From NCBI GenBank assembly GCA_965116885.1, contig OZ220741.1, forward strand, positions 3,648,001 to 3,712,000: 64,000 bases of DNA, given 5' to 3'. The notes below the pieces were generated by a model. The model was not told where the DNA came from, did no database searches, and worked only from the letters and a program-made list of their open reading frames with translations. Positions 1 through 64,000 of the stretch are shown here, piece by piece. The DNA comes from Candidatus Latescibacterota bacterium. Its GTDB lineage: Bacteria; Latescibacterota; UBA2968. The position numbers and the translations under genes are program-made. Each line of letters begins with the position of its first letter. The first letter of the stretch is position 1.

Positions 1-798
1 ACGAAGCGGATTAACCGCGTTGTAGGACGCCAGAAACTCGCTGAAGTGAGCCAGCCACCAGCGACGGTGCTCATCCGTCTTATCCTTTGAAGGCAGGCCA
101 TTGCGACCTCGGTACTTGATCAGCGAAATCAGAGCTGTCGTGATGTCGTCAATCCGCTGTCCAATACTGATGTGATCGCAGTCGATGAACCCGCGAAATT
201 CACCCTTGACCATCCGGACATTTCCGCGATGCACGTCCTGGAATACTGGCTCCATAGGCAACGAAAACGCGATCAGTCGCAGGTGGCTTTCAACTTCACT
301 CAGCGTGTCCTCTACTCTTCGTCTTGCCTCATCAGAGAGTTTGGGTAGCGCCTCCGGAACATAGTCTTTGAAAAGTGGGTCATAGGCGTTGTCCTCCCAC
401 GTCTCGATGGGTCCCTCAAAGTCGGCCAAGATGGCGTGCAAGCGACCGTAGGCTGCTCCTATAGTTCGATAGAGCGGGCCTGAATCTGGGCCATAGAAGT
501 CAGGTTCGTCGTCTGGTAGGAAGGGCATCAAAATATAGATAGACGAGTCGATTCTGCTATAAGACAAGCCAGATCTGGTCTCGATCAGATAGGCTATGGG
601 AAGACCCGAGTCATGAACATGACGTGTGACTCGGAACTGAGTCTCAGTACGCACCAGCACATCGGGCGCGCCGACGTTCTTCAGAACGAAGCGCTCGCCT
701 GTGGTCGCCTCGACGTGATACACTTCTGGGACTGCGTCTGCTCTGATGCACTGGACGGAGATATCCCAGGTTTCCAGAGCCCGTTCAGCTTCTTTCAT
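1..798 (-). CDS. aminoglycoside phosphotransferase / homoserine kinase type II-like kinase (3' end outside window)
   Basis: Hand-translated, not in the ORF track: MKEAERALETWDI...ERFVLK...GRLHAILA...FQDVHRGNV...GFIDCD. Carries APH/choline-kinase-fold motifs (DxHxGN, IDxD). Frame is open to position 1. Confidence 0.75.
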   Translation of the reverse strand, partial: MKEAERALETWDISVQCIRADAVPEVYHVEATTGERFVLKNVGAPDVLVRTETQFRVTRHVHDSGLPIAYLIETRSGLSYSRIDSSIYILMPFLPDDEPDFYGPDSGPLYRTIGAAYGRLHAILADFEGPIETWEDNAYDPLFKDYVPEALPKLSDEARRRVEDTLSEVESHLRLIAFSLPMEPVFQDVHRGNVRMVKGEFRGFIDCDHISIGQRIDDITTALISLIKYRGRNGLPSKDKTDEHRRWWLAHFSEFLASYNAVNPLR

Positions 799-868
799 AT
801 GACCACCGATAGGCAGATGTTCCGGCAGGTCAATCCGCGCAGGGGTTGGGCGAAGGCCGAACCGCTCT
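797..868 (-). repeat. degenerate attC-like site
   Basis: Minus strand TTCGGCCTTCGCCCAACCCCTGCGCGG...GCCGGAAC...GTCATAT shares its core with the sites at 3633-3713 and 6093-6229. The R' box is degenerate (GTCATAT). Confidence 0.55.
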
Positions 869-896
869 TGAGTCGATCACGTCTCTTGTCGAGCGG

Positions 897-956
897 TTCT
901 TCTCGTACCTTCCTCTTCAAGCGCTTCCGTTCTGTCTTTTTTGCTTTCTTCCGATT
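897..956 (-). repeat. diverged copy of the 3' region of the gene at 2855-3598
   Basis: 57/60 identical to 2888-2947 by manual alignment. Confidence 0.9.
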
Positions 957-989
957 TCGAGAGCGACCACCGCCTTCGGGCTCTTCCCT

Positions 990-2612
990 CTACCGGGTGT
1001 CGGGCAACTCGAGGATCTGCGCTGCCTTCAACAACTCGGGACGTAACTCATCGTACGGCAGATCCTGCGTGTCGCAATCGGCATCCAGACACAGCCTTGC
1101 TGCCAGCCCAGCAGACTCTCCCAGGACCATGAAGACCGGCTCCATGCGCGCGCTACCGTAGGATATGTGAGAGGCCGAGAAACATACGGGGATGAACAGA
1201 TTTGCTGTCTCCCCCCTCTTTGGTACGATACTCCGGTAGCTTACGGGATAAGGGTCGGTCGGGGGGATCTGCACATCCCCTTCGTTGAGGACATGTGCCA
1301 CGCCCCCTTCGACACGTACGAATCGGGAGCAATTATGCGAGTCCATGGTGTAGCTACCCATCCCGATCGAGTCCTCTGCGACTGACTTCTGGTAGCAGTC
1401 GTGCTCAGTGATGACGTAGTCGCCGATCATCCGGCGACACTCGCGGATATACAATTGATGCGGCCAGTGCTCAGTATCGGTGAACTCGTCACTGGATAGA
1501 CCCCAGCGGCTGTAGGCGTCACGCACGCGCCGGGGAATCGCCGGTTCATTGGCCAGATGCCAGTAGAGACCGCGCTGATAATTGACGTGCGCCTGGAATA
1601 TGGCCTCTCGCTCCTCATAGCTGGCGGCGGGCCATTCCCACGATCTCCCGATGAAGTCACTGCTGATGGGGCCGTGGTTGTTGGTATCGGTTTTACAGTA
1701 GCCGCCGGGTGTTTTGTTCGGGAAGATGTCGAACTTCCCGGGTACTCCGCTGTCGCGTATGTGGGCAACCGGGTCGGCGCTGTGATTCGGATTCTGGCTG
1801 TCTCCGCCCACAGTGTTGAACCAGCGCGTCGCAAGGACATACTGGGCCGGGTCAAACGCGTCCGGCTTAGTCCAGTCGATCTTGTGCACAGGATCATCGG
1901 TCATGCATACGCGGAAGCAATAGGCTTGCACACGGTGATCGCCCTCGCCCTGTCGTGCCGCCAGATCGGTCTCCTCGATCTGAGGCAGCAGCCCGCTGTC
2001 CGGGTCACCCGGTTCCACGTAGGGATCTACGGTAAGACCGAACTGATGTTTTTCCCGCACCTGGATGCCGTTGAGCGTCTCACCGTAGATCTCATTTGCC
2101 TCACGCCCCACATGGAAGGAGACGCCGGCCTTCGCCATCAGGTCCCCCTCGTAGGAGCAGTCCATAAAGATCCTGGCGCGGACCCGGAGTCCACCAAGGA
2201 GCGTGATGGAAACGATACGTTGATCAATAGATTCGACGGCGTCCAGATACTGACCGTACCGGACATCGATACCGTTTTCCGAAATCCACGCATCGAAAAC
2301 AGCGTCGGCGACGTGGGGTTCGAACTGCCACTCTTCATTCTGTCCGTAGTGCCGTCCGACCTGGTTGTAGAAGGATCGGCTCAGTCCACCGATAACGTAC
2401 TTGCGGCCGAAGTCCGTCCACCCGAGTCCGCCGGTTGTCATGCCACCGATGTGTTGGCCCGGCTGGAGGATGACGACACGTAGCCCGGCCCGTGCGACTG
2501 TGACGGCTGCAGCGACACCCCCTGACGAGCCGCCGTAGATGCAGACATCCGTTTCGATGATCTCAGTTGTAGGTTCAATCCAGTCGCGATGGAAGTATTT
2601 GAGATTCGACAT
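990..2612 (-). CDS. FAD-dependent oxidoreductase (FAD_oxidored / xanthan-lyase-associated type)
   Basis: DVCIYGGSSGGVAAA dinucleotide-binding motif, GGMTTGGLG, DCSYEGDL, YIRECRRM, SARMEP. Start chosen at MSNLK. Confidence 0.8.
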   Translation of the reverse strand: MSNLKYFHRDWIEPTTEIIETDVCIYGGSSGGVAAAVTVARAGLRVVILQPGQHIGGMTTGGLGWTDFGRKYVIGGLSRSFYNQVGRHYGQNEEWQFEPHVADAVFDAWISENGIDVRYGQYLDAVESIDQRIVSITLLGGLRVRARIFMDCSYEGDLMAKAGVSFHVGREANEIYGETLNGIQVREKHQFGLTVDPYVEPGDPDSGLLPQIEETDLAARQGEGDHRVQAYCFRVCMTDDPVHKIDWTKPDAFDPAQYVLATRWFNTVGGDSQNPNHSADPVAHIRDSGVPGKFDIFPNKTPGGYCKTDTNNHGPISSDFIGRSWEWPAASYEEREAIFQAHVNYQRGLYWHLANEPAIPRRVRDAYSRWGLSSDEFTDTEHWPHQLYIRECRRMIGDYVITEHDCYQKSVAEDSIGMGSYTMDSHNCSRFVRVEGGVAHVLNEGDVQIPPTDPYPVSYRSIVPKRGETANLFIPVCFSASHISYGSARMEPVFMVLGESAGLAARLCLDADCDTQDLPYDELRPELLKAAQILELPDTR

Positions 2613-2854
2613 CGGTTGTGAACTCCGTATTTGTTGATAAATGTAGTGGTCGCAGTTTGTTGTGTTATGGACCATCACTGGTTCGAGGAGCCGACAGACC
2701 CTTCGAAAACTCAGACGACGTCTCTACCATTGAGAACCCGTAGTTTGCATAGAAAGCCTGGGCTCTGTGATTTTTCTCGTTAGTCGTCTGCTCCTAACAT
2801 GTCATTTTCGACGATCTTCAATCAGTATCTCTCCCGGATCTTTTCGGATTCATT

Positions 2855-3598
2855 TTATTCGCTTGAGGCACGCCTCCTGGTGAGCATTTCTTCTCGCACC
2901 TTCCTCTTCAAGCGCTCCCGTTCTGTCTTTTCTGCTTTCTTCCGATTGCGTTCCGTGGCCGCTGAAGCATATTGCTCTCTACTTGTCCTCACCTTATCCA
3001 GCCATTCTTGTCGTGTGGACAGGATTTCTGGGCTACTCTTGGAACCATAGCTGAGATTGTTCAGGAAGTCGATTATCTCGTTAGGCTTCCCGCCGATGAG
3101 ATCGAGTGCCCCCGGTCTCGACAGTCCACCTTCGAGTTCCCAGTGATACCTGTGAATCAGAGTATCGATCAGGATCATTTTTTCTTGAACTGATCGCGCA
3201 ACCCTATACTTTTGCACGTATTCTTTAAGGAACGCAGTCATGCCGGATGCAATAAGGTGTTTGCCTCGAAACGACTTCTGGTATTCGGCCCACGTCAATT
3301 CCCAGTTACACGATTCACAGCGAAGCAAGAACTCCTTATCGAAGTTGTGTTCAAGCCCGCGTTGGCAGTGGGGACATCTCGCGAGCCCGTTGTTCGCATC
3401 CCTTGCCTGGAAAATACTCTCGATTCTCACAAGCAGGCCAATCCCCACTTCGTTGATTAGCTCTTCATCCCGGATTCCTTGAGCATCCTTAGCATAGAGC
3501 TCCGCGATTTTCTGTCGAGGGATTCTACCCGCCCAAATTGGCCTGTCGTATCTGACTTTAGTCATTGGCTTTTTCTCCAGTTTTGCAGTTCTGATCAT
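2855..3598 (-). CDS. hypothetical protein with CxxC...CxxC zinc finger and basic coiled C-terminus
   Basis: 247-aa ORF with CPHC and CESC motifs; lies directly downstream of an attC-like R' box. Confidence 0.65.
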   Translation of the reverse strand: MIRTAKLEKKPMTKVRYDRPIWAGRIPRQKIAELYAKDAQGIRDEELINEVGIGLLVRIESIFQARDANNGLARCPHCQRGLEHNFDKEFLLRCESCNWELTWAEYQKSFRGKHLIASGMTAFLKEYVQKYRVARSVQEKMILIDTLIHRYHWELEGGLSRPGALDLIGGKPNEIIDFLNNLSYGSKSSPEILSTRQEWLDKVRTSREQYASAATERNRKKAEKTERERLKRKVREEMLTRRRASSE

Positions 3599-3632
3599 TG
3601 GCGTGATCCCGATAAGATGTATTTCTCATTAC

Positions 3633-3713
3633 ATATAACGTTTTACGGCTTGCGAACCGAGCAGGGGTTGGGCGAAGACCGAATGGCCGAAGCCGTGTGT
3701 GGACGTGTTAAGC
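3633..3713 (-). repeat. attC-like recombination site (81 bp)
   Basis: Minus strand GCTTAAC (RYYYAAC, overlapping the stop codon of the upstream gene)...ACGGCTT/AAGCCGT inverted repeat...GTTATAT. Confidence 0.7.
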
Positions 3714-4454
3714 ACCCTGTGGGGGACCGGATAGAGGTTTTCCCAACTTCATGAGTAATAACATCGGCCAACCGAGATCAAAATCCTCCGGAAACTCAGT
3801 CCAGTACTCCTTCGCCCTCGGCGACTTCTCAAGCAGGCATTCGTCAGCAAGATGCTCCTCAATGCGATCAATCTGAAGTTGGGCCTTCAAGGCCGCATTG
3901 ACATAGTCCGCGATCTGGTGGTGATAGCCCTCAACGTTAACCTTTTGGCCTGTCTTCATATCAGTGAAGCGAGCCTGTAGGCGACGGAGACGCATCGCTG
4001 GGTGGAGTTCTGAGATGAGAATGAAACCTCCTGGCCGACAGATCCTCGCCATTTCTCCGATTACTGGATCCAAGTCAGAAATGTGCTCCAGGACGAGGCA
4101 GCATAGGACGCGATCAAAGGTGTCATTGTTGAATGGGAGGCACGCTGTCAGATCATGGGTAACGAATCGCACATCGTGGTCTTTCGTCTTCTCAATAGCT
4201 TGCGCCATCATTTCTGGAGCGAAGTCAATTGCGGTCACTCTGGCACCTGCTTCTGACAGATAGAGGGTATGACGTCCCGTACCGCAGCCGATATCAGCGA
4301 CGCTGAGTTCTTGGACATCCCCCAACAGGGATCGCAATAGCGGCTCTTCCAAAATGATCAAGAAATTGTCCTGCGTATCGTACGTTTCAGACCAACGAGC
4401 GTAGCCTTGCCGAACAGGTACGGTTTCAAGATCGGCCCCAGACCCATTACTCAT
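3708..4454 (-). CDS. class I SAM-dependent methyltransferase
   Basis: ADIGCGTG motif I, FDRVLCCLVLEH, RPGG. Confidence 0.85.
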   Translation of the reverse strand: MSNGSGADLETVPVRQGYARWSETYDTQDNFLIILEEPLLRSLLGDVQELSVADIGCGTGRHTLYLSEAGARVTAIDFAPEMMAQAIEKTKDHDVRFVTHDLTACLPFNNDTFDRVLCCLVLEHISDLDPVIGEMARICRPGGFILISELHPAMRLRRLQARFTDMKTGQKVNVEGYHHQIADYVNAALKAQLQIDRIEEHLADECLLEKSPRAKEYWTEFPEDFDLGWPMLLLMKLGKPLSGPPQGA

Positions 4455-4495
4455 GTTGTATGTCTCCAGGATAATGCCGGTGGTTCTGCCCAAAG

Positions 4496-5095
4496 TTAAT
4501 TCTCAAATAAGATAGCCCCAACAGCATCGAGTCGATATTGGTTGCCATCGTATGCAATCGTCGTAACAGAGCATTCACGCATGACTTCACCACTGTATGG
4601 GTCATTGCAGAATTTCGGACTGATGCGACTCAGTTCTTCAGACGAAAAAACGTTGAGAAGGAAGTCTGCTAAGACACCACCATGGGTCACCCCGATCACA
4701 GTATCTTTGGATGACTGACGATAGCAATCGGAAACAAATGCCTCAATACGTCTGCCAGCCGCAATGCTTGAATCGCCAACACTGGGCCGGTAATCTCGTT
4801 CTGTGTTACAACGCTCCCACTGAGCCATGAATTCATCGAAAGATTGGCCTTTGATGTCACCCCAATTCATTCGTTCACGTAGCCGTGAATCTTCAGTAAC
4901 GTCAAGTTTCAAAATGGTGGCGATGATCTCTGCTGTTTCTCTTGTTCGTGCCAGTGGACTACTGAAGATTCGCGCGATGCCGTTTGATGCTAACTTCCTG
5001 GCGAGTAGTCTTGCCTCTTCTCGTCCCTTTGATGTCAATGAAGGGTCGCCGATCTTGCGATCTCTCTTACCGTGGCGAATAAAGTAAAAACGCAT
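4496..5095 (-). CDS. histidine phosphatase family protein
   Basis: FIRHG, SSPLARTRETA, LRER and VTHGG motifs. Confidence 0.85.
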   Translation of the reverse strand: MRFYFIRHGKRDRKIGDPSLTSKGREEARLLARKLASNGIARIFSSPLARTRETAEIIATILKLDVTEDSRLRERMNWGDIKGQSFDEFMAQWERCNTERDYRPSVGDSSIAAGRRIEAFVSDCYRQSSKDTVIGVTHGGVLADFLLNVFSSEELSRISPKFCNDPYSGEVMRECSVTTIAYDGNQYRLDAVGAILFEN

Positions 5096-5121
5096 TAAAT
5101 CTACCTGTCTTTCGATTTTTC

Positions 5122-6057
5122 TTATGCACAATCTGCCGGAGTGGGGTTGGGGAACTCTTGCGGCGCTTGCGCAAAAGACGCGATAGATGACGTGTACGCA
5201 TGGCCTCCTGCCAGTCTTCGCTTCTCGAGACTACTACGAAGCTCATCATACTCCCAATTCCCACTCTCGGCCTCCTCACGCCACTTCATGTTGTATGTCT
5301 CTCGCTTGCAAACGTCCAGGTGCTTCGGAGCTAGCGTGAGCCACGTCTTCCCTGAAGTAACACTTCCGAAGCCGTTAAAGCATGGGGAGTGCATGTAGAG
5401 CAAGTTCTTTGCCATGTACGTCAGATAGTCTTCTGAGCTGTACTTGGCTCCATTGTAACTCAGTTCGTTGTTGCAGAAGATAGTTTTGTGTCGGCAAAGT
5501 CGGTCCCTGGTCTCCCATGGGCTTAGGATCAGTTCTTCAGAGTCACATAGAAACGCATTGTACGAGGGGTCAACCATCACCCACTTCGAGCGAGAAGTAC
5601 ACCAAACCACCGTAACTACATGATTGTCATAGTCATATGGATTCAGAGGATTCAGAGACACTATTCGGCTCTGCAATCCCAGAGATAGGCAGGCCTCTGT
5701 TAGCACGATAGACAGCATGTAGCAGTTGATGCCATAGTCCTCACCTTTGCCGAACGAATAGCTCAGAAGTCCCGAAGCGTTCATAGGCAGCGCTTTGCAG
5801 ACCTCGGGCAGCGCTTTACTTATGTCACCTCTGTGGCATATGCCTTCAGACATCCACTGCATTAAGTTCAGGATTTTAGACCAGTCGTCTCCACCTCCTG
5901 CAACCTGATCAAGTCTATATGCCTCGCGCAGACGCTCGAGTTCAGGATGGGAGAGTTCATATTGGAAGCCAGGTGCCAACTCGTCTGGTAAGGAATCAAA
6001 CTCGTCAAACAAGCGTAAGAGCCCGCAGTTTAGTCTAAACTGATAATTCATCGTCAC
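5122..6057 (-). CDS. transglutaminase-like domain protein
   Basis: Cys-His-Asp triad pattern: GINCY, DNHVV, WVMVDP. Confidence 0.7.
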   Translation of the reverse strand: MTMNYQFRLNCGLLRLFDEFDSLPDELAPGFQYELSHPELERLREAYRLDQVAGGGDDWSKILNLMQWMSEGICHRGDISKALPEVCKALPMNASGLLSYSFGKGEDYGINCYMLSIVLTEACLSLGLQSRIVSLNPLNPYDYDNHVVTVVWCTSRSKWVMVDPSYNAFLCDSEELILSPWETRDRLCRHKTIFCNNELSYNGAKYSSEDYLTYMAKNLLYMHSPCFNGFGSVTSGKTWLTLAPKHLDVCKRETYNMKWREEAESGNWEYDELRSSLEKRRLAGGHAYTSSIASFAQAPQEFPNPTPADCA

Positions 6058-6092
6058 TACCTCAAGATATGTTGATTCTCTTTTCCCATTTC

Positions 6093-6229
6093 ATATATCG
6101 TTCCCGCCGTGCACGAACCCGCTGCAGATATAATATAGAGGAAAACCCTCCCATTCATTGGAGATTGTTAATTTGCAGCGGGTTGGGCGAAGGCCCTTAT
6201 GGCCTGAGCCGTGCATGGTCATGTTACAC
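6093..6229 (-). repeat. attC-like recombination site (137 bp)
   Basis: Minus strand GTGTAAC...CCATGCACG...CTTCGCCCAACCCGCTGCA-loop-TGCAGCGGGTT-CGTGCACGG...GATATAT. Perfect 11-bp inverted repeat at 6116-6126/6174-6184. Confidence 0.7.
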
Positions 6230-6252
6230 GGCGTGCCACACACTATGAGAGC

Positions 6253-7104
6253 TCAGGTTTCGGCTTCCTCGCGGATAACAGAAATGCTATCACCCATCTG
6301 AATAACATACTTGGGCTCTCCTTTCACTACGGCGACAACAGCCACCTCCCAGGGCATAGTTTTCTCACCCAATCTCATTCTTCTACGCTCTATTCTTCCG
6401 AAAACGGACCAGCCACTCTCTTCCAATTCCCTTATTTGGTCGTTCATTCTCGCGTTCGCTTCGACCCGTCCCCCTGGACCGATGTCATCCCATATGTCCC
6501 CCCAGTCTTGCAGTTCGTCTAGGAATTCGGCAATGAGCGGGACTTCCCCTGAGTCAGGATCGTCATTAAGGAACAGAGTAGCATCACAGAATCCAATTAT
6601 CCCACCAAGTTCTGATCCCATTCTAATTCTCGGCAATGGCTCCTCACTTTCTGCTCGATTTCTCAAATTCTCCACAATGTCAGGGCGAACGACCCCCAAC
6701 ACAGTCGCCACAACTACGCGAAGGCCGTGCTCCCACTTCACGGCGATTTTGTCCGCCAACGGAGGCGAAACAGCTCGAACATCCTTCTCATCGATACCAT
6801 ACCAGACAGGTAATATTACGTTCTGGCCGTCAATTTCCCGTTGGGCTAGTCCGTTCAGCTCTCGTTCCGGATAGTGTTTCCCGAAAAAGCATCTTGACAG
6901 TATGACTACTCCGAATCTGCAGCTTGCAAGACCTTCATCTACCTTAAGACGTAAGCTATCACCAAGTTTCAGTTCGGTTTGATCAAACCATACCGAGACA
7001 CCCAACTTACAAAGAAGCGTCGCCAATGGCCGAGCTACTGCCTCACGATCTTCAGAGGCATATGAAATAAACACATCCCACTGCTTGGGAGTTTGGCTGT
7101 TCAT
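6253..7104 (-). CDS. TIR-domain protein with C-terminal domain of unknown function
   Basis: WDVFISYASED...VWFD...GDSL...VVILS...ERELNGL...ILPVW is a classic bacterial TIR; the putative catalytic Glu is present. Confidence 0.85.
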   Translation of the reverse strand: MNSQTPKQWDVFISYASEDREAVARPLATLLCKLGVSVWFDQTELKLGDSLRLKVDEGLASCRFGVVILSRCFFGKHYPERELNGLAQREIDGQNVILPVWYGIDEKDVRAVSPPLADKIAVKWEHGLRVVVATVLGVVRPDIVENLRNRAESEEPLPRIRMGSELGGIIGFCDATLFLNDDPDSGEVPLIAEFLDELQDWGDIWDDIGPGGRVEANARMNDQIRELEESGWSVFGRIERRRMRLGEKTMPWEVAVVAVVKGEPKYVIQMGDSISVIREEAET

Positions 7105-7130
7105 GAGTCACTCAATACAGTTGACATGCC

Positions 7131-7161
7131 GTGTAACTACGGGATTAACGAACAGTTATGG
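7131..7161 (-). repeat. truncated attC or attI-like site at the head of the array
   Basis: Minus strand CCATAAC-TGTTC-GTTAATCC-CGTA-GTTACAC. GTTACAC is the complement of GTGTAAC at the far end of the TIR gene. Confidence 0.5.
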
Positions 7162-7176
7162 TAATACATACCAAAT

Positions 7177-7473
7177 CTATACTTTCTTGCGTGCTTCTAA
7201 CCATCGCTTTAGCGAACGTTGGCTCTCTCCTGAAGGTCGGCCAGCCCATACATTTTCGACACTAATATCCTCATCCAAATCAGGCCAATGGATGCCTTCG
7301 CCTCGACCGATGAGTCGCCAATTACAGCGCTCTTGATGGGTGCCATGCAATAGACGAGGATACCATTCTAAAGGGACGCTTATGCTTCGTCCATCAACTA
7401 AGTCTATCATTAGGGACTCATCATTGATAGAGATACATTCCGTAAGTGCAGGTTTGCAGTTGATATATACCAT
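7177..7473 (-). CDS. DUF2442-domain protein (putative antitoxin, orphan)
   Basis: DGRSISVPLEWYPRL...GIHWPDLDEDISVE signature. Confidence 0.8.
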   Translation of the reverse strand: MVYINCKPALTECISINDESLMIDLVDGRSISVPLEWYPRLLHGTHQERCNWRLIGRGEGIHWPDLDEDISVENVWAGRPSGESQRSLKRWLEARKKV

Positions 7474-7562
7474 TGTTTTACAGTGATATAGAAACTAAAA
7501 GCCCACGGTCAAAGGACGTGAGCTTTTAGTGTGATTCCTACCTTTCGCAACTGGTTTATAGA

Positions 7563-8312
7563 TCAAATTTCAGTTTTTTCCTTCAGGGAGAGAAGTTGAT
7601 CGCGTAGTTCTGCGGCGCGTTCGAAGTCTTCGAGGCCCACGGCTTCGCGGATTTGATCGCGCAGGTCCTGGGACAGGGATTTGGGGCGGTCGCGGCGAAT
7701 CTCGTCTGCCCATTCCTGGAGGAAGGCGATTTCTTCACTTTCGTCAATGAGGTCGTGACGGTCAAATTCTCTGAAGAAGGCTCGGAGTTCGTCAATGCCG
7801 TCGTCAATTTTTGACAGTGCCATATCATAGGCTTCGCGTTCGAGATACATCAGGACTTCGGCCCTTACGCGGTGTCCAATGACAAAGGGGCGATAGTGCT
7901 CAAACGCCATACGGTCTTCCTCGTCTTCTGCGTATTCTTTGACAAAGTCGAAAAGTTCGAGGTTGCGTTCGGCGTCTTTTTTGGCGTTGAGATATTCGCC
8001 TATTTCGAGAAAGCTAATGCGGCGATGATAATATTGGAGGGCTTCCATCTGGAGTTCCATACAGCTTTCAGAATTGAGCGCAAAGTTTTCTGGACCGCGT
8101 TTTTGCGCCAGCGCTTTGTAATAGTGCAAGAGCGATTCATACCCTTCGGGCTGTTGACCGTCGGGGCGACCGGTGACATCCATTTGTAAGATGCCCATTT
8201 CGATGCGGAGTTGAACTTTGGCGCGACCATCATTTCCTCTGATTTTGCGAACACACAATTGCCCGGGTTCACAGGGCCAGTCATCCAGAAGAGGCTGAAT
8301 ATCTTTACTCAT
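7563..8312 (-). CDS. UvrB/UvrC-motif-containing protein
   Basis: C-terminal EAVGLEDFERAAELRDQL UVR motif; N-terminal GRPDG conserved block. Confidence 0.7.
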   Translation of the reverse strand: MSKDIQPLLDDWPCEPGQLCVRKIRGNDGRAKVQLRIEMGILQMDVTGRPDGQQPEGYESLLHYYKALAQKRGPENFALNSESCMELQMEALQYYHRRISFLEIGEYLNAKKDAERNLELFDFVKEYAEDEEDRMAFEHYRPFVIGHRVRAEVLMYLEREAYDMALSKIDDGIDELRAFFREFDRHDLIDESEEIAFLQEWADEIRRDRPKSLSQDLRDQIREAVGLEDFERAAELRDQLLSLKEKTEI

Positions 8313-8426
8313 CGGTGCGTATCCTCCATTGATAGATTTACTGAGGAAAATAAGCTCGAATGCAGTTTACGGTAATCACTATATGTTGTCAAGAAATTAG
8401 CGGGAAGAGAGGGTGCTCTTCACGCC

Positions 8427-9479
8427 TCATCGTACTTCAGGTATTGACACACTCAGTTCATTTGCTGTTTCGACGGTGTTGTCCCAGGTTTCGTCTTCGA
8501 TAAAGACACCTTCTGCTTCACGTTTGGCGCGCGTGTCGTGTTCGATTTCGCCTGGGAGATAGATTTTATCGACGCCGGGCTGGGTGCGAGAGGACTTGAT
8601 CCAGTCGCAGAGACGGCCAATTTCGTTGAGATAATCGGAGAGGTCGATAAAGCTGTCGATTTTGATGGCGATGGCGATATAGCCACTGCCGCCTCGCGTG
8701 GGTTGTTCCGAACTGCATCCCGCCCATGAGAGGCCGCCCGCGATGGCGTCGATCATCATGCCCAGGCCATATCCCTTGTGGCCCTGAGGCCCGCCCAGAG
8801 GCAGCATTGCCACAGCGTCACCGTTACCTTTGAAGCGATTGGGGTCATTCACGGGATTGCCGTCTGCATCTATGAGCCAGCCTTCGGGTGTTTGCTGCCC
8901 GCGCGCGCGATATACATCGACTTTGCCACCGGCAGACATACTGGTGGTTATGTCGAGCATGAGGGGAGGTCCGTTGGGTGTGGGAGCGCTGAAGGCGATG
9001 GGATTGGGGGGGAGGCGTCGGCTCGTGCCGCCAAAGGGAGCGGTGAAGCGCCCGCCGCCATTGAGCATGAGCAAGCCAATGCAGTTGCGTTCAGCCGCTT
9101 TGGGCGGATAATCGCCCAGGCGACCGATGTGACTGGATCGGTGGACAGCTACGGCGCCGATGGTGTGTTCAAGGGCGCGGTCGGTGGCCATTTGCATGGC
9201 TTTGTGGGCGACGACAATACCGATGGTGCGCTCGGCATCAACGACGGCTGAGACCGGGGTTTCTCGAATAATTTTGAGTTCGCGCACGGGTTTGATGTTG
9301 CCGCTTGTGATGGCGCGAATATAGCCCGGCGTGCGAATAACACCGTGCGAATCGTGCCCGTAGAGGTTGGCATCCACGAGGTGATCGGCTACGATGTGAG
9401 CCTGATCTTCTGGAAATCCCGCAGCGCTGTAGAGTTCGCGTTGCAGGGTTCGAAGATGGGTTGCGTCAATAATGGGCAT
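8427..9479 (-). CDS. Ldh_2 family (malate/L-lactate/L-sulfolactate-type) oxidoreductase
   Basis: GHDSHG, HIGRLG, NPIAF, LPLGG..GHKGYGL and YLPGE motifs. Confidence 0.85.
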   Translation of the reverse strand: MPIIDATHLRTLQRELYSAAGFPEDQAHIVADHLVDANLYGHDSHGVIRTPGYIRAITSGNIKPVRELKIIRETPVSAVVDAERTIGIVVAHKAMQMATDRALEHTIGAVAVHRSSHIGRLGDYPPKAAERNCIGLLMLNGGGRFTAPFGGTSRRLPPNPIAFSAPTPNGPPLMLDITTSMSAGGKVDVYRARGQQTPEGWLIDADGNPVNDPNRFKGNGDAVAMLPLGGPQGHKGYGLGMMIDAIAGGLSWAGCSSEQPTRGGSGYIAIAIKIDSFIDLSDYLNEIGRLCDWIKSSRTQPGVDKIYLPGEIEHDTRAKREAEGVFIEDETWDNTVETANELSVSIPEVR

Positions 9480-9526
9480 ATAGTTATGTCCTTTCGAAAA
9501 GGATGAGCGCGTGTGCCGGAATCCGT

Positions 9527-10678
9527 CTATTGGATCGCCTGGCGAACCCAATCGAGCGCGGAGAGCGGCATGATGCCGTAGTTGTAAAAGGCGAATTTGG
9601 TCACGCCCTGTTCTCGGGCCGCTTGTAGATTGGCACAGAGGGTTTTTGCATCGGGGGAGGCTGGGGGATAGGCTTGGAGTCCGACGACGAGTTGGTCTGG
9701 ACTCTGGATAATGGGTAAAAGTTCTGAAACGCGAGTTCTGGTGTGTTGGGGATCGGCAGTATAAGAAAGAATTTCTACACTGTCAGCAATTTGTGCAATG
9801 GCTTTGGGGTTCGATCCCGTGATTGTTGAATCGCCCATCAAGATATAGGAGAGCGGGACATCAACGGACGCTTTGAGTTCGCGCACGAGGGATGTGACAA
9901 TTTCTTCGCGCATGGCGTCAAATGCTTCGAGGTCTGGTATTGTGCTTTTGAGTTCTGTGATCGTTTCTCGAACGGGTTGGCCGGTTTCAAAGGCCGTGCG
10001 GATTTTTGCGGTGACAGTGCTTTGTAGTTTTGCGATATCGATGTTGGCTTCCATTGCTCGATTTTTGCAGCTATCGCAGAAACAAAGTGAAAAGAGGTAG
10101 CGTCCGCCAGCACCCAGGTCAATCCCGTGTTTGGCGTGGTAGTGCAGATGACCCCAACCGGAGTAGGCGAGGGATTCGCATTCGAGGAGGGAGATGCCGT
10201 AGTTGAGCACCAGATCGCGAGAGAGTGCGATGGCAAAGGCGCGCACGTCTGGATTGGCAGGGCAGAGGGCAGATGTGCTGATGTCACCTGTGCAGCGGAC
10301 TTCGGCACATTGGGGATGGGATTGCGCCTGGTAGGAATTGTGAAAAAAGACGGTCCATGAATTGAGATTTATACCAGCGGATGATGCGGCTTTTGATGCT
10401 TCGCCCCACCAGTTTTCATTTTGCATCAAAGGGCTAACATGTGGTTTGATCGCGCCGTAAAGCGATTCCTGTGGTTCGAAATAAATCGCTGATTGTGAGA
10501 CCTCGAGTGTGTTATTGGCGGGTAGATGGGGGCGCAGCATGTCAAAGGTGTGATAAGCCGATGCCAGGTTGATGGCATCGAGTTTAACTTCTTCGCGGAG
10601 TTTGTGGAGAACGGCGTCATAACCTTCGTCGCGTAAATCCCAGGGATAAGTCCACATGGTGGCGTTGAGCGCAGGCAT
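9527..10678 (-). CDS. hypothetical protein, probable TIM-barrel / glycoside-hydrolase-like
   Basis: 383-aa ORF with RBS; YPWD, LCPANPDVR, LCFC..C and FYNYG blocks. Confidence 0.6.
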   Translation of the reverse strand: MPALNATMWTYPWDLRDEGYDAVLHKLREEVKLDAINLASAYHTFDMLRPHLPANNTLEVSQSAIYFEPQESLYGAIKPHVSPLMQNENWWGEASKAASSAGINLNSWTVFFHNSYQAQSHPQCAEVRCTGDISTSALCPANPDVRAFAIALSRDLVLNYGISLLECESLAYSGWGHLHYHAKHGIDLGAGGRYLFSLCFCDSCKNRAMEANIDIAKLQSTVTAKIRTAFETGQPVRETITELKSTIPDLEAFDAMREEIVTSLVRELKASVDVPLSYILMGDSTITGSNPKAIAQIADSVEILSYTADPQHTRTRVSELLPIIQSPDQLVVGLQAYPPASPDAKTLCANLQAAREQGVTKFAFYNYGIMPLSALDWVRQAIQ

Positions 10679-10762
10679 TGGGATGCTCCTTTCTTTGTAT
10701 GAAACATGGTATTTTCATTTTGGATAATTTCAAAGCGATTTTTGGAACGGGTTGAAAGAGGA

Positions 10763-10791
10763 TTGACTTTTTTCCCAAAATATGGTATAAC
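10763..10791 (+). promoter_or_regulatory. sigma70-type promoter
   Basis: TTGACT-17 bp-TATAAC with extended TG. Confidence 0.6.
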
Positions 10792-10824
10792 CTGTTTTGT
10801 ATTTAATACAGTTTGGAGGAATGG

Positions 10825-11838
10825 ATGACAAAACTCGGATTGGGTGTGATTGGATGCGGCAATATGGGCGCGAGTCTGGCCAATGGTGCGCGGGACCTGG
10901 ACTGCGCTGAGGTGGTTTGTGTCAGCGATGTGGATAGTGAAAAAGGCCGGGCACTATCTGAGAAAATGGACTGCGATTACGAGGCGGATTACCACACCAT
11001 GCTGGCGCGTGAGGATGTGCAGGCCGTCATGATTGCCACGCCGCCGTTTTTGCATATTGATCCCACAATAGCAGCAGCCCGAGTGGGCGTGCATGTGTTT
11101 TGCGAGAAGCCCATGTCGCCTACGCTGGCGGGGTGTGATGCGATGATCGCCGCGTGTGAGCAAGGTGGGGTTAAGTTGGGTATTGGGCTGGTGTGTCGCT
11201 TTCACCCGGTGCATCGCAAGGTGCGCGATTTGGCTCGCGGGGGCGATTTAGGGATGCCTTTGTGTTTGATGGTGCATCGTCTTGGCGGTGGATGGGGCGG
11301 CGTATGGTCTGCAACATGGCGGGAGTCAAGAGCCAAAAGTGGCGGTACGCTGATGGAAGTGAATGCGCATGAGATCGATTTTATGCGTTTTGTGATGGGC
11401 GATGCGGAATCGGTTTCTGCGGTGGGTGGGCAGTTCGTGCAGATGGAGACGGATTTTCCAGATGTGGCACTCGTGTCCATCCGATTCAAAAACGGTGGGG
11501 TAGGGGTATTGCATTCCAGTCAGGCAAGTGCTATTGGCGGTTATGGCGGTCGGTTGGATTGCGCCAAAGGCTCGGTGGTCTTCCCCTCGTTTTGGGGTGG
11601 TGAAGGTGGCTTGCGCTACAAGCGATACGACGGTGGTGAAACGGCGATTCCCGCGTCGGACTTATCGCAAAATGAGAGTCCGGTAAGCCAGGAGATTCGC
11701 GCGTTTTGCGAAGCGGTGCTCAATGGGGAGGAGCCACCGGTGTCTGGTGCAGATGGTCGGGCAGCCGTGGAGATTGCGTTGGCAGCTTATCGGTCCATTG
11801 AAACGGGTGAAGCGATTGCGCTCCCATTTGAGGAATGA
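10825..11838 (+). CDS. Gfo/Idh/MocA family oxidoreductase
   Basis: GVIGCGNMG, HVFCEKPM, GGTLME..AHEID. Confidence 0.9.
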   Translation: MTKLGLGVIGCGNMGASLANGARDLDCAEVVCVSDVDSEKGRALSEKMDCDYEADYHTMLAREDVQAVMIATPPFLHIDPTIAAARVGVHVFCEKPMSPTLAGCDAMIAACEQGGVKLGIGLVCRFHPVHRKVRDLARGGDLGMPLCLMVHRLGGGWGGVWSATWRESRAKSGGTLMEVNAHEIDFMRFVMGDAESVSAVGGQFVQMETDFPDVALVSIRFKNGGVGVLHSSQASAIGGYGGRLDCAKGSVVFPSFWGGEGGLRYKRYDGGETAIPASDLSQNESPVSQEIRAFCEAVLNGEEPPVSGADGRAAVEIALAAYRSIETGEAIALPFEE

Positions 11839-11844
11839 GACATT

Positions 11845-13083
11845 ATGGCGCGAAAATTTGAGATTCCAGAATTTTACAAAAGTCCGATTATTTCACTGGT
11901 TAAAAGAGCGCGACAACTATCGGATCCCAAAAAGCGCGATTTGCAGCCCTCGGTACTGGATTTTGGGCCTGTGCGATTTTTTTTAGCACGGCATTTTGGA
12001 TTTTGCTTTGGCGTGGAGAATGCCATTGAAGTTGCGTATAAGACCCTGGAAACACATTCGGACCGGCGTGTGTTTTTCCTGAGTGAGATGATCCACAACC
12101 CCAATGTGAACGCGGATTTGCAGGATCGCGGCGTGCAGTTTATGTTTACGCCGTCTGGGGAACAGCTCATTCCGTGGGACGCGCTCGTTCCCGAAGATAT
12201 CGTGGTGGTGCCAGCTTTTGGTACAACTGTGGGAACGCAAGAGGAATTGGCCCGGCGGGGAATTGATCCCTATCAGTACAATACCACATGTCCATTTGTC
12301 GAAAAGGTGTGGAAGCGCAGTGCCCAATTGGGCGATGGAGATTATACTGTCATTATTCACGGGAAGACCATACACGAAGAAACGCGGGCGACTTTTTCAC
12401 ACGCGGTTCAAAATGCAGAGGTCGTAGCTGTACTGAATTTGAAAGAGGCGCATATTCTATCAAATATTATTCGGGGCAAACGCGATCTCGGTGCTTTTGA
12501 GCGGTATTTTAGACACAAGTGCTCACAGGGATTTGACCCCAGCATCCATTTGTCGCGTATCGGTGTGGTGAATCAGACGACGATGCTGGCTACTGAAACG
12601 CATAAAATCGCCGGAATTATTCGGCAGGCACTCATAGACCGGTATGGCGCGGAGAATATCGAAGATCATTTTGCGGATACGTCAGATACGCTTTGTTATG
12701 CGACCAACGAAAATCAGAATGCGACATACACGCTTATCGAGCAAGGTGCAGACCTCGCTCTGGTTGTGGGGGGGTACAATTCTTCGAATACGTCGCATAT
12801 TGTGGAATTGTGCGAGGAAGCCATGCCGACGTTTTTTGTGAAGGATGCCGAGGAGTTGATTTCAGAACGCGAAATTCGGCACTATTGTCTCAAGACGCAC
12901 GGGGTGGAGATTGCCGAGAATTGGTTGCCCGATAAAAGCCCTGTGGATATCGCATTGACATGTGGTGCCTCGTGTCCCGACGCCGTGGTGGATGGTGTAC
13001 TGTTGCGCGTGTTGTCTTTTTTTCCCGAAGCACGGAATGTAAATGATGCGCTGGCGTCGTACAGGGCGATGGAGCCTGTGTAA
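11845..13083 (+). CDS. ispH: 4-hydroxy-3-methylbut-2-enyl diphosphate reductase
   Basis: GFCFGV, IHNP, TTCPFV, NQTT, TLCYAT, GGYNSSNT, GASCPD. Confidence 0.93.
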   Translation: MARKFEIPEFYKSPIISLVKRARQLSDPKKRDLQPSVLDFGPVRFFLARHFGFCFGVENAIEVAYKTLETHSDRRVFFLSEMIHNPNVNADLQDRGVQFMFTPSGEQLIPWDALVPEDIVVVPAFGTTVGTQEELARRGIDPYQYNTTCPFVEKVWKRSAQLGDGDYTVIIHGKTIHEETRATFSHAVQNAEVVAVLNLKEAHILSNIIRGKRDLGAFERYFRHKCSQGFDPSIHLSRIGVVNQTTMLATETHKIAGIIRQALIDRYGAENIEDHFADTSDTLCYATNENQNATYTLIEQGADLALVVGGYNSSNTSHIVELCEEAMPTFFVKDAEELISEREIRHYCLKTHGVEIAENWLPDKSPVDIALTCGASCPDAVVDGVLLRVLSFFPEARNVNDALASYRAMEPV

Positions 13084-13090
13084 TACGGAG

Positions 13091-13507
13091 TTACTCTCCT
13101 CCTAATACTTCGAGTAGCCTGCGAACTTTTTCCAGTGACTCCTTTGTTCGCAAGCGCAGTAGTGCAAAAAGCGCGGCTTTTCCGTCTTCAGAAGACAGTA
13201 AAATATTCAGTTCTCTGAGTTGTTCTGTTGTGAGTGTGTTAATCCGGTCGCTTACAATACTGCTCAACTCGAGATCGCGCTCTTGCGGATAAACGATCGT
13301 TGTTTTGGGATTTGCACCCAAAAGGACATCCGGCGAGACGCCCAAAGCAGTAGCAATAGCGACCAGGGTATCGGTTCGAGGCACTTTTGTCTCTGCTTCA
13401 ATGCGAGATACTGTCGCCTGGTCAATATTGGCCGCATTGGCGAGGTCGAGTTGGGACCAGTTTTTTGCGTGCCGTAATTCCCTTATTTTTCGCCCAGTTA
13501 CAATCAT
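13091..13507 (-). CDS. XRE/Cro-family helix-turn-helix regulator
   Basis: IRELRHAKNWSQLDLANAANIDQATVSRIE...IATALGVS. Start uncertain (could extend to 13555). Confidence 0.85.
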   Translation of the reverse strand: MIVTGRKIRELRHAKNWSQLDLANAANIDQATVSRIEAETKVPRTDTLVAIATALGVSPDVLLGANPKTTIVYPQERDLELSSIVSDRINTLTTEQLRELNILLSSEDGKAALFALLRLRTKESLEKVRRLLEVLGGE

Positions 13508-13569
13508 AAATGAAAAATAAGGTAATTTTATGGGTTTATTTATGTTCATGGGCATATATTGCGATTAAA

Positions 13570-13589
13570 AATATGTATTTATACATATT
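13570..13589. promoter_or_regulatory. palindrome, candidate operator
   Basis: AATATGTAT-TT-ATACATATT between the divergent XRE and YWTD genes. Confidence 0.45.
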
Positions 13590-13619
13590 ACACGTTTGTA
13601 TTTTTGGATTGGATTCGCT

Positions 13620-14420
13620 ATGAGAAAAATGTATTGGACAGACCTGGGAACTTCTAAGATTCAGTGTGCAAATACAGACGGTTCAGATGTCAAAGATCTC
13701 GTTGCTACTGGATTGCGTATTCCAAATAGCATCGCCGTGGATGAGGACGAGGGGAAGATGTACTGGACGGACGCTGGAACTTCTAAAATTCAGCGTGCAA
13801 ATCTGGATGGTTCAGATGTCGAGGACCTGATTACTACCGATGTGTATCTTCCAGGTGGAATGACGGTGCATGAAAAGAAAAGAAAAATATATTGGACAGA
13901 GGCGGCCTGGGGAGAGACCGTGGAGTGCAAAGTGCACAGAGCGAACCTGAATGGCTCTCATATCGAAACCCTCGTTTTCACCAAATTGAGTATTCCCAAC
14001 GGTATCGTCCTGGATCTGGACATGGGTAAGATATACTGGACAGACTTAACTAAAATCCAGCGTGCGAACCTGGATGGTTCTCATGTTGAAACTCTCCTTT
14101 TTCCCGAATTATTGCCATTGGGGATTGCCTTAGACGTGGGTGAAGGGAAGATGTACTGGACGAACTATAAGGGTGCTGGCGTGTCTAAAATTCAACGAGC
14201 GAACCTGGATGGCTCCGATGTTGAAGATCTCGTTACCACGGGATTAGACCGCCCATCGGGGATTGCTCTGGATGTGGTGGAAGGGAAGATGTACTGGGGA
14301 GACTATGACAACTATCGCAGGGCTAAAATTCAATGTGCGAATTTAGATGGTTCAGATGTTGAAGATCTCGTTACTATGGGATTGGAGCGCCCATCGGGGA
14401 TTACTTTGTGTTGCTTCTAA
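13620..14420 (+). CDS. LDL-receptor class B (YWTD) repeat beta-propeller protein
   Basis: Six YWTD-type repeats (MYWTD, MYWTD, IYWTE, IYWTD, MYWTN, MYWGD), each followed by KIQRANLDGS-like sequence. Confidence 0.9.
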   Translation: MRKMYWTDLGTSKIQCANTDGSDVKDLVATGLRIPNSIAVDEDEGKMYWTDAGTSKIQRANLDGSDVEDLITTDVYLPGGMTVHEKKRKIYWTEAAWGETVECKVHRANLNGSHIETLVFTKLSIPNGIVLDLDMGKIYWTDLTKIQRANLDGSHVETLLFPELLPLGIALDVGEGKMYWTNYKGAGVSKIQRANLDGSDVEDLVTTGLDRPSGIALDVVEGKMYWGDYDNYRRAKIQCANLDGSDVEDLVTMGLERPSGITLCCF

Positions 14421-14440
14421 TATCTCTACTTTTTCATGGG

Positions 14441-14469
14441 TTGACTTTCACCTTTGCATGGGCTATATT
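14441..14469 (+). promoter_or_regulatory. sigma70-type promoter
   Basis: TTGACT-17 bp-TATATT. Confidence 0.6.
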
Positions 14470-14474
14470 GGAAC

Positions 14475-14724
14475 CACACAAGAAAGGAGGTGGTCGAATG
14501 AGTGAAATGACCAGTGGAGGTGGCTGTCGTTAGGTGCGCCTCTGCCAGGAGCGGGTGTAGCATCTCGAATGGTAGCGCACCTGGCAATCCAAGACAGCCA
14601 TCGAACGGCTTGTTATCTGCCACATTGGCGATTTTTTAACAGTCGCGAGGCAGAAACTTCCGTCAGACGATGCGCCGCACGGAGATGGGTCGGTTTTCCG
14701 ACACCCGACGTGCGGTGCTTTTTT
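14475..14724 (+). ncRNA. candidate structured RNA / sORF transcript (11-aa ORF MSEMTSGGGCR at 14498-14533)
   Basis: Bounded by a promoter and a terminator; AGAAAGGAGGTGGTC extended SD; several strong stems. Confidence 0.5.
14672..14724 (+). terminator. intrinsic terminator
   Basis: GCGCCGCACG...CGTGCGGTGC stem followed by T6. Confidence 0.65.
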
Positions 14725-14840
14725 GTGGGTTTCTAACTTGACAAAATTGGATTATACTGTACCTTCAAAGGCTCAAAGATTCCAAAATTAGGAGAGGAGG
14801 TGAGCGAGTTGCGCCGTAACCATGCGGCGCGATTGAGACG

Positions 14841-15272
14841 ATGATGACACCGAGTGCCAAAAAAGGTGATGTTGAACACACCTGGTATGTCGCCGATGCA
14901 GAAGGCAAGATACTGGGGCGATTTGCCAGTGGCGTTGCCCGAATTTTGCGCGGCAAACACAAGCCTTTTTATACCCCCCATGTTGATACGGGGGATCATG
15001 TGGTTATTGTAAATGCCGAAAAAATTCAGGTGAAGGGCAATAACAAAGCCCAACAGAAGGTTTATACGAGCTATAGTGGGTATCCCAGCGGGCTTAAGAA
15101 GCAAACGCTGGAAGACGCGCTGGAAAAGCGCCCCGCATTTGTACTCGAGCACGCGATTCGGGGCATGTTGCCCCACAACAAGTTGGGGCGGCAGATGATC
15201 AAAAAGGTCCGTATTTACGCCGGACCAGAGCACCCACACCAGGCTCAGTCTCCTGAGCCTATTGATTTATAG
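14841..15272 (+). CDS. rplM: 50S ribosomal protein L13
   Basis: WYVADAEGKILGR...GKHKPFYTPHVDTGDHVVIVNAEK...HPHQAQ. Confidence 0.97.
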   Translation: MMTPSAKKGDVEHTWYVADAEGKILGRFASGVARILRGKHKPFYTPHVDTGDHVVIVNAEKIQVKGNNKAQQKVYTSYSGYPSGLKKQTLEDALEKRPAFVLEHAIRGMLPHNKLGRQMIKKVRIYAGPEHPHQAQSPEPIDL

Positions 15273-15285
15273 AGGAGGTGATTAT

Positions 15286-15681
15286 TTGGCAGTTGAACCA
15301 CTGAGTTCTGCTACGGGGCGTCGTAAAACATCAACGGCGCATGTGAAACTTTTCCCCGGGACGGGATCGATTACTATCAATGGGCTTTCCGCGCTTGATT
15401 ATCTCAAACGGGAGACATTGGTGATGATTATCGAACAGCCCTTAGATATGACCGAGACCCGGGGGACTTATGATATTGTTGCCAAAGCAAAGGGGGGCGG
15501 TTTGACCGGCCAGGCCGGCGCCGTGCGATTGGGTATTGCGCGCAGTTTGCAAAGCGTGAATACGAGCAATCACAAACCCCTGCGTCAGGCGGGCTTGCTC
15601 ACGCGCGATCCGCGCAAAGTGGAACGAAAAAAACCCGGGCAACCCGGCGCGCGCAAAAAATTCCAGTTTTCCAAGCGTTAG
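15286..15681 (+). CDS. rpsI: 30S ribosomal protein S9
   Basis: TGRRKTS...GGGLTGQAGA...FQFSKR; TTG start after GGAGGTG. Confidence 0.97.
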   Translation: MAVEPLSSATGRRKTSTAHVKLFPGTGSITINGLSALDYLKRETLVMIIEQPLDMTETRGTYDIVAKAKGGGLTGQAGAVRLGIARSLQSVNTSNHKPLRQAGLLTRDPRKVERKKPGQPGARKKFQFSKR

Positions 15682-15793
15682 ACCAGAGTATTTTCTCTGG
15701 ATATCACATGTATCCTGATTGCTTCACGGGTGCCAGATGGCAATGCGGCAATATGAGGGATGCAGAGGACAAACCCAAAGTGCAGGAGGTGAC
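15682..15793 (+). promoter_or_regulatory. rpsB 5' leader (putative S2 autoregulatory RNA)
   Basis: Position upstream of rpsB; GGGT loop element with downstream AAACCC, as in described rpsB leaders. Confidence 0.45.
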
Positions 15794-16552
15794 ATGGCTG
15801 TTGTTTCAATGAGGCAACTGCTCGAATCTGGGGTTCACTTCGGGCATCAAACCCGGCGGTGGAATCCAAAGATGCAGAAGTACATTTTTACAGAACGCAA
15901 TGGTATTTATATTGTCGATTTGCAAAAGACGCAGGCGCAAATCGAAGCGGCATATCAAGCTGTGCGCAAGGCTGCTGAAACGGGCCAGCCGATTCTTTTT
16001 GTCGGCACCAAAAAACAGGCCAAAGACATCATTGTAAATGCTGCGGAACGCTGCGATATGTTTTATGTCAACAACCGCTGGTTGGGGGGCATGCTGACGA
16101 ATTTTCAAACGATTCGGCAGAGCATTCGCCGCCTGGACACGTTGGATAAAATGGCTGGCGATGGCACATATGAGCAGTTGACCAAAAAGGAAGTATTGCG
16201 CTTGGAACGCGAGCGCGATAAGTTGCAAAAATCCCTGGGTGGGATCCGCAGTATGGGACGTTTGCCAGCACTCGTATTTGTCGTGGATACTAAAAAGGAA
16301 AAAATCGCAGTTGCCGAGGCGCGTCGCCTGGAAATACCTCTTGTGGCAATTGTCGATACCAACTGCGATCCGGATGAAGTTGACCATCCAATTCCCGGCA
16401 ACGATGATGCGATGCGGTCAATTGCACTGATTACAGATTTGATGGCCGAGGCAGTGGTCGAAGGTACAACGGTTCGACAGGATGACGAAGAAGATGGCCC
16501 TGCCCCAGATGCGGGCCCTGAGATTACAGAAATCGATCCCAGCAATAATTGA
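15794..16552 (+). CDS. rpsB: 30S ribosomal protein S2
   Basis: [35 protein letters not shown]. Confidence 0.97.
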
Positions 16553-16568
16553 TGAGACGGAGACTGAA

Positions 16569-17168
16569 ATGGCTATTTCTGCAAAAATGGTTCAGGAGTT
16601 ACGTGCCAGAACCAATGTGGGCATGATGGATTGTAAACGGGCGCTCGAAGAAGCCGATGGCGTTATGGATAAGGCTGTTGAGTTATTGCGCAAACGGGGT
16701 ATTGCCAAAGCTGAGAGCAGAGCGGGTCGTCAGGCTAAAGAAGGGGCGATTGCGTCTTATATCCATGCGGGAAGCCAGTTGGGGGTTTTGCTCGAGATCA
16801 ATAGCGAGACCGACTTTGTAGCGCGTACCGATGAGTTCCAGACGTTTTCAAAAGATGTGGCTATGCACATCGCCGCCGCTGCGCCTCTTGTTGTGAATCG
16901 CGAGGATGTAAATGCCGAAATGCTGGAAAGAGAAAAGAATATTTATCGCGATCAGGCACTCAGCGAAGGCAAACCAGAGCACATCGTGGATCGGATTGTG
17001 GAAGGCCGCATGGAAAAATATTATCAAGAAGTGGTCTTAATGGAACAGGCTTTTGTCAAAGATCCAGACAAAACTATTCAAGATCTACACTCAGATTTGG
17101 TGGCCCAGTGCGGAGAAAATATCACCATCCGCCGATTCGCCCGTTTTGTCCTGGGTGAAGAGAGTTAA
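16569..17168 (+). CDS. tsf: elongation factor Ts (short form)
   Basis: LRARTNVGMMDCKRAL, NSETDFVA. Confidence 0.96.
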   Translation: MAISAKMVQELRARTNVGMMDCKRALEEADGVMDKAVELLRKRGIAKAESRAGRQAKEGAIASYIHAGSQLGVLLEINSETDFVARTDEFQTFSKDVAMHIAAAAPLVVNREDVNAEMLEREKNIYRDQALSEGKPEHIVDRIVEGRMEKYYQEVVLMEQAFVKDPDKTIQDLHSDLVAQCGENITIRRFARFVLGEES

Positions 17169-17197
17169 GCATCTATATTGCCCAGAGGAGGTGCGCC

Positions 17198-17755
17198 GTG
17201 ATTGATGAGATTATGGCTGAAGCGCGAGAGGCCATGCAAAAGTCTGTTACAGCCCTGCAAAATGAGATGGGGGCAGTACGCACCGGGCGTGCCAATGCAC
17301 ATTTGCTGGATCAAATTCGGGTCGAGTATTACGGTGCACAGGTGCCGATTAATCAGGTCGCCACGGTGGGTGTGCCAGAACCGCGTTTGATCGCGATTCA
17401 ACCCTGGGATAAGTCGGCGATTCCGCTGATTGAAAAGGCAATTTTGGAGTCGAATTTGGGATTGACGCCGGCCAACGACGGTACGATTATTCGGTTGCCC
17501 ATTCCGCAATTGACGGAAGACCGCAGGCGAGAGTTGGTGCGGGTAGTGAAGCAATATGCCGAAGAAAGCCGCATTTCGATTCGCAATACTCGTCGCGATG
17601 CCAATGAACTCATTCGCGATGCACAAAAAGAAGGTGAGATTCCCGAAGACGATGCCAGGCGCACAACAGAACGCGTGCAGGATTTGACCGACGAGTTTGT
17701 CGCAAAAATTGATGACGTATTAGCAGAAAAAGAAGAAGAAATTATGGAAATTTGA
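17198..17755 (+). CDS. frr: ribosome recycling factor
   Basis: RTGRAN, LTEDRRRELV, RNTRRDAN. Confidence 0.96.
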   Translation: MIDEIMAEAREAMQKSVTALQNEMGAVRTGRANAHLLDQIRVEYYGAQVPINQVATVGVPEPRLIAIQPWDKSAIPLIEKAILESNLGLTPANDGTIIRLPIPQLTEDRRRELVRVVKQYAEESRISIRNTRRDANELIRDAQKEGEIPEDDARRTTERVQDLTDEFVAKIDDVLAEKEEEIMEI

Positions 17756-17779
17756 TGCGGAGCAAGATCTGCTGAATTG

Positions 17780-17812
17780 AAAAGGCCATTTCCATTGGGA
17801 GGTGGCCTTTTG
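17780..17812. terminator. bidirectional intrinsic terminator
   Basis: AAAAGGCCAT...GTGGCCTTTT hairpin between convergent genes. Confidence 0.65.
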
Positions 17813-17847
17813 ATTTTTGAGTCTGAGCGGGATGTTGCCTGATCCCT

Positions 17848-18357
17848 TTAGTATTTGATCGCATAGATCTCGACAAATTCGCCGTAGTGCCAGATGTAAT
17901 ACGCCGTGCGATAGTGCGATTTGGATCTGCCAGTTCGGGCGGCGCGTTCAATGGCTTCGGGAGGATTGACGATCAGGAGTTTGCTGTCGAGACGAAAACG
18001 AAAGCCCAGATGCGTGACAAATGGTGCGAAGATCACACTGCCTGTTCGCGCGTCGATAACGGCGAATTGCTGGCATTCTTCACCGCAAAACCACCGCACG
18101 ATGGTTTGATCGCCTGCAAAATTGGGACCGATTTTGGTGCCCTGGATCAAGCGATCTTTGAATCGAATCGCGCGCGGATGGCTCACGAGATTGACAGGAC
18201 GCGGTTTGTCTTTGTAAATTTGGTATTCGGGAATCGCAAACTGTTCAAATTCGGGTTTTTCAGTCACACGGTCAGGTGCTTCGGGTAACTCGAATTCGGG
18301 CATACAGGCAAATAATATCAAAAAGAGAACGGGATAGATCGACTTGTATTTTGGCAT
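17848..18357 (-). CDS. putative lipoprotein
   Basis: Basic N-terminus, hydrophobic stretch and LFAC lipobox; PNFAG...CGEEC block. Confidence 0.6.
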   Translation of the reverse strand: MPKYKSIYPVLFLILFACMPEFELPEAPDRVTEKPEFEQFAIPEYQIYKDKPRPVNLVSHPRAIRFKDRLIQGTKIGPNFAGDQTIVRWFCGEECQQFAVIDARTGSVIFAPFVTHLGFRFRLDSKLLIVNPPEAIERAARTGRSKSHYRTAYYIWHYGEFVEIYAIKY

Positions 18358-18469
18358 GCGTCATTTCTCGGCGATAATGGATGTCGTTGATACCATTAAC
18401 TACGCACCAAATGGCTTTTTCGTCAATATTTACCCAATTGAAAACAGATTCAATTTTGTGAGGATATCC

Positions 18470-19429
18470 ATGAGAGACAAACTAAATGCGGTTGTTCAGC
18501 CGCACAATTTTTCGGGTGTGGTTCTCGTCGTGCGATCGAGAGAGCGATTATTGGCGCAAGGATATGGGATGGCTGATTTGGAAAACAACGTGCCACATGC
18601 CCTGCATACCAAATTTCGCATTGGCTCCATAACCAAGACATTTACTGCAATGGCGGTGATGATATTGGCCGAGCAGGGCAAACTCCAAATAGACGATTTG
18701 CTCTCTGAGTATTTACCGGACATTCCCGATCACTGGACCGGGATCACATTACACCATCTGCTGAGCAATACGGCGGGGATTATGCATGTGTGGGAACTGC
18801 CCGGTTTTTCCGATACCATGTCGCTGAAAGCAACCCCTGCTGAGACAATTCAAAAAGTCGCGGATCGGCCCCTCGTGGCACCGCCGGGTACAAAATACCA
18901 TTATAGCGGAACGGGATTTTTTGTATTGTCGCAAGTGATCGAAAAAGTGTCGGGTCAATCATATCAGAATTTTTTGAAAGCGCACATATTTGACCTTATA
19001 GAGATGGTCGATACGGGATGCGATCATCCCGATCCAATTTTGCCACATCGCGCACGCGGGTATGCCCCTGCAGAGAATGGCGTGATCAATTCGCCGATGA
19101 TCTATATGCCGATTCTGACTGGTGGGGGAAATTTGTATTCCACAGCAGAAGATCTGGCGAAGTGGGATGCCGCGCTCAGCGATGGCAGGCTGATTTCACA
19201 GGCATCTTACGAGCAGATGTTTACGCCGGTGTTGAACAATTACGCCTATGGTTGGCGCGTGGAGGACAATGGAAGACGGTCTGTTATGCACGGCGGTGGC
19301 GTATCGGGATTCAGCACGGTTTTGTTGCGATTTTTAGATGACGAGGTCTGTATTATTGTATTGAGCAATGTGCATCCCGCTCCTGTAAAATCCATTGCGC
19401 AACAACTCGCGGCGGTTGTGTTTGCCTGA
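18470..19429 (+). CDS. serine hydrolase, beta-lactamase class C / AmpC-like family
   Basis: FRIGSITK (SxxK), YHYSG, MHGGG. Confidence 0.85.
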   Translation: MRDKLNAVVQPHNFSGVVLVVRSRERLLAQGYGMADLENNVPHALHTKFRIGSITKTFTAMAVMILAEQGKLQIDDLLSEYLPDIPDHWTGITLHHLLSNTAGIMHVWELPGFSDTMSLKATPAETIQKVADRPLVAPPGTKYHYSGTGFFVLSQVIEKVSGQSYQNFLKAHIFDLIEMVDTGCDHPDPILPHRARGYAPAENGVINSPMIYMPILTGGGNLYSTAEDLAKWDAALSDGRLISQASYEQMFTPVLNNYAYGWRVEDNGRRSVMHGGGVSGFSTVLLRFLDDEVCIIVLSNVHPAPVKSIAQQLAAVVFA

Positions 19430-19522
19430 GCAACACCGCTGAGTATTGCGCGTTGCTTGACTCCCCACTATCCATTGGGTACATTTGCATATCATTCACG
19501 TCATGATATAGAGGAGCTTGTT

Positions 19523-20602
19523 ATGAGCAGCACATTTGGTCGCGCATTTCGCATCACCACATGGGGGGAGTCACACGGTGGTGGCGTTGGTGTTGTTCTG
19601 GATGGATGCCCGCCCGGCCTGGAGATCAGCGAAGGAGATATCCAGGTTGAACTCGACCGCCGCAAACCTGGCCAGAGCAAAATTACCACACAGCGCAAAG
19701 AAGAAGACCAGATAGAAATCCATTCGGGTCTTTTTGAGGGCAAAACCCTGGGTACGCCCATATCGATGATGGTGTGGAATCAGGATGCGCGTTCCAAAGA
19801 TTACGAAGAAATACGCACCAAATATCGCCCTTCGCACGCCGACTACACATACCAGCAAAAATACGGTATTCGCAACTGGAAAGGGGGGGGCAGAGCCAGC
19901 GCGCGCGAGACAATCGGCCGCGTTGCAGCGGGTGCGGTCGCGCGCAAATTGCTCAAACGCGATTGCAATATTGACATTATCGCTTATGTGCGTCAGGTTC
20001 ACACCCTTGTTGCCAATGTCGATCCCGTCACGGTTACCCGCGAGCAGGTCGAGTCGAATATCGCCCGCGTACCCGATTCCGAGATTGCCGAGCAAATCAT
20101 TCGGCGCATCGATGCTGCCCGCAAAGATGGCGACTCTCTCGGTGGCGTGGTCGAAGCCGTTGCCCATCGCGTTCCTCCCGGCTGGGGCGAACCCATCTTT
20201 GACAAACTCGAAGCCGACCTCGCAAAATCTATGCTTTCACTGCCCGCCTGCAAAGGCTTTGAATCTGGCTCTGGTTTTGGCGGTATTGCGATGACTGGCT
20301 CTGCACACAACGATCCTTTTTACAACGATGGCAGCGGGATTCACACGCGCACAAATCATTCCGGCGGTATTCAGGGCGGTATCTCCAACGGCGAACCCGT
20401 TGTCATTCGCGCAGCTTTCAAGCCCACTGCTACGATTTTGGCCGAGCAAGAAACCGTCGATATCCACGGCAAATCCACCACGCTCAAAGGGCGCGGTAGG
20501 CACGACCCCTGCGTCTTACCTCGCGCAGTCCCCATTGTCGAAGCGATGATGGCACTCGTACTGGCGGACCACTATTTGCGCCAGCGCGGACAAAGAGGGT
20601 GA
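19523..20602 (+). CDS. aroC: chorismate synthase
   Basis: [32 protein letters not shown]. Confidence 0.96.
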
Positions 20603-20605
20603 AAA

Positions 20606-22252
20606 ATGATCGATTCCCAAATTTTCACCTGTATTAAAAATGCCAACACCCACACCTATCGCTTTCCGTGGCGGAATTTTACGCATCTTTTAAAAGATCG
20701 CGCAGAGCATCAACCAGATAAACCCGCGTTGATCTTTTGCGATTGCGATACGGATGCTCGCACGGTTATTACCTATTCTGAAGTTGAACGCCTCACCGCT
20801 GCGCTTGCGGGTCTGATGCACCGCGAATACGGCATAAGATGTGGCGATCGCGTCGGTCTTGCCTTGCCCAATTGTGCAGAAATTCCCCTGCTTACCCTTG
20901 CCCTCTTTCGCCTCGGCGCAACTTCTGTTCCCCTTGACCTTGCCAAAGATGTTGCCGAGCGCAAGCGCTACAAACTGCAGAATGCCGGGGCCAGGTTGCT
21001 CGTTGTTTTGCCCGAACATGCGAAAATTCAACGCCGCGCATTACCCGATATCCAGATTGTGACAACAGAGCAGTTGCTCGCCGCCGATGGATATGACGCA
21101 GTGGATATTGAGCCTGAGTGGTCTGGCGATCCAGAGGGCGAACAATACACCGGCATTGTGCTGTACACATCGGGTACAACAGGCCATCCCAAAGGCGCGT
21201 GTATTACCCGACAGAGCCTTACATCCAATGCCGATGGCATTATTCAGTGGCTCGGATTTGATGCACGCGAACGCCTCAACCTCGTTTTACCACTTCATCA
21301 TATCAATTCCACCACGTTTTCGATCACCAGCCTCATGGTGGGGGGGAGCCTTGTGCTCAATTCGCGCTACAGTGTTTCGGCGTTCTGGCGTATCATATCG
21401 CGGGAGCGGGCGACATCTGCGAGTATTGTACCGACGATTATGGCTGATCTGATCGCCCGCGCCGATGACTTTGAGCGCGAGGGCTATGACATATCTTCAC
21501 TAAAAAAAATTATGATCGGCTCGGCACCTGTTCAGCCCAATATTGCCTGCCAGTTTGTCGATCGCTTTGGCGTTCGTCTCGTTCAAGGGTATGGCTCAAC
21601 CGAAGTTAGTTTGCGCGTTACCGGCGTACCACCCGATTTGCGCGATGAACAGTATCGCGATGTGCTGGAACAAAATGCCATTGGTGTTGAGCTTGCGAAT
21701 AATAACATAAGAATTGATGGTGGGCGAAACGAAGGCGATATCGGCGAAATCCTCGTGCGCGGTCCCGTGGTTGCCAATGGCTACCTCAATCAGCCCAAAG
21801 ATACTGCCGAAGTTTTTTGCAATGGCTGGTTCCGCAGTGGCGACATGGGATATTTCCGCGACCTGTATAACCATCGTTTCTATTTTATTCACGGTCGAAC
21901 AAAAGAAATCATTATCAAAGGCGGTGTCAATATATCACCCATCGCCGTTGAAAATGCCCTGCTCGACGCCTGTCCAGAACTCGACGCTGTTTATGTGATT
22001 GGTCTTCGTCATGACCGATGGGGGGAAGACGTTTGTGCAGCGGCTATTTTTAAATCTGGGACCGACCAGTCCGAGGCAGCCCAGGATATTCTCAGACGCG
22101 GACAAAGCGGCCAAGTCCCAGGCTTGAGTACTTACGAAGCCCCTTCTCGCATTATCCCAATTACACCTGAAGATCGCCCGTTGACCTCTACGGGTAAAGT
22201 TCAGCGCAGCACCCTGCAAGAGATTATCCAAAACCAGATTGACAATGCGTGA
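20606..22252 (+). CDS. class I adenylate-forming enzyme (acyl-CoA synthetase; possibly MenE-like)
   Basis: YTSGTTGHPKG, QGYGSTE, GWFRSGD, TSTGKVQR. Confidence 0.85.
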   Translation: MIDSQIFTCIKNANTHTYRFPWRNFTHLLKDRAEHQPDKPALIFCDCDTDARTVITYSEVERLTAALAGLMHREYGIRCGDRVGLALPNCAEIPLLTLALFRLGATSVPLDLAKDVAERKRYKLQNAGARLLVVLPEHAKIQRRALPDIQIVTTEQLLAADGYDAVDIEPEWSGDPEGEQYTGIVLYTSGTTGHPKGACITRQSLTSNADGIIQWLGFDARERLNLVLPLHHINSTTFSITSLMVGGSLVLNSRYSVSAFWRIISRERATSASIVPTIMADLIARADDFEREGYDISSLKKIMIGSAPVQPNIACQFVDRFGVRLVQGYGSTEVSLRVTGVPPDLRDEQYRDVLEQNAIGVELANNNIRIDGGRNEGDIGEILVRGPVVANGYLNQPKDTAEVFCNGWFRSGDMGYFRDLYNHRFYFIHGRTKEIIIKGGVNISPIAVENALLDACPELDAVYVIGLRHDRWGEDVCAAAIFKSGTDQSEAAQDILRRGQSGQVPGLSTYEAPSRIIPITPEDRPLTSTGKVQRSTLQEIIQNQIDNA

Positions 22253-22329
22253 ACTCCTGTCTGCGATTGACACAATTTGTCCGGTGTATTATATAGGGAC
22301 TGGCTACTGACTACTTTCTGGTGATTGTC

Positions 22330-22650
22330 ATGTTGCGTATTTTTCTCCTCCTATTTCGTCTCTTGCGCGTACGCGGTGTCTTGTCAATCATCTCTCGACT
22401 CCCAAAATACTTGCGCCTTACCTGGCGACTTTTATGGGATTCTCGCATACCTTTATTGCCCAAAGTGTTTGTAATTTTAACCGTTTTATACGGGCTTTCT
22501 CCTTTTGATATTATCCCAGAGGCAATTCTTCCCCATATCGGACTGGGAGATGACATCGTGTTTGTTATCCTGTCTATTCGCAATTTGATCGCGGCCAGTC
22601 CGCAGAATATCGTCCAGGAGCACGCCCGCAAGATTGCAGAGAAGTCGTGA
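22330..22650 (+). CDS. DUF1232 / YkvA-family membrane protein
   Basis: YGLSPFDIIPE...GLGDD. Confidence 0.75.
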   Translation: MLRIFLLLFRLLRVRGVLSIISRLPKYLRLTWRLLWDSRIPLLPKVFVILTVLYGLSPFDIIPEAILPHIGLGDDIVFVILSIRNLIAASPQNIVQEHARKIAEKS

Positions 22651-22653
22651 TTT

Positions 22654-23748
22654 ATGTCTCGCATGGATTTCAAAACACAGATCGCTGCCGATCTTCTTAC
22701 GTGGTATCGCAAGTATAAACGCGATTTGCCGTGGCGACAGACAGACGATCCCTATCGCATCCTGTTGTCTGAGTTTATGCTCCAGCAAACGCAGGTCGAT
22801 ACTGTTATTCCCTATTACCATCGTTTTCTCGACCGTTTTCCCACGGTTTACGACCTCGCCAATGCCTCACAGGATGATGTCCTCAAAGCCTGGGAGGGAT
22901 TGGGCTATTACGCTCGCGCCCGCAATTTGCACAAAGCCGCGCATTCTATTGCCACAGATTTTGGCGGTACAGTGCCCGATACCTACGACGAACTCAAATC
23001 CCTACCCGGATTTGGGCCTTATACCACAGCCGCAGTTTTGAGCATTGCTTATGATCGCGACCATGCCGTGCTCGATGGCAATGTTATTCGCGTTGTCACG
23101 CGTCTCTTTGATATTGGTGACGACGTCACGCAAACCCGCGTCAAAAATCAATTGTGGAACCTCGCCCAGACCCTGTTGCCAAAAGGTGAAGCAGGTACCT
23201 ATAATCAGGCGATTATGGAACTCGGTGCAATGGTCTGTACTGCCAAAAACCCGGTGTGCGATCAGTGTCCCGTGCAAAAATACTGTGCCGCGTACAAGAC
23301 CGGAAATCCGCAGCGTCTGCCCGTCAAAGCCAAAAAGAAACCACGCCCCCATCATACGCTGTGCGCGGGTATTGTGTGGCACAATGGCAAAGTGCTCATT
23401 ACCCAACGCCCGCAAAATGGCTTACTCGGCGGGCTTTGGGAATTTCCCGCAGGAACGCAACAGGACGGGGCGTCTTTGCAAGATACTTGCAGGCGTGGGA
23501 TAAGAGAAATCGCGGGTATTGATGTCGAAATTGACGATCGCTACCGCACCGTCAAGCACGCTTTTACGCACTTTAGTATCACCTTGCACACTTTCCAGTG
23601 CCATTATGTCAAGGGCAGGGCGCGTCCACTCCTGTGTGACAATCTCGCCTGGATTATGCGTGCCGATTTCAACGCTTATGCTTTTTCTCGCACCAGCCGC
23701 AAACTCATTGAGTATCTACAACAAGATGTCCAAACCGGCCTTTTTTGA
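22654..23748 (+). CDS. mutY: A/G-specific adenine glycosylase
   Basis: RDLPWR, SEFMLQQTQV, WEGLGYYARARN, HhH motif LPGFGPYTT, Fe-S Cys motif, NUDIX-like C-terminus. Confidence 0.95.
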   Translation: MSRMDFKTQIAADLLTWYRKYKRDLPWRQTDDPYRILLSEFMLQQTQVDTVIPYYHRFLDRFPTVYDLANASQDDVLKAWEGLGYYARARNLHKAAHSIATDFGGTVPDTYDELKSLPGFGPYTTAAVLSIAYDRDHAVLDGNVIRVVTRLFDIGDDVTQTRVKNQLWNLAQTLLPKGEAGTYNQAIMELGAMVCTAKNPVCDQCPVQKYCAAYKTGNPQRLPVKAKKKPRPHHTLCAGIVWHNGKVLITQRPQNGLLGGLWEFPAGTQQDGASLQDTCRRGIREIAGIDVEIDDRYRTVKHAFTHFSITLHTFQCHYVKGRARPLLCDNLAWIMRADFNAYAFSRTSRKLIEYLQQDVQTGLF

Positions 23749-23775
23749 TTTGAACACAGTCTCTGGGAGGGTTTC

Positions 23776-24594
23776 ATGAAACTCGAAAACAAAATCGCGC
23801 TCATCACGGGTGCGGGATCGGGCATTGGCAAAGCCATTGCGCTCGAAATGGGCAATGCAGGCGCGCATATCGCCGTTAACGATCTCACGGCCGAAACAGC
23901 CGGAATTACCGCACGCCAGATTGAAGACCTCGGACGCGAGGCTCTTGTCATCCCCGCAGATGTGGCTGACTCGGAGCAGGTCGAGAATATGGTTCAGCAG
24001 ACGCTCAATCGCTTCGGGCGCATCGATATTCTGGTCAACAATGCCGGTGTGTACATTCCTCAGGATGGCGGCGTTACAGCTATTACAGATGAAGCGTGGC
24101 AGCGCATTCTGGATGTCAATCTCAATGGCCCTTTTTATTGTAGTCGCGCCGTTGTCAAAGACATGATAGCGCGCAAGCAGGGCGGTAAAATTATCAATAT
24201 TTCGTCTGTACAGGCCGAGGTCGCGCATTTTGACGCTTCTGCCTATCAGCCCTCTAAAGCCGCTGTGGTCATGCTCACGCGAACCCTTGCCGTGGAACTC
24301 GCGCCTTACAAAATCAATGTCAATGCCATTGGTCCGGGTGCTATTGCATCTGAAGGTATGGGAGCCTCATTAGGTCCTGAAGTTATCGAAGCCTACCGCA
24401 AACGCATCCCCTGGGGTGCTCGCGGATATACCCGTGATATTGGAACTGTCGCCGCCTTTCTGGCTTCGGAAGACGCGGGCTATATCACGGGCCAAATCAT
24501 CTACGTCGATGGTGGTTATTTGTCTGACAGCACACCGACGGAGCTAAAATCACAAGATCATCCCGTGCCACCCGACGATCCGGATCCGAAATAA
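23776..24594 (+). CDS. SDR family oxidoreductase
   Basis: TGAGSGIG, NNAG, YQPSK. Confidence 0.9.
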   Translation: MKLENKIALITGAGSGIGKAIALEMGNAGAHIAVNDLTAETAGITARQIEDLGREALVIPADVADSEQVENMVQQTLNRFGRIDILVNNAGVYIPQDGGVTAITDEAWQRILDVNLNGPFYCSRAVVKDMIARKQGGKIINISSVQAEVAHFDASAYQPSKAAVVMLTRTLAVELAPYKINVNAIGPGAIASEGMGASLGPEVIEAYRKRIPWGARGYTRDIGTVAAFLASEDAGYITGQIIYVDGGYLSDSTPTELKSQDHPVPPDDPDPK

Positions 24595-24595
24595 T

Positions 24596-25342
24596 ATGAT
24601 TTCTCAAAATCTCACCAATAGAACGGCTATTATCACCGGTGCCGCACAGGGTATTGGAAAAGCGATTGCTATACGCCTGGCTGAGGCCGGTGCAACTGTG
24701 GCGATTGCCGATCTCAATCTGGACAGCGCGCGCGAAACGGCTCGAGAAATCGGGGCAGGTGCATTGGCCCTGTCGCTCGATGTTGCAAATGCCGGGCGTG
24801 TGCAAAATAGTGTTGACGAATGTCTCAGTATCTGGGGACGTATCGACATCCTCGTCAATAACGCGGGCATTGTGGGACGCGATGTGCCGGTCAAAGATCT
24901 CACAGAAGGGGACTGGGACCAGGTTCTCGATATCAATCTCAAAGGGACTTTTTTGTGTTCGCGCGCTGTAATAGCGCCTATGCTCAAACAAAAAAAAGGC
25001 GCCATTGTCTCGGTCGCCTCTATAGCAGGCAAAGAAGGCAATCCCAGTATGGCACCTTATTCTGTCTCTAAAGCGGGTATTATATGTTTTACCAAAGCCC
25101 TGGCCAAGGAGCATCTCGAGGACAATATTCGCGTCAACTGCGTCTCGCCAGCTCTGATCGAAACCCCACTTTTGGCAGATGTGGAGCCAGAGCAACTCGG
25201 TTACATGACGTCCAAAATTCCCCTCGGTCGCCTCGGCCAGCCGGAAGAAGTCGCCGCTGTTGTCCACTTTCTCGCATCCGACGATGCCTCTTTTGTGACC
25301 GGGCAGTGTTATGATGTCAGCGGTGGCAGGGCGACGTATTGA
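24596..25342 (+). CDS. SDR family oxidoreductase (FabG-like)
   Basis: TGAAQGIG, NNAG, YSVSK. Confidence 0.9.
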   Translation: MISQNLTNRTAIITGAAQGIGKAIAIRLAEAGATVAIADLNLDSARETAREIGAGALALSLDVANAGRVQNSVDECLSIWGRIDILVNNAGIVGRDVPVKDLTEGDWDQVLDINLKGTFLCSRAVIAPMLKQKKGAIVSVASIAGKEGNPSMAPYSVSKAGIICFTKALAKEHLEDNIRVNCVSPALIETPLLADVEPEQLGYMTSKIPLGRLGQPEEVAAVVHFLASDDASFVTGQCYDVSGGRATY

Positions 25343-25348
25343 TAGGAT

Positions 25349-25513
25349 TTACCCGAGCGGTCGCGCGCTGAATACTTCTCTCAAATAGAGAACGACCCAT
25401 CCGATAGCTGTCACCGCTACCGCTATACCCACAGCAATCAGACATAGAAACCATCCCGGCGGTCGAGAATCTGGATCGTGATAGGGGTTTCGTCGGGGAT
25501 CGTCCCAGCGCAT
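25349..25513 (-). CDS. small single-pass membrane protein (54 aa)
   Basis: Hand-translated: MRWDDPRRNPYHDPDSRPPGWFLCLIAVGIAVAVTAIGWVVLYLREVFSARPLG; AGGA upstream. Confidence 0.5.
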   Translation of the reverse strand: MRWDDPRRNPYHDPDSRPPGWFLCLIAVGIAVAVTAIGWVVLYLREVFSARPLG

Positions 25514-25540
25514 GGTCGTGTCCTGAGTAGTATCAGCAAT

Positions 25541-25981
25541 TTATTGATTTAGATCTTCTGAAAATTCAGTGCCTTCTGGCACATCTGTATCGCTCTCAAA
25601 GCAGATACTAAATCCATCCGGGTCGTTCAATGAAACAACCCACATTCCGTTTCCGACAAAGGGATTCGATACCTCGATCCCCCGATTCTTGATTCTGCGA
25701 TAGATCGTCAGGGCATCTTCGCACATGAATACAATCGAGACGCCTTCGCCCACTTTTCCTTCGGGCACCCATGAATTGTGTCCCTCCTTTTGGTATTCCT
25801 GCAACATCAGCGCAGCGTCCCCGCATTGGAGCCAGCACCAGCGAAGTTTCCCATCCGGTTCCCATTTATGGATCATTTCAAATCCGAGAACATCGACATA
25901 GAAGCGGACAGACGCTTTGATGTTTGATACCGAAAAGAATGGGATCGCCTGTTTGACATTTGGTTTTGCTTCAACGGTCAT
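25541..25981 (-). CDS. VOC / glyoxalase family protein
   Basis: VSNIKASVRFYVDVLGF...LNDPDGF. Confidence 0.85.
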   Translation of the reverse strand: MTVEAKPNVKQAIPFFSVSNIKASVRFYVDVLGFEMIHKWEPDGKLRWCWLQCGDAALMLQEYQKEGHNSWVPEGKVGEGVSIVFMCEDALTIYRRIKNRGIEVSNPFVGNGMWVVSLNDPDGFSICFESDTDVPEGTEFSEDLNQ

Positions 25982-26011
25982 TATTTGCTCCTTATGTTTT
26001 TAGAAGTGTGG

Positions 26012-26161
26012 TTATTGAAAGATATAAAATTCCGCAATGACGGGATCAATGCCGCGAACATAGAGTAGTAAAATTATTGCGAGGATAATAAAGAGAGCGA
26101 CGCAGAGGAGCACAAACCCATTTTTTTGGTGCCATTTGGGGGGGATGTTGGGATCGTTCAT
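26012..26161 (-). CDS. small single-pass membrane protein (49 aa)
   Basis: Hand-translated: MNDPNIPPKWHQKNGFVLLCVALFIILAIILLLYVRGIDPVIAEFYIFQ; ATGA overlap with the rdgB stop. Confidence 0.55.
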   Translation of the reverse strand: MNDPNIPPKWHQKNGFVLLCVALFIILAIILLLYVRGIDPVIAEFYIFQ

Positions 26162-26763
26162 GGTATGGACGCGCTGAAAAGGTCGAGAATGAGGGGTAAG
26201 ATGGCACGTAGCGCCTGGCCCCGATGACTGATGCGATTTTTTTCGTCAGAAGATAGCTCGGCGGAAGTGGCGTTTTGGGTGGGAACGTAAAAGAGCGGAT
26301 CGTAGCCAAAGCCATTCGCGCCTCGGGGTGTTGTGAGGATGCGGCCCTTCCAGATAGCTTCGGAGGTCTGTACGCGGCCATCAGGTGAGGCGAGAGCCAT
26401 CGCGCAGCAGAAGTGCGCGGTGCGCTGTTTCGCGGGAATGTCGCGCATGTTTTCGATGAGTTTGGCATTATTTGCCTTATCCGTGGCATCTTCCCCAGCG
26501 TAACGTGCGGAATATATGCCGGGTGCGCCATTTAAGGCGTCAACCACAAGGCCAGAGTCATCGGCCAAAGCAGGCAAGCCCGTGTATTTTGCAATTTCAC
26601 GGGCTTTTTTTATGGCATTGGCTTCAAAGGTTTCGCCGTCTTCGATTACTTTGGGCGCGTTGGGAAATGCATCGAGCGAGATTACTTGAATCTCAGAGTC
26701 GAGCAGGTTCTGGATTTCCCGGCACTTGCCTTGATTGCGGGTGGCGAGTATGAGGGTAGGCAT
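26158..26763 (-). CDS. rdgB: dITP/XTP pyrophosphatase
   Basis: ATRNQGK, ADDSGL, GAPGIYSAR, GFGYDP, KNRISHR. Confidence 0.95.
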   Translation of the reverse strand: MPTLILATRNQGKCREIQNLLDSEIQVISLDAFPNAPKVIEDGETFEANAIKKAREIAKYTGLPALADDSGLVVDALNGAPGIYSARYAGEDATDKANNAKLIENMRDIPAKQRTAHFCCAMALASPDGRVQTSEAIWKGRILTTPRGANGFGYDPLFYVPTQNATSAELSSDEKNRISHRGQALRAILPLILDLFSASIP

Positions 26764-26830
26764 AGGTGTGATCCGCAGATGAACGCAGATAAAGAAGAGG
26801 GGCTGAGGACTGGCTACTGACAACTGGTTA

Positions 26831-27547
26831 CTATTGCGCCAAAACATCGCGCTGGAGTTGGGTGATTTCGGAGATGCCCTTTTGGGCGAGGGTGATGAGG
26901 TGTTGCATTTGATCGAATGTGAAGGGATTTCCTTCGGCTGTACCCTGTACCTCGACAAAGTTGCCCTGACCGGTCATGACGATATTCATATCCACTTCGG
27001 CGGTTGCATCCTCGGCATAACACAAATCGAGCAGGGGCGTGTTGCCAATGATGCCCACGCTGACGGCGGCGACGGAATCGCCAAGAGGATTTTTGGTAAT
27101 CCTGCCCTCATTTTTGAGCTTGTCAATCGCATCGACGACTGCAACATAAGCTCCCGAAATTGAAGCTGTGCGGGTGCCGCCGTCGGCTTGTAACACATCG
27201 CAGTCGATCCAGAGGGTGCGCGAGCCGAGTTTTTTGAGGTCGATCACGGCACGCAGTGCGCGGCCAATAAGGCGTTGAATTTCCTGGGTTCTGCCCTTAG
27301 TACCGCGCGTTTCGCGCTCGCTGCGCGTATGGGTTGAACGGGGCAACATGGCGTATTCTGCCGTGATCCAGCCCGTGTTTTTGCCCACGAGAAAATGGGG
27401 TACGCGGTTCTCAACACTGGCTGTGCATATAACGTGTGTATCACCCATTTTGATCAGTGCCGATCCTTCGGCGTGTTTCATAAATCCGCGTTCAATACTC
27501 ACGGGACGCAACTGATCTGGGCGGCGTCCATCTATGCGCTGGCTCAT
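26831..27547 (-). CDS. rph: ribonuclease PH
   Basis: [40 protein letters not shown]. Confidence 0.96.
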
Positions 27548-27562
27548 AAGTACTCCTTGTTA

Positions 27563-28417
27563 TTACCGTGGATCGATCCATTTCTCTTCGGGATTGCCCA
27601 ATTCGCGGAAGTCTTGCCCGGTGACGTGGATGATATGACACATTTCGAGAAAACGAGAATAGATGCGACCCTGTGCGAGGTCTTTCAATTCATCGGCTTT
27701 TTGGTTTGTGGTCACAAAGGTCAGGCGTTGATTGGCATAGCGAGCGTCAATGAGGTTGTAGAGGATTTCCAATTCCCATTCGGTATTGCGCTGCACACCA
27801 AAATCGTCGATGACGAGATAGGGAACATTGCTCAGTATATCAATCATGGGCATGGCCTGCCCATGTGTATCACTGCTTTCGTCAAATGTGTGTCTGAGTT
27901 CCTGAAAGCTCTTTGAGAGGGAGATAAATTTGCCGGGTTTTACAAACCGAAAAATGAGTTCGTTGAGCAAAATATAAGCAAAGTAAGTTTTTCCTCGACC
28001 CGGCTCACCCCACAAATAGAAGCCTTTAATCGATGCTTTATTGCCGTAAATATTATCGACTAAGGTACTGAAATAGGACTTGAGGAGTGTCGCTCCCTGT
28101 ATGATCTGCCCATTGTCATGCTGCACCTTAAAGTCCTCTAAGAACTTAAAGCGAAAAGGTGCAGGTATGCCCGATTTTCGGATGTATTTGTCAATGTGGA
28201 TTATTTTTTTTCGAAAGGGATAACACGGGCACCAGGTGGGTTCGCCGCTCTTTGGCTCCAGGGTCATAAAAGGCGACTTGCCGCCGCATCGACAGTGTTC
28301 GAGGACTTTTGGAGAGAGTGTGATTTTTCCGTGAAGTCCCGCTTCGACATGGGGGTCGTAGTCGTAGCCGAGGTCATTGGGGGGGAGGTCAATGACTGTT
28401 GTGTGTACAGGTGTGAT
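27563..28417 (-). CDS. DnaC/IstB-like AAA+ ATPase with N-terminal Cys motif (putative helicase loader)
   Basis: Walker A GEPGRGKT, Walker B LVIDD, TTN, RIYSR. Frame is open 51 codons upstream of the first ATG (28267) and includes CRCGG, which pairs with WCPC just after the ATG. Start uncertain. Confidence 0.75.
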   Translation of the reverse strand: MTPVHTTVIDLPPNDLGYDYDPHVEAGLHGKITLSPKVLEHCRCGGKSPFMTLEPKSGEPTWCPCYPFRKKIIHIDKYIRKSGIPAPFRFKFLEDFKVQHDNGQIIQGATLLKSYFSTLVDNIYGNKASIKGFYLWGEPGRGKTYFAYILLNELIFRFVKPGKFISLSKSFQELRHTFDESSDTHGQAMPMIDILSNVPYLVIDDFGVQRNTEWELEILYNLIDARYANQRLTFVTTNQKADELKDLAQGRIYSRFLEMCHIIHVTGQDFRELGNPEEKWIDPR

Positions 28418-28420
28418 GAT

Positions 28421-28891
28421 TTACCTCCCACTTCGGATGCGTGTCTTTAGTGCTTGTTCGACTTCGCGTTGGGCATCTCGGCGGGCAATATCGCGCCGCT
28501 TGTCAAATTGTTTTTTGCCGCGTGCCACGCCGAGTTCGACTTTGGCTTTGCCGCGTTTGAAATAGAGTTTGAGGGGAATTAATGTGTGGCCTCTTTCATT
28601 GACATATCCTCTCAGGCGATTGATTTCATGGCGGTGGAGCAGCAATTTTCGTTTGCGCTCGGTGTCGTGGTTAAACTGGTTGCCCTGTGCATATTCGCTG
28701 ATATGCGTGTTGTGCAAATAAGCTTCTCCGCCCTCAATACGCGCGTAGCCATCTTTCAAATTGGCCCGGCCTTCGCGCAGGGCTTTGACTTCTGTGCCCC
28801 GCAATTGCAGGCCGGCCTCATAAGTGCTGAGGATGTGGTAATCGCGCCGTGCTTTTCGGTTTTGCGCGATGATTTTGATGCTTTCTGACAT
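28421..28891 (-). CDS. smpB: SsrA-binding protein
   Basis: [37 protein letters not shown]. Confidence 0.96.
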
Positions 28892-28902
28892 TAAATCTCC
28901 GC

Positions 28903-29733
28903 TCACATATCAGGCTGAAGGATATGCATGAGATCTTCGAGTTTTTTTGCGCGATTTGGATCGTCCAGGTTTAGATACGTATATCTGAGGTTGTTCATCA
29001 TGCGAAAGAGCGTGAAGCAGTTGCTGGCTTCAGAAAAAAGATCTTTTGGAATTTTTTTTCCAATGAGGTCGGCGCATTCATTTGCCGTGAGGATCTGTCC
29101 CCGATTATGCGGGTCAATATAAATATGTTGATCGGTTTGGGTGTATTTGACGATGTAGTGTTCGGGTAAAGCAACACCTGAGATGGGCAATTCCAGGCGT
29201 TTTGCGAGAATGAGATAGACCGCAGAGAGCGTGATCGGCCAGCCACGCTTTCGATCTATTACGCGGTTGAAATACGTATCGTCGGGATCATAGCGGGTAG
29301 ATGCGTGAAACCCTTGCTCGTCAAAGAGATAATGGTTGAGCGTGCGAATGATGCGAATGGGATGATCGTCGGGGGCAATCCTGGGCGCGAGTTCAAAGGC
29401 CATGTATCCCAGGCGCGTTTTGTAAGCACTTTCATCGAGGTCGGGATATCCGAATCGCGCCAGCGCAAAGACGCCTTCTTCGAGGGCAATATCGCCGTGT
29501 TGGTCGCGTGTGAGATCGCGAAACCGCATATCGAGAGATGGTTCTCTAAATCGCCTGAGTACGCGGCTGACTTCTCGATGTGCGCGTGAGTCTTCGGCGC
29601 AGGCACTGTGGATTTCGCGTGTGGCCTTCTCGCCCAAATCATACAGTTTTTGGCGCATGCGATCCGCAATGTCGGGAGAGGCGTCCGATAGAAGCGATAC
29701 AATGGCGCGGATTTGTGCGGAGTGGAGTGTCAT
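28903..29733 (-). CDS. SirB1 / transglutaminase-like (Transglut_core2) protein
   Basis: [11 protein letters not shown]...[13 protein letters not shown]...LPEHYIV...IDP...RMMNNL. Confidence 0.75.
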
Positions 29734-31607
29734 ACAGGTGCACCGCGTCTTTTTAGCATAATCATGAGCAGAGCAATATCCGCAGGCGAAATGCCGGGAA
29801 TACGAGATGCCTGCCCCAGTGATCGAGGTCTAATGCGGGTGAATTTTTCAATAGCTTCATTTCGCAAAGCTGCAATGTCAGCATAGTTAAAGTTTTCGGG
29901 AATATATTTTTTTTCCAAATTGTGAAAGCGTTGCACCTGTTCTTCTTGTCGGTCGAGATATCCTTCGTATTTGAGTTCAATTTCGACCGATTCACACACA
30001 TCCTCGGGCAGGGTTTCAGAAGCAGGTGACAATTGTGTGACAATGCTGTAAGACAATTCTGGACGCCGCAAAAGTTCGGCGAGCGTCACCGCGCGTTTCA
30101 ATGGAGAAGAATGCGACGCTTTAAGTGTTGTTTGAATATCGTCGGTTGGGGTGAGGCGCGTTGATCGCAGCCGTTCGATTTCTTCGTCGATTTGTCGTTT
30201 GCGTTTGCAAAAGCGGTTATACGCTTCGTCGGAAAGCAGGCCGATTTTTCGTCCGAGTTCACACAGACGCAAATCCGCGTTGTCCTGTCGCAAGAGCAGG
30301 CGATATTCGGCCAGCGAGGTAAACATGCGATAGGGTTCTTCTGTGCCTTTGGTTACGAGGTCGTCGATCAGTACGCCAATATAAGCCTGCGAGCGATCCA
30401 GGATTATGGGATCGTCGCCCCGGGCTGTTAAGGCGGCGTTGATGCCCGCCATAATTCCCTGTCCAGCAGCTTCCTCGTATCCGGTGGTGCCGTTGATTTG
30501 TCCCGCAAAAAACAAACCGGCGATGGGTTTGGTTTCCAGGGTGGGATGGATTTGCGTCGGGGGTACATAGTCGTATTCGACGGCATAGGCCGGGCGCATG
30601 ATCTCCGCCCGTTCAAGACCGGGGATGCTGCGTACAACTTCGACTTGCACATCTTCGGGCAGGCTCATCGATAGGCCGTTGAGATAGACTTCAAGGGTGT
30701 GATATCCTTCGGGTTCGAGAAAAATTTGATGCCCGTCCTTGTCGGGAAAGCGCACAATTTTGTCCTCTACCGAGGGGCAATACCGGGGTCCTACACCCTG
30801 GATACGCCCGCTGTACATCGCCGAGCGATCCAGATTGCTGCGAATAATATCGTGCGTTTTTTGCACGGTCATTGTGAGATGACAGCTGAGTTGTTCTTGC
30901 TCAATGCAGTCGGTGTGGTAGGAAAAGGGCCGGGGATCGGCATCGCCGGGTTGCTCTTCGCAGGTGCTAAAATCGATGCTGCGCGCATTGACGCGCGGCG
31001 GGGTGCCGGTTTTGAGCCGTCCGAGTTCAAATCCGAGTTGTGAGAGGCCATCGGATGCTTTGTCGGCGGCTTGCTCACCTGCACGCCCCGCACTGTAGGA
31101 AAAATCGCCCACATGAATGAGGCCCTTGAGGAAGGTGCCCGTGGTCAGGATTACGGTCCTGGCGGCAAAAACAGTTTTGGCTTTGGTGACCACGCCCTCA
31201 ATGCGTCTGTTTTTGACCACGAGGTCTTCGAGCAAGCCCTGTTTGACGTCAAGATGTGGCTGGTTTTCGATTACTTCTTTCATGCGAAACTGATATGCTT
31301 TTTTATCAGCCTGCGCCCGGGGAGCCTGTACGGCGGGTCCTCTGCGCCGATTGAGCATGCGAAATTGCAGACCTGCGGCATCAATATTGTGCGCCATTTC
31401 ACCGCCCAGAGCATCAATTTCGCGCACCATATGGCCCTTTGCAATGCCGCCAATGGCCGGGTTGCACGACATCTGTGCGATGGTGTCGAGGTTCATGGTC
31501 AGCAGTAGCGTTTCACATCCCATACGCGCAGACGCCAGAGCGGCTTCTGCTCCCGCATGTCCACCGCCAACAACGATGACGTCGTATTTTTTTTCATAGA
31601 TCGACAT
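29730..31607 (-). CDS. mnmG: tRNA U34 carboxymethylaminomethyl modification enzyme MnmG/GidA
   Basis: GGGHAGAEAA, MSCNPAIGG, KTGTPPR, GPRYCPSVEDK, AGQINGTTGYEEAA. Confidence 0.97.
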   Translation of the reverse strand: MSIYEKKYDVIVVGGGHAGAEAALASARMGCETLLLTMNLDTIAQMSCNPAIGGIAKGHMVREIDALGGEMAHNIDAAGLQFRMLNRRRGPAVQAPRAQADKKAYQFRMKEVIENQPHLDVKQGLLEDLVVKNRRIEGVVTKAKTVFAARTVILTTGTFLKGLIHVGDFSYSAGRAGEQAADKASDGLSQLGFELGRLKTGTPPRVNARSIDFSTCEEQPGDADPRPFSYHTDCIEQEQLSCHLTMTVQKTHDIIRSNLDRSAMYSGRIQGVGPRYCPSVEDKIVRFPDKDGHQIFLEPEGYHTLEVYLNGLSMSLPEDVQVEVVRSIPGLERAEIMRPAYAVEYDYVPPTQIHPTLETKPIAGLFFAGQINGTTGYEEAAGQGIMAGINAALTARGDDPIILDRSQAYIGVLIDDLVTKGTEEPYRMFTSLAEYRLLLRQDNADLRLCELGRKIGLLSDEAYNRFCKRKRQIDEEIERLRSTRLTPTDDIQTTLKASHSSPLKRAVTLAELLRRPELSYSIVTQLSPASETLPEDVCESVEIELKYEGYLDRQEEQVQRFHNLEKKYIPENFNYADIAALRNEAIEKFTRIRPRSLGQASRIPGISPADIALLMIMLKRRGAPV

Positions 31608-31615
31608 ATTTGTTT

Positions 31616-32644
31616 TTATCGCTGAGCGTGTACTGGTGTGCCAATTGCCAGAAGATGATCGTTTTGCGATTCGCTTTGTATCGTTTCGACTTCGAATCCC
31701 AGATCGGTAATCATCTGGTGTGTATCTTCTACATCCAGGCCGCCTGTGGTCAAATACCCTTCCATAAAGAGCGAGTTGGCTGGATAAAGCGCCAGAGGTT
31801 GGAGGGATCGGAGATTTTTTTCTCGACCACCCGCTACGCGAATTTCGGTTGATGGGTTGACAAATCGGAACAGACACAATGCGCGCAAACAATCGTGAGG
31901 GGTTAAGGAATTTTGATTCGACAGGGGCGTGCCCGCGATGGGGTGCAGGAAATTGACGGGAATGGAGTTGACGCCGAGGTCGCGCAAAGACACCGCCATA
32001 TCAATTATGTCGTTGTGGGTTTCTCCCATACCAATAATGCCGCCGCTGCACGTATCCAGGCCCGCTTTTTGGATGTTATACAGGGTATCTAATCGGTCTT
32101 CGTAGGTATGTGTAGATACAATATGCGGCGTGTGTGCTTTGCTGGTGTTGAGGTTGTGATTGACGCGATCGACACCCGCGTCTTTTAAGCGTTGTGCTTT
32201 TTCTCCCGTCAGTAAGCCCAAACAACAACAGATGTCGATATCTACTTCCCGTTTGATCTGGCGCACGACATCTGTAATGGCATTAACTTCATTGTCGGTG
32301 GGCGCGCGTCCGCTCGTGACAATGCAGTATCGATACGCACCGTTTTCTTTGGCTTCGCGGGCTGCATCTATCATTTCGCGGGCTGGTCGCAGGGGGTATT
32401 TATCAATTGGTGCATTTGAGACAGCCGATTGCGAGCAGTAGGCACAGTCTTCGGGGCACAAGCCACTTTTGGCATTCATCAGCACATGAATGTGTACTTT
32501 GCGCCCAAAATAATGATGGCGCACCTGGTATGCCGCGTGCAAAAGCGGTAGAATATCGCGGTCAGACGTTTGAAGAACAGCGTGCATTTCAGCATTTGAC
32601 AAGTCGGTTCCAGAGAGGGTTTTTTGGGCATAAGAAGTGTACAT
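31616..32644 (-). CDS. bioB: biotin synthase
   Basis: KSGLCPEDCAYCSQS radical-SAM motif, NHNLNT, CSGGIIGMGE, SIPVNFL, GYLTT. Confidence 0.95.
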   Translation of the reverse strand: MYTSYAQKTLSGTDLSNAEMHAVLQTSDRDILPLLHAAYQVRHHYFGRKVHIHVLMNAKSGLCPEDCAYCSQSAVSNAPIDKYPLRPAREMIDAAREAKENGAYRYCIVTSGRAPTDNEVNAITDVVRQIKREVDIDICCCLGLLTGEKAQRLKDAGVDRVNHNLNTSKAHTPHIVSTHTYEDRLDTLYNIQKAGLDTCSGGIIGMGETHNDIIDMAVSLRDLGVNSIPVNFLHPIAGTPLSNQNSLTPHDCLRALCLFRFVNPSTEIRVAGGREKNLRSLQPLALYPANSLFMEGYLTTGGLDVEDTHQMITDLGFEVETIQSESQNDHLLAIGTPVHAQR

Positions 32645-32673
32645 AGTATGTCCTGGATGTCTCTTTTTGGTGG

Positions 32674-33195
32674 TTATCGATAAAATGCAAGGCCGAGGGC
32701 TGCGGTTACAACAATGGCCAAAGCGGGATGAAGATTGAGAAAGTTGATGGCTGCAAAAGCAGCGACCGCAATGAGGGCCGTGTGCCAGGAAGTAACAGAT
32801 TTGGGACACATTTCCCAGACCACGACGATTAAAAGCCCAACTACTGCCGGACGCACGGCTTTGAGCATGGCCTGTACGAGCGGAGTATCCTTATAGTTCA
32901 TAAAAAACAAACCGAGGACCATCATCATGAGCAATGAGGGGAATACCGTGCCAAAGAGCGCGACCACAAGGCCCGGTGTGTCGGCGACCTGGTATCCTAT
33001 ATACGCAGCCATTTTAGTGGCAATGGGACCTGGAAGTGCATAGCCCATCGCAAGAGCGTCTGTAAATTCTTCTATGGTCATCCAATTATTGCGATCGACG
33101 ACTTCTTCTTGAATGAGTGGGATCATCGAAGGACCGCCGCCATAGGCAAAGATGCCGACTTTGGAGAATGAAACAAACAGATCCCATAGCTTCAT
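32674..33195 (-). CDS. short-chain chromate transporter (CHR) family protein
   Basis: GIFAYGGG...LPGPIAT; hydrophobic. Confidence 0.85.
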   Translation of the reverse strand: MKLWDLFVSFSKVGIFAYGGGPSMIPLIQEEVVDRNNWMTIEEFTDALAMGYALPGPIATKMAAYIGYQVADTPGLVVALFGTVFPSLLMMMVLGLFFMNYKDTPLVQAMLKAVRPAVVGLLIVVVWEMCPKSVTSWHTALIAVAAFAAINFLNLHPALAIVVTAALGLAFYR

Positions 33196-33535
33196 TAAAA
33201 CGCTCCTTGTAAGCATAACAGCTTGTTAAACATCAATGTTATGAATAAAATCGCTTCTTATAGCGAAATGGAAATATATCCATTTCACGCTTATGAGACA
33301 AGGTAAATCACATCGGGAATCGTCAAAATTGCTACCTGATTTTGCATTGGATTTTTTGCTCAGATTTTTTACATTTGAGCACGATTTTGTTGTGCGTCAA
33401 TCTATTTTTCTGTAATTGTGCGGGGAAACGGCGCAATAGAAATGGAATAAGATCTGGTTTAATTTCTATTTATCGTTGACAATCCCGGGCCTTTTTCCTA
33501 TTATGCCCGCTCTTTTTTGGCGGCGATTTACTCCC

Positions 33536-34243
33536 ATGTCGGTATTAGAAAAACTCCAAAAAATCTGTGATCAAAATCCGACGTCCATTTTATTTGCACG
33601 TCTGGCAGATGGGTTGTTGCAGCGTGGAGAGGTCGCACGCGCAATTGAGGTTTGCCGCCGCGGATTGCGCTATCGGCCGTCATATACAGCGGGCCATGTG
33701 GTGATGGGCAAGTGCTACCATGCGACCGGGGATTATGAAGAAGCGCGTCTGGCGTTTCAAAGGGTATTGCAATTAGATGACGGTCATCTTATCGCACACT
33801 GGTATATGGGCAAAATCGCTTTGCAATTGGGGCGTGACGACCTCGCGCTCAAATATTTTGAACAGGCTCATGTTCGCGATCCATTTAGTCCCGAACTCAT
33901 AGATCAGATTTTCAAACTCAAAGGCGAGGAGGTTGAAGAGAAGCAGGACAACGGTCCTGAGTCTGGCGGTTCTGAAGTCGTATCTGGAAGCGAGGCATTT
34001 GCTCAGGCGCTTTTAGAAGAAGATGACGAAGACGATTTGGATGCGCTGGTTATGTCTCTTAAACGCGAGCCAAAATCTGGGGAAGAGGCTCCTGTTATAG
34101 CAACGACCACACTGGCCGAGCTATACGCGAGTCAGGGCCTTATTCCGGAGGCCATCGCAGTTTTGGAACAGGTGATTGCCCGCGAACCCGACAATGAGCA
34201 TATTGTTGCCCGCCTGGATGAGTTGCGGAATTTATCGGAATAA
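33536..34243 (+). CDS. tetratricopeptide repeat protein
   Basis: TPR-like helices; C-terminal TTTLAELYASQG. Promoter TTGACA-17-TATTAT at 33476. Confidence 0.8.
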   Translation: MSVLEKLQKICDQNPTSILFARLADGLLQRGEVARAIEVCRRGLRYRPSYTAGHVVMGKCYHATGDYEEARLAFQRVLQLDDGHLIAHWYMGKIALQLGRDDLALKYFEQAHVRDPFSPELIDQIFKLKGEEVEEKQDNGPESGGSEVVSGSEAFAQALLEEDDEDDLDALVMSLKREPKSGEEAPVIATTTLAELYASQGLIPEAIAVLEQVIAREPDNEHIVARLDELRNLSE

Positions 34244-34257
34244 GAGGAACTGAGAGC

Positions 34258-35001
34258 ATGAATCAGTCCGAAAATGAGTATGACGGAATTGCAGAAGCGT
34301 ATAGGGATTCCAAGCAACTCTCATTTCGAAAATATATTGAAGAATATACCTTTTTTCATATACTTGGAGATGTCCGAGGGACAACGGTCCTGGACCTGGC
34401 TTGCGGTGAGGGGTTTTACACGCGCAAGATCAAGCGAGCTGGGGCGGCAGAGGTCACAGGCGTCGATCTTTCCGCAGAAATGATCAAGTTGGCAGAAGAA
34501 GAAGAACACATCCGTCCTCTGGGATGCAAGTACCTGAATCGAGATGTGGCCCGGCTCGATATGGCTGAATCTGTCGATGTCGTAGTGGCGATGTATCTTT
34601 TAAATTATGCGAGGACGAAAGAGGAACTTCTCAATTTTGTCCAGGTGGCTTATAATAGACTGCAACAGAGAGGGCGATTTATCGGATTCAATGACAATGT
34701 TCAGCATGTTCCCAGAGGAACTATTTCCTTCGCCCAATACGGATTTGACAAAGTGTGTACTCCTTCTCCTCAAGAGGGAGATATTATTTTGTATCAAATA
34801 AATAATGAAGATGGTACGCAGTTTGAGTTTAAGAATTATTATCTCAGTCCAGAAACGTATCAGTGGGCTTTTCAGAAAGCTGGTTTTTCCGATTTTCAAT
34901 GGGTGGGTCCGTTTATACATCCATCTCAGCAGCACAACCCTTTTTGGGATGCTTTTATGTCTCGTCCTCCACTCATTGGTTTTTGCGCGTCAAAGCAATA
35001 A
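34258..35001 (+). CDS. class I SAM-dependent methyltransferase
   Basis: VLDLACGEG, GVDLS, YLLNYA. Confidence 0.85.
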   Translation: MNQSENEYDGIAEAYRDSKQLSFRKYIEEYTFFHILGDVRGTTVLDLACGEGFYTRKIKRAGAAEVTGVDLSAEMIKLAEEEEHIRPLGCKYLNRDVARLDMAESVDVVVAMYLLNYARTKEELLNFVQVAYNRLQQRGRFIGFNDNVQHVPRGTISFAQYGFDKVCTPSPQEGDIILYQINNEDGTQFEFKNYYLSPETYQWAFQKAGFSDFQWVGPFIHPSQQHNPFWDAFMSRPPLIGFCASKQ

Positions 35002-35046
35002 GTTCATATCCCAGCAGGGATGATCGTTGACAATAAAGGATTGTTT

Positions 35047-35604
35047 ATGGTTTCTACTTCTGATTTTCGCAATGGTATGGTTATTCGCCTGGATGGGCAG
35101 CTTTTTTTTATGACCGAGTTTGAGCATTTTAAGCCCGGCAAAGGTGCTGCGGTCGTGCGCACCAAGCTCAAGAGTGTGAGGTCAGGTGCTGTGATTGACC
35201 GCACATTCCGGTCGGGCGACAAAGTAGATGATGTCCGCCTGGAAAAACGAAAGAGCCAATACTTATATAAACAAGATACATTTTACATTTTTATGGATAC
35301 TCGCACGTACAACCAATACGAAGTGCCCACGGAGATTGTGGGTGATGCACAACAGCTGTTGCAGGAAAATGAGATTGTCGATGTACTGATTGCCGAGGGA
35401 AATGCCCTGGGTGTGGAACTGCCCATTTTTGTGGAATTGAAGGTCGATCAAACCGATCCCGGCTTGCGAGGCGATACGGCCACTGGTGGCACAAAGCCCG
35501 CGCGCGTGGAAACCGGGGCGACAGTGCAGGTTCCACTATTTGTCGAGATTGGCGATGTGTTGAAAATCGATACGCGCACCCAATCTTATGTCGAACGGGT
35601 TTAG
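35047..35604 (+). CDS. efp: elongation factor P
   Basis: KPGKGAA, PGLRGDTATG, VQVPLF. Confidence 0.96.
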   Translation: MVSTSDFRNGMVIRLDGQLFFMTEFEHFKPGKGAAVVRTKLKSVRSGAVIDRTFRSGDKVDDVRLEKRKSQYLYKQDTFYIFMDTRTYNQYEVPTEIVGDAQQLLQENEIVDVLIAEGNALGVELPIFVELKVDQTDPGLRGDTATGGTKPARVETGATVQVPLFVEIGDVLKIDTRTQSYVERV

Positions 35605-35613
35605 GAGATTACT

Positions 35614-36093
35614 GTGAAAATTTCCAAGCAGATAATAGCGAGTGCAAAAGAACTCATCGATCTGATTGGTGCCGATGATGTGGAGGAAGTTGAAATTGAG
35701 CGCAAGCTCTTTGGACGCGGACGCATTCGCATTGTGCGCGTCAGCCAACAAGCCCCCATAGTGCAAACGCTGGCCGCACCGCCAGCGTCAGCATCTGCAC
35801 CTGTTGATGTGCCGAAAACCGAAGATGCTATAAGTGAAGACGATGGGCGCTATCACACTTTGCGCTCGCCTATGGTGGGTATGTTTTATCAATCGCCAAA
35901 CCCCGAAGCACCACCTTATGCAACAGAAGGCGATGAGGTGGCGAGAGGGCAGACCCTGTGTATTATTGAAGCCATGAAAATTATGAATGAAATCGAGTGT
36001 GATGTGAATGGTCGGGTAGTGCGCGTACTGGTTGAAAATGCCGCGCCCGTCGAATACAACACACCCCTGTTTTTAATTGATCCGCAAAAGTAG
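35614..36093 (+). CDS. accB: biotin carboxyl carrier protein
   Basis: SPMVG, IIEAMKIMNEI. Confidence 0.93.
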   Translation: MKISKQIIASAKELIDLIGADDVEEVEIERKLFGRGRIRIVRVSQQAPIVQTLAAPPASASAPVDVPKTEDAISEDDGRYHTLRSPMVGMFYQSPNPEAPPYATEGDEVARGQTLCIIEAMKIMNEIECDVNGRVVRVLVENAAPVEYNTPLFLIDPQK

Positions 36094-36191
36094 CCGTGCC
36101 CTTTCGGGGATGCCCGTTCACTGATTGTCGCTTGCCCTCCCCAGGCGAATGAGCAGACCCTATTGACCTTTCCTTTTTTGAGATCATACCC

Positions 36192-37535
36192 TTGTTTGAG
36201 AAAGTTCTCATTGCCGACCGCGGCGAGATTGCCCTGCGTATTATCCGGGCCTGTAAAGAGTTGGGCCTGAAAACCGTTGCGGTTTATTCTGAAGCGGATA
36301 GCAATTCGCTGCATGTCGGTATGGCCGATGAAGATGTTTGTATTGGTCCGCCCCCCGGCGAGCAAAGCTATCGAAATATTCCGCGGATCTTAAGTGCTGC
36401 CGAAGTGACCAATGCCGATGCGATTCATCCGGGCTATGGCCCGCTGGCCGAGAATGCCGAGTTTGCCGAAATTTGCGGCACCTGCGGCATTGTTTTTATT
36501 GGTCCATCTGCAGAATCGATACGCAAGATGGGTGATAAGGCTATCGCGCGAGAGACCATGCAAGGAGCCGGTGTGCCCGTTGCGCCGGGTACGGGGGTTT
36601 TGGATAGCTATGAGGAAGCCCGTGAAGTTGCGCGTGACATTGGATATCCCGTGCGCCTCAAAGCCGTGGCAGGCGGAGGCGGACGAGGGATGCGTACTGT
36701 ATTTTCAGAGGGCGAGTTAGAACGCGCGTGGCAAATGGCACAGGCCGAGGCACAGGCGGCGTTTACATCTGGCGCGCTCTATTTGGAAAAAGAGATTGTG
36801 CAGCCCCGGCATGTGGAGATTCAAGTGTTGGGAGATTTGGCGGGGCGTATTGTGCATTTGGGGGAACGAGAGTGTTCGGTCCAGCGTCGGCATCAAAAGC
36901 TCATTGAAGAGTCGCCTTCACCCGTAGTTGATGACGCTATGCGCCAGCGTATGGGAGAGGCGGCTATCAAAGGTGCGCTCGCGGTTGGATATGCCAGTGC
37001 TGGCACGGTTGAATTTTTGCTCGATGCTTCCGGAGATTTTTATTTTTTAGAAATGAACACGCGCATTCAGGTTGAGCATCCGGTTACAGAGACGGTGGCC
37101 AGTCTCGATCTGGTCAAATGGCAGATCCGTATCGCAGCCGGTGCGTCTCTTCCGCGGTCTCAAGATCTATTTGATTTCAAAGGACATGCTATTGAGTGTC
37201 GAATCAATGCCGAAGATCCCGAGCATAATTTCAGGCCCTCGCCCGGCACTATTACTTCTTTTCATATGCCGGGAGGCCCGGGCATTCGCATTGATTCACA
37301 CGTATATACGGGATATACGGTTCCGCCGCAGTACGATTCCCTTTTGGCCAAGCTCATCGGATATGGGGATACGCGCGACGAGGCAATTGCACGGGTGATA
37401 CGCGCTCTCGAAGAGTTTGTGATCGAAGGCGTGCCAACGACTATTCCCTTTCACCTCCATGCTTTGCAACACGAGGATTTTAGAACGGGACGGGCAACAA
37501 CAGAATTTGTGAACAAGTTGGGCTATGGTGGGTGA
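36192..37535 (+). CDS. accC: biotin carboxylase
   Basis: [35 protein letters not shown]. Confidence 0.95.
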
Positions 37536-37577
37536 ATCCCATTCTCAGCTATAGGCAAAGGTATAAAGGAGCAGAAA

Positions 37578-37961
37578 ATGTCGGATATTCCAGAAGATTT
37601 ACTTTTTAATAGCGATCACGACTGGGTTCGAATTGAGGGCGATACGGGCACATGCGGGATTACGGATTACGCGCAGGGCGAGTTGGGCGATATTGTATTT
37701 TTAGAATTGCCAGAGCCTGGCGATTTTGTTACTCAGGGGGAATCCTACGGCATAATTGAGGCGGTTAAGACTGTGTCCGATCTCATTGCACCGGTTTCGG
37801 GTGAGGTGGTTGACGTCAATATCCAGTTGACAGATGATGCTGCTCTGGTCAACGACGAGCCTTATGGAGAGGGATGGATGATTCAAGTGCGCCTTTCAGA
37901 TCCTTCAGAGACAGAATTTTTAATGGATGCTCACGCCTATGCAGGTCTGGTTGATGAATAG
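37578..37961 (+). CDS. gcvH: glycine cleavage system H protein
   Basis: GITDYAQGELGD, EAVKT lipoyl-Lys, PYGEGW. Confidence 0.93.
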   Translation: MSDIPEDLLFNSDHDWVRIEGDTGTCGITDYAQGELGDIVFLELPEPGDFVTQGESYGIIEAVKTVSDLIAPVSGEVVDVNIQLTDDAALVNDEPYGEGWMIQVRLSDPSETEFLMDAHAYAGLVDE

Positions 37962-37976
37962 CCGGGATAGACTACA

Positions 37977-39443
37977 ATGACTCTCCAAAACCTCCTCTCC
38001 CAAATCGTTCTGGGTGAAGATAGCACCCGCCAGTTCAAGGTTGATGTGCGTAATGCCGCATCGTTGGCCTCTGAGATGGCGGCGTTTGCCAATTCCAGTG
38101 GGGGTACGATTTTTATTGGGGTAGGGGATGACGGTACTACACCAGGGCTTGCTATGGCGGATGTATCCCGCATCAACCAACTCATCAGCAATGCCGCGAG
38201 TCAATTGGTGCGTAGTCCTTTGATCGTGCAGACAGAGAATGTGGCATTGGAAAATGGTTGCCTCGTGATTGTGCTGACCGTACCCAGGGGGATTGATAAG
38301 CCCTATTTCGATAAGGACGGGATAATCTGGCTGAAGACCGGGGCAGATAAGCGACGGGTGAACTCGAAAGAAGAACTGCGTCGGCTGTTCCAGATCTCCG
38401 CTCAGTTTTATGCGGATGAATTACCTACCCAGGCGGGCGTTGACAAATTGGATAAATTGCGCTTTCGCGATTTTCTGCGCGAGGTCCATAATCAGGAATA
38501 CCCAGGCTCCTCCGAAGAAATAGTTCGCCTGCTCCAAAACATGAATCTCGCTACCGAGGATGGATATTTGAATCTGGCAGGCGTGCTGATGTTCGCTGAA
38601 CAGCCTGAGTGGGTCACGCCGCAGTTCGTCGTAAAAGCCATTCGCTATCCTGGCAACAAAATTCACGCTACAGACTATGTTGATACTGAGGATTTCGCCG
38701 GACCGTTGCCCAAAATTTTTGATGATACTCTGGCTTTTGTCGTGCGTAACTTACACAAAGTGCAGGCTGGACGCGGTGTAAATGCGCCGGGATTGCCAGA
38801 AGTTCCGATAAGCGTGTTCGAAGAGTTGCTGGTCAATGCGCTGGTGCATCGGGACTATCTGATAAGTGCTCCTATTCGCCTGTTCATTTTCGACAACCGC
38901 ATTGAAATCATAAGTCCCGGTCATTTGCCCAACAACTTGACCGTTGAAAAAATTCTATCCGGCAATTCCAATATCCGCAATCCAATTTTGGTTTCTTATG
39001 TGGCCAAAGGGCTGTTGCCCTATCACGGATTGGGTTCCGGAATCAAGCGTGCCCTGGATGCATGGCCGCAGATTGATTTTGTGGATGACCAGGAGGGCAA
39101 TTTATTTAGCGCAACGGTTCACCGAAAGCCCGTAGAAGAGCTAAGATTGGTGGATGTTTTACCAAAAAGTTCGGAGAAAAGTTCGAAAAAGAGTCGAGAT
39201 TTACCAAAAAGTTCGGAGAAAAGTTCGGAAAAGAGTCGAGATTTACCAAAAAGTTCGGAGAAAACCGATGTCGAGATTTTGACCAGATTCGCGGAAAATC
39301 CCGACATGACGATTTCCAAACTTGCTGGAATACTCGGTGTCACCACGCGCGCTATCGAAAAACAGATTGCCAAGCTACAAGAACAAGGCCGCCTGCGCCG
39401 TGTTGGGCCAGCCAGAGGGGGTCACTGGGAGGTGCTGGATTGA
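37977..39443 (+). CDS. AlbA_2 (Schlafen-like) + HATPase_c_4 (RecG C-terminal-like) + wHTH protein
   Basis: GEDSTRQFK...AFANSSGGTIFIGV; ELLVNALVHRDY...SPG...RNP; C-terminal GPARGGHWEV. Confidence 0.8.
   Translation: MTLQNLLSQIVLGEDSTRQFKVDVRNAASLASEMAAFANSSGGTIFIGVGDDGTTPGLAMADVSRINQLISNAASQLVRSPLIVQTENVALENGCLVIVLTVPRGIDKPYFDKDGIIWLKTGADKRRVNSKEELRRLFQISAQFYADELPTQAGVDKLDKLRFRDFLREVHNQEYPGSSEEIVRLLQNMNLATEDGYLNLAGVLMFAEQPEWVTPQFVVKAIRYPGNKIHATDYVDTEDFAGPLPKIFDDTLAFVVRNLHKVQAGRGVNAPGLPEVPISVFEELLVNALVHRDYLISAPIRLFIFDNRIEIISPGHLPNNLTVEKILSGNSNIRNPILVSYVAKGLLPYHGLGSGIKRALDAWPQIDFVDDQEGNLFSATVHRKPVEELRLVDVLPKSSEKSSKKSRDLPKSSEKSSEKSRDLPKSSEKTDVEILTRFAENPDMTISKLAGILGVTTRAIEKQIAKLQEQGRLRRVGPARGGHWEVLD
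39158..39264 (+). repeat. in-frame 42-bp tandem repeat x2.5
   Basis: TTTACCAAAAAGTTCGGAGAAAAGTTCGRAAAAGAGTCGAGA, encoding LPKSSEKSS(K/E)KSRD. Confidence 0.9.
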
Positions 39444-39610
39444 CACGCATCACCTGCGCATAATTGCCTAAATGCGCCGCGTAAGGCTTTTAGATAAAGA
39501 AATATCGGTGAATAAGGCTTGACACCTTGTAGTCAATGCGATATATCATGAGGATTTATGTTAAAGATCAGTAATTAGCCACCTTCCAATCAGGTTTGAG
39601 GTGCTTTATC

Positions 39611-40138
39611 ATGCCCGTGACGATGCCCACAATACTCAATCAGTCTGTATTGGTGCTCAATCAGAGTTACGAACCTCTGCATGTGTGTTCTGTGCGCAGG
39701 GCTATTGTGCTGGTTTTTCGAGGTCGCGCCGAAGTTGTTGAAACGTGCGATTCTCGTATCCATACGGTGAGCGATTCTTTCCCCGTGCCGAGTGTGGTGC
39801 GTCTGGCTATATATGTGCGCGTGCCTCCCAAACCGCTCGCCTTGACCAAGCGCAATATTTTAAAACGCGATGGGTTCCAGTGTCAGTATTGTGGCATTCG
39901 CCGCGGTCCGTTTACCATTGATCACGTTGTGCCGCGGTCTCATAATGGGCGCAATTCATGGGACAATCTGGTGTGCGCCTGTCATCGGTGCAATAACCGC
40001 AAGGGCGACCATACGCCTGCGGAAGCCGGTTTGTCATTATTGCGCAAGCCTCAGTCACCGAATCGGGTGACCTTTATTCGACATCATATCGGGGTGCCAG
40101 ACCGTCGCTGGCGTCCCTATCTTTTTATGGATGATTAA
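39611..40138 (+). CDS. HNH endonuclease family protein
   Basis: VLVLNQSYEPL; RDGFQCQYCG...TIDHVVPRS...WDNLVCACHRCNNRKG. Confidence 0.88.
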   Translation: MPVTMPTILNQSVLVLNQSYEPLHVCSVRRAIVLVFRGRAEVVETCDSRIHTVSDSFPVPSVVRLAIYVRVPPKPLALTKRNILKRDGFQCQYCGIRRGPFTIDHVVPRSHNGRNSWDNLVCACHRCNNRKGDHTPAEAGLSLLRKPQSPNRVTFIRHHIGVPDRRWRPYLFMDD

Positions 40139-40150
40139 AAGCGGGGACTG

Positions 40151-41218
40151 ATGGAAAAAAAACGAATTTTGACAGGTGATCGGCCAACGGGGCGTTTGCA
40201 TCTCGGGCACTATGTCGGGTCTTTGAAAAACCGCGTGGCCCTGCAAGATGATTACGAGTGCTATTTTTTAGTGGCTGACCTGCACATGTTGACCACGCAG
40301 CCCCAAAAAGAATACATCGATGCATTGCGTGAAAATATCTATGAGATGGTGTTGGATTATTTGGCTTTGGGAATAGATCCAAACAAATCAACCATTTATC
40401 TTCAATCAGCTATTCATGCTGTATATGAAATGAATCTGTTTTTTGAGATGCTCGTGACATTGCCCCGCGTGGCGCGGTTGCCCAGTGTGAAAGATATGGC
40501 ACGCGCGGCGAATATGACCGATGAGGCAATTCCATTTGGTCTGATTGGGTATCCCGTACTTCAAAGCGCCGATATTTTGATGCCGCGCGCACACGTTGTG
40601 CCGGTTGGGAAAGACAATGAGGCACACGTTGAAGTGACGCGAGAAATTGCGCGTCGGTTCAACGCGTATTACGGCGATGTATTTCCTATTCCCGAACTCC
40701 TCATGGGCGATGTGCCTACTCTGGTGGGGACCGATGGACAGGCCAAGATGAGCAAAAGTCTCAACAATGCGATTTTTTTGTCTGACGATGAAAAGACGGT
40801 GGAAAAAAAAGTGCGCGGTATGTACACAGATCCCAATCGCGTTCGCGCAGATATTCCGGGCACTGTTGAAGGCAACCCCGTATTTATCTATCACGACGCA
40901 TTTAATCCCAACGTCGATGAGGTTGAAGATCTCAAAACCCGCTACCGTCAGGGCCGTGTGGGCGATGTCGAAGTAAAAGATAAATTGGCTCGCGCGCTCA
41001 ATGTGTTTCTCGATCCTATCCGCCAACGCCGAACACATTTTGCGGCGCAGTCGGGTTATATTGAGCAAGTGATTTACGAAGGTACGCTCAAAACACAAGC
41101 ACTTGCACACGAAACTCTCGTGGCCATGAAAAAGGCGATGGGTTTTACCGGCGTATGGAATCGGATTTCTCGCAAAGCGCGAGATAGAATGAAAAAACAA
41201 GAGAAGGAGGCGCAATGA
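40151..41218 (+). CDS. trpS: tryptophan--tRNA ligase
   Basis: [28 protein letters not shown]. Confidence 0.95.
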
Positions 41219-42018
41219 TTGCATCCAATTTGACAGCTCGGTTCGATCCGGATGCTGCGCCTTATGGCGTGAAGCTCGATTTGTTTGAAGGTCCGCTGGA
41301 TCTGTTGCTCTTTCTCATTCAAAAAAACGAGATTGATATCTATGACATTCCCATCGCCGATATTACGCGGCAATTTTTAGAATACGTCGAGATCATTCAG
41401 CGATTAAACTTAGAGGTTGCCGGCGATTTTGTCGTGATGGCCGCCACATTGATGCGTATCAAATCGCGCATGTTGTTGCCCTCTGATCCAGAGGCTGAGG
41501 AGGAAGAAGGAGATCCGCGCGAGGAATTGGTGCGCCGCTTGTTGGAATATCAGCAATTCAGAGAAGTAGCTGCGTGGATGGACGATCAGCAGACGGAGTA
41601 CCGCGATGTTTTTTATCGAGGTACTTCAATAGACCTGGAAGATATTCGGAAGCAACACGAGGCCGAAGTTGGGGAATTTCGTCCCGTGAGTCTGTTCGAA
41701 TTGCTCCGCGCCTTTAAGCAAGCGATGGATGCTGCACCAAAAGCCGATTTTCACGAGGTGACGCGGGTCGATGTGACTACAGAGGAGCGCGCCGAATACG
41801 TGCTCGATGTACTTGAACGACGGCAGCAGGTTCCATTTAGTGAACTGATAGCCAGTACACATCGGATTGTGGTGGTCGTGACATTTGTCGCGTTGCTGGA
41901 ATTGATGAAAGAGGGAAAAGTTCGCGTTCAACAGGCTGATATCGATGGGGAGCTCTGGGTTTATCGCCGAGATGTTTTAGACACGGCGTCTTTTGAGGAG
42001 ACCACAACCGATGTCTGA
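41215..42018 (+). CDS. scpA: segregation and condensation protein A
   Basis: [27 protein letters not shown]. Confidence 0.93.
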
Positions 42019-42757
42019 AAGAGATGACGCACGTGTCGCCAATCTGGCTACTGATGAAGAGGCACGCAACAAAGGCGTGGTTGAAGCATTGTTGATTGCA
42101 GCCGATGACCCTCTGGGAGCATCGCGCCTGTCATCGGTTTTGGGACGGGATACTGGCGCAAAAGAAATTCGCGCTTATGTCAATGATCTCAATGAAGAAT
42201 ACGCACAAACTGGTCGCAGTTTCAGGGTTGTCGAAGTCGCGGGGGGCTTTCAGTTGGCTGTACACAGCGAATTTGCGCCCTGGATTCGGCAACTGATGCG
42301 CGAGAAAGTCGCCCCCCGGCTTTCGCAAGCGTCTCTGGAAACCCTCGCTATTCTGGCTTTTAAGCAGCCGATTACCAAAGCCGAGGTTGAGCATATTCGC
42401 GGCGTATCTGTCGATGGCGTTTTGCGGCAATTGATGGAAAAGGGACTGATCCGCATTTCCGGGCGGTCAGACGCACCTGGGCGGCCCTTGTTATACGGAA
42501 CGACACGCGATTTTTTAAAGCATTTTGGCCTCAAGACCCTGTCTGATCTGCCCAGGATTCGCGAGTTGGAAGAGTTGCTCCGAGAAGAGGAGCAACGGGT
42601 GGCCGAAGGCAAAGACAGCTCGTTATCGGGCGTGATCAATACCGATGGGAATAGCGAACAGGATACCCATGACAGAGCGCCTGAACCGGTTTCTGGCCCG
42701 CGCGGGAGTGGCTTCGCGGCGGGCGAGCGACCGGTTGATTCAAACGGGCAGCGTTAA
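42011..42757 (+). CDS. scpB: segregation and condensation protein B
   Basis: LSQASLETLAI, QPITKAEVEHIRGV, GRPLLYGTT. Confidence 0.93.
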   Translation: MSERDDARVANLATDEEARNKGVVEALLIAADDPLGASRLSSVLGRDTGAKEIRAYVNDLNEEYAQTGRSFRVVEVAGGFQLAVHSEFAPWIRQLMREKVAPRLSQASLETLAILAFKQPITKAEVEHIRGVSVDGVLRQLMEKGLIRISGRSDAPGRPLLYGTTRDFLKHFGLKTLSDLPRIRELEELLREEEQRVAEGKDSSLSGVINTDGNSEQDTHDRAPEPVSGPRGSGFAAGERPVDSNGQR

Positions 42758-43406
42758 AATAAATGGCGCTGTTGTGACACATCCGGGCACGCGAATAAAC
42801 CCGCGTAGCGATCAGGTATGTGTCAATGGCCGGGCGATCCAATCGGTTGATCGACACACTTATATTTTATTGCACAAACCCCCGGGATATCTGGTATCGG
42901 CGCGCGATCCGCATCATGCCCAAACAATTTACAAATTGTTGCGCGGCATTGATGCTCGGATTTTTCCCGTCGGACGGCTCGATCTGGATACGCGAGGGGT
43001 TTTGTTGTTGATGGACGATGGCGATCTGGCATTTCGATTGACTCATCCGCGGTATGGGGTAAAGAAAGTCTATCGCGCCTGGGTGAGCGGGCATCCCAGC
43101 AATGCGGTATTGAGAGCACTGCGAGAGGGAATAAAGCTCAATGATGGTATTTCTGCTCCTGCACATATTCGGATTATGCGCGCAAGAGGTGGAGATACAG
43201 AATTAGAATTGGTGCTTCACGAGGGGCGCAAAAGACAAGTGAAGCGGATGTGCGAGGCGGCAGGACATCGGGTGCTATCTTTAATACGCACGCATTTTGC
43301 CGGTCTCACAACGCGGCACCTCAAGTTAGGCCAATGGCGGCATCTGACCCAGGCAGAAGTAAAGAGGCTCCGAGAACTGGTCGGGTTGTCCCTGAACAAT
43401 GAGTAA
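42669..43406 (+). CDS. rluB: rRNA pseudouridine synthase (RluB/RsuA family)
   Basis: S4 domain RLNRFLARAGVASRR; VGRLDLDTRG; EGRKRQVKRM. Confidence 0.85.
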   Translation: MTERLNRFLARAGVASRRASDRLIQTGSVKINGAVVTHPGTRINPRSDQVCVNGRAIQSVDRHTYILLHKPPGYLVSARDPHHAQTIYKLLRGIDARIFPVGRLDLDTRGVLLLMDDGDLAFRLTHPRYGVKKVYRAWVSGHPSNAVLRALREGIKLNDGISAPAHIRIMRARGGDTELELVLHEGRKRQVKRMCEAAGHRVLSLIRTHFAGLTTRHLKLGQWRHLTQAEVKRLRELVGLSLNNE

Positions 43407-43409
43407 TGT

Positions 43410-44093
43410 ATGCGCGAAAATGGGATTGTCATTGCGATTGATGGCCCGGCAGGTGCTGGCAAGAGCACGACTGCCCGGCTTGTTGCAGAGCAAATGGGAT
43501 ACCTCTATTTGGATACTGGGGCGATGTATCGCGCCGTCGGGCTGGCTGTCCTGCAACAGGGCATTAATCCCGATGATGCCGATGGCGTGACCGCATTGTG
43601 TAGTGCGCTCAATATCGCACTTGAGATGCGAGATGGGCAGTTGCAAACCTTGCTCAATAAAAAAAATATATCCGCTGCAATTCGCTCATCTGAAATTTCG
43701 CAGGCTGCGTCTCGCGTAGCTGTCCATCCAGGGGTGCGCGATGTGCTCGTTGCATTACAGCGGGCCATGGGGAGAGATGGAGGTATTGTTTTAGAAGGTA
43801 GAGATACTGGGACTGCTATTTTTCCAGATGCGGAATTGAAAATTTTTCTCGTTGCCGATCCTGCCGAACGCGCGCGGCGACGACTCAGAGACTTAAAAAA
43901 AAGGGGCGAATCCGCTGTGTTTGAGTCGCTGTTGGACGAAATTCGCATTCGGGATATTCGCGACCGACAAACGCAGTTGCAACGCGGCGCGTGGCCCGCA
44001 CCTGATGCCGTGTGTATAGATACTACAGAATTGTCAATCGCAGAACAAGTGGATCGGATTGTTGCACTTGCCCAACGGCAAAATAGGGCGTGA
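43410..44093 (+). CDS. cmk: cytidylate kinase
   Basis: IDGPAGAGKST, DTGAMYR, EGRDTGT. Confidence 0.95.
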   Translation: MRENGIVIAIDGPAGAGKSTTARLVAEQMGYLYLDTGAMYRAVGLAVLQQGINPDDADGVTALCSALNIALEMRDGQLQTLLNKKNISAAIRSSEISQAASRVAVHPGVRDVLVALQRAMGRDGGIVLEGRDTGTAIFPDAELKIFLVADPAERARRRLRDLKKRGESAVFESLLDEIRIRDIRDRQTQLQRGAWPAPDAVCIDTTELSIAEQVDRIVALAQRQNRA

Positions 44094-44758
44094 ATGGTAA
44101 ATGGATGGTATCGATGACATTTTATCGCTTTTTCTGGTGGCTGGCCTACGGGCTGGCCGTTATTTTCTTTCGATTACGGGTCGAAGGTCGGTGTCACATA
44201 CCCCAGTCGGGTGCTTTGATTTTAGCTGCTAACCACTGTTCTTACGTCGATCCCGTTATTATTGGAGTTGCGGCAGGACGCGAACTTTGGTATCTTGCTA
44301 AGGCTGAACTCTTTCCTCTTCCGTTGCTGGGAAAGCTGATTCACAGGTTGCACGCGATGCCCGTAGATCGGAGCCGTGGAGACCGCAGCGCATTTTTGGC
44401 CTGGACAAAAACTTTGCAGGCAGGTAATCCCGTGCTCATTTTTCCAGAAGGCACGCGCAATAAACGTCCCGGTTTTCTGCGTCCCCGAGCAGGGGTTGGC
44501 ATGCTGGTTTATCGCACTCAGGCACCTGTGATACCCGTATATATTTCGGGCACAGTTAATATCTGGAAAACTATGGTTGGGTTGGAGCGGTTGCAGGTGC
44601 GGTTTGGCGAGCCCATTTTTCATTCCTCAAAACAATTGCCCGATAGGCGTCGTGACGCCTACAATTTTATTACTCAGGAAGTGATGCATCATCTCGCTGT
44701 TCTGAAGCGGATGCGGCGGAAAGCCGGCACGGTCGCACCCGCTTCTCACAATAATTAA
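44090..44758 (+). CDS. plsC: 1-acyl-sn-glycerol-3-phosphate acyltransferase
   Basis: NHCSYVD, FPEGTR. Confidence 0.88.
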   Translation: MNGKWMVSMTFYRFFWWLAYGLAVIFFRLRVEGRCHIPQSGALILAANHCSYVDPVIIGVAAGRELWYLAKAELFPLPLLGKLIHRLHAMPVDRSRGDRSAFLAWTKTLQAGNPVLIFPEGTRNKRPGFLRPRAGVGMLVYRTQAPVIPVYISGTVNIWKTMVGLERLQVRFGEPIFHSSKQLPDRRRDAYNFITQEVMHHLAVLKRMRRKAGTVAPASHNN

Positions 44759-44850
44759 CAATAAGGTGTCGGTACGGTTTGATCGACGTTGTTCGTCGTT
44801 CTTTTTTTATTATTTTGCGCGATTTTTTAGCGTGAAAGGAATTATTTGGT

Positions 44851-46755
44851 ATGTCCGTTAATACCCTTCCCAAACCCACCCCTGAAGAAGCACTGGCCGC
44901 GCTGGATGAAAGCGAATATAGCGAGGCAGAATTTAATGAAATGATGGAGCTCTACGAAGAGACGTTAGAGACCATTAAGCAGGGCGAGATTGTTATGGGC
45001 ACTGTGAGGTCCATCCACGATGGGATCGTAGTGGTAGATATTGGTTTTAAGTCTGAAGGCGCGATACCCCTCTCTGAGTTTGGCGACCCGCCAGCTATAG
45101 AGGAAGGCGATGAAATCGAGGTTTTTTTAGAGAGTATTGAAGATCAAGAAGGCCAGGTGGTGCTGTCCAAGACCAAAGCTGACTTTATGCGGGTGTGGGA
45201 CCGCATTAAGGATGCGTATGATAGCGATCAGATTGTTGAAGGTCGCTTGATGCGGCGAATCAAGGGTGGCATAGTGGTGGATCTTTTCGGCGTCGATGCT
45301 TTTTTGCCCGGCTCCCAAATTGACATCAAACAGGTCAAAAATTTTGATCAATTTCTCGGCAATGTGTACCCATTTCGCATTATAAAACTCAACAAGAATC
45401 GCCGAAATATTGTCATTTCTCGCCGCGTCGTACTCGAAGAAGAACGTTCCAGGCTGCGCAAACAGATTCTCGCCACACTGGAAGTGGGACAAGTGCGTCA
45501 GGGATCGGTCAAAAATATCACCGATTTTGGCGCGTTTATCGATCTGGGTGGATTAGATGGATTGTTGCATATTACAGATATTGCCTGGGGCCGCGTTGGG
45601 CATCCATCAGAAGTTTTGTCCATTGGTGAAGAAGTAGAAGTCAAGGTGCTCAATTACGATGAAAAACGCGAGCGCATTTCGCTGGGTATGAAGCAATTAC
45701 AAGATCATCCCTGGAAAGATGTTGAGGAAAAATATCCGGTTGATAGCAAGGTGATAGGTAAGGTTGTCAGCATTACGGATTACGGAGCTTTTGTCGAGTT
45801 GGAACAGGGGGTCGAAGGGTTGGTCCACATTTCTGAAATGTCGTGGACGCAGCATATTCGCCATCCTTCCAAGCTGGTCTCCATTAGTGATGAAGTTGAG
45901 GTTATGGTCCTGCGCGTGGATCAGGAAGGTCAGAAAATTTCGTTGGGTCTCAAGCAGGTGCAGCCCGATCCATGGGAAGATCTCGACAACAAATACCCTT
46001 CAGGTACACCTCTTCGAGGCATTGTACGCAATTTGACCAATTTTGGAGCCTTTGTCGAAATCGAAGAGGGAATCGACGGGCTGGTGCATATTTCCGATAT
46101 GTCCTGGACCAAGCGTATTCGCCATCCGAGTGAGGTAATAAAAAAAGGCCAGGAATTGGATATTGTTGTGCTCAATATCGATAAAGAGCGGCGGCGCATC
46201 TCACTGGGGCACAAACAGACTATTGAAAATCCCTGGGCAAAACTGGCCGTTACCTATGCTGTGGGAAATGCCGTAGAAGGTACTATTTCACGTGTTCTCG
46301 AACGCGGGGTGGTCGTTGACCTCGAAGGCCATGTAGAGGGATTTGTGCCAGTCTCTCAACTGGGTATTGATGACCTTCAACGTCCCGATGAATATTTCGA
46401 GGAAGGCGATGAGATGCCGCTGAAAGTCGTGGAGTTTGACGAAGACCAAAAGAAAATTGTATTGAGCGTGCGAGAGCGTTTGCGCGATGCCGATCAAGAT
46501 GAAATAGACGCTTTTCATGCAGCACATCCCCGACGCGAAAGCGCAGAAGATCAAGTAGGGGAAGAAGTGGCAGAAGCTGAGGCCGAGGTAGAAGTGGAAG
46601 CAGAGACAGAGGATAAAGTTGAAGATACTGTGGAAGAGGTAGAGGCTGAAACTGAAGTAGAAGATGCAGTGGAAGCAGAGGCTGAAGCAGAAGTAGAAGC
46701 TGAGGTAGAAGTAGAGGTGGAAGAAGAAAAAGCACAGAGCAGCAAAGAGGAATAA
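44851..46755 (+). CDS. rpsA: 30S ribosomal protein S1 with acidic C-terminal extension
   Basis: Repeated S1 domains (FGAFIDLG, GLVHISEMSW); position after cmk. Confidence 0.96.
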   Translation: MSVNTLPKPTPEEALAALDESEYSEAEFNEMMELYEETLETIKQGEIVMGTVRSIHDGIVVVDIGFKSEGAIPLSEFGDPPAIEEGDEIEVFLESIEDQEGQVVLSKTKADFMRVWDRIKDAYDSDQIVEGRLMRRIKGGIVVDLFGVDAFLPGSQIDIKQVKNFDQFLGNVYPFRIIKLNKNRRNIVISRRVVLEEERSRLRKQILATLEVGQVRQGSVKNITDFGAFIDLGGLDGLLHITDIAWGRVGHPSEVLSIGEEVEVKVLNYDEKRERISLGMKQLQDHPWKDVEEKYPVDSKVIGKVVSITDYGAFVELEQGVEGLVHISEMSWTQHIRHPSKLVSISDEVEVMVLRVDQEGQKISLGLKQVQPDPWEDLDNKYPSGTPLRGIVRNLTNFGAFVEIEEGIDGLVHISDMSWTKRIRHPSEVIKKGQELDIVVLNIDKERRRISLGHKQTIENPWAKLAVTYAVGNAVEGTISRVLERGVVVDLEGHVEGFVPVSQLGIDDLQRPDEYFEEGDEMPLKVVEFDEDQKKIVLSVRERLRDADQDEIDAFHAAHPRRESAEDQVGEEVAEAEAEVEVEAETEDKVEDTVEEVEAETEVEDAVEAEAEAEVEAEVEVEVEEEKAQSSKEE

Positions 46756-46836
46756 GATAGTTCAGATCTTTCTGGCGGTTGCAAAGCGTTGGGGCATATC
46801 GTCTCAACGCTTTGTTTTTGCAAATGGCTGATTTTT

Positions 46837-48192
46837 ATGCGAAATCAAAAGACAGTTGCGTTTTATACACTGGGTTGTAAGCTCAATACCTATGACACAC
46901 AGTGGTATGCCGAGCAGTTTGTGGCGCAGGGTTATCGCGAGGTGCCGTTTGGCGAGTTGGCAGATGTTACTGTGGTCAATACATGCACCGTGACTGGCCA
47001 AGGGGATGCGCAGTCGCGCAAGGCATTGCGCAAAGCGCATCGGATTTCGCCCACAGGCACCGTGGTTGCGGTGGGGTGTTATGCACAAACGGATCCAGAT
47101 GCCCTATCTGCAATGCCCGAAGTCGATCTGGTGGTAGGGACAGCAGAGCGGACGCAACTCCTGGATCTGGTAAATAATACCTGTTCTTTGGGGCGCACAT
47201 TTGTGACGCGCAGTCGCGCGGCAGATTTTCAGGATATGGATATTTACAATTTTGGCGGACGCGCTCGCGCTTTTGTCAAAATTCAGGAAGGTTGCAATGA
47301 GTTTTGCTCGTTTTGCATTATTCCTTTTGCGCGTGGGCGCAGTCGCAGCCGCACGCTTGAGAATACCGTATTGCAGGTCGAAAAATTGGTGGCTGCGGGC
47401 TATCGAGAGGTAGTGCTGACGGGTGTGCATATTGGCGATTATGGCGTGGATTTAGAGGCACGCGACTTGTTGCAGGTGCTGGAGGCTATTGAGCGGATCA
47501 ATGGGTTGGAACGCTTTCGCGTGAGTTCAATTGAAGCGACTTATGTGACCGATGCCATGATCGATTTTTTTGCGTCGAGCCAGAAGTTTTGCAGGCATTT
47601 GCACATTCCATTGCAAAGCGGTGACAATGGCGTGTTGAAGGCGATGCGGCGTCCCTATACGCGGGAGCAGTATATTGCGCTGATTGAAAAACTCGCGGAG
47701 AGGATTCCCGATGTGGGCATTGGCGGCGATGTGATGGTGGGTTTTCCCGGTGAGTCGGATGAGGCATTTTACAATACGCGCGATTTGATTGCCAATCATC
47801 CCATGACGTATTTGCACGTATTTCCGTATTCGCCGCGCGGCAAAACGCCTGCAGCGCGCATGAAGAATCAGGTTGATTCACGGGTGAAAAAGCAACGCGG
47901 TGCAATACTTCGCGCATTGGGGCAGCAAAAGGTGGCGGCATTTCAAGCGCGGTTTGTTGGGCGGACATTGCCCGTGCTTTTTGAAAACCGCCGCAATGGA
48001 CAGCTTTTACAGGGGTTGACCGATAATTATATCCGCGTGGTTGCACCAGCCCCAGATACCGCGTGCGAAGAGATTGTCGATGTGCGCTTGCAGCGGGTTG
48101 AAGACGATGTGGTCGTCGGAGAATTAGCGGGTTATGAGCGCGAAATAGTGCAGCATCACGCGCGAGAATTATTACAGTTGCAAAGTGCATAA
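46837..48192 (+). CDS. mtaB: tRNA t6A37 methylthiotransferase MtaB
   Basis: TLGCKLN, NTCTVT, KIQEGCNEFCSFCIIP, TRAM-like C-terminus. Confidence 0.88.
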   Translation: MRNQKTVAFYTLGCKLNTYDTQWYAEQFVAQGYREVPFGELADVTVVNTCTVTGQGDAQSRKALRKAHRISPTGTVVAVGCYAQTDPDALSAMPEVDLVVGTAERTQLLDLVNNTCSLGRTFVTRSRAADFQDMDIYNFGGRARAFVKIQEGCNEFCSFCIIPFARGRSRSRTLENTVLQVEKLVAAGYREVVLTGVHIGDYGVDLEARDLLQVLEAIERINGLERFRVSSIEATYVTDAMIDFFASSQKFCRHLHIPLQSGDNGVLKAMRRPYTREQYIALIEKLAERIPDVGIGGDVMVGFPGESDEAFYNTRDLIANHPMTYLHVFPYSPRGKTPAARMKNQVDSRVKKQRGAILRALGQQKVAAFQARFVGRTLPVLFENRRNGQLLQGLTDNYIRVVAPAPDTACEEIVDVRLQRVEDDVVVGELAGYEREIVQHHARELLQLQSA

Positions 48193-48211
48193 ACAGCGAG
48201 ATCTGGACAGA

Positions 48212-48249
48212 AAAGGCCGATTCCGAAAGGAATTGGTCTTTTTTTTTTT
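48212..48249 (+). terminator. intrinsic terminator
   Basis: AGGCCGATTCC-GAAA-GGAATTGGTCT followed by a long T run. Confidence 0.75.
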
Positions 48250-48317
48250 CAAATTCTGAGTATATTCCCGAAGAGAAAGAATTTTTGTGTTTTATTACAA
48301 AATAAAGGAGAGAAATT

Positions 48318-48884
48318 ATGTCTTTTGACACAGGTGCTTATGGCGGTGTTTTTGCGGAATTGATTTCCGAAAAGCGATTGAACCCACTGGATGGCGGCGA
48401 AGAGAATACCGCGGCGAAAAACGCGCTCGACGCGCTGACTGTGGCATCTGCATTTGCTGGGAAAAAAGTAGTGGATGAAGATATGGCACAGGCCTGTATT
48501 TCTGGCATGTGGCTGTATCACAACTTTTTAGATGCGTCTCACACCATCAGCCAGGGCATTCATACGGCGACTGGAAGTTATTGGCACGGCATCATGCATC
48601 GCCGCGAACCCGATTTTTCCAATTCAAAATACTGGTTTGGCAAAGTGGGCAACCACGCCATTTTTGACGATTTGCGCGAGGCGGCAGCTGGCATTGCGGG
48701 TGGTGTTTCCGGTGCGCCAGAGTTTTTGATGACGCAAGCACATTGGGATGCAGGTGCCTATGTTGACCTGTGTGCCGATGCTCTTGAAGGGCGCTCAGCA
48801 CACGACGCGCTTTGCCGCGAGATTCAATTGCGGGAGTGGGAGTTGTTGTTTGATTATTCATATCGAAAAGCGGTAGGGGAATGA
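48318..48884 (+). CDS. conserved hypothetical protein
   Basis: Strong RBS; SHTISQ...YWHGIMHRREPDFSNSKYWF block. Confidence 0.7.
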   Translation: MSFDTGAYGGVFAELISEKRLNPLDGGEENTAAKNALDALTVASAFAGKKVVDEDMAQACISGMWLYHNFLDASHTISQGIHTATGSYWHGIMHRREPDFSNSKYWFGKVGNHAIFDDLREAAAGIAGGVSGAPEFLMTQAHWDAGAYVDLCADALEGRSAHDALCREIQLREWELLFDYSYRKAVGE

Positions 48885-48905
48885 GAAGCCTTTAGAGGAT
48901 TTGGG

Positions 48906-51548
48906 ATGGCGACACAACTGACACCTGCGATGGAACAGTACGCGCGTTTTAAGGAGCAGCATCCGGATGCGATTTTGCTATTTCGGATGGGCGATTTTTA
49001 CGAGACGTTTTACGATGATGCCGTTGTTGCATCTCAGCTTTTGGGTTTGACATTGACATCGCGTAACAATGGGCGTGCAGATCGCATCCCACTGGCAGGC
49101 GTGCCGCATCACGCGCTGGATACCTATCTCGCAAGGCTTATCAAAGCCGGTAAAAAAGTGGCGATTTGCGAGCAGATGGAGCCGCCGCAAAAGGGTAAAA
49201 AAGTGGTGCGCCGCGAGGTGGTGCAGGTTGTATCGCCGGGAACGGTAATGTCCGATGATTTGCTCGATCAAAAGCGCAATAATTATCTCGTGGGCATTTT
49301 TGTTTCTGACGATCAATTGGGCATGGCAACAGCGGATTTGTCAACGGGAATGTTCAGGGCATCGGAACGCGCGGCAGATGATTTGTGGGAGATATTGGAG
49401 CGCGTGGCTCCCGCAGAGGTGCTGGCGCCCGAGGCGTGGGTCAAAGACAACGAAGCCGAGTTTGAAGCGCGGATGCCGGGTGCTTTGCTCACGCATATAG
49501 AAGATTGGCATTTTGGACAGCATTATGCGTACGATACACTGAAGGAACATTTTAAGGTGGCGTCTCTCAAGGGCTTTGGATGCGATGATCTCACCGTTGG
49601 GATATGCGCCGCAGGTGGCGTGCTGTGTTATTTGCGCGAAAACCAGAAGGGTGCCGTATCCCATATTACGCGATTGGCGCGCGAACACACCGAGTCGGTG
49701 ATGGAATTGGATCTGGTGACACAGCGCAATTTGGAGCTGGTTACAACCATTCAAGAGGGGCGGCGCGAGGGCACGTTGTTTGGGGTTTTAGATCAGACGT
49801 GTACGCCGCAGGGCGCGCGGACACTGCGCACATGGCTATCACAGCCGCTTGTAGATGTCGGTCGCATTGACGCACGCCTGGATGCAGTACAAGAATTTGT
49901 CGAATCTGCGGTGTGTCGGGACGAGGCGCGAGAGGCCCTGCGCGGTGTTGGAGATCTGGAGCGATTGATGTCCCGAATTTGTTGCAATCGGGCCAATCCG
50001 CGAGAGCTTGTGGCGCTCCAGCGGTCCTTGGAAGCAATTGTTCCTCTGCGAGAAGCCCTGCGTGAATTTCGCGCGGATTTGCTGGTGCGGGCGCGCGATC
50101 AGGGCATGCCGGACCTGACAGAACTGATCAATTTGATCGCTCGCACGCTTGAGGACGACCCACCTGCACAGATTAGCGATGGCGGATATATCAGAACGGG
50201 CTATCACAAAGATCTGGATGAATTGCGGGAGATCGCATCGGGTGGGCGCGATTGGGTTGCCAATTTGCAGGCAGAGGAACGCGAGAAAACAGGTATTGCG
50301 TCGTTGAAGGTGGGGTATAACAAGGCATTTGGGTATTATATTGAGGTCACCAAGGCCAATCAGGATAAGGTGCCTGCGTATTTTGTGCGCAAGCAAACAC
50401 TGGTCAATGCCGAGCGGTATATCACGCCTGAGTTGAAGGATTGGGAGGCGAAAATTTTGGGCGCGGATGAGCGGGCCAAAGACCTCGAGCGCGATTTGTT
50501 TGCCGCGTTGCGCGAAAAGGTGGCCGGTTGGGTGGAGCCCGTGCAGCGCACGGCGCTATCCGTGGCCACGGTAGATGTGTTGAGTACGCTGGCAGAGGTG
50601 GCATCGTCCAGTGATTATGTGCGTCCCCAGGTGGATGATAGCGTGCGTATTGATGTGAAAGAAGGGCGACATCCCGCGGTTGAGCAGTTGCTTCCGGGCG
50701 GGAGTTTTGTGCCCAATGATCTGACGATTGATGGCGAGACCGATCAAATTTTACTGATTACTGGCCCAAATATGTCGGGGAAATCGACGATTTTGCGCCA
50801 GACCGGGTTGATTGTGCTTTTGGCGCAGGTCGGCAGTTTTGTGCCGGCGCGCGAGGCGCGTATTGGGGTGGTGGATCGCATTTTTACACGGGTGGGTGCA
50901 TCCGATAATCTGGCGCGGGGCGAGAGTACGTTTTTGGTGGAGATGAATGAGGCGGCGAATATTTTGAATAATGCGACGCCGAAGAGTTTGGTGCTTTTGG
51001 ACGAGATTGGACGCGGGACGAGTACGTTTGATGGGTTGAGCATTGCCTGGGCGATGACGGAGTATTTGCACAATGCCGAACAGATTCAGCCGCGGACGTT
51101 GTTTGCGACGCATTATCACGAGTTGACAGAATTGGAGGATTTGCTGCCGCGGGTGGTGAATTACAGCGTTGCGGTGCGCGAGGCGGGCGATACCATCGCG
51201 TTTTTACACAAGCTGGTGCCGGGTGGATGCGACCACAGCTACGGCATTGAGGTGGCGCGCCTGGCCGGGATGCCGACAGAGATGATTGCGCGAGCAAAAG
51301 AGATTTTGAACCGGCTGGAGCAAAACGATCTGTCAGTGGGGTCAAAACCCCAACCCGATCGCGTGAAGGAGAATGGGCAGATGCCGCTGTTTGCGCCGGT
51401 AGCAGAAGTGAAGGTGGAGCGGGAAGATCACCCGATGCTGTCTGAGTTGCGCGATTTAGACATCGCACATCTCACACCGGTTGAGGCGCTGGTGAAATTG
51501 GATGCGTGGAAGCGGGCGTTGATACAGGAATCACAACATGGCTCTTGA
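48906..51548 (+). CDS. mutS: DNA mismatch repair protein MutS
   Basis: FRMGDFYETF, TGPNMSGKST, DEIGRGTST, FATHYHEL. Confidence 0.97.
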   Translation: MATQLTPAMEQYARFKEQHPDAILLFRMGDFYETFYDDAVVASQLLGLTLTSRNNGRADRIPLAGVPHHALDTYLARLIKAGKKVAICEQMEPPQKGKKVVRREVVQVVSPGTVMSDDLLDQKRNNYLVGIFVSDDQLGMATADLSTGMFRASERAADDLWEILERVAPAEVLAPEAWVKDNEAEFEARMPGALLTHIEDWHFGQHYAYDTLKEHFKVASLKGFGCDDLTVGICAAGGVLCYLRENQKGAVSHITRLAREHTESVMELDLVTQRNLELVTTIQEGRREGTLFGVLDQTCTPQGARTLRTWLSQPLVDVGRIDARLDAVQEFVESAVCRDEAREALRGVGDLERLMSRICCNRANPRELVALQRSLEAIVPLREALREFRADLLVRARDQGMPDLTELINLIARTLEDDPPAQISDGGYIRTGYHKDLDELREIASGGRDWVANLQAEEREKTGIASLKVGYNKAFGYYIEVTKANQDKVPAYFVRKQTLVNAERYITPELKDWEAKILGADERAKDLERDLFAALREKVAGWVEPVQRTALSVATVDVLSTLAEVASSSDYVRPQVDDSVRIDVKEGRHPAVEQLLPGGSFVPNDLTIDGETDQILLITGPNMSGKSTILRQTGLIVLLAQVGSFVPAREARIGVVDRIFTRVGASDNLARGESTFLVEMNEAANILNNATPKSLVLLDEIGRGTSTFDGLSIAWAMTEYLHNAEQIQPRTLFATHYHELTELEDLLPRVVNYSVAVREAGDTIAFLHKLVPGGCDHSYGIEVARLAGMPTEMIARAKEILNRLEQNDLSVGSKPQPDRVKENGQMPLFAPVAEVKVEREDHPMLSELRDLDIAHLTPVEALVKLDAWKRALIQESQHGS

Positions 51549-51888
51549 AACGAGAATGACCATACCCGACATGCACAAAAAAATTGAGGAAATGGCACAG
51601 CGTCTGGTTGAACAATTTAACCCAGATAAAATTGTCCTTTTTGGCTCTTATGCCAGAGGTGATGTGGGGATAGATAGCGATGTAGATTTGCTGGTGGTCA
51701 AACCCATTGTTGGCTCTAAGCGCGAAGCACGCATTGCCATGCGAATGGCCGTTAGGGGACTGGGGATCGCAAAAGATATTGTGTTGGCTACCCCCGAAGA
51801 CATAGCAAAATATCAAAATGTAGTTGGCACAGTCATTCGATCCGCGCTGAATGAGGGAAAGGTCTTGTATGAACGCGCCGATTCATAA
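51538..51888 (+). CDS. minimal nucleotidyltransferase (MNT/MntA-like antitoxin)
   Basis: LFGSYARGD...SDVDLLVV. Confidence 0.85.
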   Translation: MALETRMTIPDMHKKIEEMAQRLVEQFNPDKIVLFGSYARGDVGIDSDVDLLVVKPIVGSKREARIAMRMAVRGLGIAKDIVLATPEDIAKYQNVVGTVIRSALNEGKVLYERADS

Positions 51889-52252
51889 TAAAGAGGTTGC
51901 AAAACAGATTCTCGATAAGCTCTCCGATGAGAGTTTAGAGGTGGTAATCAGTTTGCTGAGTTCTCTCAAAAACCAGGAGTGTCCCAAACGGACTGATCTG
52001 TTGTCGATCTATCCGTGGGTTCAGTATCTGTCCGATGAGGACTGCGACGAATTTTTCGAGGAACTATTAGATGCTGCAAAGGACAATGGCACAGGTGTTG
52101 ATGAAGTGGTCAACGCCTGGTGGGAGACCGCAGAAATCCTATCTGACCGTGAAACGATGACCGACATTGCTGAATCGGAAAAACATCTCGCAAATGGTGA
52201 GGGGGTTTCTTGGGACAGGGTGAAGCAACGCCTCAATATCAAATCGTTATAG
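51869..52252 (+). CDS. putative type II antitoxin
   Basis: C-terminus ETAEILSDRETMTDIAESEKH...VSWDRVK resembles Phd/YefM/RelB tails; precedes a RelE-like ORF. Confidence 0.55.
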   Translation: MNAPIHNKEVAKQILDKLSDESLEVVISLLSSLKNQECPKRTDLLSIYPWVQYLSDEDCDEFFEELLDAAKDNGTGVDEVVNAWWETAEILSDRETMTDIAESEKHLANGEGVSWDRVKQRLNIKSL

Positions 52253-52491
52253 CACCAAGAGTTGCACGAAATCTCGGGCGATTAGATCGGCGTATGATGG
52301 AACGAGTTTCACGACGGATTGACGCATTAGTCCAGCAACCCTATTTAGGGAAACCCCTGAAAGGTCGGCTCAAAGATAAGCGTTCCCTGCGTGTTGGTGA
52401 TTTTCTCGTAAAAAACCTAATCCCATGTGCGGCCCCTAAAATTATAGCTACACTGAGGCCAGCAATAGCACCTGAAATGATACTTTCATAG
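52210..52491 (+). pseudogene. truncated RelE/ParE-family toxin
   Basis: YQIVIAPRVARNLGRLD...PYLGKPLKGRLKDKRSLRVGDF, then loses the expected RIIY C-terminus at about 52403. Confidence 0.65.
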
Positions 52492-52580
52492 TTATCAATG
52501 ATTATATCATACATGACAAAACGGAGAAATGGGGCAGACAGGATTACCGATTGATCTGAACAAACTTGTATAAAAATAAA

Positions 52581-52608
52581 AAGAGGTCGATTTATATCGG
52601 CCTTTTTT
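52581..52608. terminator. hairpin terminator downstream of the duplicated phyH end
   Basis: AGGTCGAT/ATCGGCCT stem flanked by A and T runs. Confidence 0.55.
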
Positions 52609-52627
52609 CACTGTGTAAACAGACTGC

Positions 52628-52773
52628 TGACTATTCACTACTGATTCCGTGTTCTTCGAGCCAGGCTTTGAGGGGCACGTCTTCGGGCGCGGGGGAGGTG
52701 TAGCCGCGACCACCGGAGTAGCGACGCCCAGGAGTTGTTTTTGGATGGGCGTGCAGCGGTCGAGGTAGTGTTC
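52628..52773 (-). repeat. duplicated 3' end of the phyH-family gene (direct repeat of 53589-53735)
   Basis: About 147 bp with 6 substitutions and a 1-bp deletion by manual alignment. Confidence 0.92.
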
Positions 52774-53140
52774 AGCTTCCAAGTTCAGCAACATTGCGAA
52801 AACGATGGCGTCCTGTCTCAACAACGACAAATGCTTCTTCGAGTTCTGATTCAGAGTACGTTTCTAAAACGCGTTTCAACTCTCTGTGAACTGCAGATAG
52901 ATTTGTGGGATTAAGCCGCAGATATATGACCCCTGAGCCTGCGCGAAGGACAAACACAAGACGGCCAAAATCTCGATCTCGGGTTACAAGAAGCCTGTCA
53001 TCACTACGCGCAATACGCAACAACTCGCTATCGTCAGTTTGTGCATGTCCCGATTCACCTGCAGTCACAACATCATGTCCAAGGTCTTTGAGAAATTGTC
53101 CTGTAATCGCATAGACATCGTGATCGAGAAATAACCTCAT
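52772..53140 (-). CDS. DUF5615 family PIN-like toxin
   Basis: MRLFLDHDV...GHDVV...DDSELL...LVTRDRDFG. Confidence 0.85.
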   Translation of the reverse strand: MRLFLDHDVYAITGQFLKDLGHDVVTAGESGHAQTDDSELLRIARSDDRLLVTRDRDFGRLVFVLRAGSGVIYLRLNPTNLSAVHRELKRVLETYSESELEEAFVVVETGRHRFRNVAELGS

Positions 53141-53382
53141 CTCACCTCTGAAATATGAATATCTTCCACCTGCACTAAGTTAATCGCATAATGGATACAA
53201 GCGCGAATGTCGTCTTCTTGAAGGTCGGGAAAATAATCAGAGCGGATCGTCTTAAACGAGATTCCCTCACGCACCAATTCGAGAATATCAACCACGGGGA
53301 TCCGGGTTCCTGCAACACAAGGCTTACCAAAATGAATTTGGGGATCAACCGCAATCCTGCCTCGATAATTTCCATTTTCCAT
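53137..53382 (-). CDS. DUF433 family antitoxin
   Basis: IAVDPQIHFGKPCVAGTRIPV...DIRACIHYA; ATGA overlap with the PIN gene. Confidence 0.88.
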   Translation of the reverse strand: MENGNYRGRIAVDPQIHFGKPCVAGTRIPVVDILELVREGISFKTIRSDYFPDLQEDDIRACIHYAINLVQVEDIHISEVR

Positions 53383-53499
53383 ATCGCTTAGACTCCAATT
53401 TAACGATGCACGATGAATAATATTTCAATAACGGCGCCGAACGCAATCAGCCCGATGTGCCCGGCATTGAGGATGCGTTGCCCATCCAGTTCACTCAGG

Positions 53500-53528
53500 A
53501 AAGTACCGTATAAAAAGAAAAAAGTCAA
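53500..53528 (-). promoter_or_regulatory. sigma70-type promoter for the DUF433-PIN module
   Basis: Minus strand TTGACT-17 bp-TACTTT. Confidence 0.5.
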
Positions 53529-53591
53529 TTTTCTCGCCAAGGCAGATAGGGGTAGGCGGTAGAGCAGGGATACAGATAAAATTTTTAGTGA

Positions 53592-54437
53592 CTATTCACT
53601 ACTGATCCCGTGTTCTTCAAGCCAGGCTTTGAGGGGCGCGTCTTCGGGTGTGGGGGAGGTGTAGCCGCGACCACCGGAGTAGCTGACGCCGAGGAGTTGT
53701 TTTTGGATGGGCGTGCAGCGGTCGAGGTAGTGTTCTACGCGCATGTCGTCGCGTGGGCGAAGCCAGCGGTAGGAGTAGCCGTAGAAGAGTACGCGGCGGG
53801 GTTCCTTCCAGTAGTTGGTACTGGCGGAGTGCCATAAGCGGCGGTCAAAAAATACGGCTGATCCAGGGGGCACGAGCACCGGGATGGCGTCTTTGTGTAG
53901 CGCGTTGCGATCTTCTCCGGGAAATGTGTTTTGCGTTTGGCTTTTGGGAAGGACGTAGAAATTGCCGCGGCCCGGTTGGGTTGTGTCGGTGAGAAAAAAG
54001 CCGATTTTGAGGGAGATCATGGGACGCGGATTCATGTCAAAATCCTGATTGATGCGGCCGCTGTCTTGATGGAAACCGAGACCGGGACCGTCTTTTTCGA
54101 GTGTTTTGTTCGGTTCTGCAGGGGGTGTCACGGTCATGTGGGTGTGGTAGAGCTGGATGTGCCATCCCAGGATGCCCCACACTTTGGGAAATGTTTTGTG
54201 CCAGTCGAGCAAGGGCAAGAAATGGTCGTCTTTACCTATGAAGTCGTAGTGGTTGATGCGCGCTGTGGCACTTTTGCCCATTCGAGCGCGTTCTTCTTTA
54301 TCCACGCGATCTACTGCGACGACGAGATCGCTGACCATGTCGGGCGACAGGGCATCCGGAACGATGAAATAGCCATCCCGTTTGAATTTGCGCGCTTCTT
54401 CTTCTGTCAGACAATAATCGAGACATTTGGGGTGCAT
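53592..54437 (-). CDS. phytanoyl-CoA dioxygenase (PhyH) family protein
   Basis: FKRDGYFIV, HQD facial triad, FDRRLWHS, PRRVL. Confidence 0.88.
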   Translation of the reverse strand: MHPKCLDYCLTEEEARKFKRDGYFIVPDALSPDMVSDLVVAVDRVDKEERARMGKSATARINHYDFIGKDDHFLPLLDWHKTFPKVWGILGWHIQLYHTHMTVTPPAEPNKTLEKDGPGLGFHQDSGRINQDFDMNPRPMISLKIGFFLTDTTQPGRGNFYVLPKSQTQNTFPGEDRNALHKDAIPVLVPPGSAVFFDRRLWHSASTNYWKEPRRVLFYGYSYRWLRPRDDMRVEHYLDRCTPIQKQLLGVSYSGGRGYTSPTPEDAPLKAWLEEHGISSE

Positions 54438-54453
54438 TGTTTGGCTCCTTATC

Positions 54454-54915
54454 TCAGGTCTTTGTTTTACAACGTCGCGTCAGTACATACCGATCTTCTG
54501 CGGCGCGATAATAACCTTTCACAAAGTTTCTCTCGCTAAATCCCCATTTTTCGTACAGGGAAATAGCACTTTCATTTTCGGGATCTACGGTTAAAAAGCA
54601 GTCCACGCCGATTTGATCGCACTCGGCCAAGACTGCGTCGAACAAAGCGGAACCTATGCCTTTGCCGCGAAAGGGATGATTCACAAATACTTTGTGCAAA
54701 CAATAAAGGCTGTCCGTTCTCGTGGGAAATGCCAGCACAGCACCGATTAGTTTTTCGCGCTCCCACGCACAGAATACCAGTGCATGCTCTGTCCACAATC
54801 GCCAGACGTGTTCGCCATCGGGAATGTACTCAGAATTCCGGTTTTGTGCCCATGCTTCGCGGTCCAATTTTGCGATTTCCAAAAAGTCGCGCGTTTCGGC
54901 ACGCTGAATATGCAT
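54454..54915 (-). CDS. GNAT family N-acetyltransferase
   Basis: VNHPFRGKGIG, NESAISLYEKWGF. Confidence 0.88.
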   Translation of the reverse strand: MHIQRAETRDFLEIAKLDREAWAQNRNSEYIPDGEHVWRLWTEHALVFCAWEREKLIGAVLAFPTRTDSLYCLHKVFVNHPFRGKGIGSALFDAVLAECDQIGVDCFLTVDPENESAISLYEKWGFSERNFVKGYYRAAEDRYVLTRRCKTKT

Positions 54916-55146
54916 CTCAAATACTCCTGCGAATAGCGGTTTGTACCTGTGTAGATATGTAGAAATGTTTGATGTGCGTCAAGTTATTTTGTATGTCTTG
55001 GGGGAGATCCTTCAAAGGCATTGACATTCTCACAGCAAGTCCTATCTTCAGATGCGGTTGGCAACGATAAGTTCATCCACTTTCAGCTTTTGGCCCTTTG
55101 TTTTGCCGACCGATAGCGGCTGAGAGCTACCAATTGGGAGATAAAA

Positions 55147-55908
55147 ATGAAGTTGGGTATTGTCACGTATCAGATCGCCGCGGACTGGGATGTTGCCACG
55201 ATTATCAAAAACTGTGCCGAACTCGGTTATGGCGGTGCCGAATTGCGTACCACGCATGCTCACGGCGTTGAATCAGATCTTTCGGCGGGACAAAGGGAAG
55301 ATATCCGCAAACAATTTGAAGATGGCGGTGTCGAAATCGCGGGTTTGGGCTCGGCATTTGAATACCATTCGGATGATCCCGGCGTTGTGCGCGAAAATAT
55401 TGATGGCACTATTGAATACGCCAAACTCGCCGCCGACCTGGGTTGCCCAGGCGTTAAGGTGCGGCCCAATGGTCTGCAAACCGAGAAGGGCATTTCGGTA
55501 GATCAGACACTCGAACAAATTGGCAAATCCGTGCGCGAATGCGCGATTGCCGCTGATGATCTGGGGGTGCAAATTCGGGTGGAAGTACACGGGCGAGAAA
55601 CGCAAAAACCTGCGTATATGCGCACGATTATGGATTGGGCAGATCACGACAATGCAAAGATATGCTGGAATTCGAATTTGGGCGAAGTAGAAGATGGCTC
55701 TGTCAAAGCCAATTTTGACCTGCTCAAACACAAAATCGGTCTGGTACACATCACCGAATTGTGCAATCCGGCCTATCCATGGCGCGAACTCTTCTCTCTT
55801 CTCAAAGCCGAAGGCTATGCGGGATATACGCTGGCCGAAATCCCCGGTAGCTCAGATGCTGAGCGTCTGCTCCAATATTACAAGGCTTTGTGGGAAGCGT
55901 ATCAGTAG
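55147..55908 (+). CDS. sugar phosphate isomerase/epimerase (xylose isomerase-like TIM barrel)
   Basis: GYGGAELR, VEVHG, VHITEL, LAEI. Promoter TTGACA-17-TATCTT at 55021. Confidence 0.8.
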   Translation: MKLGIVTYQIAADWDVATIIKNCAELGYGGAELRTTHAHGVESDLSAGQREDIRKQFEDGGVEIAGLGSAFEYHSDDPGVVRENIDGTIEYAKLAADLGCPGVKVRPNGLQTEKGISVDQTLEQIGKSVRECAIAADDLGVQIRVEVHGRETQKPAYMRTIMDWADHDNAKICWNSNLGEVEDGSVKANFDLLKHKIGLVHITELCNPAYPWRELFSLLKAEGYAGYTLAEIPGSSDAERLLQYYKALWEAYQ

Positions 55909-55927
55909 GTAGGCTCCGTTCCTCTTG

Positions 55928-56611
55928 ATGAGTGTACAAAAAGAAATTTACGCCCTCAAACGCGAACTCGCCGCACGTTATCAACTCGGCGAAGAACACC
56001 ACAATATTTGTGGGCGCAAAATAGGTGTGACGTGTGTTGAAGATGCCGAAGCACTCTTTGACAAAATGCAAATGGCCGATCCCGATAGCATTGAGGTGCA
56101 GGATGAACGCCTGCCGTATTGGGCTACGCTTTGGGATTCTGCGCTTGTTTTGTCCGATGTTCTGCTCGCGGATAATCTGATTGCGTCGGGCGAATCCGTG
56201 CTTGAACTCGGCTGTGGGTTGGGCCTTGTGTCATCTATTGCCTGTCTCAAACGCGCGCGTGTCACTGCTACGGATTACCAGCCCGATGCACTCAAGTTCG
56301 CGCGACTCAACAGTTTGCAAATTGCTGGCGTCGTGCCCAGGACAATGCTCATTGACTGGCGTTCCCCGCCGCAAGAACAACACTATGCCACCTTGTTGGG
56401 CGCAGATCTCGTGTACGAACTGCGCTTTTTCGATCCTCTCATCGCCACATTCGACGCCCTTCTCGCACCGGGAGGGCGCATTTTATTTTCTGAACCCAAT
56501 CGCGTCTTAGGTAGATCTTTTTTTGATCGTCTGCTCAATACGGGCTGGACGTTTTCCACGATAACCGAGCGAGAAGGCGCGACGGTATATGAGATTGTGA
56601 GAAGTGATTAG
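55928..56611 (+). CDS. Methyltransf_16-type (METTL21-like) methyltransferase
   Basis: PYWATLWDSA, VLELGCGLGL, ATDY, GADLVY. Confidence 0.78.
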   Translation: MSVQKEIYALKRELAARYQLGEEHHNICGRKIGVTCVEDAEALFDKMQMADPDSIEVQDERLPYWATLWDSALVLSDVLLADNLIASGESVLELGCGLGLVSSIACLKRARVTATDYQPDALKFARLNSLQIAGVVPRTMLIDWRSPPQEQHYATLLGADLVYELRFFDPLIATFDALLAPGGRILFSEPNRVLGRSFFDRLLNTGWTFSTITEREGATVYEIVRSD

Positions 56612-57498
56612 AATATATCCAAATCCGCTGCTTCGATTTCTTTCCGCAATGCTTTCTCTTCTTCCTCATCGAGCGGACGTGTAGGCTTGATGGGGTCGCC
56701 GCACTCGATTCCCTGCCAGCGCAATACGGCGCGTACGCTGCCGTGTCCACTGTATTTTTGACAAATCCGAATCAGTTCATTCACGTCTGCTTGCAATGCG
56801 CGGGCCGTGTCCAAATCGCGCTTGTTCACCGCTTCGTAAATGCCCACAAAATGCGCGGGCATCACGTTGTAAAATGTGCCGATTCCCCCCTGAGCACCTG
56901 CCGCAATGCCCGATAGGGCTACTTCGTCATGTCCGTTAAAAATATGCGGTTTATGCGGCCCATTGAGTACGCGTTCCATTAAGAACAGGTTGAAATTTGT
57001 GAACTTAATGCCCACCACGCCCTCGAGTGCGAGCATCTGGTTGATTTGTTCAAACGAATACTCCTGATGCGTGACCACGGGGATATAATACACAAAGACC
57101 GGCAAATTTGCCGCCGAACTCAGCGCACTGTAATACGCTAGGATGTCTTCAAACCGATATCCCTGGACATAAGGCGGCAAACTCGAAATGCCATCGGCTC
57201 CCGCATCTGCGGCGTGTTTGGCGAGTTCAACGGCATCGCGCTCCGAGGGCGCGCCGACGTGTACTACTACTCGGCCATGTCCTTTTGATGCTTTGACGGC
57301 AATTTCTGTGGCCAACTTGCGCTCGGCCATTGTCATCAAATAGCCTTCGCCCGTGTTGCCTGCCACGTACACGCCGTGTGATCCCTGTTCGTAGATACGC
57401 GCCATGAGTTTTTCATATGCCGAGACGCTAAATGCGCCTGTCCCATCCCTGGGACTGACCAGTGCGGGATACATGCCCTTAAATCCGTCGAGTATCAC
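56608..57498 (-). CDS. dihydrodipicolinate synthase / N-acetylneuraminate lyase family aldolase
   Basis: GNTGE, VYYIP, GIKFT (Schiff-base Lys), GGIGTFYN. Confidence 0.85.
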   Translation of the reverse strand: MILDGFKGMYPALVSPRDGTGAFSVSAYEKLMARIYEQGSHGVYVAGNTGEGYLMTMAERKLATEIAVKASKGHGRVVVHVGAPSERDAVELAKHAADAGADGISSLPPYVQGYRFEDILAYYSALSSAANLPVFVYYIPVVTHQEYSFEQINQMLALEGVVGIKFTNFNLFLMERVLNGPHKPHIFNGHDEVALSGIAAGAQGGIGTFYNVMPAHFVGIYEAVNKRDLDTARALQADVNELIRICQKYSGHGSVRAVLRWQGIECGDPIKPTRPLDEEEEKALRKEIEAADLDIF

Positions 57499-58502
57499 AG
57501 GGCGCCTCCTGTTTTTTCGTAAAGTGTACGGGATAGTAATTCGATTTCTGTGCGTTCAACCAGTGTCTCTACGAGATGTTGCGGCAAACCCGCTGTGCCG
57601 TGATACAAACCGCTCAGGGTGCCGGCAATGGCTGCAAATGTATCGACATCGCCACCCGTGAGCAGCGCGCGTTCAACTGTGGGGATAAATTCTCCTTCTG
57701 CGCGCAAAAATGCCTCCAAAGCTACGACAATTGTGGCCTGGGCTTCGCTTGGTATGGCGTTTTCTCGCGCAGCTTCGGGCATTTGTACCATGGCCGCCCA
57801 CGCATCTTCCTCGTTCATTGTCAGCAATGTCCGCACCTGTGCGATCAACTCGCCTGTGGATTCGCAAATCGGTCTGGCCGACCACTCGGCTACGTCCAGT
57901 ACCTCATTTCCGTCCAGCGGGCGATGTGTTACCAGATGCCCCACCACATGGGCCATCGCGACCGCAGGTGCAACTGCGCGTGGATCCTGGTGCGTCACAT
58001 GGCTCGCTGCAATAGCATCCTCCAGGATATTTTCACCAGTTGCCCAATTCCACAAGCCCACTGGCGCGATTTTCATGACCGCTCCGTTGGAAGGGTGGTC
58101 TTTCGATGCGGCTTCAGACCAGGGCAGACCCTGATCAAGGCGTTCCAGAGTCTCCTTAAAAGCCCTGCCATACATTTGCAGGAGTCCCTCACGCCACATC
58201 GCCAAAAATCGATTGCTCAGGTCTTCGGGGTCAATCTTTTCACACGCTATAATTGACTCAACCAGGACGAGGGTCTGCTGGGTATCGTCTGTATATTCTC
58301 CCGCTGGTCGGGTCAACACGCCTTCCCGATTGACCCGACCGCGATAGTGGTCTGTCAATCCCTCTACCGCTCTGATCCGATCCCTGTCCCATCCCTCGCA
58401 AAAACAGCCCAGAGTATCGCCTATTGCGCCGCCCAGTAGCGCGCCTACAAACATATCTTCGACCTCGATGTCTTCTATATCGTCGTCCCAGTAATCAGCC
58501 AT
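57495..58502 (-). CDS. ADP-ribosylglycohydrolase family protein
   Basis: GAIGDTLG, YTDDT, SNGAVM, GGDVDT. Confidence 0.9.
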   Translation of the reverse strand: MADYWDDDIEDIEVEDMFVGALLGGAIGDTLGCFCEGWDRDRIRAVEGLTDHYRGRVNREGVLTRPAGEYTDDTQQTLVLVESIIACEKIDPEDLSNRFLAMWREGLLQMYGRAFKETLERLDQGLPWSEAASKDHPSNGAVMKIAPVGLWNWATGENILEDAIAASHVTHQDPRAVAPAVAMAHVVGHLVTHRPLDGNEVLDVAEWSARPICESTGELIAQVRTLLTMNEEDAWAAMVQMPEAARENAIPSEAQATIVVALEAFLRAEGEFIPTVERALLTGGDVDTFAAIAGTLSGLYHGTAGLPQHLVETLVERTEIELLSRTLYEKTGGAL

Positions 58503-58546
58503 AATTCAAATCCTCAAGTTTAATCGGTGTAAAAATACAAGGGCCT

Positions 58547-59545
58547 CTACCGCACATCTACGATATTGCGAAATGCCCGAATGTGCTCGGGCGTTGTTCC
58601 GCAACATCCGCCTATCAAGAATCCACCGGCGTCCAACAAGTCTTCGACGTGTTGGGCCATGTCTTCTGGTCCTTGCGAATACGACGCCTGTTTGGTGACT
58701 TTGTCCAGGGTGGGTAAGCCCGCATTGGGATAGGCCATCAAACGCTTGTTTTCAATGCCGCGATCCACAAGCGCTTTTTGCATCTGCACTGTGCCCTCAA
58801 TTGCATAGGGCATGCCCGTGTGATCTGTATTGCGCGTTTCTGCGCCGCAGTTCAGTCCCAGGAGTTGCACGTCGCCGAGTAGATTATCGCCGTTTGAAAA
58901 TTCGCCACTTGCCAAAATGTCCAGTAGGTCGCTGGGTGAAACCCCCCAGTCAGTGCGGTAAATCAATTCACCCGTTTTGCGATCCACTGTGAATTTATAC
59001 GTCATATTCACGGCGATGGGTAAGCCCGTCTGTCGTGCAATGTCAACGGCGATTGCCGCTTCTTTTGCGGAAAACTGCGTTTCTATGACAAAAAAATCGA
59101 CGCCGCCTTTGACCATGGCAGAGATCACGCGCTCGTGGGCCGATCGCACATCTGCATTGGGAATGCCAAAAACCGTGTCGCCGGCATCGGCTTCGATAGC
59201 ACCGGGGGAGGGACCGATAGAACCGCCCACATAAACATCCTTCCCGCTTTCTTCAACGGCTTGCCGCGCGTGTTGGACGGCTAATTCTGTCAAGCGCTCG
59301 GCATCATCTTCATCGGCGTCGGCCATCTCGAGATGCAGGGGGGATACCACAAATGTGTTCGTGCCGATGGCATTTGCACCCGCATCGATATACGCGCGAT
59401 GTACTGCCACCACCTCGGCGGGATGCGATAGATTGGCGATGGAACTGTTTGCCAGATTCACCCCATGTTCAAATAATTGAGACCCAAACCCACCGTCATA
59501 CACCATTGGCTGATCATCTACGAGGCGTTCTGCAAAAGATTTCAT
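58547..59545 (-). CDS. homocysteine S-methyltransferase domain protein (stand-alone)
   Basis: DGGFGS, HRAYIDAGA, TNTF, GLNCG, YPNAGLP, IGGCCGTTPEHI (Zn ligands). Confidence 0.9.
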   Translation of the reverse strand: MKSFAERLVDDQPMVYDGGFGSQLFEHGVNLANSSIANLSHPAEVVAVHRAYIDAGANAIGTNTFVVSPLHLEMADADEDDAERLTELAVQHARQAVEESGKDVYVGGSIGPSPGAIEADAGDTVFGIPNADVRSAHERVISAMVKGGVDFFVIETQFSAKEAAIAVDIARQTGLPIAVNMTYKFTVDRKTGELIYRTDWGVSPSDLLDILASGEFSNGDNLLGDVQLLGLNCGAETRNTDHTGMPYAIEGTVQMQKALVDRGIENKRLMAYPNAGLPTLDKVTKQASYSQGPEDMAQHVEDLLDAGGFLIGGCCGTTPEHIRAFRNIVDVR

Positions 59546-61470
59546 ACCGTCATCCTCTTAAACTGACATCCTTCGACAAATACGTCAAAAAAATCTGGCT
59601 TTGTCTCCAGTTCTACATGTTCAATCCGTTTCACAAGGCGTTCTAACCCGTCGCGTCGTTTCCGCGAGAGCAATACTTCTCTCGCGCCCAATATCGCGGC
59701 ATTTCCCACCTTTTCAATGCGCTCTTGTGGCACGGGTGCGAGAAAACCGATGTCAATCGCATTTTGCACATTCACGTAATTGGCAAAACCACCGGATAGA
59801 TAAAGCCGATGGATCTGATCGGGGGCAATGCCAAATTCGCGCATGACGAGTAACTGCCCACAATAATTCGCGGCCTTGGCCTGAGCCAGATTGCTCGCGT
59901 CTTCACGCGACAGCGCAATGCCGTGTTCGGGCACCACGATCATTTCATATTGCTTGCGGTCGGCAAATACGCCCTTTTCTGTCATCAAATCATGCCGCCG
60001 AAGCTCGGCCAACAAGTCAATAAGACCAGAGCCGCACAATCCCTGGGGTGCGCCGCCGCCAATTACGCGGTAATTGAACTGCCCATTTTCCCACGCCATC
60101 GATTCAATTGCCCCATCTTGACCGGGCATGCCACAGGCGATACCGCCGCCTTCAAATGCCGGTCCCGCCGGACAGGATGCCGCCACCAACCTGTCTCGAT
60201 TGCCCACCACGACTTCGGTATTGGTGCCCACATCGACGAGCATGAATATCTCGTCTTGATCACCCATTTCTACGGCGAGCATATCCGCTGCGACATCGCC
60301 GCCCACATGGCTCGCAATAAGGGGCATGCCATATACCCGCGCTTTGGGATTTGCGCGAATGCCCAACCGCCTGCTGCTCTCATAGAGGGCGGTTGTTTTT
60401 CGCTCTCCGGTCAGATATTCGTGTTCTATTTGAGATTTATAGGGTTTTTGCCCGATACTCTGCACATCGAGCCTGAAAAACATATCCCGCATGGTGGCAT
60501 TGCCAGCGACGACAATTTCGTAAATTTCTTGTCGCTCAAAATCCAATTTTTCACATAGCACGAGAATTTCGTGGTTGATCGCATTTACCAGTGCTTTCCA
60601 CAGCTCATTTGGATATTCGCCATCATAGGAAATGCGATACATGATGTCGCTGCCGCCAAAGCGCTGGGGATTTTCATAAGATGTAATCGCAATACTCTCG
60701 CCAGATTCCAGATCTATGAGATCCATCACAACTGTCGTGGTGCCCACATCAATTGCCAGTCCGTAGATGTGGCCACGGAACCGATCGATGTCTTCTCCGT
60801 CGTAAAATATTCGGTCCCCCTTGCGCGTTACCACGGGATCGAGGTCGATTTCTTTTTGCTGGCTCAAGGTCAAAATTTGAGGCGCGCGGCGCAGGGGCGC
60901 AAACTCAACTTCCGCATCCAGATCTACGACTTCGGCCTGACAGGCCAATCGGTAATTGTCTTTTAAGAAGGTTTCAGCCTCTGTTTTGGGACACAGGGCG
61001 TCTTCGCCTTTTGTGATCTCTACCACGCATTCATGGCATATTCCCGACCGGAAACACGACGTTGGAACCTGAACGGCCAGGTCGTCGGCATAATCAAATA
61101 TCGTTTTCCGCGCTTCGAGTTGCTGCACCTTGCCCATGTGTGTAATTGTGCCCGTTCCCTTTTTTCGACGACGGTTTTTTTGTTTTTTGAGTGTGGTCTT
61201 CATCTCACGATAGGCATCTGGCTCTGTTTCCCAGGCGGTGCGATAGTCGAGGTTATCGTTGCTGGCACATTGAAAAAGCGCCCGATTGGGCGCTGGTTTA
61301 CGCTGGAATTTACATCCGAATTTGGCTGTGCATTCGTTGTCCTTGTTTTTGTAGGGACAGCGCATCTGCGCCTGTTCGTCGGCATGCTGGACAATATCTG
61401 AAAAAATTTCAGACATGCGATCCAGCCGCTTTTGATAGGCTTCTCGATCTATTTTTTCACGCTCACTCAT
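59542..61470 (-). CDS. ASKHA-domain [2Fe-2S] corrinoid reductive activator (RACo/DUF4445-like)
   Basis: SCFRSGICHEC...RLACQ ferredoxin domain; DVGTT, DVGTN, AGPAFEG, GLCGSG. Confidence 0.88.
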   Translation of the reverse strand: MSEREKIDREAYQKRLDRMSEIFSDIVQHADEQAQMRCPYKNKDNECTAKFGCKFQRKPAPNRALFQCASNDNLDYRTAWETEPDAYREMKTTLKKQKNRRRKKGTGTITHMGKVQQLEARKTIFDYADDLAVQVPTSCFRSGICHECVVEITKGEDALCPKTEAETFLKDNYRLACQAEVVDLDAEVEFAPLRRAPQILTLSQQKEIDLDPVVTRKGDRIFYDGEDIDRFRGHIYGLAIDVGTTTVVMDLIDLESGESIAITSYENPQRFGGSDIMYRISYDGEYPNELWKALVNAINHEILVLCEKLDFERQEIYEIVVAGNATMRDMFFRLDVQSIGQKPYKSQIEHEYLTGERKTTALYESSRRLGIRANPKARVYGMPLIASHVGGDVAADMLAVEMGDQDEIFMLVDVGTNTEVVVGNRDRLVAASCPAGPAFEGGGIACGMPGQDGAIESMAWENGQFNYRVIGGGAPQGLCGSGLIDLLAELRRHDLMTEKGVFADRKQYEMIVVPEHGIALSREDASNLAQAKAANYCGQLLVMREFGIAPDQIHRLYLSGGFANYVNVQNAIDIGFLAPVPQERIEKVGNAAILGAREVLLSRKRRDGLERLVKRIEHVELETKPDFFDVFVEGCQFKRMTV

Positions 61471-62224
61471 TCTCCTCCTCCCACTCCTTCAACAATTGTA
61501 CAGCCAGTTCCACGCAGTCCAGGGCGTTTTCGCCGTATCCATCCGCACCCATGTCGTCGGCAAATTCCTGTGTCACGGGGGCACCGCCTACCATGATTTT
61601 TACGTCGTCTCGCAAATCTTCGTCGATAAATGCCTCAATTGTCTTGCCCATATTCGGCATTGTCGTGGTCAACAGTGCCGACATGCCGAGCAAATTGGCT
61701 TCGTGTTCTTCGACGGCATCCATAAATTCGTCTTCGGATGTATCTACGCCGAGGTCGTGGACGACAAACCCGGCGCCGCGCAACATCATGATACACAAAT
61801 TTTTGCCAATATCGTGCAAGTCGCCTTTCACCGTACCCATAATGACCGTGCCTACCGGCTCGACGCCCGAGGCTGACAGGATGGGTTCAATATGCGCCAT
61901 CCCCGCTTTCATTGCCCGAGCACACGCGAGGACTTCGGGTACAAAAATAAAATTCTCTCGAAATTTAATCCCCACAATGCCCATGCCGGCGATCAATCCA
62001 TCGTCCATAATTTCCAGCGCGCCCACGCCTGCATTTAGGGCTTCACGCGTCAATTGATCGACATCGTGATGCGCGCCGTCGATCAATGCGGCGGCTATCG
62101 CCTGCATTTCGGGACTCGCGTTTGCGAACAGGTCGATATTCCGCTGAATTTCATCGGGACGTTCTAAAAATTCTTCTATTTCCTCTATGATAAATTCATT
62201 TTGAATATCGGATAATTCAGCCAT
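61463..62224 (-). CDS. cobalamin-binding (corrinoid) protein
   Basis: GDLHDIGKN (DxHxxG), SALLTTT, VGGAP. Confidence 0.92.
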   Translation of the reverse strand: MAELSDIQNEFIIEEIEEFLERPDEIQRNIDLFANASPEMQAIAAALIDGAHHDVDQLTREALNAGVGALEIMDDGLIAGMGIVGIKFRENFIFVPEVLACARAMKAGMAHIEPILSASGVEPVGTVIMGTVKGDLHDIGKNLCIMMLRGAGFVVHDLGVDTSEDEFMDAVEEHEANLLGMSALLTTTMPNMGKTIEAFIDEDLRDDVKIMVGGAPVTQEFADDMGADGYGENALDCVELAVQLLKEWEEENE

Positions 62225-63269
62225 GAATGCTCACTGCCTCCGCATGCCAATCCACGACTGCTTTTGGGATTTCTTTCAGGTTTTCGATTGATGTTTGCAA
62301 GGGAATCGCACATTCAGGCCCCACCAGATGTACTCCTGCATTCAGGTTTTTATACACTTCTTCTTTTACGGTTTCCGGCTCTTTTGAAAATAGCGTTTCC
62401 GGATTGTTGATATTGCCGACCAGCGAGATTCGCTCTTTCATGATATCAATAGATTCATTTGGATCGTTTTTGGAGTCGTAGTGAAATGCCGCCATGCCCG
62501 TTTGCGCGATGTATTCCATACGATCAACGGTGCGCCCGCAAATATGCAAAATTAGCGGAATGGGTATGCGGTCGGCAAACTCGATGTGCAATTCGCGCAA
62601 ATACCGGTCGTAATAATCGCCGCTGACCAGATCTCCCGTTGCGTGATCGGGCAGGGTCAAGGCGTCGGCGCCTGCTTCAATTTGCGCGACACCGAATTCG
62701 ACGGTTACTTCTTTTAATTTGTCCAGAATTTGCCGCGTGTGATCCGGGTCGTCTAATGATAGGAGCAGAAAATCCTCTACGCCAAAGCAGTGATATGCCA
62801 GGGACCAGGGTCCCATTGTTTTGCCGATAATCGCCACTTCATCTCCGTATTCTTTTCGCAATATGCCAATCGCGTCCAGCACGCATTTTGTATCGGGATG
62901 GGTCAATAAGTTTGACGGGATCTCGATATCATCGACCTTGTGCCAGATCGGTTCTTTCATTTTTACTGTGGGCCAGTTGTCTTTTTGCTCCCATTGAATT
63001 TTGCACCCGAGTGCGGACGATTCTTGAATAATTGTAAATACGGGCATGATCGTGTCAAAACCGAGTTCGGTATAACCCGTTGCCGCCAGACGCGCCATGA
63101 GTTCTGGCTCTCGATTCGCCTGCGGAAATGGCGCATCGACGAGATCCATCAATTCTACGGTTGCAACCGAAGTCGGGTTACAGGTCGGTGTGCGATCCAC
63201 AGGTGCCCGATTGAGTGCGGCCAATACGCGGTCGCGCGGTTTCATTGGTTTTATTGTCTGGTTGTGCAT
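62217..63269 (-). CDS. MtaA/CmuA-family methyltransferase (URO-D fold)
   Basis: PRDRVLAAL, GPWSLA, LHICG and GPECA Zn ligands. Confidence 0.85.
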   Translation of the reverse strand: MHNQTIKPMKPRDRVLAALNRAPVDRTPTCNPTSVATVELMDLVDAPFPQANREPELMARLAATGYTELGFDTIMPVFTIIQESSALGCKIQWEQKDNWPTVKMKEPIWHKVDDIEIPSNLLTHPDTKCVLDAIGILRKEYGDEVAIIGKTMGPWSLAYHCFGVEDFLLLSLDDPDHTRQILDKLKEVTVEFGVAQIEAGADALTLPDHATGDLVSGDYYDRYLRELHIEFADRIPIPLILHICGRTVDRMEYIAQTGMAAFHYDSKNDPNESIDIMKERISLVGNINNPETLFSKEPETVKEEVYKNLNAGVHLVGPECAIPLQTSIENLKEIPKAVVDWHAEAVSIHG

Positions 63270-63285
63270 ATTGGGACTCCTGTTC

Positions 63286-63915
63286 CTAATTTTGCGCGCT
63301 CGGGGCTGCGAGCACGCCCCGGCTGGCGGCCTGTTCCAATTCTCGCATGACGGATCGCACATTGGGGGCGCGTACGAGGAGAACGCCTATGAGGGGATCG
63401 TGTGTCATGCCGCAATCAAAGCGCACCTGGTCTTCTTCCACTTGTTCCAATTCGCCCAGTTTTGCAAGCCCACCGGCCACCAATCGAATACGCCGGTCTG
63501 CGTCTTTTTCATCTCTGTCAGCCGTGATTTTGTACGCGCCATTAGATTGGGGCGTTGCCGAAATGTGCAATCCCGATTTTTTGTCCAGGATGGTCAACGG
63601 ACGCATAGATACGTCGTCATCCATGCCGAGTTTGCACGCTTCCAGGAATAGCCGCTTCACAGAGAGCAGGTGTGTGGCGCCACACGGAAAGCGCAGCAAT
63701 CCCTCACCTGTGTCTTCCATCCCTCCCAGGACCCGCATCGCATGGTTCACGGAGTCAATACGCACTTGCGCCCCGTCTATCTGGCTATATGTGTGAACGC
63801 GAAAAGTCGTGCCCTGTGCGTTTTCTTGACGGTATAGCCCTATTGTGATGTCGTGAAAATGGACATCCATTGGCACCAATTCTATTCGCCGACCGATATC
63901 TAATATCTGTCCCAT
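63286..63915 (-). CDS. hypothetical protein
   Basis: 209-aa ORF with GAGGAAGGA RBS, at the head of the corrinoid cluster within this window. Confidence 0.7.
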   Translation of the reverse strand: MGQILDIGRRIELVPMDVHFHDITIGLYRQENAQGTTFRVHTYSQIDGAQVRIDSVNHAMRVLGGMEDTGEGLLRFPCGATHLLSVKRLFLEACKLGMDDDVSMRPLTILDKKSGLHISATPQSNGAYKITADRDEKDADRRIRLVAGGLAKLGELEQVEEDQVRFDCGMTHDPLIGVLLVRAPNVRSVMRELEQAASRGVLAAPSAQN

Positions 63916-64000
63916 GAGAATCCTTCCTCTTACCTTTTAAGCACATATCGACACACTGCTTTGGCAAAGCCATCGTTTTCAATGTGGTCGGTTTGTAGAA

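Follow-up and report, generated by a model that had tools for sequence, protein, structure and literature searches.

The window, by which we mean the whole analyzed stretch of 64,000 nucleotides, holds at positions 14441-14726 of its plus strand a promoter, a putative ACACA transcript start, a 15-nt complement to the 3' tail of 16S rRNA, an 11-codon open reading frame (ORF), a 10-bp stem and a terminator. The promoter (14441-14469) consists of the -35 hexamer TTGACT (14441-14446) and the -10 hexamer TATATT (14464-14469) on either side of a 17-nt spacer, with a T-rich tract upstream; an earlier note on this DNA had named the same hexamers, and when read from the sequence they match at 10 of 12 positions, form the top promoter-like site within 13000-16000 and are fully conserved in five Latescibacterota copies. 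The putative 5' end of the transcript is the ACACA at 14476-14480, 6 nt past the -10 hexamer, which is written in upper case (highly conserved) at consensus positions 1-5 of the Rfam family RF02471.

The 3' part of the transcript (14603-14726) is an extension specific to Latescibacterota, recognized from the predicted fold and the five copies, in which a first hairpin (14617-14653, CTGCC at 14617-14621 pairing with GGCAG at 14649-14653) is followed by a long GC-rich terminator hairpin (14672-14719) and a U-run (TTTTTT). The extension is conserved in all five Latescibacterota copies, with one-sided G-U to G-C changes in the terminator stem. Whereas in other phyla the terminator comes directly after the core RNA and its closing helix P1, in the window the terminator occupies 14672-14725 and about 70-120 nt of extra hairpins separate it from P1; a weak site at 14618-14630 is part of a hairpin. 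The region 14472-14726 folds with a z-score of -6.07, and none of 200 shuffles folds as well. Both the CTGCC/GGCAG hairpin and the strong terminator had been claimed earlier and were located in the sequence, and with its own promoter and terminator present the element is rightly called a stand-alone transcript.

Farther downstream, the claim that rplM has its own TTGACA promoter did not hold: TTGACA (14738-14743) and TATACT (14753-14758), both conserved in the five Latescibacterota copies, lie 9 nt apart and cannot form one promoter at that spacing. A better-spaced candidate for the rplM promoter pairs TTTCTA (14730-14735) with the same TATACT across 17 nt.

Searches of Rfam at gathering thresholds gave no family hit anywhere in the 64-kb window, and tmRNA, SRP RNA, RNase P RNA, 6S RNA and riboswitches were all absent from it at gathering score. 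Below threshold, RF02471 (Ms_IGR-5, "Actinobacteria sRNA") aligned over model positions 1-184 of 184 to 14476-14625 with 39.1 bits (E = 2.1e-7), not reaching the cut-off of 45; between 14300 and 14900, at E up to 10, it was accompanied by three chance-level hits only, with no ribosomal protein leader (e.g., the L13 leader). The earlier note had found no match to a known RNA, which holds for the tmRNA, SRP, RNase P, 6S and riboswitch models and fails for this sub-threshold relative, and it had also taken any hit to a known Rfam family as speaking against novelty, an objection that applies by half, since this kind of element is already in Rfam. A covariance model built from 62 representatives, none of them from Latescibacterota (model R1), gave a single hit on the 64-kb window, at 14476-14605 with 58.8 bits (E about 1e-15), on the strength of which homology to the Ms_IGR-5 family is secure, despite the missed Rfam cut-off.

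Common to Ms_IGR-5 and the window RNA are the 5' segment ACACA-GRAAGGAGGUGRUC, the motif GUGAGGUG (present in the window as GUGGAGGUG), a stop-codon hairpin, an AAUYCC stretch standing before the 3' strand CAGYCACC (present as GACAGCCAUC), an own promoter and a terminator. The window RNA differs in its Latescibacterota host, in one base inserted in the motif, in an ORF that uses another frame and in the extra 3' hairpins before the terminator. Applied to individual loci, RF02471 scored 172 bits in Mycobacterium (L003) and 89 bits in Streptomyces (L001), and outside Actinobacteria it exceeded the cut-off in Methylomirabilis (67.7), another bacterium (57.8), Zixibacteria (55.9) and Ignavibacteriales (48.6 and 47.5), while L006, the one scanned of the four Latescibacterota relatives with nearly identical RNA, scored 39.1 bits, as did the window. 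Because non-actinobacterial loci lie above the cut-off, these scores suggest that the name "Actinobacteria sRNA" is too narrow with respect to phylum.

Ms_IGR-5 was reportedly first described by Li et al. in 2013 from a heterologous-Hfq pull-down in M. smegmatis, and the family has been in Rfam since that report without a function. According to the available text of later papers, it was validated by RNA-seq in S. lividans (PMC8079986), mapped in S. avermitilis as an sRNA transcription unit (PMC8780764) and, for M. abscessus and M. smegmatis, counted among the sRNAs on which ribosome footprints are significant (PMC4974804), and no function is given for it in the available parts of these three sources. 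The accessible portions of the Rv0812/Rv0813c literature and of PMC11133741, PMC9094748, PMC4109619, PMC4046766 and bioRxiv 10.1101/2022.06.22.497203 contain nothing on this locus.

Relatives were collected by scanning species-representative genomes with the pattern ACACANGRAAGGAGGTGRTC, which requires an exact 5' motif, and at least 120 loci were obtained. Six were dropped: L055 and L115, which have no second motif or P1 (27 and 22 bits with R1), L057 and L085, which lie at contig ends, L099, which is broken after about 45 nt, and L036, which is interrupted past the stop codon. The counted set, among the matches listed, comprises 114 loci and the window, with 98 members from Actinomycetota, nine of a Zixibacteria/Ignavibacteriales type, five from Latescibacterota (including the window), two of a Methylomirabilis type and one from Terriglobia. 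The four other "Candidatus Latescibacterota" loci among these matches are nearly identical to the window over both RNA and flanks, which assigns the window to that phylum, and, because the five copies differ so little, the putative ORF and helices of the window itself rest on homology.

In every locus fetched, the first 20 nt were set by the pattern, with position 6 free and positions 8 and 18 limited to A or G; invariance of ACACA among these loci is imposed by the search, and the evidence that the first 20 nt are conserved comes from the Rfam consensus and from position 6. In 109 of the 114 members with 50 nt of upstream sequence (among the matches listed), a TANNNT hexamer ends 5-9 nt 5' of ACACA, usually with a TTG 17-18 nt upstream of it and a T-rich tract before the TTG. 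From this near-fixed distance we infer that transcription would start at or beside ACACA in all lineages.

The ORF of the window, MSEMTSGGGCR*, is read directly from the sequence as claimed earlier, from the ATG at 14498 to the TAG at 14531-14533, and its stop has a homolog throughout the family: among the matches listed, an ORF that begins with a canonical start codon and runs to this aligned stop is present in 113 of 115 members, the remaining two having ATT at the aligned start. In these 113 members, again among the matches listed, the start codon is TTG in 82, ATG in 19 and GTG in 12, and the ORF spans 12 codons in 98, 11 codons in 11, 13 codons in three and 15 codons in one. The position of the stop is constant and its identity variable (TAG 97, TGA 10, TAA 6, among the matches listed), which rules out sensing of release factor RF1 via a conserved UAG.

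A second Shine-Dalgarno-like motif, GAGGUG (14517-14522), lies within the ORF, where it had been noticed earlier as a second GGAGGTGG (14516-14523); the window carries one extra G relative to the family motif. Here GTGAGGTG is invariant in 62 of 62 representatives outside Latescibacterota and is not forced by the search pattern. Length differences within the ORF are multiples of three across phyla, the distance from the start codon to GAGGUG being 18, 21, 24 or 30 nt across four lineages, and the untranslated spacer from GGAGG to the start codon takes every value from 7 to 12 nt (both among the matches listed). The exception is the window, where a start-to-motif distance of 19 nt is offset by a motif-to-stop distance of 14 nt instead of 15, leaving the frame open; GAGGUG is consequently read there as GGA GGU GGC, in another frame than in the relatives, and the peptide is wholly different. 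The ORF is thus kept while its peptide varies, as expected of a translated regulatory mini-ORF, both in the frame-keeping lengths of the family and in the 19 + 14 nt arrangement of the window.

These features bear directly upon one alternative, namely that the locus is a micropeptide gene whose product of 11-15 residues (M-x3-[W/R]-T-[C/R/S]-E-V-[A/T]-x-x) is functional, the RNA structure serving only stability or expression. The presence of the ORF in 113 of 115 members (among the matches listed) with frame-preserving length changes would be expected of such a gene, as would the constancy of E-V-[A/T] outside Latescibacterota, within a tail x-E-V-A/T-x-x conserved in most lineages, and the very strong Shine-Dalgarno sequence and promoter would suit a highly expressed small gene. 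However, Latescibacterota retain the nucleotides and read them in another frame (...TSGGGCR), GAG GUG shows zero synonymous changes among the 62 representatives outside Latescibacterota, and the preceding codon is NGU, so that its residue may be Cys, Arg, Ser or Gly, yet its last two bases are always GU. Furthermore, the codons that are conserved are precisely those lying in P1 and the Shine-Dalgarno-like motif, and no modifying or export genes lie nearby in the flanks of 36 loci; we consider a functional micropeptide unlikely. Taken together, the invariant motif without synonymous change, the frame-keeping distances and the shifted frame of the window indicate, as judged from the sequences, that selection is on the nucleotides and on the existence and length of the ORF, not on the peptide across all lineages. 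That the ORF stays open in the window although its motif is read in another frame points to ribosome transit, rather than the peptide, as the selected feature, and translation of the ORF is itself likely.

Upstream of the ORF, the extended Shine-Dalgarno sequence AGAAAGGAGGUGGUC (14481-14495) is complementary, with one G-U pair, to the 15-nt 16S 3' tail, for which the generic tail quoted in the earlier note (GAUCACCUCCUUUCU) was used, and this may not be the organism's own 3' end; the 64-kb window contains no rRNA at Rfam gathering thresholds. The claimed 15-nt complement proved unique: AGAAAGGAGGTGGTC occurs exactly once in the window, at 14481-14495, and allowing up to three mismatches adds a single further site, which has three. 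With the generic tail the RNA can form a contiguous duplex of 15 nt, against 4-12 nt (median 5-6) for the longest duplexes upstream of the 65 long ORFs of the window. Pairing of the RNA with this tail is predicted to yield -26.5 kcal/mol, compared to -12.2 kcal/mol for a simple AGGAGG site. An unpaired probability of 0.89-0.92 is predicted for positions 1-15 of the RNA and, in the core RNA (14476-14605), of 0.89-0.99 for these 15 nt together with the start codon; the stop codon and the five codons preceding it are predicted to be locked in helices. At position 6 of the RNA, where the search pattern imposed no base, 108 of the 115 members among the matches listed have a purine.

A second alternative builds on this 5' end and sees in the RNA a decoy for the ribosome or the 16S tail that requires no translation, the 5' end holding or marking the 30S subunit (as a sponge, in hibernation or in quality control) with the ORF as a secondary feature. 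A 15-nt complement that is predicted to be unpaired and to bind with twice the energy of a normal site would serve this purpose well, and a purine at position 6 fits pairing with the terminal U of the tail. Against it, the frame-preserving insertions and deletions and the fixed stop argue that elongation and termination matter, and titration of ribosomes would presumably need a very abundant sRNA, such that we give this explanation a small chance of being correct.

Helices were evaluated on an alignment of 63 sequences (A1). In the minimum-energy fold, P0 (14491-14513) pairs UGGUC (14491-14495) with GACCA (14509-14513) and places the start codon in its loop; 82.7% of its cells are paired across the alignment, and two of its five pairs are changed on both sides. 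P1 (14519-14602) joins GGUGGCUGUC at 14519-14528 to its partner strand at 14593-14602 in 10 bp with one G-U pair, and corresponds to the 10-bp stem of the earlier note; 91.4% of its cells are paired and six of its 10 pairs covary in the family, with combinations such as CUG/CAG, CCA/UGG, CUA/UAG, CUC/GAG and UUG/CAA. P2 (14529-14539/14575-14585), also in the minimum-energy fold, holds the stop codon and an inner hairpin, and its five basal pairs are 83.8% paired with four of the five changed on both sides. For the three helices combined, 87.4% of cells are paired and 87 cells are changed on both sides compared to 25.8 +/- 4.2 in shuffles, none of 500 reaching 87, although such shuffles overstate the support because the sequences are related by descent; controls in which the helices were slid gave at most 26 both-side-changed cells and at most 47.5% pairing. 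As to the comparison of covariation with codon conservation proposed earlier, P1 and P2 covary and GAG GUG is free of synonymous change, and the extended Shine-Dalgarno sequence, mini-ORF and 10-bp stem picked out from a single sequence are conserved in relatives and not due to chance.

P1 is absent from the consensus structure of RF02471, where its 3' strand is left unpaired, which suggests that the Rfam structure is incomplete. Rfam pairs GGUGGU with GCUGCC instead (helix H1), for which we found no covariation beyond controls in a test that is weak, the search pattern having fixed the 5' side: 87.6% of cells are paired, 37 of 500 shuffles do as well, and sliding the helix by -3 leaves 83.3% paired. 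The two inner helices proposed to be mutually exclusive, 14531-14539/14575-14583 and 14543-14549/14580-14586, contest only 4 nt, and the minimum-energy fold takes the first; this inner-helix region of P2 is invariant across the five Latescibacterota copies.

Between P2 and P1 on the 3' side lies an internal loop, AAUCCAA in the window (14586-14592) and AAUYCC in the family consensus, with nearly invariant AA..C columns and a predicted unpaired probability of 0.88 in the window. A pseudoknot between this loop and the P2 loop exceeds 95% of shuffles in 10 of the 63 sequences overall; it is supported in the Zixibacteria/Ignavibacteriales type alone (UCCCAAC with GUUGGG in the P2 loop, seven of eight exceeding 95% of shuffles), is weak in Actinobacteria and is absent in the window, where the best pairing of 4 is equaled by 76% of shuffles. 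As judged by eye only, a few mycobacteria have in their P2 loop a GCUCGG stretch with the potential to base-pair with the terminator, and an antiterminator was rejected as a general feature, such pairing being confined to these few.

The same loop would be central if the RNA were an ordinary base-pairing sRNA, in which the AAUYCC loop or the 3' strand of P1 is the seed for mRNAs and the ribosome-binding features are incidental. The loop is conserved and predicted to be unpaired (mean probability 0.74 in the family), and in actinobacteria the RNA is listed, in the available text of PMC8079986 and PMC8780764, as an sRNA or sRNA transcription unit. This explanation is nevertheless quite improbable: in the Zixibacteria/Ignavibacteriales type the loop pairs internally, and the maintained reading frame is left unexplained.

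Flanking ORFs annotated with Pfam in 36 loci revealed no neighbor gene common to the lineages. In mycobacteria a class-IV aminotransferase gene lies upstream with GCV_T-like and THAP4-like genes nearby, Streptomyces loci are flanked by pdxH and citrate synthase, and those of the Zixibacteria/Ignavibacteriales type by nitroreductase, queA or ispDF, often on the opposite strand. In Latescibacterota rplM-rpsI lies downstream, and the location ahead of the ribosomal protein operon described earlier is thus accurate for this phylum and not a property of the family, as the context differs elsewhere. A cis-acting leader or attenuator of rplM-rpsI (e.g., for L13 or S9 autoregulation) might be read from the position directly upstream of rplM in 5/5 Latescibacterota copies and from the odd spacing of the rplM promoter elements, but it has a very low probability and is in effect ruled out by the variable gene context, the RNA being nowhere near rplM in the other phyla sampled, by the strong terminator that ends the RNA, by the conserved TATACT downstream of that terminator and by the lack of any hit to Rfam ribosomal protein leader families. 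The element is very probably a member of this family and, since the relatives sit in unrelated gene contexts, an independent gene. A mobile-element origin was likewise rejected: the window RNA has no match in plasmids, and the matches of a mycobacterial member are limited to a 2.66-Mb Nocardia record labeled "plasmid" and an unverified, actinobacterial-looking "Bacteriophage sp." contig.

The reading that we favor, to which we assign a probability of about 0.5, is that of a stand-alone sRNA gene, distantly related to Ms_IGR-5, whose product is a translated, ribosome-engaging RNA switch that acts in trans and is tied to ribosome availability. The strong promoter would set the transcript start at ACACA, so placing an exposed Shine-Dalgarno sequence at nucleotides 6-20 that should be able to pair with the entire single-stranded 16S 3' tail. 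A ribosome would initiate at the accessible start codon, translate 11 codons (12 in most relatives) and halt at the stop codon buried in P2, presumably melting P1 and P2 en route. With the stop codon in the A site, GAGGUG would end 5-6 nt before the P-site codon, which is the last sense codon; since this is the spacing of an initiation complex, the anti-Shine-Dalgarno could re-engage and hold the ribosome at the stop. Selection would then act on the ribosome's passage and arrest instead of on the peptide, and the RNA would toggle between a folded state (P1, P2 and an exposed AAUYCC loop) and a ribosome-opened state.

The complement to the 16S tail and a tiny ORF that is open in several phyla indicate that the RNA probably acts by engaging ribosomes, and a trans-acting role coupled to ribosome availability is proposed because there is no cis target; a conserved target, partner or downstream gene did not emerge from the comparison. 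It is a matter of dispute whether an internal Shine-Dalgarno-like motif ever causes ribosomes to pause. Among the three options offered in the earlier note, a translation-coupled switch or ribosome-binding RNA fits the comparative data best and a micropeptide gene fits them worst. The grounds established by our analysis are homology, an independent gene, a constant promoter position, covarying helices P1 and P2 and a maintained reading frame; the pairing with 16S rRNA is predicted from complementarity, and ribosome occupancy is a statement made for mycobacterial homologs in the available text of PMC4974804.

The trpL/rnTrpL and erm leaders resemble this RNA, as proposed here, in that ribosomes translating a very short ORF remodel the helices beyond it, the peptide sequence being largely irrelevant. 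In contrast to these non-homologous leaders, the RNA described here is free-standing and cross-phylum, has its own terminator, and shows no conserved downstream gene and no antiterminator. The +1 frameshift site of prfB contains an internal Shine-Dalgarno-like element with a spacer of 3 nt and a slippery codon. It shares with our RNA a Shine-Dalgarno-like sequence inside an ORF, a few nucleotides before the stop; our RNA differs in its 5-6 nt spacer, in having no slippery codon and, as inspected by eye only, in showing nothing conserved by way of a +1 continuation in the other frame past the stop codon. The dual-function sRNAs SgrS/SgrT, RNAIII/hld and SR1/SR1P are also small transcripts that are both structured and translated, with peptides that are longer and functional in their own right. 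We know of no extended anti-Shine-Dalgarno complement in these three and of no homology between them and this RNA.

It is unusual for a bacterial sRNA to be conserved more widely than within a family or an order. Here, Actinomycetota, Latescibacterota, Zixibacteria, Ignavibacteriales, Methylomirabilis and Terriglobia have promoter position, 5' end, mini-ORF, stop position and helices in common, and this breadth across phyla argues for a basic role, probably in translation. A more speculative extension, which we think doubtful at present, is that of a housekeeping ribosome-sensing RNA in at least five phyla that pairs with the whole 16S 3' tail, undergoes a short fixed translation and thereby either reports on or buffers the supply of mature 30S subunits that are free. 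Were this true, the RNA would stand in the same relation to the ribosome as 6S RNA does to RNA polymerase, and the location of the Latescibacterota copy beside rplM-rpsI-rpsB-tsf-frr would hint at co-regulation with the translation apparatus.

To a family already in Rfam, the present work adds, as far as the literature searched shows, its spread across phyla, helix P1 and a frame-maintained ORF with a dispensable peptide, and additionally a Latescibacterota variant with a frame-shifted motif, a 3' extension and a position before rplM. In the literature searched we found no earlier description of the 16S-tail complementarity, of the frame-maintained ORF or of the second motif before a fixed stop, all of which are experimentally approachable in the tractable hosts M. 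smegmatis and Streptomyces.

Upstream of rplM, within the window interval 14730-14766, we found a TTGACA element (14738-14743) and a TATACT element (14753-14758) separated by only 9 nt. Despite this short spacing, both hexamers are fully conserved in the five Latescibacterota genomes. A better spaced candidate for the rplM promoter combines the same TATACT with TTTCTA 17 nt upstream of it. Closer to the gene, directly ahead of it, the interval 14790-14840 holds a second strong Shine-Dalgarno-like run, AGGAGAGGAGGTGAG, followed by a TTG-initiated mini-ORF (MRRNHAARLRR*) and a GCGCCG/CGGCGC hairpin. This arrangement is kept in the Latescibacterota loci L023 and L029, and a different sequence takes its place in L006, a third locus of the phylum. 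The segment may constitute a separate leader of rplM. Upstream of the RNA, at 13596-14420, is a gene for a protein composed of LDL-receptor class B (YWTD) repeats, an unusual family in a bacterium, whose 3' end was found also in related Latescibacterota loci.

Two loci in Actinomycetota carry disrupted or expanded copies of the RNA gene. In Saccharopolyspora rosea (L036, positions 2501-2906) the gene is intact up to the stop codon of its ORF and gives way beyond it to unrelated DNA that codes for a transposase-like protein (HTH_29/HTH_32). An insertion sequence appears to have entered the RNA gene here, which suggests that the RNA is dispensable in this organism or that a second copy is present. 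In a metagenome-derived Mycobacterium genome (L082, 301-505), a tandem duplication of approximately 34 nt lies within the loop of P2, the helix holding the ORF stop codon, indicating that this loop tolerates large inserts.

A look-alike in the alphaproteobacterium Phaeovulum veldkampii (L055, 2501-2700) has the same 20-nt 5' end as the RNA family and an 18-codon ORF whose GTG start lies 7 nt past GGAGG, together with an AGAGGTGTC motif, a terminator and a stem of 10 bp. It scores only 27 bits with R1, the covariance model built from representatives outside Latescibacterota, and its resemblance to the family is either chance or that of a very distant analogue.

Members were also found on records labelled as phage or plasmid. 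MT835602.1, filed as "UNVERIFIED: Bacteriophage sp.", holds a full family member (L121, 1501-1612; R1 score 83.9 bits) similar in sequence to the Brachybacterium copy L016, and the contig is probably actinobacterial rather than phage DNA. The Nocardia farcinica record NZ_LN868939.1, which has a member at 133497-133654 with no annotated feature beneath it, is filed as a plasmid; at 2.66 Mb it is far too large for one and is probably chromosomal.
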